DNA from: Octopus vulgaris
Lineage: Eukaryota
DNA length: 64,000 nt
Assembly: GCA_951406725.2 (NCBI GenBank)
Contig: OX597825.1
Location: forward strand, 39,556,001 to 39,620,000
Direction: 5' to 3'
Part shown: positions 1 through 64,000 of the stretch, one piece after another
Layout: each line of letters starts with the position of its first letter
Position numbering within the stretch: position 1 is the first letter of the stretch
The notes under the pieces: generated by a model
Databases searched by the model: none
Told to the model about the DNA's origin: nothing
The model's input: the letters and a program-made list of their open reading frames with translations, nothing else
Position numbers and translations under genes: made by a program

Positions 1-13100: not shown

Positions 13101-15278
13101 TTATCAAGAAACGTGCATAAGAAAATCCTGGCAGGTTGAAACTAACCGAAAGTAAACTGATAGAAAATTAATTGGGGTATTAGGGCCATACTATCGCTAG
13201 AAGTAATCGTTGCTTGCAAGTTTTGGACAGATATTTGACGGGTCTCTGTCAAATATTGATATTTCGATCTGAGAAAGAAAATAAAAGAAAATCTCAAAGC
13301 AATGAATTTAAGAAAGTGGAAGTAGGAAGGTAGACTCCTGATTCTGTGGCTTATAATTCGGAATGGATGTTATGAATAATATGACGTCTCGCATGTCACG
13401 TTGAAGAACAAACCTTCAAAGATATTATCTGCAATTATTTTCCATTAAACGTGGACGATCTTGTCAGCATTATGTTCTGTGTTTATCATTTTTACAACAC
13501 AAAGTGGCTGTATACGGAAAAGATTTTGAATATGAATTAGATAGTAGTCACAGAATATAATTCCCGTTCATTTATTGATGACAAAGATCTATTCGGTGAT
13601 ATGGATTAAAACTGATATCAAATAAGTGGCAGGACACTCAAAATGTCCACACCATGTAAACAAACGCCGTTGATTTGAACTACGGATATATACTCAAGTA
13701 TGTAGCTATTGTATACAAAGAGCATGTGTGTTCATGAAAACGATTGCCATATTTATCAAGGCACACTGGAATTAAATTATCCATTCTCGTCACACTCACT
13801 TGAAGAAAGGCTGAAAATACGTTTCTATTGCAATCTTTTAAACTAACATCTGTTTACCGACTGATGTGCTACTTCAATCCTGATAATTTTTGAGAAAAAG
13901 CGTTATGAAATGTAGTGTACCAAGTAAATTTTGATTGGTCATGAAAAACACACATAAATGATTTCCCATTTCTGTGGATGAATAAGAAGCAAGATCTGTG
14001 CAATTCACTTTTTTCAGCTACTGATATTTGATGTCATAAAATGTGGAAGCTCAAAAGAAAAAAATGTGATATTTTATAGACTGCTTGTCACTATTATCTA
14101 AAATCAATATGCGGAGAAATATTGTAACTATCTTTACAGGCTGCTCACTCGTCACCGCTTCTGAAATTATATATACATGTGTACACAAACACACACGAAC
14201 ATACAGATATATATACTCATACAACTTATGATGTATCACATCATGTATCATACCCTTCATTGTCTATTTTCTATTGAATACTACTACACCTATACGTCTG
14301 TATACCTATGTGATGTATAAATTCATTAACCCCTCATTCATTGTCAAAGAATTCGCAGTTATCCAAAATATCAGCTGCTTAAATATATATTATCATTTCG
14401 TTTTCAAAATTCAGGCATTGATTCGGTAGTTATTTAGGATCATTTATTCGTAATATTATATCTGAATATACAGTAATATCTCACATTGATGTTTCATAGT
14501 TTAGAGCAACCACTTCCCTTCGCAAATATCTCTATTAAGAGATTGTGTAACTGATACTCATAAATGTCAGACAATAAATTTTGCAACAGCATACATCAAC
14601 ATAAAGTGGAATTTAAAACTTTGCAGCAAAATTTGAAAATTGTCAAAAGAAAGTAGACAGCGCACCTCAGAGTATAAATCTTTATATGAAAGCATGAAAG
14701 ACAATAAAGAAACATAACTGTTACACTTTTCTCTTGCAAGGACGTTAAAGTCAGTGACAGCTTTCATGCTAAAGATGGATTTTAGCAGCAAGAATATATT
14801 TTACATATTCTGTTAAATGATATTATTGTATTTAATGTCACTTTTGGGGATTCTAGTGCAAGGCCTTATGAAATACTATATTCTCGTTAATTTTATATGC
14901 ACTACTTCTTCTACGACACTTGTACATATTTTTCGGTAAATCCCAACGGCAAACGACATCTAGGAGCCCTGAAACTCAGTTGCAAAAATCAACATAAGTC
15001 TTTCCTCCTTGAAGCCGGAATCTATCCTACACACATGGGAAACAGAAGCTGCTGGCCATCCATCTTGTCGAAAATCATTTCATTTCGGTTGTTCCACATT
15101 CGGAGAAAAGAGATAGACTGGAGAAGAAGCCAAAAACAAATCTACTCTACATGCCTGACATGCGATCAATGACCGAGACAATTTTCTTACCACCGGACTT
15201 TCTAAGCGAGTCATGCCAGGTTTCAGCATCATGTATATACGGATTGAACCAAACTCGGATACGAGTGGTGCTTGCGAC

Positions 15279-15315
<37 letters not shown>

Positions 15316-15402
15316 AAATATTAGGGAATAAATCCAAACTTACAGGGAAAAATCAGATTTAGGATTAAATCCAATTTTATAGTAAAATATATTATATTAT
15401 AT

Positions 15403-16684
15403 TGTTACGGTTTAGCTGGTGCATTTCCCGGTGACCCACATTGGAATTATGGTTCCGGCATGTCTAGTAGAAAAGTGACAGTGTTTTGTTTAATGGAGGA
15501 CTAATGGGTTTTGGAATGACCTGTGACCTTGTGCGGGTGAATTAGGGGGCGCTCTGGACACCCCTTGAATATGTATTGAGAGAGGATGAGGGGGCAGAGA
15601 GGGACAGGCAGAGAGTATGGTAGAGCTGTCAAGAGAGGGTAATAGGCAGCAGGCGATAGAGATAAGCAGTAAGAGAAAAGGGACAGATAGAGAGGGTAGG
15701 GGACAGTAGGCGATAGCGATAGAGTAAGAGCAGAGGGCAAATAGAAAGGATAAGCAGTAATGGACAGATTGATGATATAGATAGAGTATAGGGACCAGGG
15801 CAGTTAGAGAGGGTGTGAGCGGTACAGAGGGAGATGAGGGAGTGGAAGTCAGGACAAGGAAGTGAGTTTCTGGGCAGTCGTTGAGCGGTCGTCGAAGAAC
15901 ACAGACGCATCTTGCAGTCGGTGGTCGGTCCTCGAAGAACACAGTCGGATTCTTGGAAATTAGGAGCAAGCGGTGGAATCTTAGGAGCAAGTTGGGATGC
16001 GAGAGAACTTGGCGGCACAGAAGGGAATATGTACAGGGGAATTAGCGGTACGGAGAGATGAGGTGCAGAATGGGACACTGGCGATTCAGTTGGGAATTAA
16101 GGTATGTGATTGTGTATTGATGCGTGTCACGATGTAAAGAGACAGTGAAAAGAAATGAACAGTGAAAAGAACAGTCAAGGACTTGTCGATATGTCGATTG
16201 TGGTATTTATGTTCAGAATTGTGTTGATATGTGTAGAAAAAGATTATAAAGAACTGTGAACGTTATCTGTTGATGTGATTTGGGAAAAGAACTGTGTCTT
16301 CGGACGTGTACCTTTGAAATACTGTATATGACTTGTTGTGTCTCCGGACTGTTATATTGTTACATGCTGTTGTATTATGCTTTGATCTGTTGTATGATGT
16401 ATTGAGTAGTCACGTGCATGTCTTCCATTAAATGTCTGCCTTAAATGTATTTGATGTGTAGCAATTGTAATTGTCGTATAAACTGTTGTTTGAATATAAG
16501 CCAGTGTTGCCAGTTGTTGCCTTGCCTCTTTGGGTTGTATCTCGGGTTGTGCCTCTGTATCTCTGTGCTGTTGAGGCTGTGGCAGTATCTATCTGTATCT
16601 CCTCCCTCCGCCTCCTTGGGTCCGTGGCGAACTGGTGGGCCGTTCGGGGCGGGCGACGACGACGGGTGATTCCGTTTCGTAACA
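15403..16684. mobile_element. Solo LTR (1282 bp)
   Basis: Termini TGTTACG...CGTAACA; 4-bp TSD ATAT at 15399-15402 and 16685-16688; higher GC than the flanks. Confidence 0.8.
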
Positions 16685-16745
16685 ATATTATATTAAATTA
16701 GAGATAAAACCATTGCTAAACATCGCTAAGATAAATATTTCCATT

Positions 16746-16815
16746 AACCTGAAGATTGACTGTAACCATAACTCGAATTATTACGAATTGTACAGCCATG
16801 AAACGATCGTAGTGT
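16746..16815 (+). ncRNA. Hammerhead motif (canonical CTGAAGA core) in a pLTR-like fold-back
   Basis: aac-CTGAAGA-ttgactgta...tacagccat-GAAAC GATC GTA-gtgtt; weak stem I; inverted arms at about 16685-16715 and 16928-16958. Confidence 0.6.
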
Positions 16816-16949
16816 TTTACTCTTTATCTTTTATTAAACTTTTAATACATTTCATATATATTTAAAATAATATAAATTAATTAATTTTATGTATTGGCTT
16901 ATGTTTTTCATTGTTTGATTTGCCTAATAGTGGTTTTATCTCTAATTTA

Positions 16950-16980
<31 letters not shown>

Positions 16981-16993
16981 GTAATATGTATAT

Positions 16994-17024
<31 letters not shown>

Positions 17025-17388
17025 CATATATATATATGTATGTATGTATATATATATATGCATATATACATACATACATGTACATACTTACATATATATG
17101 TATATACATATGCATATGTGAGTACAGGACGTCATGAAACGTAAACAACATGGAAAAGGAGAACGTGAAATAAAAGCATGGAAAATGAGCTTTTTTGCGA
17201 ACAACGAAAGAATCAAATAGAAAAACAAGAAAGTCAACGTAAAGGACAATCCCTTATCTATATGTATGTGTATATATGTACGTATGTATGTATGTATGTA
17301 TGTATGTATGTATGTATGTATGTATGTATGTATGCATGTGTGTGTGTGTGTGTGTGTGAGTGTGTGTGTGTGTATGTATATGTATATG

Positions 17389-18084
17389 TACTAGCTGAAG
17401 TACACCGTAATAAGTTACAGTTAATAACATGTCTGATTATAGCCATGAAAGATATTTTGTCAACTTTCTATATTTAAAAAAAAAAAAAATTATATTGATC
17501 GGTAGGACCAATCTGAAGAAAAAATTAATAGGGTCAGGTAGTGAACCCGTGTCGGCATCATTTTTGTGCATGTGCGTAATATGGCAAAATTTTACGCTTT
17601 GGGGCAGATTCCGTCAAATTGATGTCACGAAGTCTAGTGCGCAAGATCCTTACATTTTGCTTGAGAAATATAATGCCCTTACCTAATCAAATTCCAAAAC
17701 GCTGTGAAATTAAAACAACGAATCGAATAATAAGTTTTAGGAAATCAAAAGAATTCGCATTGAAATGAATAATTATCAAATGCTAAATAGATTACCGTTA
17801 ATATGCTGTGTGTTTATACCCATGAAATATTTTTTGTCAAATTTCGGCAGTTTTCGTCAAATGGATGTCACGATAGCTAGTGCTAAAAATGCCGAAATTA
17901 TACGATTTTCGAAAAATCAATGCTGATTAAAAATCGATTTTTTATGAAAACTGTGTGCGTAATTGACGGTATGGGCATACGCCCCACACACGTGTTAAGT
18001 TTCATCAAGGTCTGTTGGATAGTCTCGGAGGAGTTAAAGTAACAAATTCACAAACACACAAACTTGCCATTTATTAGTATAGAT
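17389..18084 (+). mobile_element. Non-autonomous Helitron/HINE-like element
   Basis: Starts tactagctg; ends acacacaaacttgccatttattagtatagat; internal duplicated block cgtcaaa.tgatgtcacga at about 17612 and 17855. Confidence 0.5.
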
Positions 18085-18625
18085 ATATGTATCTATGCTA
18101 TAATGGATAAAAGCTGCTTATTAATTAGGTATATGACAATTATTAAAGGTACTAAGAGAAGGCATTTATTAAAAGGTTGACTGTCTGGAAATATTTTTAT
18201 AAATTCAAGTTCCAACAAATTTCCTCTAATTTCGATTTGTCAAGTTCATTAAATTTCTTGCAAACTTGAATATTCATTGCATTCACTGCGTCTAATTCTT
18301 AACAAATTTAAATATTCATTGCATTCAATGCGGAATATTCCATTTTCATTTGAAAATTCTCTCACCTTCTCTTGTAAGTTTCAATTCGCTATTTTGAAAC
18401 ACGACAGCTTGTTCTATTATTACAAACGTAATGTAAAATATAATACTTACTGAATCAAAATTTTTAAGAATACACGTATAATTTTTGAACGTGGGATAGC
18501 TGTGAGAAGAGCCTAGAAAGATGAGTAATTACTATTAGAAAACGAGGAGAAAAATCATACCGACAAGTGCTCAAATCTTGCAACTTATTCAATCTTTCCA
18601 AATAATCTATACCACTAAGCCAATA

Positions 18626-19904
18626 CGAGGGACGTTCAATAAGTAATGCCTCTGACCCACTTGCAGTTGTTGAATTTTGCATGTGCAATCATTTATATCT
18701 CTATAGAGAAAGTGGCAAATTACAGCTCTGAATTAATTGTGGTTTCTGATTTACAGGTGTTTGAACCGAGTCAAGTGTGAAATGGAGCCTGTTGAGTGTC
18801 GAGCAGTGATCCGGTTTTTGTATTTGAAAGGACGCACACCACGGGAGACTTTTGATGAAATGAAAGTAACTTATGGTGATGATGCCCCATCATATGGCCT
18901 TGTAAAACGCTGGCATCGTGAATTCAAACATGGTCGGAACTCTGTGGATACTGCTCCCAGATCTGGTCGCCCCTTCTACCATTGATGAGGCATCTGTCCG
19001 TCAAGTTGAGGCTGCCATTTTGGAAGATCGACGCATAATTATTCGCCAAATAGCCCATGAGGTCAAGATTAGTACCGGGTCTGTGGAAACTATCATTCAT
19101 TACCATTTGCATATGCAAAAGGTGTCTGCCAGATGGATTCCCAGGTTGCTGACGCCTTTCCAGAAGCAAGAACGCGTCGAGTGCTCGAGGGTGAATTTGG
19201 AGATGTGCCAAGAAGATGAGTCAAAATTTTTCAAAAGACTGATTACACAGGATGAAACCTGGGTCCATCACGATGATTCAGAGACCAAAGCCCAGTCAAT
19301 GCAGTGGAAGCACCGTGACTCACCCCATCCAAAGAAGGCAAGGGTGTAGCCCTCCGCCGGCAAGGTCATGCTCACTGTCTTCTGGGACCAGGACGGACTA
19401 GTGATGACAGATTTCCTGGCAAAGGGTACCACAATTACAGGAGCCTATCATGCTTCACTTTTGAGGAAATTAAGAGAAGTTATCAAAATCAAGAGGCGGG
19501 GCAAGATCAGCAAAGGCATCCTCCTCCTGCAGGACAACGCTCCGGTCCACAACTCACTTGTCGCCAGATCAGAAGCACAGGCGTATGACTATGAACTCCT
19601 CCCCCATCCCCCTACTTTCCTGACCTTGCACCCTCTGATTTTCACCTCTTCCCAGTCATGAAGTTGTTTTTGAAAGGAAAGCGTTTCCCAGATGATGCAG
19701 CCTTGATTTCTGAAGTCACGTTCAGTTTGGAGGACCAAGCTAAGGTCTTCTCCAAAAACGGTCTCCAGAGCTGCATCAAACAATGGGAGAAATGCGTAAC
19801 TCTGGGTGGTTCCTATGTAGAAAAAGCCTAATAACTGTGCCAAGTTTCGTTGCTCTACTGCTATGGGAAGTGGGTCAGGGGCATTACTTATTGGACGCCC
19901 CTCG
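18626..19904 (+). mobile_element. Full-length mariner DNA transposon (1279 bp)
   Basis: TIRs cgagggacgttcaataagtaatgcctctgacccactt / aagtgggtcaggggcattacttattggacgcccctcg; TA target duplication on both sides. Confidence 0.95.
18782..19831 (+). pseudogene. Mariner DD34D transposase pseudogene
   Basis: MEPVECRAVIRFL, WIPRLL, TQDETW, LQDNAP and HPP..PDLAPSDF motifs spread over frameshifts, with a TAG at about 19347. Confidence 0.93.
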
Positions 19905-21338
19905 TATATACACAAACGTGTTGCACCAGTGACTTCAACAATGACACACCAATACAAACTCGCGCACACACATAGATACACATACATACAAATAAAAGGC
20001 AATGAATGTGTGCATATATGTATGCGTCTGTTGTTCACTGACAAAACTTCGTGCTCTATCACTTCTGTGAAATTTTGTCAGTGAACAGGTTGCTGTTTCA
20101 AAAGGAAGGAAATATTTTGACACAAATGAAATATTAATGTTGAAGTGAAACTAATCTTCCACGCTGCAATTGGTTTCTTTTTTTTTTCAGCACACGATCT
20201 CAGATCCAGTCACTTGCTATGCACGTACATCGCCGTGTTTCTTTAAGTCACTGTGAATAAATGCTAGCAATGAACTTCTCAGGCTCTCCAATATTTTAAT
20301 TTCTAAACAGAAACAATCGGGAGCAGGGACTGGGGTTGCCACGTTTCATAATTCTAAACTTTTCTCTTTATAGCATATAAAGGTATTTCTGGGAAACAAT
20401 TATTTAAAAACTTTAATACAAGCGCGAGTGATAAAGAAATGAAAAGGGTTGTTTTGAATGTCCTAGAAACAATAGCGAAATCGCCCTTAGATCACTCATT
20501 TTTCACTCCGAAAACATTATCAATTTTTTTTACCGAAAATTGTCTTCCAATCGTTTTGAAGTGCAAACAAATATTGGCCAAGTGTGGGATAATGAAGGAG
20601 CTGGGTGTAAAGAAAAGAATTTTCAAAACTTTTTCATATAAAGATGCTTGCCCTCAACCCCAAAATTTCGAAAGCTCTTAAATTTCTTTATAATCATAAT
20701 CGATGCCCTTGCAGGAGATTTGTATCAATGATCATAAAATGATATCCATCTTCCTGAAAGATATAAGGAAAAACAGTTAGATCGTTGGAATATTCGAAAC
20801 TCCTCTCTCTATCCCTCGGAAAAATTATTTCCAATAAATCTCTAAATACTCTGACGCGGCAACATTTAAGCAGTATTTGTAGACAATTTTCTTAAAAAGT
20901 AAGTATTTTTCTGGATATTACGAGGCAACAAAGCCGGGTGGCGTATACATCTGTAATAATGCGATTTTTCATTTCATATATATTTCCCTCATTGCTTGCA
21001 ATGTTCTCATTCTTCCCCTCTGTCTCACTATTACATATACACACACTGCAAAGCATACAAATGGGCTGCTGAATGAAATATCTATGTTGCTTTGAGTGAA
21101 AGATATAAACTTGACAAAATTCCCCCCCTCTTGTTGGACTACCGTAATGTTTGTTAAAAAAGGGAGATTATGACTTTGATAAAATAATGAAAGCAATAGT
21201 TACAAAGTAATTTATCACTTTTATACAAAGAAATAATTTGACGTAACATATAAAATTTCTTAGAATTGGAAATAAAATGTGAAAATATTATGGGGGCCAG
21301 CATAAAACCGCCCGGAGGGGCGTTCTTTCTGCAATAAT

Positions 21339-21407
<69 letters not shown>

Positions 21408-21485
21408 CGAAATACACAGTTATATCTTGAGATTGCTAGTAATAACAATACTCCAAATAGCATACAGACTTGAATTGTAGTGATT

Positions 21486-22323
21486 CCACTTCATAATTTG
21501 AGCGGAGGCAATGCGAGCAGGAAATGAAGGAACGTTACTAAGACCCACACTCAAAGATCAAATACATATGTATATATATTCATATATTCAATTATATCTA
21601 CAGAATGGATATAAAATTCGACTTATATAAATATAATAATATATATATATAGATAAAACTCATATAATATAAATATATAAGAATCAATGTTACATACAAA
21701 ACACAGTGAATTTACGCCTAAAGGAATAAAACATTGGCATAATTAAAAATTTGGGATAATAAAACATAAAAAGTACATATTAAAATGGCGTATTAAAATT
21801 CCAGAGAAAATACAAAAGTTTTCCTCTACAGCCAGCCGGAGACGCGCCAGTTAATATTATACATTTCATATTTTCGAAAGTGACACTCCCATCATCAGGA
21901 TATTATTTACAAACAACACACAATACATAGAAACAAATGTACAATTACATATCAGCAATATAAGACAATTTTGTAATTTTTGTAATATTTTTTTTCGGTA
22001 TTTTTTCTGGAATTAATACGTCATTTTAATATGTCCTTTCTATGATTTATTATCCCAAATTATTAATTATACCAATGTTTTATTACTTTAGGCGTAAATT
22101 CACAGTCTTTTGGATGTAACACAGATTCTAATATGTTTATATATATTATATCATTTTTATCCATTTATATATGTTATTTTATTTATATATGTCGAATTTT
22201 ATGTTCGTTCTGTAGATATAAATGAATATATGAATATATGCGTGTATTTGATATTTGAGAGTGGATCTTAGTAATGTTCCTTTAGTTCCTGCTCGCATTG
22301 CCTCCGCTCAAATTAAGAAGTGG
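21486..22323. repeat. Fold-back element with about 330-bp diverged arms
   Basis: ccacttcataatttgagcggaggcaatgcgagcagg... versus ...cctgctcgcattgcctccgctcaaattaagaagtgg; about 170-bp spacer. Confidence 0.88.
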
Positions 22324-22844
22324 TATATATATATATATATAATGCATATCTATGTTTGTATGCGTTTCACCCGATATATCCCCACTTTACTCCGTTGATT
22401 TATAAAATGTTTACTGGGTGCATATGACACTTAATTCTAAGGACCTATTCTTAAATATCTTCCTATTTATATCACACAAGGCAAATGAGCGAAATTAATT
22501 CTGGCTTAGTTTAATACCTGAAAATCATTATTCTCAATTCAAACGTTGGGATTGCCCTTTGGTCGATCTGATTAGGGACATTAGAGCCATATCATATTTC
22601 TTACAACTTCCTTTATTATTCATTTTACGCAACGTTAAATGATCTTACCAAATGTCTAAGACTATCTATACCATTATACTGAGTTCGCTTCAGATTTTAA
22701 TGGTTCTAATAACTTGAATAAAGCTGCATGGTCTTGTTTTTAACCATGGTTCTATCCAGATATCGATGAAGAAACGAGATGCAAGTAATAAGTGCATAAC
22801 AGCCAAAATATATGTTAGACAGATGCATGAACTTAATACACTGT

Positions 22845-23047
22845 GGGCACATGGCCCGAAATATAGCTGAGAAGGACTAATCGGTTACATCGTCCCCAGT
22901 GTTTCATTAATACTTAATTTATCGAGCCCGAAAAGGTGAAAGGCAAAGAAAGTCGACCTTGGGGAATTTGAAATCAGAACTTAAGGACGGACGAATTGCC
23001 GCTAAGCATTTTACACGACACGCTTAAGATTTTCCAGCTCACCGCCT
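22845..23047 (-). mobile_element. tRNA-derived SINE
   Basis: Minus head ggcggtgagctgg; same body as 9471-9615. Confidence 0.7.
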
Positions 23048-26000
23048 TATAAATAACTGTAAGAAAACGCTGTGTAGATGGATGGTTTTCCTTATTTATT
23101 TGAATTGTGCACATATGCACACGCGCGCGCACACACACATGCAATCATGTAGGTATATATGATATCATTCTGTAACTTGCCCGCAACATGTTTTTCTTCA
23201 GTCAAGTAGCTTGCTGTTTCATAACAATTAGTTAATTATTTCACAATTATTTATTTGAAATTCGGATGATTCAAATGCATAATACACCATCCCGGATTAG
23301 TATAAACTGAATGTAATAGAAAGCAATAAGCATAGTTTATTATACGAATGTTTCTATAACCTTAGTTTATTATACGAATGTTTCTATGTAGGGCTAATTA
23401 TATTTTGCGATTGATATGTGACAGTCATAATTCAACGAGTGAAAATATAGTTATAAACAACACTGTTTCAATTCTTTCACACGGTTACAATATGTTAGAG
23501 AAATTTGCATAACGTATTTTACACAGCTGTGTACGAATATTGATTATCATATCTTTCGTATAAACGTTTTGTTTGTTGTAATTAAGGTAACGGATGTTTT
23601 CAGCTGAACTTCCCTATGAACTATGGCAATGATCTTGTATCGGCTTAATAGTTTACTAGCATGTTACTACGTATTATCATTCTAGACATAACGTGTTTTA
23701 TTCAATTTTTTTCCTAATGGATACATATTGGCTGCGTGATGCATGTATTATGTAGTCAGTGCAATTTTGTTTAAATAAGAAAACAATCTCATATAATTAA
23801 CTTGTCATATGTCCTAGCTTGATATGCATATAATAAAATGCATGTTTACAAATTTACATATATCAAATGCCATTAGAGTTCCCTGCTAAAGAAGTGCCTA
23901 AATTATTGAAGAAAAATCGCGTATAGAGTTAAGAAATGAAAACGTGATATATTTTAACTTCTTAAGAAACATACTTAATGATGTGACTTTCGAAAGTGAC
24001 ATATCTGACACCGAAGTGTATGTAAGTTTTTGAAACTTATCACCCGGTGTATTAATTTAAATATGATGCGAAGTGCATTGCCTTAGTTTCGTTATGCTAA
24101 CGTGATTGCTACTGACTTTTTTTTACTTTAATTTTGAGGAGCAAGTTGATATTTTAATACATATCGACACTTCGTTTATGCATATTACAGTAATAAACAA
24201 TAAAACAGAAAATCGAAACGTAGTGAAATAAGAATGTATTGAATAATTCGATATTTTCTTACAATCTAGCGTTTCTATATATATAAGTCAGAATATCTTG
24301 AATATCCGATAGAATTTTTCATTATTTCGTCTGCATTTGAAAGAATGCTTCATGATTCGAAACCTCTTAGTAGTTTCCATCTGAATTATATATATTTGTA
24401 AATTAACATAATGATCATAATTTTTTCTACATATTTTAAAGACTATGTCTAAGATGTTGTGTAACAATACAAATACTCACTTCAAAGTTAGCTGTCGGAC
24501 TACTTGATATCAGTTCGTGTTTCTTATTACAGAAACGGCTACACAGTGTAAAAACGGTCCTATTTTATTTAAAAACATATATTTGAAATGTATTTAAGCT
24601 TTTCTAATGATAATAATAACACTTATTAATATGGAAGCATTAGCTTTTTTCTGTATATGCCATTATTTAAGATATTTCGTTTATTTTATGTATTAATCAC
24701 AAGCTTTATGTAACACAATATTATCTGTATGCTTCATAGATTATTAATGTCCATCCTTTGTGAGAGACTATTCTTTATATTAAACACTTACATGTACAAC
24801 AGATGTCATTAACAGTTACATATACTCCTTTCCTTTCATGCTTGAAAAAGGGCCACATGGGACATAAACGGTGAGTTTATTTTTTTATTGCCCTTTTGTA
24901 ATATATTCTCTAATACTTAAACAATAATATTCTTAAATATATTTTCCGGGTAGTATGGAATTAGTATTTTTTTTTAACTCGAGGAGAAATTTTGGTCTGT
25001 CTGTATTTTGCATCCAACGATCGTATTATTCCGCATGCGTCTTCTATTTCGATGCCTAATGGATATAATATCACGAGATTTTAGTTTTAGTATTTCTTTT
25101 CAGGCTGGCGTGCTTCCAAATTCCACAATCTGGTGGATACATGCAGTTGAAAGTGGACGACGGTCACAATATCTGATAATCAATTATAAAGGCAAAAAAC
25201 TGGTACAGCAGTACATTTGAGGGTATAGTGCCTTAAGAAATTTACGGAGTGAGATATGAGATTGATATCTACAAGCGCACTATCAATACTCGGAATTACA
25301 TCATTAATGGAAACTGAGTAACGTGAAAAAAACTGAATTTCAAGATAAGTTTTCTGACCTGTTGAGACGAAGTGTCGTGGGAAGCTAGGTATCGATAGCT
25401 GTACCTATTAAGCGCATCAGAATGACTTTATCTATTTAAAGTCTAACTCAGGTGTAAGAGTCCTGCTATCGAATTAAACGTAACATAACAGAAGACACAA
25501 ACCTCTTAATCGTAACACTTCGGATATACTTCAACAATGAATATGTACAACTTTGAAAAGAGTTAACTAGAAAACACATCATCAGACACTGAGATGAAAT
25601 AAATTATGCCACATGGATGAAGAAGCATATCAATTTCGGTACCAAGCTTCTATTACATTAATGATGAGAAAATGAAGTACCTGGATTCAGACATGGGTTT
25701 AGTAAACGAAACACGTTGCTTGAGAGCGCTGGATGAGAAATGAACAAAAGGTTATTTTAATTACTTCACAGGAACATCAAACAGAGATCATCACCATTGC
25801 TTCGTTATGGATGGAGAACATCTACAATGCAGGATTTTGACAGAACGGTTGCTCTCAACGTCAGAATACGCTGAAAGAATAAAAAAGGCTGGTGTGTACT
25901 TGCTATGTGAATTATACATCTGGCACTAAGTAATGAGAGCATTTAACTGTATCAGCTTAACATATTGCTTGCCATGAGCCCCATTTGGCGATCTGCTAAA

Positions 26001-28763
26001 AAGAGTCACAATACCGGGTTTTCGTTGTATTTCATGTGAATTGCTTAAGTGAATTGCTTTTGCAGAGGTGTGTTTCACAATATTTAATAGGTAAAATTTG
26101 TCGTTAGTAGCTGGCTATTTCTAGAGGACATTTAAGATTTTGAACTACAGAAATATTAACTGCTTTGAAAACACTGTTTTCCATCTATATTATTCATTGA
26201 TATTTCATACACATTCGCATTTGATACTATAGTATAGCAAAACACTAAATTCTTTATTGTTGTAATTGAAGAGAAAAGAATCATTATGCTTTTTTCTTTC
26301 AGCGATTCCCATTTGGGATTTTTCGAAAAATTTATAATAATTTCCAAAATGATTACCATACGAAGAAGATATAAATATTATATATTATTTTAACCCTTAA
26401 AAAATATTAATTAAAATTTTGGCATTTAATGGGTTAACACGGTTACTGACAACAGTGCTGTTACTATTACCTGGAACATTCATATTCATACTCATAGAAA
26501 AGTAAAAGGCGTCATTATCCAAGACAAAGTCAATATTTTTATTTTGCAAGTGACTGGAGAACTCGTAGCTGTTGCAATTGGAGAACTACAACTGATAAGA
26601 AAGGGGATGAGAAGATCTTGCTGTATGCAGGTCAACATAAATATTCGTAGAAATATAATTTCCCCCTACTCGATCATGGTGATGCAATTCTCCAAATAAA
26701 AATGACTAATATATATATATATAACACCTTTCGACGTGTCTATCGTGAACGACGAGTTTTAGTTTTTTTCTTTCTGCATTGCTGACCTTCGTCGACACGC
26801 AGAATTCTTTACAACGATTACATTTACATATGTGATTTTGAAACTGTGATGTCCGTTTAATGAATACCTTTGAGAGAACTTTCTTCTTCTCGTCATCTTC
26901 ATTTACTTATTGTTAAAAATATAACGCTATATTTCAGAAAGAGAAAATCACTGCAATTATTTTGAGGCTAAACTATTCGAAGTCTATGATATGCTGACCA
27001 ACACAATTAACATTCTCCTGAGATAAATAGGCGTATTAACAGGTTTTATCAAACAACATAAGTTGACTTCCATTCAAAATGTCACACTTCTAGGATCCAT
27101 AACATAATGCACAACATAATGACGAGACAGCTGCACTTATGTATGCCTGTGTGTAATAGCATATGTGTGCATGAGTGTTTGTATGTGTGCCAGATGTCAT
27201 CCAACTCGTCAGGTTTAAGGTATTAATGAGTCTGTATTCGGTTCTATCATGGATGTATTCCCATTGTGTGACGTGAACAAAATATTGGGGCATTTATTCT
27301 ATACCATTTACTCTTTGATGTACAGTCGAAACACTCGAATCTTACCTAACTAAAATAAATTTAGAAGGGATTGTCACCTATATGAAACTTGGACACAAGG
27401 GGTAACAGCAAATGTTCGAACTACTCTAGCTGCGCCTTCCTAAAATATCCACTAAAAACGGGCAACAGTACTCGCATTGAAAAGAATAAAAAAATATCTA
27501 TTTTAACTCATCTCTACGGATACAACAATATGAAATACCAGTTTGAGACTTCTATCTGCAGTCGCAAAAGTATACAAAACCGTCTTGTGAAATTCTTTTG
27601 TAGAGAACATTGTAATTGAATCTATATAATGAAAGCTTTTGAAAGTCAGACTTGCTCTTAAATTATTTGCCTGCATTTAATAAACTCTATTCATTCTCTC
27701 TCTCTCTCTCTCTCCCTCTGGCTATTTATCTATCTATCTCCGTCTCTCTTTCTTTCTTTCCTACTGATGAACAATTGACAATCTAATACGAAAAAACTGA
27801 AACTCGGGAACGTCTGTCAAATAATAAACACTCTTCTCTCTATAAGACATGTCTAATGTAATAAGATACTGAAGATTGCTAAGTTTAGCTTAACTCAAAT
27901 TAATATGTGCGGATGATTCTAGAAAGGGATGAAATAGTTGTTAACATAACTATTAACAAACAACTACAGCCTTATAGATTGTAGTAAACACATAAACGTG
28001 TATAAACAATAAAACAACTTAGCTCTTTGATGAAAATTCAAGTTATTTCAGTTCACAGCACCTCGATTAAGCTTAAGGGAGGAATTGCATACACTATGAT
28101 ACTTGATCACCAGAATTATACTGTATGGTAATAATAATACCAAATTTTTGGTATTAGTATTACTGCTTTTCTTATCTATGCATCATCCCAATTCTAATTC
28201 TTAATTATTGCTTCAATAAAAGCGATCGATATGTGAACTGAAAACCATAGGGAGAAAACAGTATAAAAATCAATTCATTCCCAAATCTGTTCAGAGACCA
28301 TTAATAAAATAACATCCTGTTACATATAGAATGGAAAGTACCTGATACCTATATAGATGGAATTATTTGAAAATTATTTATGAAGTGCCCGCAGGTTCAT
28401 TTCAAGACATAGGTACGGGTACAAAAGAGAGAAGAATGTTTATTCCTTCATTCAACACATTATTCCTGCACCTAATACACATAAATTAAATATAAAGAAC
28501 ATATTTTAAATGCAAAACACTTCGAAAAAAAAGAAACATCTTTGAATTTGCATAAATCTAAAAATCGATTGTACGAGAAATAAATGGAACTAATGTTAAC
28601 ATTAAATAATACTTTAAAAAAGATAAGGAAAATAAATGAATTTGCTTCTGATGTAAATCATTATATACATGTGTGTAAGGTAGGATGCCTGTGCAACATT
28701 CCAAGACCTCCAAAAGAATAAAATTTAAAGGAATAATAATAATTCAAAAATTGAATGAGAGGA

Positions 28764-28807
<44 letters not shown>

Positions 28808-28827
28808 TAGTACCTCGGTTTTCGAAA

Positions 28828-31800
28828 AACTTGTTTCTTCATAGCCCACACGGGGCCTACATAGAGGGGTCAATAGAGCCTGATTTGGGGTTAGGCACAC
28901 AAAATGAGATTTAGAAATTTACAACGATGTCGAATGGAAATCGGATGGTAAATTCAAAACATGAAAACGAGGCGGGAGAATAGGTTTTAGTTCCGATCCC
29001 ACGAGCCCTGTTCCACTACCAACACCTTTTGGTAACCCTTCAGACATGTTTACGCAGTGTCTTTCACACACAGCATTCGTGCTACACGTGCCCATCTGTC
29101 TTTGTACATTCTCACTGACAGACCCACATTCTTTTTCAGGTGACTTGTGAAAAATCTCATCAAACCGAGGCCAGAGATGAAGCAGCCCATCACCAATCCT
29201 TTCATTCGCGACTTCCATATCACCTCTTTCACGATTGCTACTACCGCGAGAAAACAATTCTTACCTTCTTTCGTAAGGAAATCCGGTGGGTTAATTTTTA
29301 AAATTGACTCAGACGACAGCTGTACTATTCTTGCATCTAACAGCAGGTGTTCTGCATAAGCCCACACTTCCGGACTCTGAACAATAGCGTGCAGGATGTT
29401 TTCCCAGTTCTTCTCGCATCTTTCACAGGCCGATGTGCTGGGATGGCCGTGTCTAGTGAGCTTATCCCGAACGGGTAAGGTTCCTCCGTAACACAGCTGG
29501 AATTTAACCAGTGGTTTCGGCCTGAATGTCCTTTGGAACAGACTGTCTAACTAATTATTATCGAAACCTAAGGTCTGCCCTAGTGTGTTGACACATCCAG
29601 CCTCTACCAACCTGCTATAAAAAGATGCGGTTGTACCAAAACCACAGGCAATGCCCGAGCTACGGAACTGTAGGAGAGCCTTACGGCACACCGTATACCA
29701 AGTACCGAACCTCGATCTTCGACGAAACCAGCTTTCTCGTCCACCAAAACTAGTGAACTTGGGAAGCATCTGTTTCGCAAGCAGAGACCACACCCGTTCA
29801 CCATGCAGGTAAACACAGAGATTCCTCAACCTCAACGCATGTTTGGGCATAAACAGCCAATGCATCCCTAGCCCACGGTTTTTCACATCTGATAGAACGT
29901 CTCACAAATGGAGTCGAGTCCCTTCCACAAGAAGCTGAAGATCTGCCTCTCCAACTTGCTCAACCACGAATCTCGACAAGGATCGACGGTTACGCGGTAA
30001 ATGATAATCGCAGCGAGGAAAACATTGGCCACCTCCACCCGCGCATTCAAGGATAGCCACCGTCAAGACCAGGTCTTGACTACGAGGGTCACCTTGTTCG
30101 ACACCTCAGTTCAGTTCTTTTCTACATGGAGATCTGGGCCAAACCAGACACCCAGCAACTTAACAGGGCCCTCCGTCCAACTTCCCAGGACGCTATTCGC
30201 AGGCAACGACTTTCCCATCTAGGTGCCGAGTTGCAAGCCGACTTATTTTTCCCGGTTAATCTTTGCTCCTTCCACCGTCTCGTAAGCCTTAATAGATTCG
30301 CCTACCTTATGTAGGTGTTCCATCTCGGTTACGATGATGGTGATATCGCCCACATATGATGAAACTGATCCTCCACCACCTGGATTCGTTGAGATGTCAC
30401 TCAACTTTCGCAGCAACGGCTCAAGAGCCATCACGTACAAAGGTGCTGAGAACGGATATTTTTGGCGAACCGAACGTTTGATGCAGAACCGCTTCGAAAG
30501 ACAACCGTTCACCCGAACGATCGAGTTGATGTTATTGCACAATTGTATGATCTACCAAAGGGAGCCAAGACTCAGTCCGAACCGTGCGAGAGCGGACACC
30601 AGGTAATGATGGTCTATCCTATCGAACGCTTTAGCATGGTCTAAATGGACTAGTGCCCCACCCTTGGCAGAATTACTAACAAACACGTCTACGGTGTAGC
30701 GTATAAGATAAAGATTATCCTGGATGCTTTTGCCGGGCATAGCATATGTCTGTGTTTCACCTATCAGACCATCCGCGGCACTTGTCAATCTTTTTGCTAA
30801 CACCTTGGCCAAAATTTTCAACTTTGTACTTAGCAGAGTGATGGGCTGAAAGTCCTCTCTACTATTCCCCTTGTCCGGGTCCTTTCTAACCAGCGTCACC
30901 ACTCCTCGGGAATCAACCAATTCTGGTGCCAGTTTGCGTAAACACTAGCCAGTAGGTGTCCGAACAAGTCTGGCATATTCTTATATAGTTCGTACGGTAG
31001 ACGATCAAGACCCAGCGCCCTACCAACACCATAGTCTGCTATAGCCTCTATCATTTCCTCAGGTGTGATCGACCCTCCACAGAACTCCACATCCTGCCCC
31101 GTGAGACGCGGCAGCCAGTTACTTCTTTTCTTCCATGAACAGCGCTTCCAGGAGAGTGATTTTATCCTCTACCCCCAGCGTTACTGCCTCGACCAACCAT
31201 ACAGCATTCACCACCTCCAGTGGTATGTTGCTGATCTTTCTTCGTGACGCCCTCCTGCCCATATATATGGGCAGGAGTTCCACGTCGTCTGTTCTCAGTG
31301 GGTCTAGAGAATGGAGTTTTGCTTTTTCTGCAGACGTCATTCTGACCTTAACCGTTGCAAACCTTTTACCTCTTGTGAGGTATGTGATCTAGTGCCAAAA
31401 TGCCTTGACGCATCTTTCCACCTGCATCTCTACGACGTAGTCTGTGTTAATATCTTTCACTTTGTATGTTTTGTAGATAATCGTACTTTTATTTCTGAAA
31501 CTTCCCTTGTTAACATTCTTTTATGGTCTTCCAGTAATTCTGTGTTAATTTTTTTAACCTTTCCTCCCGCTCCTGCCGCGAAATCTATCTTTCTTGGCGT
31601 CTCTTCATTGTTTATTGCTATCTCGCCAACTGCCAGGCTTACTACCTCAATATTTCTTCTAATGTTCAATTTTTTTTTGTGAGTTTTTCGTGGTAGTTTC
31701 CTCCCTTCTGGGAGTTATAACTAGTGTACATCTTTCTTCTGAGTCGTCTTCCGACAGATACAACTCTGGAGTTATTAAGTTTTTCCATTTTAAAAAAATG

Positions 31801-32047
31801 GCACAAACAATATTTTTCAAAACATTTTTTGGCTGACGCCGCACAAATATATCCGACTTCTACAGAAAAAATAATAATTCCCTCGCGCGTGGGAATTAAC
31901 AATAACCTGCTTTTAAACAAATCAGCACAATTTTTTTACAATTCACAAACAACAATTCTTCAAACAATGAACAAATATCTCCCACCTTGAACCATTCAAC
32001 AGCAACACAGTAAACAACTCACATAGAAGGACGAGACCAACTAGCAA
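28828..32047 (-). mobile_element. Tx1/L1-clade LINE, internally deleted and decayed (ORF1 start joined to the RT/zinc-finger half of ORF2)
   Basis: Minus ORF pieces GLDRLPYELY, FQPITLL...KILAKVLAKRL, LDHAKAFDRIDH, SVRQ...SAPLYVMALEPL, YVGDITI, GAKINREK, RGLGM. Confidence 0.88.
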
Positions 32048-32059
32048 CGGCTTTCGAAC

Positions 32060-33798
32060 AACTTGTTTTGTTTTTACCCAAGGTGATCTAAATAAAGAAT
32101 TCTTTTATGGCACAAACATAAAATCAGGGAATTAAAGGTACAAAAAGGAAATCGAGCAAAGGAGAAACACAAAAGAAACGAATGAAAATATGTAAAGTAA
32201 TATAATAAAGCGTAATTCCCACTCGTTCTCCGGGGTCGATAGGTTACATTTGGACAGTTTTTCTCTATCTTTTAAAAAAAATCTCACATTTCTTTCCATA
32301 TTTTTAAAAGGAAAAGTTCACATTTTAATCATCTTTTTTAAAAATTGTTCATGTTATATTTAATATTATATGAAAACTTTGAAGTTTTCAAACTTTGAAC
32401 GTTCCACCACAGGTGGCATTGCATTACACAACACCGGCCCGTCAATCATCGCAACCAATCCATGGTAAGAATTCAAAATGTTATACTTTTCGAAGTTTAC
32501 CAGCACACATCACTCATTTTCCCCGAACTTCTCTTTGAGCAGTTTCACCCTTATCATATTCTTCCACTTAGATATCCTTCTCCCCGCCTCTACACTCTTC
32601 TTGTAATAAATCATGAATCCATTATTCTTGTAATCCTCCTTCTCCTCTGGTTTCTTCTCTACTTCATGCGTAAGTTTAGACGGCTCTTCACCTTTTTTGG
32701 ACGTCTTCTCAGCTTCTGCTGCCGATCCATGTGATTGTTCTCTAGTTCTTGCTTTCTTTCTTCTTTTGGGGTTAACAAATCCGTCACTCCTCTCCGTTGC
32801 CACTTTTGTTCTGTCTTCCTTCTCTTTTGTTTTATTTCGATCAGTTTTTCCCCCGACTCCATTTCTCATTCTTTATCTTCCACTTTCTCACTCTGTTGTG
32901 TATGCTCACTCTGCATATGCTCGTACATGGAGCACTTTGTCTTCATATGACCACAAATGTAGCAAGTGGGTCTATGTCCTTCCACAATCACCTGCAGAGA
33001 ACTCTCCTTCACAATCTCAATCTGGTAGGGACCATTTCTATATCTTCAAATGTGGCAAAAAGCCATATCCCCATCAGTTCAGGATATTGGTCCTTCCTAC
33101 AGGTCCTAGTTTCAGGTTGTCCTCAGTGGCATCCAGAAGAGCTGCCACAAGCCACTCTGTTTCAATTTCGGGTGACACTCTCGCTACCCTGATCCTCACA
33201 CTGCATCTTCCAATACCGTTGGTAGCAGCTTCAGATTGACCGACCTCAGGATAGTGGTGGAGTGTAAGGCCGCCTCCCGTTTGGTGCATCCCACATTTCT
33301 ACCGTGTCATACCTCTTCTCTCAGCTAACAAATGTTTGAATTATGTCTCCTACACATTCTTCTTGATTATGTCTCCTACACATGCCTCATCTTCTCCCGA
33401 CAACTTCTTTATTTTGTTTGTGGCAACCGCTTGTGTGCGGTACACTAATGTCGTGTCGTTTTTATTGTTCAGTCTCCAGCAGAGGGACCAGTGAAAGCGT
33501 CTCCCTCCTTCAGCACAACTTGTTAGATTTTTAGAACTTGCTCTATGTCAAACTCTCTCAGCTTTGCATCCAACGGCCTAACTGCTTTCGGCGCAGCGAT
33601 CTTTGTATATCTTTCTATGCAGCAAAAGATCAATTTTTCCCCTCCCACAATGGGGAGAAAAAGTTTAAGAAACAATAATAGCAGCAAATAAGAATACGCG
33701 TAAGTCGCTTCAACAGTAATAATAACAGTAATAACAACAGTAAGTCTCAAAGACAACCTTCCTCTTTCGCAACGTGGTCAAAAATGACTAACTCTTCG
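32060..33798 (-). mobile_element. LINE-derived element with decayed ORF1 only (HAL1-like)
   Basis: Minus pieces VRIRVARVSPEIETEWLVAAL, VEGHRPTCYICGH (zinc knuckle) and a K/E-rich tail; no RT before the next target-motif copy. Confidence 0.6.
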
Positions 33799-34579
33799 CT
33801 CGCTTTTCGAACGCCTCTGATCACGAGTAAATCCTGCTATATATATATATATATAAAGCAGGATTGATACGTGATCAGAGGCGTTCGTAAGCCGAGGTTC
33901 TACTGTATTAAATGAATATGAGAAAGACAGGAGATAAAGTACTACTATTGATTCGCGATGACAGTTGTTCCAAAACCGAGGTTCTACCCTCTCGCTCTCT
34001 CTCTCTCACTCCCTCTGCCTCTTTCTCTCCCTTTCTCTTTCTCTCTCTCTCTCTCTATATATATATATAGAGAGAGAGATATTTTGCTCTCAGTAATTAA
34101 AAATAGAACAAGATGAACTGGTTCTTCTCAAGGCCAAGTTCAGCGCACTCATTGATCTCTAGGAGTTGTAAACACATTTGACCTCTGCTGACTCCAATGG
34201 TGTGAGACCGCTTTTGTTTGTTCTATCACATTATTGCACAAGAATAACTATTGCTGATCACTTCACCATCTACCGATTCTATTTACAGACCCGTTGAATT
34301 TAATCTATTCACCAAGTTGTCTCGCTTGCTACTACTGTTCCCTTAAACACTCACATATTTATGATCATCTCAAGTACAAGTCAAAAGTTAAAACTAAACA
34401 ACATTCAATAATACCTTTTAATAATAAATGGAAATAATAGTCATAATGATGTTGATAATGATAATAACAATAATTTAGCCAAAACTCATGTCGGATCAGA
34501 GGAAATATTAACAATGACAAATGGAAGTAAATAAATGAAAATAATAATATCGGTGGTGGTGGTGGTGATGATGATGATC

Positions 34580-34643
<64 letters not shown>

Positions 34644-34843
34644 CAATAATAACAACAAAAAAGAAAGGAAACTGTTGGAATCTCCCGATGCTATTATTGA
34701 TAATACACCTAGTGATGCTGTAACAAAAAGAACACTGGTAATTGCGCGACCTCGGTTATTATTCCCAAAGTATTTTTATGTCATTATTATTACTATTATT
34801 ATTATTATCATTTTATTATTATTATTATTATCATTACTATTAA

Positions 34844-34916
34844 GGGCACTGCCTGTGATCGAACACGGAATCATGGCGTTTGTAGCCCGCGGTCTTAACC
34901 ACTACACCATATGCCC
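34844..34916 (-). mobile_element. tRNA-derived SINE head / tRNA-like remnant
   Basis: A box TGGTGTAGTGG and B box GTTCGATC on minus; stems poorly paired. Confidence 0.55.
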
Positions 34917-34934
34917 ATGGGTATAATAATGATG

Positions 34935-34970
<36 letters not shown>

Positions 34971-34996
34971 GTAATAATAATAATAATAATAATAAT

Positions 34997-36873
34997 TTCA
35001 TTTGGCATTTTCCAGGGTGACTCACTATCACCACTCTTCTTTTGTTTAGACCTAATACCTCTCTCGAAATTGCTCAATGACGCACAGTACGGATACAAAA
35101 TGTTGGATTAAAATATAAATCATCTCATTTACATGGATGATTTAAAGCTCTTTGCAAAAAATTACCAACAACCCAAGGGCTTACTAACGATTGTTAAACA
35201 ATTCAGCGATGATATCAGAATGCAATTTGACCTCGATAAATGTGCAAAAGCTACCTTTATCAAAGGAAAAATGACAGAAACATCTAACGTTTACCTCGAC
35301 CAGCAGAATGTCATAAAAGATTTAGATCCAGCGGAGAGCTACATGTACCTAGGAGTAATTGAAGGGGATGGAATAGGGCATTCAGTGATGAAGGAAAGGA
35401 TCAGGAGAGAATGTTATCGCAGAGTATGAGCAATACTCAAGACAGAGCTGAATGCAAGAAACAAGAGCGAAGCGATCAATGCTTTCGCCATACCAGTCGT
35501 GACTTACCGTTTCAATATCGTTAACTGGTCAATTACTGAAATATGTAATCTTGAGAGAAAAATACGAAAACTGTTGACAATGCATAGAATGCACCACCCT
35601 AAAGCAGATATAGAACGACTTTATCTGCCAAGAAAAGAGGGAGGCCGTAGACTTTTACAACTGGCAATAACAATGAAGATTGCTACAAATGGCCTAGACA
35701 CCAACCTGAAAATCTCTGAGGACTGGATGTTAAAACTTGCCTCAAAACATAAAGACAAGAAAGCATCATACTCAGTAACAAAACAGGCAAAAAAAAATCT
35801 AAGTAAATTCCAAATACAACAAATTTCGGAATTAGACACACAAGAAACAAGCACAGAAAAAGCTAAACGCATGACAACCCGTGCTAAAACAGCTGCTTTA
35901 GATATTCTGAATAATAAATGGCAAGAAAAACCTCTCTATGGCAAATACCCAAAGAGAGTGAATAATGCAGATTTTGACAAAGCCCTGACCCATCAATGGC
36001 TAATGGCCTCTGACTTAAAATCTGAAACCGAAAGGTTTATCATAGCAGCTCAAGATTAATGCCTACCTACAAAGAACTACAAGGCCAACATTTTAAAGAA
36101 CGGCAGTAACCCAACATGCCGTGTATGTCAACAACAAAATGAAACCATTGATCATGTTGTCTCCAAGTGCAGTCTTCTTGCACCTACAGAGTATCTCAAC
36201 AGGCATTATAGAGCTGCACAATATATTCACTGGGTAATTTGCAAAAGCCTGGACTTGCCACATGATAAAAACTGGTGGGAACACAAACCACCTCCAGTGC
36301 TTGAAAATTACCACATCTCACTCCTCTGGAATTTCACCTTTCAAACTGACAGAAAGATAGACGCGAATAGGCCAGACATCATATTGAAAGACTCCTGACA
36401 AAGAACATGCCTCCTCATTGATATGACTGTCCCCGTCGATATAAACGTATCTGTCAAGACCTACCAGAAACTGAGCAAATATAAAGATCTGGAAATAGAA
36501 ATCAGCAAAATGTGGAACCTGAAGACTAATACAATACCTGTTGTCATAGGTGCCCTAGGAATGATAGAAAAGGGGCTGATTGCTACCTAACCCAGATACC
36601 AGGAAACACAAAAATGGCAGAAATTCAAAAGATAGTGCTCATGGGAACTGCTCATATCCTACGCGACATACTTTCTATGTAATCTCAAGTTTTAAAACAA
36701 ACACAATTTTCGTATGTTCTTTTAGGCATTCACTAGTACAACACTAAGTATAAAAAACCAAATATATGGCACGCTAGGCATAACACCAACATGAACTTCC
36801 AACTTGTTGTCTCTTGAGGTCTCTGGGTGAGACTTGGTGCCAGCTTCTGCAAATGTAAAGCGAAAGTCAAACG

Positions 36874-36875
<2 letters not shown>
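34997..36875 (+). mobile_element. 5'-truncated Dong/R4-like non-LTR retrotransposon (RT plus REL endonuclease) in (TAA)n
   Basis: GIFQGDSLSPLFFCL, YMDDLKL, RLYLPRKEGGR, CRVC...HVVSKC, RPDIILKD, LIDMTVP, KYKDL; several stops and frameshifts; (TAA)n on both sides. Confidence 0.9.
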
Positions 36876-36943
<68 letters not shown>

Positions 36944-37007
36944 GTGGTAAGAAGGTAACAATAATAAAAATAACAATAACAATAATAATAACAATAATAA
37001 TAATAAT

Positions 37008-37083
<76 letters not shown>

Positions 37084-37104
37084 TTAATAATAATAATAAT
37101 AATG

Positions 37105-38545
<1,441 letters not shown>

Positions 38546-39091
38546 TAATATTAATAAAATGATAATAATGATGATGATGATGATGATGAAGAGGATGGGA
38601 GGTGGAGAAGAAGAAGAAGAAGAAGAAGAAGAAGAAGAAGAAGAAGAAGAAGAAGAAGAAGAAGAAGAAGAAGAAGAAGAAGAAGAAGAAGATTGCTTTC
38701 AACTATAGCCACAGGGGCTTTGATTTTAGGGCATGAATCTTTTCGATTAAATCCTACTCTACTGGTTGCTTTTTCTTTATCCAACCTCAAGTGGTGGGAG
38801 GTAAAGTGGACCATTTCCAAATTTTAAATTAGAACCTAATTTAATACGCAGTTTCAGTTAATATTGTTCCTGCATTAGCAACTGAGAGTGCTACATGATA
38901 ACCATCTCAGCTGCGAGAATACGGCAATAATATTGTTGGGTGTATACAAATTAAAGATTGTTTACCTCACTTTGGAATAGCGAGCACGGTTCACATTCAT
39001 TTACGTATGATTACACATTAAGATTACATATTCCACATTTTATATACACATGCAAGTGTGTGTGTGTGTCTCTCTCTCTCTCTCTCTCTCT

Positions 39092-39171
<80 letters not shown>

Positions 39172-39275
39172 TATGTATAGATATGTATATATATATATAC
39201 ATATATGTATAGATATGTATATATATATATACATATATATAATATGTATATATATTTATATGTATATATTATGTA

Positions 39276-39326
<51 letters not shown>

Positions 39327-40279
39327 TGTGGTGTCTGCAGTAGTGGTTGTGCGAATGAATGTATAGTCGTATTTTAACTGATATACAATTCTCATTTCTC
39401 AGCAAAACAAGAACACACAGGCAACATGAATATAACCTTTTTGACAGATAATAACCTCGTAAATGAATTTATGTGTCTATCCATTATTTCTGCATCCAAT
39501 AAAATAATCATTCCTTCACACGCAATCTATTTGATAACATTTAATAACCCCAAATATTTGAATTCAGACATTTTAAGTGATCTCTTCCTCATTTTCTTTC
39601 ATGCTTTTTTTCCAGACACCTGTCACTAATTAGTAATTCTATCACATTAACTATATTAGCCACCTTCTTCTTCTTCTTCTTCTTCTTCTTCTTCTTCTTC
39701 TTCTTCTTCTTCTTCTTCTTCTTCTTCTTCTTCTTCTTCTTCTTTTTCTTCCTCTTCTTCTTCTTCTTCCTCTTCTTTCTCTTCACATTCTTCCTCTTTT
39801 CATTTCTTTTTTCGATACTTTTCTTCCCTCACCACTTTCTCTTCTTCTACTGACACCCGTAACTTTTCTAATAGCTTATATTCCTTCCTAACCTTGTTTT
39901 TCATCGTCTTGATTTTCAGTCCTGCATTCAATATTATCAACATCATGACATATATATCACGACATTGCAAATATTAAGAATAGAAGTACCGACTTCATTT
40001 ACAGGAATTTATGGAACATATAAAAAATTTGAGGTGTTATAGAACATAGGTCATATCTGGGTGCAATTACGTTACAAAAGCAGTGTATTGATGACCTAAA
40101 TATAAAGAAATACATACATCAATTTCGAATGATGCCGTTGAAATATTTATGACAACAGAAAATATCCTTACAGGTAAAAATGTGTAGATTCTGTAGAATG
40201 TCATGTATTCATTCGTTGCTAGAAAGAAATTGTGGGTATACTTTCTTCAGTTGTAGATATTTCAATGTGCATGGCTGGA

Positions 40280-40570
40280 GAATGGTATAGAATACTTTTT
40301 GTAATCATGTGGCATATTCTCAAGTTTTCTGTGGTGGTTAGTTTCTCCAGACAACACCGCTTTTGTTTACCAGTCTTCCCCATAATTCCACGTATATTTT
40401 GTCAGTGAAGACAATGTTACATTAGCTGCTCTCTATTGTACAGCATGAACACCGCGTGGCTTGAGCTACCAACATCTAGACGGCATGTTTGATGTCCTCA
40501 TTTAACTCTCTCTTCTCTTTTGAGTTGTTGAGATCGACGCTTCCTAATCACTGCACCATCACGTAACTGT
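40280..40570 (-). mobile_element. Possible highly decayed Tc1/mariner transposase remnant
   Basis: Minus pieces IVFTDK...VNK...W resemble IxFSDE...G.VNxQN..W. Confidence 0.3.
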
Positions 40571-41979
40571 GAGTCATGTATGCACGTGAGACAAATATAT
40601 CTGTATACATATTTGAAAGTTTATGACGATTACTTAATGTAACCTTTAAAATGTGATTTTAATATTATTGTTCTTTTTAAATATTATGAAATATTTTATG
40701 GGGATGTTACTAAACTTTTGGGGATGGATATTTTTTCAAGTGTGTAAGCGCTTTCGTTAAGCCTTTTCAAACATACGTGCTCTTAATTATTTTCGTACTA
40801 GTGGTAGTGTTATTTCCGGTTTATTTCCGAACTGTTGTTTTGCTCATAAATATACTTTCATCATTGTTTATTATATAGAATGATGACTATTTTCGGCTTA
40901 GTTTCGGATTTAGAATTTTTATTAAGTAATCTTCTTTTGCCTTTTGTAGTTGTATATTTTCATCGTTTAATTTGTATAATGAGAATATTTAAAATTTTCC
41001 TTTTGCACAGATATATAGATGTTCACTTCATAGGACATTCCTAAGAGATGAATCCATAAATTACACGGATGGTCAGTTTCCTCCCTATCTCCCTATGTAG
41101 ATTTCATTGCATTGTGGGCATGTGATGCAGTTGATGAGGTTTTTTTTTTTATTTTGCAATTTATGTTTGCATTTATTTTTCATTTCTTCCCATTCTTAGG
41201 TCTTTTGGTTGTCCCTTGTTTAATTAATTCGCGTATCCCACAATAGTGGGTTTGTAGCATCGTTTCTTTTTTAAATGTGAATCACTTCATGTTAGGTGTT
41301 CGGCTTTACTAATCGTTGGAGATCTGGTGACTGACATAGAATTGGGATATTTCGTTTGGCTGAGTGTAGGATGCTGTTTCTATGATTGTGGATGACTAGA
41401 AACGGAATATTTTAATTTTTATTTTTATTTTCAGACCTAGCTAAAATATACACCCTACTTACATTCTTTTGCAAACCCTTACAAGATTCCATTACAAAAA
41501 TTTGACGCACGGCATTAGTAAGATTTTAATTAGTGGATAAATTTTGAACCTTTGACATTTATATTGTTATAGCAAATGACTTAATCCATTAAAACAAAAA
41601 CAAAAAAAATTACTACTAATCGCCATCCTAGACCTACCTACATCCTTTCCATGAACCGCTAAAAGCAATGGGATGATCTAGAATATACATATCTACTTGC
41701 AAATTTCTATATACGTGAATAAATTCAAAGCCATGATATAACCCCAAATTACATCAATAAATATTTCTCCTAAACTCAATTCTGTCACAACCGAGACTAC
41801 GAGCTAATTATCATTCCACACAAGCCAGCGTACTAAAGGAAGGTTTTAACTCAACGGACTAACCAGGCAAGATGAAATTCAGCGTCTCGCAGTCCGACGA
41901 TGCTTTAGCTGGTTTAAACTTCAAAATCACTGTCAATAATATTCTTGTTTATATACATATATATATATAATGATAGATA

Positions 41980-42519
41980 GATATTAATAGTTATCGCCAT
42001 ACCAATATGGCAGTCTATAAATATAAGACTAAAGCTGTCGCTGATTAGCTCCAAGAGGCCATCGCCTCCAGCTAGCTATATGACACACGAACCTGCGTCC
42101 ATTACAACCTTCGAAAAGAGGAGGTCAGCCGCTTCACCTTGCTAGTCATACATCTGCAAACATGTTTCAGGGTTGTTGCCCTTTATCAATGCAGCGTAGT
42201 CATAACCAGCAGGTGTCGCTACTGACCGTCTGTTCGAAGATTTTATTTACCTAGTTACAGTGGAATACATCCACTTGTTTTCAATAATAGAAATATTAAA
42301 ATTACTAGCAATGTGAAGCGGTGACCTCCCCTGTTCAAAGGTTTTAATGGTCGCAGGTCCGTGTGTCATATAGCTAGCTAGAGGCGATGGCCTCCTGGAG
42401 CTAATCAGTGACAGCTTTAGTCTTATATTTATAGACTGCCATATTAGTATGGCGATAACTATTAATATCCACCAACGCAGCCGTAATCTCCTTTAGAAAG
42501 ACTTAGTAATTTTAATATT
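41980..42519. repeat. Second family A locus (direct 41980-42307, inverted 42304-42519) with HHR motif at 42154-42194 (-)
   Basis: Highly similar to the 957-2337 unit; cleavage triplet mutated to GTT; flanked by (TA)n and (GATA)n. Confidence 0.9.
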
Positions 42520-42524
42520 TTTAT

Positions 42525-42572
<48 letters not shown>

Positions 42573-43014
42573 TTCCTCTTTATACGTATAGTCATAGTAG
42601 GCGATTTCAATTGTATCTGGCCTCGATTAGAGTAAACTGTATTGACAAGTAACAAAGGTGACGAAACATTAACGTCTATCGCTCTTGTAAGGAAACATGA
42701 TGCGAGTGATCTCGCTTTTTTATAACTTCCGGGGGTTGTAATACCAGGCAAATTCATGAGAAAATTTATTCTCTTACGCCTACAATCATGTCCAGCTCAC
42801 AGACTAACGAAACATTCTTTGTATATGTGTGTTCGTTATTGTTTATATCCATCAGGCTGCTTTCCATTCATACATAAATACACACACACACATACACATG
42901 CAGACACACGTTGCATATTACTTAATCATTGTTATATGTTTTATCTTATATTTAATCTTTCTATATTATGTAATTTTTCTAAATGGTATAATTAAATTAA
43001 TTTGTATGTATATG

Positions 43015-43059
<45 letters not shown>

Positions 43060-43167
43060 ATATATATATGTGTGTATATATGCATATATTCAAAATGTGA
43101 CCGCGTGTGTACCGTTGGCGATTCTTTTTCCTCTTTCTTCCCTTCTCTGGAACTTTCCTTCTTCTAT

Positions 43168-43202
43168 GTTTGCGACGAAGAGCTCCGCTCGAAACGTTAA
43201 AC
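43168..43202 (+). ncRNA. Decayed hammerhead-like motif in a pLTR-like fragment
   Basis: gttt-GCGACGA-a gagc tcc gctc-GAAAC GTTA-aac; core mutated. Confidence 0.4.
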
Positions 43203-44000
43203 ACTGCTTCTTTTAAATGAGCGTCCAATAATACTATATTTGTTCCAGGTCCTCGCGTTGTGTTTTTTTGCGCTTTCTTGTTTAGATTAACTCTATTTAT
43301 ATATATGTGTATATATGTGTATGTGTTTGTGTGTGTGTGTATAATATATATCTATATATGAATATATACATACATACACACACACATACACACATTGGTA
43401 CTTGATACACGTATAATGCTGTTGTTAGTAACATGTAAAACTGAGATTCTAAAATACTTATCCATAAAAAATCGCTAAGGTATGGCCATGAGACATGAAA
43501 CGACAATTTTTGATAGAGAAGGGTTTGTGCTTTTCTGCTCAAAAGAGTTTTGCAAACCAATTTTTATTCGCTATCATTCACAGCACCCCCCCCTCAAAAA
43601 AAATAAATAAAGTTTTCCCGTTCTCTCAGCTGTTTGTAAATATGTATGACGTCTACAATATGGGTTGTGTGTTTTCTTGCGTGCCGTTGTGTAATACGTA
43701 TGCCGTCCCAACAGTTTGACATCCGGTATTGTTTTTTTTTATACCACCATAAGATGTAGGTTTAGCAAAAGCGACCCATAAAATAGGTACCAGTCTTCAC
43801 GAAACTGTGTACTAGTGGTCGATTTCTTTGACTGAACACTTCAAAGCAGAACACGCCAACGCGTTTCCTCAGTCTAATAACTGAAATAAGTAAATGCACC
43901 TATGTATGTATATGTGTTTATATAAATATATAAACATGTATGTATGAATATAATCATATGTATAAATGTGCTGTGTATTAATATACGTACATACACGCAC

Positions 44001-44044
<44 letters not shown>

Positions 44045-45603
44045 ACAGACAGGCATACAAACACACATATACTTCATTGTTGTATAGGTACGACTAAACT
44101 GATGTCGGCACCCCAGCCCGCGCTGCAATACTCACTAACAAGCTTCCATCTGTTACGTGGTTTTCTATCAACATCTTAAGCAAAGACAACTGTTTTGTCT
44201 TACTTTTGGAATGAGTATAGATTTGGAGGTTCCGGATAGAGTTTTCCCTTCCGCCTAGCCTTTCCCCCACAATTTCCTTATTTAATAGTCGTTATTGTGT
44301 TCAAAATTCTTAGATTTACAGGAGTGCACTCATGAAATATGAAAATTTTCACGCATCGAGTAGTTGTACCATTTACGTTCAAGTGTACTTCTGGGTGTCT
44401 GAGCCACGGGATAAATAAGTACTACTCACTGACATTGATTTTTACTTGACGTGTGTAGCTTTATAGAAGCGTAATTCAGGCTCCTCCTTTCGCAGATGTC
44501 CGTTTTCTGGAGTTCTTTAGGCATCAAAATATTTTCTGGAGGTGGCATGTGATTCTGATATATTTTGCAATGTTCTTGTGATACATTACAATTTCAAGTG
44601 GGAATTCTGACAAATATTGGAGGATTTTTCGAAATATTCTAATGTAAAATTTCTGTTAATATGTCGAGAATTCCTTCGTGTAGCATTAGATCTGATATCT
44701 TGTTATATTAGCTACTAGTCATATTGTAGGATCACGAGCTAATTTGAAGATATGCATGCGATATCCTCGTAACAGAAAATTTGTTATCATTACGGTCTCT
44801 TTCATGGTACGTGAGTATTTAATAATATGCTGGGAAAGCCTTTTTAGCCTAGATTAGCGAGCTACTTAAACTATTTATCAATGGCAAACATCTCGTTACA
44901 TAGTAAAGTGAAGACAGAATCTGAGAAATAGAATAGATGCTATTAGATAAGGGAAATATATTGTAATTTGACAGAAGAGAGAATACCTGATAAACGACAG
45001 GTTAAACATTGTATGAGGCATTCTGCTCGAATAATTATTCGATTTATAGTTTGAAGTTTCAGATGTTTACACAAAAGGAAGAAAATATAGGTACTCAATG
45101 TATGATGAAAATAGGCAAAGTTGTTATATATAGTTTTGGTCTTTGACTCGCATCAGGAGTAGGAGTGTAGTCCTTCTTTCCAAGAATGACGAATAGAGTA
45201 ATATATATTTCTAAAAAACTTTTATTCATAAAACTGCTGAAAACCATGGATTGTGATTCTAACAGCACCTTCAACAACGATTGTCCCCGAGTGGCAAAAA
45301 GCTTTGAAAAGCGCTAGTTTTGCAACTAAAATATGAGATGTGTAACCAGACATAAACTTTAAACTCTGCGCTTTTCAACTCATACTTTAATATCTGCATA
45401 ACGAAAAGGTTATAAAATCTATGAGATCAAAAATACTAAAAAGACTGAGAAAACGTACGCAACATTTTAGTCATATAGAAGATACTAGAGCAAAAATAAT
45501 ATTAAGCATTTCAGTGATCGTGAGTAGCTATATAATCCTAATGAAACAAGGTCTGCACATAGGGGATTGGCCAACAATGGGTGATGCAAGTCAATGCAGA
45601 GGT

Positions 45604-45641
<38 letters not shown>

Positions 45642-45643
<2 letters not shown>

Positions 45644-45937
45644 CACCGTGATCACCGTGACCGACCAGGTTATCAGATGTTGCTACACATCGCTGGTCAC
45701 AAAGCTCTTCGCATTGTTTTAGCCTTCAAATGACGCCACCCCGCTGGCTAAGCGAGCAGGCCAACAGAAGAAAGAGTGAGAGAAAGTTGTGGCGAAAGAG
45801 TACAGCAGGGATCGCCACCACCCCCTGCCGGAGCCTCGTGGGGCTTTAGGTGTTTTCGCTCAATAAACACTCACAACACCCCGTCTGGGAATCGAAACAC
45901 CGAGTCCGCTGCCCTAACCACAGGGCCATTGCGCCTC

Positions 45938-45940
<3 letters not shown>
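45642..45940 (-). mobile_element. tRNA-derived SINE; partial copy at 52053-52215 (+)
   Basis: Minus head gtggaggcgcaatggccctgtggttagggcagcgg...ttcgattccc. Confidence 0.8.
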
Positions 45941-46004
<64 letters not shown>

Positions 46005-46006
46005 GT

Positions 46007-46062
<56 letters not shown>

Positions 46063-46079
46063 GCATGTGTTTGTAAAGT

Positions 46080-47010
46080 AGATATAATATATGAAAGATT
46101 GAAAACGGATTATTACATTGCCAAGGCAGAATGCTTGCGACTGTAGGAGATCACCTTTAATCTTGGTGCTAAAAATATTGACAACTAATACACACAGCTA
46201 TAGGACGAAATGTGCTCTCTCATATGCTATTTTGATATGGCTTTATTTTTTTAGAAGAAAAACTGTAGAGGAAGAAGAGAAAATTTTCGACCAAAATTTT
46301 AAGAAATGTGCCATCAAAAGTTAAGACGTTTCCTCAATGACTGATTTAATTAAAAAATGAACTACAAGTATTCAAGGAAATTTTAACACTTTTCGCACAT
46401 CTATCAAATTCACGACAGAAACCAGTTATAATGATATAAAATTCTTAGCTATTCACGTAAAAATATGGGACTCCTCAGTAACAGTCGATGTATTTTACAA
46501 AAAGAGACACAACAATTTTTGTAATTCTACGCTTGTCATCCTTCACACATTAAACGGAACACTCCATACAGTATGGTAATATGTATCAATAGAATCGCAA
46601 ACGATCCCAAAATACATCAAATTCGACTCAGATGCTTCCTAAATAAATAACAGCAAACGTTAAAATTAATAAGTAATAGCTTTATAAAGACTATAACTTT
46701 GAACATCATGTACCTGAAGACATCTAAGAAACATATTAGAGAAAATACTATCTCTCCTATAAATACACATATTCCAGGAATGATCTATGTATTATAAAAT
46801 TACTATAAAATTACCCTACAAAACGCTTACAATGCCCCAAAATGAAAACAAATATGGCTGATGAAAGCCTTATACGAAACAGTAAACGTAAGGCACAAAA
46901 AAAAAAAAATTGTAAACATCTCAAGAGAACAAAATTCACACCAGAGGATAATTCAATATTCTCTTTGAAGGACTGCGGAGATAAGAGATGTGGAATATGT
47001 AACAACAACA
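46080..47010 (+). mobile_element. Decayed Penelope-like (Neptune-type) RT/linker fragment
   Basis: TAIGTKCALSYA-like motif, IKFTTE...IKFLAI...DVFYK, YACHPSHIKRNTPYS, CGDKRCGIC. Confidence 0.75.
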
Positions 47011-48507
47011 AGTATGGAACACTGGTTCCCATTCCATACTTAGAAGTGGATTCTCTTTCCAAGTAAATACATATATGAATATCATACATGACATAGCCTA
47101 CCCCAATGCTACGGAAAGCAGTAGAATTGCATAATTGCATTTTATCTTCCCATTACTGGAACTAAAATAACAGGAAACATTCAACACACATTATACACAC
47201 AGTCATTCACACCTTACACATACACATAAACACATACACACAAACACACACGCGCGCGCGCGCGTATATGACAACCTTCCTTCGAAAACAATTTTCATAG
47301 AACCAATTTTTCGATAGGTAACATGACATCCGACAAAATAGTAACTAAATAAAAATTGACAAATTGAAACGGCGACCGAACGAACAACAGACCAAGCATG
47401 ACAGAAAGTGAACAAGCAAGAAATAAACAAATTTGCAATACAGAAAGTGAATGTACACAGATGAAATAAATTTGAACCAAGATGAGATCATTAGTGGATG
47501 GACAAGGGACAAAGTCGGAACGAGAGGGAACTCAAGGAAGAGAAGAGATCGTCAGTACTATACCAATACGCTGAGCGGGAACATGGGACTCACTCAAGGA
47601 CATAGAAATCAAAATCTTGTGCACACATAGAACGGACGCCAGGCTTAGACAAATTATGGCAGCTACACACATAATAGGAGATAAACATAGCCTAAATAGT
47701 AAGCTAGAAAAGAACACTAGTACACACACTCCACACAACGACCTCATGACATTATAGGATCTCCATAAACTAATAATTATATGAAACTAAGGCAATAGAT
47801 AGACATATAAATGGAATTAAGTAATTAAATACATAGACAAAATAAAATAAATTAATAAAAGAAAGAAAAAGTCAGTAAATAAAAAAATAAAAAAAATAAA
47901 ATGAGCGTGAATAAACCGGGGATACAGATAATGCAGGTACCATACACATTTCACCCCGCACACACACACCAAATATTTCAACAAACAGGTATATACGCAC
48001 GCGCAAATAAAGACACATAGACAGGGACAGAAAATGACAGATAGTAAAGAAGGAGAGGCACAAATAAGAAAGAAGAAAGCAAATGACAAGATGATAAAAG
48101 TGTGACGAAACAACTCTGGCGGAATATGATTAATATGAAATAAAGCTAAAGCAAGCGAACACCGAATAAATAGTTCATGTGTTTCCCTAGGCTAAATTGT
48201 CAACATGATCATCCTCAAATACAGCGAACACCGACCAAAAGTCATCACAGTTACTCAAGGTAAAATCTAAAATGAATTCCTCGCTCTTTCAGGAACATGA
48301 ATTTTTTATATTGACTGCATATCACCACATTGAACTATTTTTTATATTGAATGCATATCACCACTATGAACCACTGCATCATACTCTTTAAACATATAGC
48401 ATGAACGAACTCACTTCACTATATATGAACTTTTATGTCTGACTCTATTGTATATTATAAATAAATTTTTATATATGATAGCATGAACTATCTTTTTATA
48501 TATAACT

Positions 48508-48552
48508 TTTTTTGATAAGGTTCATCATTTCAAGAACCGAAACATGTTATAA
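48508..48552 (+). ncRNA. Hammerhead-like motif (U3-A8 core)
   Basis: TTGATAA-ggttc atcatttcaa gaacc-GAAAC AT GTT; weak stem I and suboptimal triplet. Confidence 0.5.
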
Positions 48553-48611
48553 TGTATATATAAAAATTAAAAATTTGTCTAATATAGCAGCATTTTCGAA
48601 CTTAATTTTTT

Positions 48612-48715
<104 letters not shown>

Positions 48716-49329
48716 TATATGCGCATAGATACATAAGTTTAAAACGCATATATATATACAATTATATACACATATATTAAAATGAATATATAGAATATAT
48801 TAAAATGAATATATATGAATTTATCAATTTTAGGCATGAAAATGCTTATTTTGCCACAGAAATAGTTAAAATCTAAAAAATATAAATACCTATCGGCCGC
48901 AGAAACCCGAGATGTAGTGTGGAGTGCGCGACATAAATATTCATATATTAGCCAGAAGACTCTGTGACGTACTGAGGGTGCGTTGGTGAACTGCGATATT
49001 GCGAGTGATGACGGTACACAGGACTACGTTAAATGAGTGTCCATAGACAGCGTTATGAAATATTTTGCTAGTTGCTTGATTGCAAAGCTCCTGAAAACAT
49101 CATATTAAGTATACATAACTAGGGAAAATAAAACGTCATATTCCATGTTAATTGATGTAGCGAGGCAGGATGATAGTTGATGTACCGTGAATGGTAAACA
49201 GTAAGAGACATAACATGTAGGTGTCCAATTTTTTACGCATCCAAGGTGATGTTAAAGCATAAAACATTCATAACAGTAAATAGTATTAAAATTGTAAGAA
49301 AATGAAACGGTGTTCTGTGGTATAGTAAA

Positions 49330-49875
49330 ACGGCAAACCCCTCCCGGTAAAGAACCTAATTGCTGTCATCAGCAGTGGCAAAAAGACATTGAAAGAACCA
49401 ACTAGAGATTCCATTACCTTTGGGCGCTCAGGACAGCAGATCCGATCCAATAAGAAACTTCCTGTGAGCGAAGAAATGTGGAAATGCTATTGAGAAGTGG
49501 CAGCAGATTTACCAGCGTGCCAAGGATTCTTTCCCATCCCAGTTACGAAGAAATTGGGTAGTATAATATGGTGTAAAAGAAAGTAGTAAATCTAGTCGAG
49601 TTAACAGTTCCTCAAGAAGATAAAATGGACGCTGCTTGGGCTTAAAAGGCTGACCATTTTATAAACCTCCTCGAGGAATGTGATGATGCAGGATTAAAAG
49701 CGGAGTACTTTCCAATCGAAGTCGGATTTAGAGGATTTGTTAGAGACAGTGTACGGTAACTGATGTTATCGATATGAACTTCTTATCGTAAAGAAAATAC
49801 CACCATAAATGATATCGAAATTACAGCGAAAAATGCTAGCCACTGGATTTGGTGAAGAGACGATGAGTGATGGCT
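49330..49875 (+). mobile_element. HERO-clade LINE 3' fragment (REL endonuclease)
   Basis: LVELTVPQEDKMDAAWA*K...EECDDAG...FPIEVGFRGFV...NASHWIW. Confidence 0.75.
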
Positions 49876-51964
49876 AGAAGACTATTGAGCTATATCGAAT
49901 AACCCGTTGATTTAGCCTCATTTCAGAGAGGAGGATCGGCGCACAAAGTTGCCGTCGAGAGGTAGGCTCCGAAACGGCGCAGTTTTCTTCTGGTGACTCC
50001 ATACGCTTGTTGGCTTTTGATATGCGGAGCTTTCGTTTGGTAGCACTTGAATGTGCAAGTCGTTTGTAAAACAACATTCAGATCACTTTTACTAAAGAAT
50101 AACACTTATGTTCTTTTAACAATTCATATCACACTAGAATTGTTATCCATAAATGTCCCAAATAATCTAACTATATATACCTATATTGGTAAACTAGAAG
50201 TTCTCTTAAGAGAAGATTACATACCAATACTCACATTTCAAGTGAGGTGATATAGCTAAGATTACGTACCCGGAAAAAGAAATTGTGTGGCATGAATCAT
50301 TAAGAAGGTTATTTCTACAAATTACACAAGTGATGAGGTCGATGAACATTATTATTAACTATGTTATCAGCACGAATATTAATCTGCTGTTCATATGCAT
50401 TTGTATGAGACCAGTATTTATCATTAAATCTATAGGATCCATTCCCATTATGCAGGATTAAACAAGGGTTGGCACAATCTTTATTATTCCGGATAATAAT
50501 CTTATTGCCGGGGTGATTATTAATACAGTTACATGTATTGTTAATACTGTTGCCCAATCAATTTGTATTTTCACATTATTCAAGTCCTACATCATCGTAA
50601 TTTATATTTAAAACGCTATAGGCATTTTGGGAGTAGGATCTACTATTATCCGACGTAATGATTACGCCAGTATGGATACTGTAAGCACAACTGCTGTCGT
50701 AATGACTGCTGATACTTACTTAAACAGCAGTTATACGTTGTAGCAGCAAGCCGTTGAGCAATCTCATGATGGCTGTTGCATGTGACCTGATTACCCTTAA
50801 CACTGCTAGAGGTAGTAGCAGTCATAATCATATAGGTAATCACGCTGACAGTACACTTACATTGATATCTTGTATATTATGATGTACTTATATTTGAGAA
50901 CATGAATTAAAATGCTACTGAAACGGCTGCCGTAAATTTTCAGTGTCATTTTTGAATACATCCGTTATAGCTACGCAACATTAACGACTCACTAGTGAGT
51001 CGAATATATGCTTTAAAATAGGATATGTGCCTACCTTACCATCTCTTCAACCTTCAAAGCTGTATTATTTCAATGTGATATCTACATGAACATCCATCGG
51101 CGTTAGCGGTGTGGTACAGATTTGTGGATCTTGTTTCTTGATAGTAATATACATACACAGACACTCACACAAACGCATGTATATATATATATATATATAT
51201 ATTTATATACACGACGGTTTTCCTTCAGTTTCCGGCTACCAAATCCATTCTCAGCTTTGGTCGGCCCGTATGTATATATATATATATATAAAATAAAGAA
51301 TTAATAAATAAAACATATACATACATGCATACATATATGTACATACCTACATCTATATGTAAATATATACATGAATATATGGGTACAGGATACCAAAAAA
51401 GAAAAAAAACCTTGAACACAAAGAGAAACGAAAACAAAAATAAAAACATGGAAACAGACTGTTTCAAGTAACGAAAAAACAGAGTACAAGACATACAACA
51501 CAAGGAACATTCCCCTTCTTCAGCCGCCCCTGCTTCGACTACTCCGTATTTCGAAGGTAAGGGCAAGACATGATTCGTTGAAACAATCCTTCGTTGAACA
51601 ACTTAAATAAAATTTGGGATATTTTGCGGAGGGGTAAAAGTGGGGACAGTAAAAGCAGTACAAATAAAAACAGTAAAAGACAGGACAAGGACAATAACAC
51701 AGTAAAAACAAACGATAAGTGCTTTTAAGCCCAGACGATGGAAAAAATAATTTGAAGGCATTGAGAAAACGGCTTACGAGGACAGGATAAGCCGTTGTAA
51801 ACTTGTTGAAGGCAGTAGTCAGAAAGAAAGTTAGTTACTCTCTGGTCAATGACGAGAGGGATGAGGAGGAGTAAGAGAGAGGGAGCAGTGAAAGGGGGAG
51901 AAGAATAGGGAAGGGTGGGAGAGAAAACCCAGAAAGGATGAAAAATAAGAGAGGGAGAGAGACA

Positions 51965-52052
<88 letters not shown>

Positions 52053-52215
52053 GTGGAGGTGCAGTAGCCCAGTGGTTAGGGCAGCGGATCGTGGTCGTAG
52101 GATCGCGGCTTAGATTCCCAGACCGGGCGTTGTGAGTGTTTATTGAACGAAAATTCCGAAAAGCTCCTCGAGGTTCCGGCAGTGGAGGTGGTGATCTCTG
52201 GTGTACTCTTTCATG
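52053..52215 (+). mobile_element. SINE 5' part
   Basis: Same family as 45642-45940. Confidence 0.75.
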
Positions 52216-53180
52216 TATATATATATATATATATATTATTGGATTTAATAACATATCCATCTCATATGTGTGGGTAATTATAAATAATATGTTAATTTAT
52301 AATGACACCTATATATTATTTCTGTCGATATCTTCACATCGGCAAAGTATGCTCACTATCGCCGTACAGGGTCCTATCTGCCACATCCAACGTCAATTCA
52401 AAATAAATTGAATATTGCTAGAATATGTAGTCCCACGTACACTTCTTTGCGTAGATTTGTCCCTTGTATCAGTATATAATATATATATATATAATATTCT
52501 TTTCTTTTATATATGAATTATTTCTGTATTTTTAATAAACTCATTTTTGCATCTATTACTCCATAAAAATATTTCTTATATCCGCATTCACCATTACCTT
52601 TAATAATTTAGAAAATTGCTTATAAAATATTATAATAAATTTTTCACCTCTATGCCTAGCTAGATTCTTATCGCATATTGTAATTTAATATGCAACATAG
52701 TCAACCTACAAAATATTGAAAACTGCAATTTAAAAAAAAAAGAACTTTTTACGACCTATCTCTCCTACGTTGTTACTTTTTTTTCCTCAACCACTGAAAA
52801 ACACTTCTGCATCATCGAACGGTTTTTTTCATTAGTCTTAGCCATAGCAAATATTTTCTATCTTAATTCTCTAATATTAACAATTATTCTTAGATCTTTA
52901 TCTTATATTTCTTTCACACAAACGAATATCGTTTTTAACTAAAAAATATTGTTTTCTCATTATATTAAGCTATTATATACTCACTCGTTACCCGTAACTA
53001 TGTTTTTTTTCCTTTTAAATCCAACTAACTTAAATAAAACTATATTAACTATATTAATTATTTTCTATTTCTTCTTCTCGGACAGGAAATTTCTTAAAAT
53101 AAATTATTTAACTATACACCATACATAATAATTCTTATAAATAAGTCATAAATATAAATATAAATATTAACTTAAATATA

Positions 53181-53602
53181 GGCGCAGGAGTGGCTGTTTG
53201 GTAAGTAGCTTGCTAACCAACCACATGGTTCCGGGTTCAGTCCCACTGCGTGGCATCTTGGGCATGTGTCTTCTGCTATAGCCCCGGGCCGACCAATGCC
53301 TTGTGAATGGATTTGGTAGACGGAAACTGAAAGAAGCCTGTCGTATATATGTATATATATATAAGTGTGTGTGAATATGTTTGTGTGTCTGTGTTTGTTC
53401 CCCTAGCATTGCTTGACAACCGATGCTGGTGTGTTTACGTCCCCGTCACTTAGCGGTTCGGCAAAAGAGACCGATAGAATAAGTACTGGGCTTACAAAGA
53501 ATAAGTCCCGGGGTCGAGTTGCTCGACTAAAGGCGGTGCTCCAGCATGGCCGCAGTCAAATGACTGAAACAAGTAAAAAGAGTAAAAAGAGTAAAAAAGA
53601 GT
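53181..53602 (+). mobile_element. Full-length tRNA-derived SINE with CORE-like segment (octopus OR/OK-type by recollection)
   Basis: Head ggcgcaggagtggctg...gggttcagtccc, internal microsatellite, tail aaacaagtaaaaagag repeats; further copies elsewhere in the window. Confidence 0.85.
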
Positions 53603-54248
53603 ATAGCTATGCTGTCCCATAATAAATTTATTATAGTTTACTTCTTATGATAAATGCTTTATACGGAAAGTATATCACATAATTACTTGTTTTATGTAGA
53701 GGGAATGTTTCTTAAACATATTTCACTTATATTTTCAAATAACCATTAGCCGCATCAGGTTTAGATATTACACAACTAGACTCAACAACTCTATTTTAGC
53801 ATATTCTAATCTTGCATAAGGATATTATGTATATCCGATAATGTTATGTGACACTCACTTCATCAAGTATTCTGTAATAATAATAATATAAATTTTTCGA
53901 TGTATTCTTTTTTCGAACTGAGAAGAACAGTAATTAATTTAATTATAACCAAATTAATTCCTTTTTTTTTTTTTCATTATATTTACATTTCAAACATTTA
54001 ACATCATCTTTTCTACATATTTGACAGTCTGTTGAGCTTCTACAGGATGTTCTATAAGTTCTCATAAGGCATCTTAAACTTGTAGCATTTTCATTTTCGA
54101 AAAAATCGTACAAGAGTAAGCTACCAATGAAATATGAGGAATATTTATTAGAAATCGACTTTTGGAACCTCCCAAAGTAAAGGGTAAAGGATGAAACAGA
54201 ACTCAAGCTTTTCTCACATATATATTCATATATACACACATACATATA

Positions 54249-54303
<55 letters not shown>

Positions 54304-54305
54304 TA

Positions 54306-54526
54306 TATTATATGTAGAAAAATACAAACTGAGACAAGAAAGTAAAACATTTAGAAGACGATACAAAAAACACGGCCTAGCAATTTCGGCTGAATCAGCC
54401 GAAATTGATAGGATGATCCGGTTCTTGACTGAAGATTGAAGGCTTCGAATGTCCTGTCCGTGTTTTTGTATCGTATTCTAAATGTTTTACGTTCTTGTCC
54501 CAGTTTGTATTTTTCTACATATAATA
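54306..54526. repeat. Fold-back with about 70-bp arms between (TA)n runs
   Basis: tattatatgtagaaaaatacaaactg...cacgg versus ccgtg...cagtttgtatttttctacatataata. Confidence 0.85.
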
Positions 54527-55309
54527 TATATAGCGACGTTCGTACCCTCGTTGGCCTTATGTAAGTATATATATATATATATATATATACTTTGATACTT
54601 TGATAGGTTTCGGCCATTATTGGCCCAGGCCATGTCTAACTTAATAGCACCACCTGTATATATATATACATATGAAATTAATAATGCAATACGAGTGTAT
54701 TACTTTCCAGTAAAAGATAGCCCATAAGGGTAAAATTATACATATAAAGGTAGATAAATGGTACAACAAGGCGCCAATATTTACTGTAAAATAACAATCG
54801 AAATAAATACGACGCTATTGTATAGCTTCACAGGAAAAATGCAAAAACGCAAAAACGTTTTGAGCCAGTGCACTTCGGCAGAAAGGAAGTAGATGAAACA
54901 ATTACCGGGAGAATGAAAAAGATGTTGAGTTCAGTGGTCCAACATGGTCAATGGTTGGAAATAAAGCGTGCGAATGCAACGGATATAATAATAAAGAGAG
55001 GGTTAATGAAGGGGAGATAATTCCTTGTTATCTCTAGAAGAGAAGGTGATGAAAATCTTACAGATTATATGTGGTTAGACATATAATAATAGTTGCTGCA
55101 CAAAGATCACTTCTACAAATTGTACACTCTCATAGATATAGTCTCTTTAACATTTTGGGTTATACATAAGGGTAGATTTATAGTATTTCCTGTTTTTTCT
55201 TATTATTATTAATATTATTTTTATTTATTTATCCATCTTATTATTACTGCTTCTAACGTTTTTTCAACTTTATATTAACACCGATTAATATAATTCATAT
55301 ATACGCTTT

Positions 55310-55696
55310 ACTTAGTTGATTCAATCACTTGATTGGGGCCATGCTGCAGCACCGGCTTTAGTCAAACAGATCAACTCCAGGACTTATTCTTTGTAAGGTT
55401 AGTACTTATTATATCGGTATCTTTTGCCGAACCGCTAGATTACTGGGACACAAACACATCAACATCGGTTCTCAAGCGATGTTGAGTGGACAAACACAGA
55501 CACACAAACATGCACTGACATATATATATATATATATATACACACGTATATACGCATATACGACGGGCTTCTTTCAGTTTCTGTCTACCAAATCCACTCA
55601 CAAGGCTTTGGTAGGCCCGAGTGCTACGCAGTGGGACTGATCCCGGAACCATGTGGTTGGTAAGCAAGCTACTTACCACACAACCACTTCTGCGCC
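55310..55696 (-). mobile_element. SINE, same family as 53181-53602
   Basis: Reverse-complement similarity throughout. Confidence 0.85.
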
Positions 55697-55904
55697 TATG
55701 TTCTTGATTTTTAATTATAAAACGTATAAATTTTAAACACATACATATGTCGTATAATATACATATTATTATACACAGGTATATGCATATATATATGTGT
55801 GTATATATATATCTGCATATGTACACATGTGTTTATATACATATATACTCAGATCTTTTTATCTATATTCGTAGATTTTTTTCTGTTAAATACATCAGTA
55901 TACT

Positions 55905-56306
55905 TATTCGTTGATTTGTATCAGCCATTTTAACTGCTAGCATGCTGGAGCAACACCTGTAGTGGAACAATGCCCTCAGGACTTACACTTTGTAAGCCTA
56001 ATACTTATTCTATCGGTCACTTTTACCGAACCGCTAAGTTACGTGGACGTAGCACACCAGCATCGGTTGTCAAGCAATGTTGGGGGAGGGGACACAGACA
56101 CACAACCACACACATATACATAAACACACATAAATACATATATAGGACGGCCACTTTTAGTTTCCGTCTACCAAATCCACTCATAAGTCTTTGGTCGGCC
56201 CGAAGCTATAGTAGAAGACACTTCCCCAAGGTGCCACGCAGTGGGACTGAACCCAGAACCATGCGGTTGGTAAGCAAGCTACTTAACACACAGCTACACC
56301 TGCGTC
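55905..56306 (-). mobile_element. SINE, same family as 53181-53602
   Basis: Reverse-complement similarity throughout. Confidence 0.85.
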
Positions 56307-56626
56307 TATATGATTATAATTAAATTAATTTCTAATTTTTTACCATGTTATTTACATGTTAATATTACCATTCAAAACGATTGTATGCATGGAGTAACAT
56401 TTGAAAAAAAATTAAACAATTTGTCTTCTCCATCTTTAATTGATTGTTGAGTTTCTATAGGGTACGTTTTCTATAAATGATTATAACACACTTAATATTT
56501 GTAAGATTTTCATAATCGCGAAGTACTTATAACACTAAGCGACCAATGTAATATAAAGAATCCTTATGAGAAATCGACATTTGGATTCCCCCAATGTAAA
56601 GGATGAATTAAAACTGAACCATTTCT

Positions 56627-56959
56627 ACCCGCTTCAGTCACGAGACTGACCATGGGATTGCACCTTGAAAGTTACCCTCAAAGGCATAAGTCCGGGCAAG
56701 GGTGTTTATGGAAGATCAGCAGTCGCCCATGCATACCGGCCTCCGCTCTCCACGCCATCAGTGTTATCCAAGGGGAAAGGCAAGGACTGATACAACTTGG
56801 CCCCTGTGACCTCGCAGCTAATTTCTACCGCTGAAGGAAATGTAGTAACGTGGAATAAAGTATCTTGCTCAAGAAAACAATACGCAGGCCAGTCCGGGAT
56901 TTCGAACTCACCACCTCAGGATCGTAAGCTCTACATTCTAACCACTGAGCCATGCGCTT

Positions 56960-56963
<4 letters not shown>
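56627..56963 (-). mobile_element. tRNA-derived SINE, different family
   Basis: Minus head gcgcatggctcagtggttaga...gagttcgaaatccc. Confidence 0.7.
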
Positions 56964-57039
<76 letters not shown>

Positions 57040-58837
57040 ATATATATATATATATATGTATGTATGTGTATTTTTTACCATATGTATGTGTTTCGTTTCC
57101 ATGCGTACAAGTAACACAGGAAACATTATAAATAGATACCAGGGTAGTAAGAAATTCATATAAGTACCAGGGATATAACAAACTTCTTATAATGTTAGAG
57201 ATTTCAAGGTTTAGTGAAATGTTGTTGTATTACATAGATAAATTGAAAAATGGATTTAAATGCAAGTTATATTTAAATCTTTATATTAGCGACATATGTT
57301 TCTAAGAAATCATTGGTATTATTCCGGAAATAATAAAATAATGTAAAACAATGCAATCTTCTAAGCAGTGGTAAAAAAGAGAAACAAAATGCATCGATAG
57401 GATATTTTAACCTAATGTTATTACTGTATATATGATGAAAGGAACGCTGGTAAGTCACTTTAAAAAAAATCGTTAAACGATATAATGTCAAAGGCAATTT
57501 ATAGAAAGAGAAGTAATAGGAAGAAAGAAAGTAGCAGTAAACTAGAAGTGGAGAAATATAGTGCGATATGTGATTAGGAATAAGGATTTAATAGCTTTTG
57601 AGTGATTACTAAAATAACTAATATATATTAAATAGATATATTTAGTGGAAATGAAATGCAAGAAGACTGTTAAAGGTCGAATGTTATAGACTGATAGAAA
57701 TTACTTATAGGAACTAAAGGTATGTTTTTTTCCAATGATTGCAACGGTACTCATGTTCTTTAAACGTATTTACAAGATGATTCTCTGAGAACAGGATGAA
57801 ATACAGTTCATCGTTACAGAGGAAGCAAAAAGATTCACCTTTATCATAAGGAATATTCCATTCCAAATCAAATTGTTTACTATGTTCCTTTTGAGACCAA
57901 ATTAATTTACTAAGCCCAGTATTGTTGCGCTTATATATATATATGTCTAAATGAAGAGTAATGGTTAGATATTATTTCGGACAACTGTGATGAAGAACTA
58001 AGTATATATAAAAAAACTAATAACGGCCGTACCGGAAGAAAATTTACATTGATAAACAGAATTTCTAGTCTTAGAATTACTACTAAGGAAACGAATGGAA
58101 TTGGAATTTATATCCAAAGTACTAATATTTTTGTTATTATTGTTCAAAGGAAGGTTAATGTTAATAATGTCAATGTTATTATTTTCATTAAGTGAATTTA
58201 CATTTAACAACTTATTGTTATGCGAAGATATGATTTCTAAAAGGTTTTTGGAATTTGAATAATCTATTCTGATTCGGTGTAGATTGATAATGGAATTCTA
58301 TCTTGAATCTTTTAGGAAATTCTTATCTATAGCTTCACGAAACTGATAAGGGAGATTGGAGTTAATCTGTTTAACATGTGGAATTATCAACGAAACTGTT
58401 TTGCTAAGACGTATCTTGTTAATAGAGGAATTATCTTTAAAAGTCCTAGATGTACTTTTATAACGAAAAAGGGTCTTAAAGAACAGTTATCTTCTTTTCG
58501 CTGCAAAATCACATTTCTCGATTTAGTGTTGTTATTCGAGCTAAAATGTAAATTTGTCTTAAACTTATGACTTGATTTCACGTCCCGATTAATAGAGGTA
58601 GAATTAATGTCAATAGAGTTAATATAGATAATTCTTTTCTTTATAGTCTGTTTTAAGTAAGGCAGCGTTACAAATTCTGCCTTTATCCTTTTAATAGCTT
58701 TTGAGTGATTACTAAAAGAGCTAATATATATTAAATTAGTTGAAGGTTTATGGTATGGGAAATATAAATCATTATGTAAGTCAAGGATAATATCCAAATA
58801 GTTGGCTTTAGTTATATCACCGAGGATAAAAATTTGC

Positions 58838-59171
58838 AAACGGTCTCCCTTTATCGAAAACCGGTGATTCCCGTACGCCGAAGACAGGCAAATACCTAGA
58901 AACTGCAGTCCGTGCGTATCACTTAGGTTGACGAGAGAGGGATGACCTCCCTTTGCAAGTACCATAAGGACACAGAAAGTGTGCATAAAGCCAGCTGGAG
59001 ACGATGATCTCCTGGGGCTAAAAGCTACAGTAACACCCACTCTTAGTGGTTAGCCATATTGAGATGGCTAGTATACTTTACGTAATAATATTGTTGTTAC
59101 TGATAAACATAGTAGTGCATGTACGTTCTAATATATTTATATACGTATATGACGCATGGTATATCCAATGT
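58838..59171 (+). repeat. Family B pLTR copy inserted in inverted orientation inside the RT
   Basis: Reverse complement of 60854-61186. Confidence 0.9.
58873..58915 (+). ncRNA. Type-I hammerhead motif with CCGAAGA core (family B)
   Basis: gtacg-CCGAAGA-c agg caaata cct a-GAAAC TGCA GTC-cgtgc. Confidence 0.65.
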
Positions 59172-60493
59172 TTAATATCCATGTTTCGGAAAAAAACCAA
59201 TCTGTATGTAACGATTTGTAATTTTTGGTTTGAAGCATTTTCAAGGTAGAGTAGATAATAATCAGGGTATATACCTCCATTGATGTTTGAGAATTGGTCA
59301 GCCATCCCATAAAGGATATATATTGACCAAATCAGCGACATGAAAACCGTCGGGCGTATATTTACGGATCCACAGCTTGTTATCAAATTTAATAATAGAT
59401 TTTCTAACATGACATTAATTTCAACCTTGATGAGACCTGCTTTGCTGTGTGCGAGCCAGATTGCCTAGTTGAAAACATTTAGGTTAATGTAGCAATAGTA
59501 ACTGGAAATGTCGAACAGGATAAACTTAGTACAATTCTTGTTATTAATAGCATTAAACCAGTCGACCACTTGGAATGAATTAGACCATAAATTAAGCTTT
59601 AACTTTTTTAACTAATGTAGGAATAAATTTATCTAGAATATTTTTGCTAAGTACACCGATACCAGAGCTGGGTTGAGTTATTAAAAAAAATTTGGTTGTG
59701 ATCTTTAAAAATAAAACGAGATTTTTTTAACGGTAAGTCATATTTCTCTATAATTTTCTTAGTTGGCATTCCTGATTGCACTTTTACCAGTAATCCTATA
59801 ATTCTTTTGTATTTCTTTTCTAAGCAATTCTAGGTAGTAATCCTTGAGAACCAGTATAAGTTTCCTGTTTTATCCGATTGAACCAGTATCCCATCTATGT
59901 TATGAATTTCTTGGTGATATTGTGAAGATACCTCAGCTGTTTATTCCTTAAGGGTGAACGTTGGAATTTCACATTCTTCTCGATGGAATTGTTTTTAGAT
60001 TTACACAATTTCATGAATTCGGAAGTTAGATCGTTCGAGAGTTCTTTAATGTCTTTATTGTCGAAGAAGAAAGCAAGCGATTAATATGGTTAATAAAGGC
60101 GTTTGTCTTACTAATGAGCTGCTTTAGGAAAACTTTCTTTGGGAGGAATGGGTTCATCCTTAAGAGATGCATTTATATCAAATAACTTCATGTGTTTACT
60201 ATTTTCTTTGCAGGTTATGAAATAATACCAATATTGTATTCTAAACATACATGGGAAGTATACAGATTTTAATAATACTTGTGTTTAACACCATATATAT
60301 ATATATATATATATAAATGGAAAAACAAATTTAGTTTGTTCGTCAACTTATGAAATTATAATGGATTATTTATTCAATGTACAAATGAGAATATCAAAAG
60401 TATACAAAATATTATATAAATCAATAGATAAGATAATAATACAAATACAGATTTTAAAATTCATATAATAAATTAATGAAATCCTAAAATTAT

Positions 60494-60628
60494 TTCTTAC
60501 AGCTGTTTCAGCCTATGGTCAAAAGTGAATCTAATTTTCGTTGCCTATAGATGTCAACATACTAAGGTTGTAGGCATTTAAAAATTTAATACTTATATGT
60601 TAAACGAACCATAGGCTTCGTCAGCGGT
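60494..60628 (-). ncRNA. Hammerhead motif with canonical CTGACGA core and long stem II loop
   Basis: Minus strand: CTGACGA-agcctatggtt...gaccataggct-GAAAC AGCT GTA; stem I not evident. Confidence 0.55.
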
Positions 60629-60853
60629 TATAATTAACTTTAAAAAATATTAATAATAATATTAATATACTAAATATGATGCACGTATTACTTAATATAT
60701 AAAAACAAACAATAAACAAATACCCAAATACACACACACACATATATATACATATAAAAATACATATATACATACACATACATACATAAGCAAAGCATAT
60801 ATACTATTCACAGGCACAAAGTACATTAATGAACACCATTAAACAATATATTA

Positions 60854-61400
60854 CATTGGATATACAATGCGTCATATACGTATATAAATATATTAGAACG
60901 TACATGCACTACTATGTTTATCAGTAACAACAATATTATTACGTAAAGTATACTAGCCATCTCAATATGGCTAACCACTAAGAGTGGGTGTTACTGTAGA
61001 TTTTAGCCCTAGGAGATCATCGTCTCCAGCTGGCTTTATGCACACTTTCTGTGCTCTTATGGTATTTGCAAAGGGAGGTCATCCCTCTCTCGTTAACCTA
61101 TGTGATACGCACGGACTGCAGTTTCTAGGTATTTGCCTGTCTTCGGCGTACGGGAATCACCGGTTTTCGATGAAGGGAGACCGTTTACTAATACTTATTT
61201 ATTGTTTTTCCAGTAACTTCCGCACTGATTTCGAAAAACTGTCTACAGTAACACGAGAGAGGGATAGCCTCCCTTTGCAAATACCATAAGGGCACAGAAA
61301 ATGTGTCTAAAGTGAGCTGTAGACGATGATCTTCTGGGGCTAAGAGCTACAGTAACACCCACCCTTAGTGGTTAGCCATATTGAGATGGCTAGTATACCT
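60854..61400 (-). repeat. Family B pLTR upstream of the Naiad ORF (HHR at 61109-61151, -) plus partial inverted copy at about 61253-61400
   Basis: Same sequence as 58838-59171; fold-back arrangement. Confidence 0.85.
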
Positions 61401-61856
61401 TAACAATATTATTGTATTAACAATAATCTTCAACAGGTCATACATACTATAGTAATGTCTACTAACATATCAAAAATTCACGATGCAAGATTCAATATAT
61501 ATATATTCATACAAATACATATATATATACATGCTCATACAAAATTCTATGCGTGTAAGCATATGCTGAGACAATCAGAATATAGTTCTCTATTTATACA
61601 TCCACGTAAAGCAAACAAATTCAATTTTAAAATCCAAAAGAGTAATTCCAAACTTTTTGTTAAAGCTGAATTTAACCCACAAACTTTATGCTTCTGTTTT
61701 ATGTATATTAAAGATTTTAATATATATTGGGGGTTAGGGAGCGGTCATTGTAAATCATAAGCTATTTCCAAATTGTTAATTCATTTGAACTTATCCGCTT
61801 GATCTGTTGTAAACAATAGGAGGTCTGATTATTAGTTAAATAAATCATATTACACT

Positions 61857-62251
61857 TACTCTCTTTTACTCTTTTACTTGTTTCAGTCATTTGACTGCGG
61901 CCATGCTGGAGCAACGTCTTTTAATCGAGTAAATCGACCCCAGGACTTATTCTTTGTAAGCCTAGTACTTATTCTATCAGTCTCTTTTGCTGAACCGCTA
62001 CGTTACGGGACGTAAACACACCAGCATCGGTTGTTAAGCAATGGTGGGGGGGGGACAAACACAGACACACAAACACAGACACACAAACATATACATACAT
62101 ATATATATACATATAAACGACGGGCTTCTTCCAGTTTCCATCTACCAAATCCACCCACAAGGATTTGGTCGGCCCGAGGCTATAGTAGGTACTGAACCCG
62201 GAACCATGTGGTTGGTAAGCAAGCTACTTACCACACCACCACTCCTGCGCC
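61857..62251 (-). mobile_element. SINE, same family as 53181-53602
   Basis: Reverse-complement similarity including the tail. Confidence 0.85.
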
Positions 62252-62670
62252 TATTAGTTTATCTAAACTAAATAAGAGACCATTCATTTCTTTGTTAAGA
62301 CTTGGATAGATATTTACATAAATAGACATTTATAACTCCAATCATACTTTATACCATCGAAATGCATATGTACTCACATACATAGCTATGCATACGTTAA
62401 CAAATATACATACGTTGCACACCGTAAACGTACATCCAATGAAGTACATATAAATATACGTATGCATCAATTCCGATATATACAAGCATACTTGCATCCA
62501 TGTGAATGTACATAATCTTGCATAACGTCAATAAATATATAAATATATATAAACACAGTCCCTCTTACAATCCAAATATACGGACACATGTACACTTTCA
62601 AACAAGGCAAAAGTACTTTTGGTTTCTCAGTGTGAAATGAAAGTAATTTTTTCCATACAAAGAATGAAAT

Positions 62671-63703
62671 TTAATCAATAATATATCTTCCATTTCGTTT
62701 GATGATATTTTGCCATCTTTCTGGTTACTTCATGATCCCCTGCTTATAGAACTTCTTGGCATTATCAGTCAAAATCTGAAGCAATTGCGATTTGAGGTTA
62801 TCATTTGTATTGAAAGTTTTAACATTCAAAGAATTTTGCAAGCTTCGAAATAAACGGTAATTTCGTGGCGCAATGTCAGGGCTATATGGTGAAAGTGACT
62901 TCCCAACCAAATTCCAATAATTTTTCACTAGTTAGCAGAGACGTGTGTAGTCTAACGTTGTTATGAAGGAACATGATTCATTTACGATTTGCCAATTCTC
63001 GCTGTTTTGCTGTTATTGCTTCCTCCGGGTTTATTTGTTGTTGACAGTAACTATCTGAAATGATCGCTTGGTTTCTTGGAAGCAGCTCATAATACACAAC
63101 TCCTTTGTAATCCCAATAAACTGACAACATGACCATTTCTTGATGCAATTCAGCTTTCGATGAGGTTTGTGCTAGTTCATTACGCTTGGACCATGATCGT
63201 TTTCGACTGATGTTATTGTAGACAATCCAGATCTCATCACCAGTGATGATTCGTTAAAAAAAAGGTCGACTTCATTCCGTTTGAGATGCATATCACAAAT
63301 ATTGATTTGTTCTGTTAATTTAATCTATTTCAATTGATGTCGAACCCAAATATCTTGCTTCAGAATGAGCCCAAGATATTTTAAGTGATTTTCGGTGATT
63401 TTCAGTTGCTACATGTGATATATTTCATCTCTCTGCAATCTCTTGGAGAGTTATATGACAGTAAGCTTCACTTATGGCTTTGATTCGGCTATCAACAACC
63501 TCAGTAGGTCGGCCAGTACGCTGGTCAACTTTGATTGAAAAATCCCCAGAAGGGAATTTTTAAAACCATTTCTGATATGTGCGTTCTGTTAAGCAATCAA
63601 TACCATAATCTTCACATATCTCTTTGAGCTTCAGCAGCTTTCTTGCCTTTACCGAAATAAAAAAAAGCAAAATATGGAGAAAATATTCGATTTTACAGTC
63701 CAT
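62671..63703 (-). pseudogene. Decayed mariner transposase
   Basis: Minus pieces MDCKIEYFLHILLF, ITGDEIWIVY, FLHNN, PYSPDIAP...LFRSLQNSL, NGRYIID*. Confidence 0.88.
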
Positions 63704-63895
63704 ATTAAAATTGCCACTTAACTAACTGCTGTCAACCAAATTACGCGTAATTTGCTTTTTTAGTAACATAAAAGTAACAGCTGTCAAATGTTAAAAAGAA
63801 AAAAAATCATAACATTGGTAAAAATCAACAGAATAACTCGTAATTATATTGTTGGAAAAACTAAATTACTGTCTTGCCAAATCTGTAGATATATA

Positions 63896-64000
63896 CAGGA
63901 TTGGCCAAAAGTCGTCCGACAGTAAGTCAAAATTCCCTAAATACATATCTGTAATTATGTATTGACTCGAATGGAAAAATATGTCGCTCAAGAAGGACTT
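63896..64000 (+). mobile_element. Possible start of a Tc1/mariner-type element
   Basis: TA-CAGGATTGGCCAAAAGTC looks like a TIR start; any partner lies outside the window. Confidence 0.3.

What the first reader, a model, noticed from the sequence alone, without database searches (positions are those of the whole stretch)
28805..33986. Two Tx1-like elements inserted in tandem at the same motif within a MITE TIR
Seen: the TIR motif occurs three times, as ctcggttttcgaa (28814), cggctttcgaac (32048) and ctcgcttttcgaac (33799). It brackets two same-orientation LINE-derived elements, both abutting it with aacttgttt. Removing them reconstitutes a TA-flanked palindromic Tigger-like MITE. Established: Tx1-clade LINEs are often sequence-specific, and Xenopus Tx1L/Tx2L target DNA transposons. 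Inference: a cephalopod Tx1 family parasitises a pogo/Tigger MITE TIR, the motif copies being target-site duplications. The extra TIR copy at 33964-33986 makes the exact nesting ambiguous.
Basis: partly seen in the sequence, partly recalled or inferred. Interest (0 to 1): 0.7.

Follow-up and report, generated by a model that had tools for sequence, protein, structure and literature searches.

The report
Two retrotransposons stacked in Tigger MITE
Two old, broken Tx1-like retrotransposon copies sit head to tail at one spot inside a tiny Tigger-type DNA transposon, likely because a sequence-preferring enzyme cut the same site twice, a habit known from frogs and crocodiles and here likely seen in an octopus-type genome.

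Summary
A TA-flanked 116-bp palindromic MITE (TIRs 28805-28827 and 33883-33905) is split by two minus-strand elements. The inner 12-14 bp of its TIR recur at all three junctions as target-site duplications. The TIR matches a published Tigger-like MITE end at 21 of 22 bases, and empty copies exist in contigs of two organisms. Element 1 (3.2 kb) has RT and zf-RVT but no endonuclease; a 52%-identical relative falls in an Atlas cluster named Tx1. Element 2 (1.7 kb) has no ORF2; its LINE origin rests on structure and an ORF1-like remnant without any database hit. Duplication lengths favour element 2 first, then element 1. The stack is old, seen once, and has orthologous pieces in two other organisms. 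The extra TIR is a separate decayed arm, but it leaves the junction register uncertain by 4 bp. The decisive test, flanks of other copies, could not be done: no genome is held and the read tables were truncated. Tx1 elements targeting piggyBac, mariner and Harbinger transposons, and tandem insertions around a duplication, are published. A Tigger target in a mollusc was not found in print. Verdict: likely a new member of a known kind.

The parts
28765..28804 (.). (TA)n run whose last TA serves as the MITE's left target-site TA
   Evidence: sequence
28805..28827 (+). Left 23-bp TIR of a Tigger-type MITE; its inner 12-14 bp are also the left target-site copy
   Evidence: 21 of 22 identical to Rhodnius MITE_109 TIR; 17-19 of 23 to three mollusc and scorpion Tigger TIRs
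28828..32047 (-). Element 1, 3220 bp: decayed Tx1-like LINE with its 5' end kept and an internal deletion (first 4 bp may be MITE in the second register)
29050..31114 (-). ORF2 remnant of element 1: RT and C-terminal zf-RVT, with stops and frameshifts; starts at about residue 425 of 1145-aa relatives, so no endonuclease
   Evidence: Pfam RVT_1 E 3e-21, zf-RVT E 3e-5; 46-52% identity to P0017
31115..31790 (-). Likely N-terminal ORF1 remnant of element 1, joined directly to the ORF2 remnant
   Evidence: translation; faint likeness to element 2's ORF, E 0.014; no Pfam hit; inference
32048..32059 (+). Middle target-site copy (12 bp, 1 mismatch to the TIR core; none at that base in organism B)
   Evidence: table 3, position 32051
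32060..33798 (-). Element 2, 1739 bp: GT-rich 5' end, decayed ORF1-like frame with a zinc-knuckle-like motif near 32930-32965 and a Lys/Glu-rich tail, A-rich 3' end; no ORF2
   Evidence: no hit to an ORF2 profile of 40 relatives; related copies in X1, X4, X10
33799..33812 (+). Right target-site copy (14 bp)
33813..33882 (+). MITE interior: 25-bp subterminal arms around a (TA)n spacer
   Evidence: inverted repeat I1
33883..33905 (-). Right 23-bp TIR, followed by TA at 33906-33907
33947..33989 (-). Separate, decayed arm of the same MITE family (78% to the right arm; terminal CAG and TA lost; no partner in the window)
   Evidence: repeat D11

Best explanation
Two decayed elements sit in tandem inside a Tigger-type MITE, with the inner TIR bases repeated at each junction, likely because a Tx1-type endonuclease that prefers this TIR sequence nicked the same site twice and each target-primed insertion would duplicate 12-14 bp. 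Shown: the anatomy, the empty MITE elsewhere, the Tigger TIR, the RT of element 1 and the missing domains. Inferred: the plus strand was nicked at, or 4 bp inside, the inner TIR edge. Element 2 came first (14-bp duplication). The left copy kept the whole TIR and so stayed a target, and element 1 then entered it (12-bp duplication). Element 2 was likely an ORF1-only passenger moved in trans, and element 1 lost its endonuclease before or after insertion. The MITE serves as a multicopy safe haven, as Tx1D and Mariner-N4_AMi do for vertebrate Tx1 elements.
For: Two elements with no DNA alignment to each other share one insertion point and orientation. The duplicated motif is far above chance. The middle copy in organism B equals the TIR core (table 3, 32051). 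Empty MITEs exist in X1 and X4 (table 5c, 6 of 12 shown rows). TIR and TA match Tigger. The nick context is not the T-tract/A junction that PMC1950540 gives for L1. The closest long relative P0017 has the Atlas top hit 'Transposon TX1 uncharacterized 149 kDa protein family', score 0.98, and the window RT groups with P0017, P0003 and P0004 at 98/97, apart from plant rows. Order: the right copy carries the TIR's CT before the core, the middle copy carries AA. Precedent: Tx1-Mar, Tx1-9_AMi, Tx1 in Tx1D, and tandem SINEU-3 around a duplication.
Against: One locus only; no second junction of either element was read. At 32051 and 32081 only the locus or its orthologue has depth (table 3), so no other copy of element 2's junction was laid. 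One X1 contig joins the RT region at 30552 through 27 letters to a TA run (table 5c), a related copy whose upstream side is not the MITE. Neither element has an endonuclease to inspect. Element 2 has no database hit. The register is uncertain by 4 bp. The tree holds no labelled Tx1L, Keno or animal L1 row.
Confidence: 0.65

Rival explanations
1. Relaxed preference: the endonuclease likes a short motif (for example around TTCGAAC or CGAC) that is common in the genome or belongs to another repeat. The MITE TIR is only one of many sites, and the second insertion reused the site that the first had duplicated.
For: Large summed depth over the RT region against little depth over both junctions (table 2); the RT copy abutting a TA run (table 5c); PMC4494074 reports only 13-23% target flanking for SINEU-1 and SINEU-2. 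Rfam gave no RNA-gene match at gathering score in the region, so another target is not named.
Against: The site falls at the inner edge of a conserved 23-bp TIR, and two unrelated elements use the same bond.
Confidence: 0.22
2. The motif is part of the elements' termini (3' transduction from a master copy inside a MITE), so the repeats are not target-site duplications.
For: Both 3' ends share AACTTGTTT next to the motif, and their last 120 bases align weakly (19 of 1000 shuffles reach the score).
Against: The third copy stands at element 2's 5' side and runs on into the MITE interior. Removing the insert restores a TA-flanked palindrome that exists empty elsewhere. Left of element 1 stands the entire TIR with its TA.
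Confidence: 0.06
3. Chance nesting or a single chimeric event: one composite RNA or template switch, or later rearrangement, put both pieces here.
For: The window is repeat-rich, and both elements are damaged.
Against: A template switch or deletion would not leave a TIR-core copy between the two elements. Both keep their own 5'-like and 3'-like ends, and they are not duplicates of each other.
Confidence: 0.07

Closest known systems
Tx1-Mar LINEs and SINEU-3 in crocodilian Mariner-N4_AMi (Kojima 2015, PMC4494074; passages and sections 14 and 15 read)
   Same: Tx1-clade elements prefer a non-autonomous Tc1/mariner-group DNA transposon; tandem insertions sandwich a duplication of about 16 bp; non-autonomous passengers share the target.
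   Different: Here the target is a Tigger/pogo TIR in a likely mollusc, the passenger is ORF1-like rather than snRNA-derived, and family-wide preference is untested.
Xenopus Tx1L in Tx1D (cited in PMC4494074; Christensen 2000 not held; Tx2L and the composite Tx1C recalled)
   Same: A LINE inserted in a non-autonomous DNA transposon that keeps both ends.
   Different: Tx1D is piggyBac-derived. No amplified composite is seen here: the middle junction is covered by one contig per run.
Tx1-9_AMi in Harbinger transposons (PMC4494074, section 15)
   Same: Fixed position near a DNA transposon end.
   Different: About 300 bp inside there; at or within 4 bp of the TIR edge here.
Tigger-like MITE_109 of Rhodnius (PMC4678618, table passage) and Tigger elements of Pomacea, Radix, Euprymna and Mesobuthus (PMC9219625, supplementary table S1 rows)
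   Same: TA duplication and a 22-23-bp TIR starting CAGT and ending CGAA(C); 21 of 22 and 17-20 of 23 identical.
   Different: This MITE is only 116 bp, palindromic along 48 bp, with a microsatellite spacer; no transposase link was tested.
HAL1 (half-L1), ORF1-only non-autonomous L1 derivatives (PMC5753468, passages)
   Same: Element 2 has a 5' end, an ORF1-like frame and a 3' tail but no ORF2.
   Different: HAL1 is described there for mammalian L1. Element 2 may be a single deleted copy, and its ORF1 identity has no database support.

Membership tests
Tx1 clade (element 1) | Non-LTR RT of the L1/Tx1 group with C-terminal zinc-binding domain | tested here: met
   RVT_1 and zf-RVT; full-length relative P0198 has human L1 ORF2p as best PDB hit
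Tx1 clade (element 1) | RT phylogeny with Tx1L, Keno and Kibi rather than L1 | tested here: inconclusive
   Atlas names the top cluster of P0017 'Transposon TX1' (automatic name); the tree of 24 rows has no labelled Tx1 or animal L1 reference
Tx1 clade (element 1) | N-terminal APE endonuclease | tested here: not met
   Absent from this copy; present in 42-45%-identical relatives P0039 and P0198. The copy is a deletion derivative, not an intact member.
Tx1 clade (element 2) | ORF1 with zinc knuckle, related to Tx1 ORF1 | tested here: inconclusive
   Knuckle-like motif with shortened spacing (its Tx1 likeness is recalled); no Pfam, Atlas or local hit
Sequence-specific Tx1 targeting a DNA transposon | Most independent copies flanked by the same target at the same position | not testable with these tools
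   No genome held; 24 of 2217 loose-end rows shown, none at the termini; collection scans empty
Sequence-specific Tx1 targeting a DNA transposon | Target-site duplication of 10-25 bp made of target sequence | tested here: met
   12 and 14 bp (or 16 and 18 bp) of TIR sequence
Tigger (pogo) MITE | TA duplication and a short TIR like Tigger's | tested here: met
Tigger (pogo) MITE | Multiple dispersed non-coding copies | tested here: met
   Diverged empty copies in X1 and X4 (table 5c); copy number not measurable
Tigger (pogo) MITE | Partner transposase element with the same TIR in the host | not testable with these tools
   no genome held
HAL1-like ORF1-only family (element 2) | No ORF2 remnant | tested here: met
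HAL1-like ORF1-only family (element 2) | Several independent copies with the same ORF2-less structure | tested here: inconclusive
   A second, diverged contig in X4 spans 32214-32475 across the ORF end into the 3' region, and a 32192-33028 join occurs in three runs, but no second full copy was read

The most novel reading that the evidence does not exclude
A cephalopod Tx1 lineage, with an ORF1-only satellite family, homes on the inner half of the Tigger TIR. That motif is conserved from molluscs to arthropods and is presumably where the transposase binds. Inserting at the TIR edge leaves both TIRs whole, so the LINE keeps a reusable target, stacks in arrays, and could ride or follow Tigger elements between genomes.
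Probability: 0.2. Interest if true: 0.6.

Novelty: new member of a known kind. Interest (0 to 1): 0.33.

Why it matters
If the preference holds genome-wide, it extends the 'Tx1 parasite of DNA transposons' habit from frogs and crocodilians to an invertebrate and to the Tigger/pogo group, a sign of repeated retargeting of Tx1 endonucleases. It would also add a new APE endonuclease specificity for study. As it stands it is one old, dead, nested locus with a well-known precedent.

Tried and rejected
No whole genome is held. Junction pattern in metagenomes: 0. TIR pattern in viral and prokaryote collections: 0. Related loci: none confirmed. Protein search with the C-terminal piece: none; with the short RT piece: 1 plant hit. 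Raw-read run X13 was uninformative: 594 reads laid, 95% running on unlike, depth in 5 of 30 bins. Summed contig depth was not taken as copy number, as the tool warns, and the MITE bin includes a TA run. Rfam gave 17 sub-threshold miRNA hairpin matches only, so a small-RNA-gene target was not supported. The 5' ends of the two elements are no more alike than shuffles (424 of 1000). Tandem duplication of one element was rejected. The CGAAC in the X1 30552 contig was considered as a duplication and rejected, since it reads as LINE coding sequence. Earlier findings of the scan: none. Literature searches found no Tx1 family reported in Tigger TIRs or with a stated target in cephalopods. PMC13282606 lists 80 L1-Tx1 consensus families in Octopus vulgaris; 'target' and 'nested' do not occur in its main text. 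Repbase, subscription papers and the supplements of PMC4494074 could not be seen and may hold such a family.
Full report
Observation. Aligned on the TIR, the left and middle junctions read motif then AACT TGTTT, and the right one reads motif then GCCT CTGATCACG. The 12-bp core with at most one mismatch occurs 4 times in 64 kb, all in this region; 0.007 are expected in 5.2 kb on one strand. Removing 28828-33812 yields a 116-bp palindrome with TA on both sides and arms matching at 41 of 48.

The MITE. The left end matches the TIR of the Tigger-like MITE_109 of Rhodnius at 21 of 22 bases, with the same TA before it (PMC4678618, table passage). It matches 23-bp Tigger TIRs of Pomacea, Radix and Mesobuthus at 17-20 of 23, and the same core is listed for Euprymna (PMC9219625, main-text passages and supplementary table S1). 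Those 23-bp TIRs end in CGAAC, so the duplicated motif is the inner half of the TIR. Contigs of runs X1 (organism A) and X4 (organism B) join 28822-28831 directly to 33815-33875 with diverged interiors (6 of the 12 rows shown, of 44, table 5c). The empty MITE is therefore real and multicopy. The extra TIR at 33964-33986 is part of a 41-bp arm 78% like the right arm. It lacks the terminal CAG and TA, lies beyond the closing TA at 33906, and has no partner in the window.

Element 1 (28828-32047, minus). It carries RT (Pfam E 3e-21) and zf-RVT, broken by stops and frameshifts, and is 46-52% identical to P0017 over all three blocks. Against full-length relatives of 1145-1153 aa, which carry an endonuclease, the match starts near residue 425. 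A profile of 40 full-length relatives finds nothing for positions 1-432. Upstream lie a likely ORF1 piece and a GT-rich 5' end, so this is an internal deletion, not a 5' truncation. Organism C has a contig across that join (30791-31851, 15 differences, table 8). The Atlas puts P0017 nearest a cluster named after Transposon TX1, and the tree groups the window RT with P0017, P0003 and P0004 at 98/97. No labelled Tx1 or animal L1 row was in the tree, so the clade call is likely, not proven.

Element 2 (32060-33798, minus). It has no ORF2 remnant. Its frame holds a knuckle-like motif and a Lys/Glu-rich tail, which I recall as typical of Tx1 ORF1. Pfam, the Atlas and a local search found nothing. 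Its likeness to element 1 is faint: protein E 0.014, 3' ends reached by 19 of 1000 shuffles, 5' ends by 424 of 1000, and no BLASTN match. A few related copies exist: a diverged X4 contig spans 32214-32475, and a 32192-33028 join is seen in all three contig runs. It may be a HAL1-like ORF1-only family (PMC5753468, passages) or a deleted copy.

Duplications, order and age. In organism B a 2288-bp contig covers 31793-33837 with 42 differences and then jumps to 30353. It has T at 32051, which makes the middle copy equal to the TIR core (tables 3 and 8). Organism C has matching pieces of both elements. The stack thus predates the split of these close relatives. The right copy shares 14 bp with the TIR, including CT before the core; the middle copy shares 12 and has AA there. 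Had element 1 come first, element 2's duplication would have copied AA. So element 2 likely came first, and element 1 entered the left copy, which still had the whole TIR. This order rests on two bases.

Register. AACT may belong to the MITE: the extra arm reads TIR then AACT (21 of 24 with the left junction, against 18 of 24 for the right arm), and several empty copies align through 28831 or read TGACT. But the right duplication and the right arm both read GCCT. The duplications are thus 12 and 14 bp ending at the TIR edge, or 16 and 18 bp with A-rich tails ending AAACA. The order argument holds in both.

Mechanism. By established target-primed reverse transcription, the plus strand was nicked at the left junction of each element and the minus strand 12-18 bp further left. 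The site is not the poly(T)-A junction that PMC1950540 describes for L1 (passages). Two unlike elements at one bond point to a shared sequence-preferring endonuclease, acting in trans at least for element 2 if it was born without ORF2. This step is inference; neither copy holds an endonuclease.

Results against. No second junction of either element was seen. At 32051 and 32081 only the locus or its orthologue has depth. One X1 contig runs from the RT region at 30552 to a TA run. The loose-end table showed 24 of 2217 rows and the joint table 15 of 189, none at the termini. The raw-read run was uninformative. I laid 4 of the 24 runs listed. No genome is held, and six collection scans found nothing. 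Family-wide specificity is untested.

Comparison. PMC4494074 (passages; sections 14 and 15 read whole; supplements unavailable) reports Tx1 in the piggyBac element Tx1D, Tx1-Mar in Mariner-N4_AMi, Tx1-9_AMi in Harbinger elements, and tandem SINEU-3 copies sandwiching a duplication. The locus works like these. Six searches found no Tigger-targeting or cephalopod case, but Repbase and subscription papers are not searchable. The host is probably an octopus-type cephalopod: low GC (34.5%), dense microsatellites, and a SINE and a TAA-embedded LINE whose family labels I recall. PMC13282606 (passages and supplement rows) lists L1-Tx1 and Dong-R4 among octopus repeats. No call tested the host. PMC3845634 was read in passages and added only a pogo MITE TIR starting CAGTA.

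Verdict. A real, well-formed nested insertion, likely a new member of the known class of Tx1 elements that target DNA transposons. Interest 0.33.

Noticed in passing
window 34899-38430 (+): Fragments of another non-LTR retrotransposon set in long (TAA)n runs; one piece hits zf-RVT. The Dong/R4-like label is recalled.
   Followed up: partly
window 53175-53594, 55302-55702, 55904-56317, 61856-62262: Four copies of a 400-bp tRNA-head SINE, recalled as an octopus family. The copy printed ends GAAACAAGTAAAAGAG, sharing AAACAAGT with both element 3' ends; post hoc and probably chance.
   Followed up: no
window 914-2355 and 41959-42568: Tandem and inverted copies of a repeat of about 360-420 bp, 87-93% alike; an assembly gap of 100 N lies at 259-358.
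   Followed up: no
window 18877-20077: Frames that read like a decayed mariner transposase (recalled motif; no Pfam hit for the piece sent).
   Followed up: partly
window 58390-59464 (-), inside inverted repeats 58826-59178 / 60848-61198: Frames that read like a Penelope-type RT (recalled; no Pfam hit), with 96%-identical inverted copies nearby.
   Followed up: partly
window 31252-31277: A perfect 26-bp palindrome inside element 1's ORF1-like part, about 140 bp from the deletion join.
   Followed up: no
window 33343-33385: A 17-bp direct repeat with 27-bp spacing inside element 2.
   Followed up: no
window 30354-31792: Missing in the organism B orthologue, whose contig jumps from 31793 to 30353 (table 8).
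   Followed up: no
window 32139-33445: One X1 contig of depth 341 goes back from 33445 to 32139, hinting at a tandem array of an element-2-like unit elsewhere (table 5).
   Followed up: no

What the first reader, a model, noticed from the sequence alone, without database searches (positions are those of the whole stretch)
58940..59080. Covarying multi-hairpin domain downstream of the HHR, shared by diverged repeat families
Seen: families A and B differ in their HHRs and flanks but share a downstream layout. A consensus (2190-2330, + copy) reads tgacctcccYt...ggacgca..gtgtgtcatatAGCTAGCT-agaggc gatg gcctct-tggAGCTaatcAGCgACAG, then hairpins agtct/agact and gccata/tatggc. B (58940-59080) reads tgacctccctt...ggacaca..gtgtgcataaAGCCAGCT-ggaga cgatga tctcc-tggGGCTaaaAGCtACAG, then hairpins ccact/agtgg and tagccat/atggcta. 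The central stem shows compensatory swaps (A-U to G-C and G-C to A-U) around a conserved GATG loop. A third decayed version lies at about 5950-6056. It matches no ribozyme class I recognise. Inference: an undescribed structured RNA module coupled to the HHR (RT recognition, priming, circRNA stability or a second catalytic motif).
Basis: partly seen in the sequence, partly recalled or inferred. Interest (0 to 1): 0.8.

Follow-up and report, generated by a model that had tools for sequence, protein, structure and literature searches.

The report
Shared RNA fold in hammerhead retroelements
Thousands of short, protein-less repeats in this animal genome carry a hammerhead-ribozyme motif followed by the same predicted RNA fold, kept by compensating base changes and lying at the two fixed points where the copies end, so it is likely the handle by which they borrow the reverse transcriptase of Penelope-like transposons.

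Summary
A, B and C are three of at least a dozen related ~340-360 bp non-coding repeat families. They behave like non-autonomous Penelope-like elements (retrozymes): type I hammerhead motif, tandem and inverted copies, (TA)n next to the ends, 5' truncation and two fixed 3' ends. Three core patterns give 4,142, 4,284 and 6,698 genome matches against 0, 5 and 0 in reversed controls. The downstream domain covaries (93% of cells paired, slid controls 30-46%). That helix also holds in family H, found afterwards, with four two-sided changes in eight pairs. The GATG loop, the internal loop and one hairpin vary, so a second ribozyme is unlikely. The 'tgacctccc' motif belongs to a rod under the hammerhead. 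Rfam has no match, and the fold was not found in the pLTRs of the autonomous PLE families sampled. Most likely it is a cis-acting RNA element for mobilisation in trans that positions reverse-transcription initiation. The partner enzyme is unidentified and nothing was tested in vitro.

The parts
58826..59083 (+). Family B element, 5'-truncated, ending at the first fixed 3' end (site 1); inserted in opposite orientation into a decayed Hydra-type PLE
58832..58960 (+). Predicted long imperfect rod (extended helix I) with the hammerhead at its tip; holds the 'tgacctccc' motif
   Evidence: z -4.77 (family copy L008 -8.47)
58872..58916 (+). Type I hammerhead motif with palindromic helix III (CTGCAG); altered core CCGAAGA and a C-A mismatch at the base of helix II; predicted cut after 58910
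   Evidence: read from sequence; family-wide
58969..58985 (+). Hairpin H2 (6 bp in the family; this copy has two private mismatches)
58989..59019 (+). Hairpin H3: outer 4-bp stem, variable internal loop, inner 5-6-bp stem with most of the two-sided changes
59027..59034 (+). 5' strand of the long-range helix PT; its partner lies in the tail, which this copy lacks
59037..59049 (+). Hairpin H4, variable; absent in family P
59051..59070 (+). Hairpin H5, followed about 13 nt later by site 1
60936..61250 (-). Second B copy, inverted; shares about 95 nt of 3' flank with the first copy
   Evidence: (I3)
61253..61402 (+). Third B copy, 5'-truncated, head-to-head with the second
955..1918 (-). Family A tandem array (361-bp period, 2.7 units) with tails; the leftmost copy ends at site 2 next to (TA)n
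1925..2337 (+). Family A inverted arm: 5'-truncated piece with H5 and tail, then a full unit (hammerhead 2124-2164, domain 2219-2337) ending at site 1 next to (TA)n
41980..42530 (.). Further head-to-head pair of family A copies
5949..6058 (+). Family C copy, truncated inside H2, ending at site 1 next to (TA)n
57726..60194 (-). Decayed Hydra-type Penelope-like ORF split by the B insertion; not the source of the domain

Best explanation
These repeats are non-autonomous Penelope-like elements (retrozymes), and the conserved fold is likely the cis-acting RNA element by which they recruit a Penelope-like reverse transcriptase/endonuclease in trans and set where copying starts. Seen in the sequence: a 340-360 bp unit made of a hammerhead motif, then H2, H3, a long-range helix PT enclosing H4, H5 and site 1, then a tail hairpin and site 2; the helices are predictions backed by covariation. 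Inferred steps: a tandem or circular transcript folds; the partner protein, directly or through a host protein, binds the sequence-conserved helices (H2, outer H3, H5); its endonuclease nicks AT-rich DNA; reverse transcription starts internally at site 1 (A/C-rich single strand inside the PT junction) or at site 2 (behind the tail hairpin) and runs 5'-ward, giving truncated, tandem and inverted copies.
For: Two fixed 3' ends at homologous positions in A, B, C, D, F and H: of 190 copies, 98 stop at site 1, 65 carry the tail, 24 read through and 3 are other. In an anole PLE the tail lies between two internal RT start sites, in an AC-rich stem loop, and the minimal template lies downstream of the hammerhead (PMC11167929, parts 1-2 read). 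(TA)4+ follows 90 of 163 ends against 7.6% background. Covariation: 93.3% of 704 cells paired, 60 two-sided cells against 20.3 shuffled, slid controls 36-44%; 93.7% in 19 sequences that include later-found families. PT has 5 of 8 pairs with two-sided change and forms in unaided folds of H copies (z -4.3, -3.6). Copy-private changes break pairs 176 of 281 times, so selection acted on the master RNAs. The hammerhead core varies while the domain stays, and hammerhead cleavage was not needed for insertion in vitro in PMC11167929.
Against: No partner was found: model R1 gave no recurrent pLTR hit in 155 locus scans of three Hydra-type families and a Neptune-like family with relatives. The pLTRs seen end 40-70 nt behind their hammerhead, not about 175 nt. 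Family P is 99% identical across chromosomes, so a partner should be active now. The domain alone folds no better than shuffles in several copies. PT has a mismatch in A and its register in H was set by my trimming. The sequences are related, so shuffle counts are not probabilities: pairs with two-sided change were reached by 27, 3 and 91 of 500 shuffles. Loci were picked by similarity to 3'-containing queries, and two rows of the tail class look miscalled. There are no binding, probing or expression data.
Confidence: 0.55

Rival explanations
1. The domain binds a host protein or stabilises, exports or circularises the retrozyme RNA; the RT start sites are set by short local motifs only.
For: The fold was not found in the autonomous pLTRs sampled. 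The Neptune-like family has its own two ends with only a short tail hairpin. A whole unit folds compactly (z -6.5). Animal retrozymes accumulate as circular RNAs (PMC7229834, passages).
Against: PT straddles site 1 and pairs with the tail, which ties the fold to the ends; the spacing from H5 to site 1 is kept across families.
Confidence: 0.22
2. The domain is the inherited pLTR structure of an autonomous PLE family that I did not sample: the same job as in the best explanation, but an ordinary cis element carried over by deletion derivatives.
For: Xenopus retrozymes are related to PLE pLTRs (bioRxiv 10.64898/2026.07.22.740005, parts 1 and 3 read). Protein searches scored only 150 of 4,944-14,487 candidates each, so other PLE families can be hidden. 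R1 scores family H and its kin at only 37-70 bits.
Against: None of the domain copies found near PLE ORF remnants showed an ORF-3'UTR-hammerhead-domain order; those inspected were insertions or segmental duplicates.
Confidence: 0.13
3. A second, new self-cleaving or ligating ribozyme.
For: Multi-helix fold with sequence-conserved stems; degenerate hammerheads in successful subfamilies; in A-G the internal loop and the linker AGC looked invariant and could form a pseudoknot.
Against: In later families the internal loop reads GACA/TAG or is pyrimidine-rich, and the linker AGC is lost or shifted, so the pseudoknot fails and no run of invariant unpaired bases remains. No Rfam ribozyme other than a weak hammerhead matches.
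Confidence: 0.05
4. Shared ancestry only, or a DNA-level element (promoter, cruciform) with no RNA-level selection.
For: All families are related; stems are partly invariant; C-A states occur at four pairs, three of them at helix ends.
Against: Two-sided changes recur on separate branches, with three pair types at two positions. Paired columns vary less than unpaired ones (27 of 64 against 69 of 92). G-U states on the hammerhead strand are more frequent than C-A, a modest sign of strand.
Confidence: 0.05

Closest known systems
Non-LTR retrozymes of animals (Cervera and de la Pena 2020, PMC7229834; Li, Clavereau and Pollet, bioRxiv 10.64898/2026.07.22.740005)
   Same: Non-coding units of about 350 bp with a type I hammerhead, from monomers to long tandem arrays; proposed to be non-autonomous derivatives of PLEs.
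   Different: In the passages read, neither paper describes a covarying domain shared across families or two fixed 3' ends; the preprint has no occurrence of 'secondary structure', 'octopus' or 'mollusc'. Circular RNA and cleavage are untested here.
pLTRs of endonuclease-bearing Penelope-like elements (PMC8557442, PMC3846280, PMC4209133)
   Same: Hammerhead with palindromic helix III, including the published U3-A8 core variant; inverted 5'-truncated copies; optional 3' tail; (TA)n bias.
   Different: No ORF; the tail is about 45-60 nt rather than 30-40; about 175 nt of structured RNA lies between hammerhead and first end, where the autonomous families sampled here have 40-70 nt.
RT-initiation region of the anole Poseidon element PAc (PMC11167929)
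   Same: Two internal ends bracketing the tail, an A/C-rich start region, required RNA downstream of the hammerhead, hammerhead activity dispensable.
   Different: In PAc the region overlaps the ORF start and no conserved multi-helix fold is reported in the parts read; sequence or structure homology was not tested.

Membership tests
Non-LTR retrozyme | Short non-coding unit in tandem repeats | tested here: met
   Periods 361, 354, 353, 360 and 342 bp; no coding ORF seen in the units
Non-LTR retrozyme | Type I hammerhead in each unit | tested here: met
   Motif read by eye or script in A, B, C, D, F, H, I, J and P; weak Rfam HH9 hit in D, 31.2 bits, below the gathering score of 52; several cores are altered
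Non-LTR retrozyme | Self-cleavage and circular RNA in vivo | not testable with these tools
   Only assembled contigs were available
Penelope-like element (non-autonomous) | Optional 3' tail between two fixed ends | tested here: met
Penelope-like element (non-autonomous) | Inverted 5'-truncated copy next to tandem copies | tested here: met
Penelope-like element (non-autonomous) | Homology to the pLTR of an autonomous PLE | tested here: inconclusive
   Not found in the families sampled; sampling incomplete
Penelope-like element (autonomous) | RT plus GIY-YIG ORF | tested here: not met
   Nearby ORF remnants are separate insertions
Twister-sister-like ribozyme | Conserved 5- and 6-nt internal loops with a CA cleavage site (PMC11620745, passages) | tested here: not met
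   Loop is 4x3 or 3x2 nt and varies between families; no Rfam hit
Any Rfam family (SECIS, H/ACA, telomerase RNA, HDV-like, twister, pistol) | Covariance-model match over the domain | tested here: not met
   0 gathering hits in the window; in 6 loci at E<=10 no hit covers the domain

The most novel reading that the evidence does not exclude
A parasite-specific RNA module that the autonomous Penelope-like elements of this genome do not carry: a compact, covarying RNA that captures a telomerase-related reverse transcriptase in trans and fixes its internal start site. It would be a retrozyme counterpart of the template-positioning domains of telomerase RNA, and a portable tag for Penelope-driven insertion.
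Probability: 0.25. Interest if true: 0.82.

Novelty: new variant of a known kind. Interest (0 to 1): 0.6.

Why it matters
How Penelope-like reverse transcriptases, the sister group of telomerase, choose their RNA and their internal start site is open, and so is how animal retrozymes get copied. Here a dozen diverged families in one genome give a covariation-backed model of the RNA at the start sites, young and apparently active substrates (family P), and several intact candidate enzymes. That makes the question directly testable in the published in vitro assay. It also suggests that the fold, not the hammerhead, is what these elements cannot lose.

Tried and rejected
Pseudoknot between the internal-loop GCT and the linker AGC: plausible in A-G, not kept in H, I, L/M or P. 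Alternative helix of the ACAG strand with an upstream segment: complete only in C/F rows, broken in A, B, D and E. The adjacent Hydra-type PLE as source: B splits its ORF, and its pLTR is different. An apparent endonuclease-A fusion: the copies viewed share both flanks, so segmental duplicates. Metagenome pattern scan: 125 matches in 121 loci; one had an inner stem and none had both stems, so chance level; the scan covered 12 of 64 parts. Sequencing runs: no RNA holder listed; the contigs laid show no starts, ends or informative joints. Pfam gave nothing for the Hydra-type protein. A genome-wide covariance-model search was not possible, so the number of families is a lower bound from exact patterns. 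Tree-aware covariation, precise end mapping and a PLE phylogeny were not run. Literature searches found no description of this domain; the library lacks most subscription journals and Repbase/Dfam, and I saw no supplements, which (PMC8557442 files S1-S2, the preprint's tables) may list related elements.

Full report
Setting. The window lies in G000 (2.8 Gb, 227 contigs), an AT-repeat-rich animal genome. The B motifs are at the stated place, as are A and C. A covariance model built later finds ten full and one partial copy in the window. DNA searches show dispersed families: B 62 matches from 40 scored of 2,700 candidates, A 78 from 40 of 2,339, C 50 from 40 of 436.

What the elements are. Each unit is non-coding and 340-361 bp long. 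It holds a type I hammerhead motif with a palindromic helix III. Cores differ: CTGATGA or CTGACGA in C and I, the U3-A8 variant in A and B2 (a variant published for PLEs, PMC4209133, parts 1-2 read), and U4C-altered cores in B1, most H copies and the P copy viewed. Copies occur as truncated monomers, tandem arrays and head-to-head inversions. Their 3' ends fall at two places. Of 190 copies, 98 stop about 10-15 nt behind the last hairpin, 65 carry a further 45-60 nt tail, 24 read into the next unit and 3 are other; (TA)4 or more follows 90 of 163 ends against 7.6% of random windows (ends inspected, whose output was partly cut; two tail rows look miscalled). This is the pLTR-and-tail signature of Penelope-like elements (PMC8557442, passages and section 11; PMC3846280, passages). 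In the anole element PAc the tail lies between two internal RT start sites (PMC11167929, parts 1-2 of 4). The elements therefore fit non-LTR retrozymes (PMC7229834, passages), recently argued to be non-autonomous PLEs (bioRxiv 10.64898/2026.07.22.740005, parts 1 and 3 of 5 and passages).

How many families. The core pattern from A/B/C has 4,142 matches against 0 reversed. Model R1 then picked up a diverged family H (50.8 bits; 2,766 candidates). Two further patterns gave 4,284 against 5 and 6,698 against 0 and exposed more families. The counts overlap and are not additive. By eye at least a dozen families or subfamilies can be told apart; the letters are my labels. Family P is 99% identical across chromosomes and forms long arrays.

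The fold. The domain proper starts at hairpin H2. RNAalifold on a plain MAFFT alignment of 22 natural tail-bearing copies predicts H2, both stems of H3, H5, a tail hairpin and a long-range helix PT from the ACAG strand to the tail. Counting 32 pairs: 93.3% of 704 cells pair, 10 pairs and 60 cells have two-sided change (shuffles 8.0 and 20.3; 27 and 0 of 500 reach them), slid controls pair 36-44%. At subfamily level 27 of 64 paired columns vary against 69 of 92 unpaired ones, while copy-private changes break the pair in 176 of 281 cells and are two-sided in 10. Between A1 and B, 8 pairs changed on both sides (7 still pair) and 2 on one side. With later-found families added (19 sequences, 21 pairs, PT left out) 93.7% pair and 10 pairs are two-sided, with 3 of 500 shuffles reaching that; RNAalifold recovers 20 of these pairs. 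PT was not recovered in that alignment because MAFFT shifts the H-type rows by three columns. After trimming each row to start at PT, a register I imposed, 5 of 8 pairs are two-sided and 89.6% of cells pair. Without any alignment, two H copies fold PT as a 9-bp helix (z -4.3 and -3.6), and a whole family I unit folds the same architecture (z -6.5). Against: isolated domains often fold no better than shuffles, PT has a mismatch in A, and related sequences inflate shuffle tests.

What is not conserved. The apical loop, the internal loop, the linker and H4 all vary. In 19 sequences only scattered unpaired bases are invariant. That removes the pseudoknot I first considered and leaves no candidate catalytic core. 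Rfam has no match over the domain.

The partner. The B copy at 58826 splits a decayed PLE whose intact relatives carry the DKT, CxxC and CxH features described for the Hydra clade (PMC8557442 section 11; no tree built). The genome also holds many intact copies of a 781-aa RT-GIY-YIG element with a Neptune-type linker and of a 727-aa Hydra-type element. The pLTRs viewed have hammerheads but end 40-70 nt behind them. R1 found no recurrent hit in 13, 30, 30, 59 and 23 loci of these families. The few hits were non-autonomous copies; those inspected were insertions or segmental duplicates, and L107 and L306 were not inspected. The Neptune-like family shares the U3-A8 core with A and a CTC-loop-GAG tail hairpin with B and C: a weak lead. 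Sampling of PLE families was incomplete.

Mechanism. Shown: anatomy, fixed ends, target bias, covariation. Inferred: that the ends are RT start sites (by analogy with PAc), that the fold is read by the PLE protein or a helper, and that it positions initiation, since PT encloses site 1 and pairs with the tail. I put this at 0.55; a host-RNP or stability role at 0.22; plain inheritance from an unsampled PLE pLTR at 0.13; a second ribozyme and no RNA-level function at 0.05 each.

Novelty. The element class is known. The shared domain is not in Rfam and was not found in six literature searches. One earlier, unchecked scan note reports a different covarying RNA in a coral Penelope-like element; I did not test it and it is no support. 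Verdict: new variant of a known kind, interest 0.6.

Noticed in passing
L141:1250-2050 laid on run X4: In X4 (RNA by guess only, organism B) 32 of 74 listed difference sites are A>G or T>C, against 16 of 54 and 13 of 50 in two large runs of unrecorded kind, with an A>G run in the H2 loop. This could be A-to-I editing of double-stranded transcripts, but alleles or another species look the same.
   Followed up: partly
L339:1245-3587; L505:1950-2900: Young Neptune-like PLE with many intact 781-aa ORFs, a U3-A8 hammerhead and a long 5' region; the tail seen in insertions matches two segments about 620 nt apart in the 5' region, which may reflect an intron or an internal repeat.
   Followed up: partly
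L372, L121-L136, L379-L408: At least three Hydra-type PLE families, two with long open frames (727 aa and about 905 aa, the latter with an asparagine-rich insert) and their own hammerheads.
   Followed up: partly
window 58826-59178 and 60846-61198: Inverted duplication of the B copy together with about 95 nt of its 3' flank, enclosing the 5' half of the Hydra-type remnant.
   Followed up: no
G000:C1:31009333-31013634 and C1:20002126-20004694: Family P arrays of up to 12 units in head-to-head arrangement, 99% identical across chromosomes; the best substrate for experiments.
   Followed up: partly
window 35430-38436: Fragments of a non-LTR retrotransposon among (TAA)n repeats; R4/Dong-like by recalled motifs, not tested.
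   Followed up: no
window 18906-19349; 29050-30944: A mariner-like transposase fragment (recalled motifs) and a LINE RT fragment (RVT_1 and zf-RVT hits).
   Followed up: no
window 3786-4083: 93-bp tandem repeat between (TA)n runs, next to a 202-bp near-perfect inverted repeat at 3378-3795.
   Followed up: no
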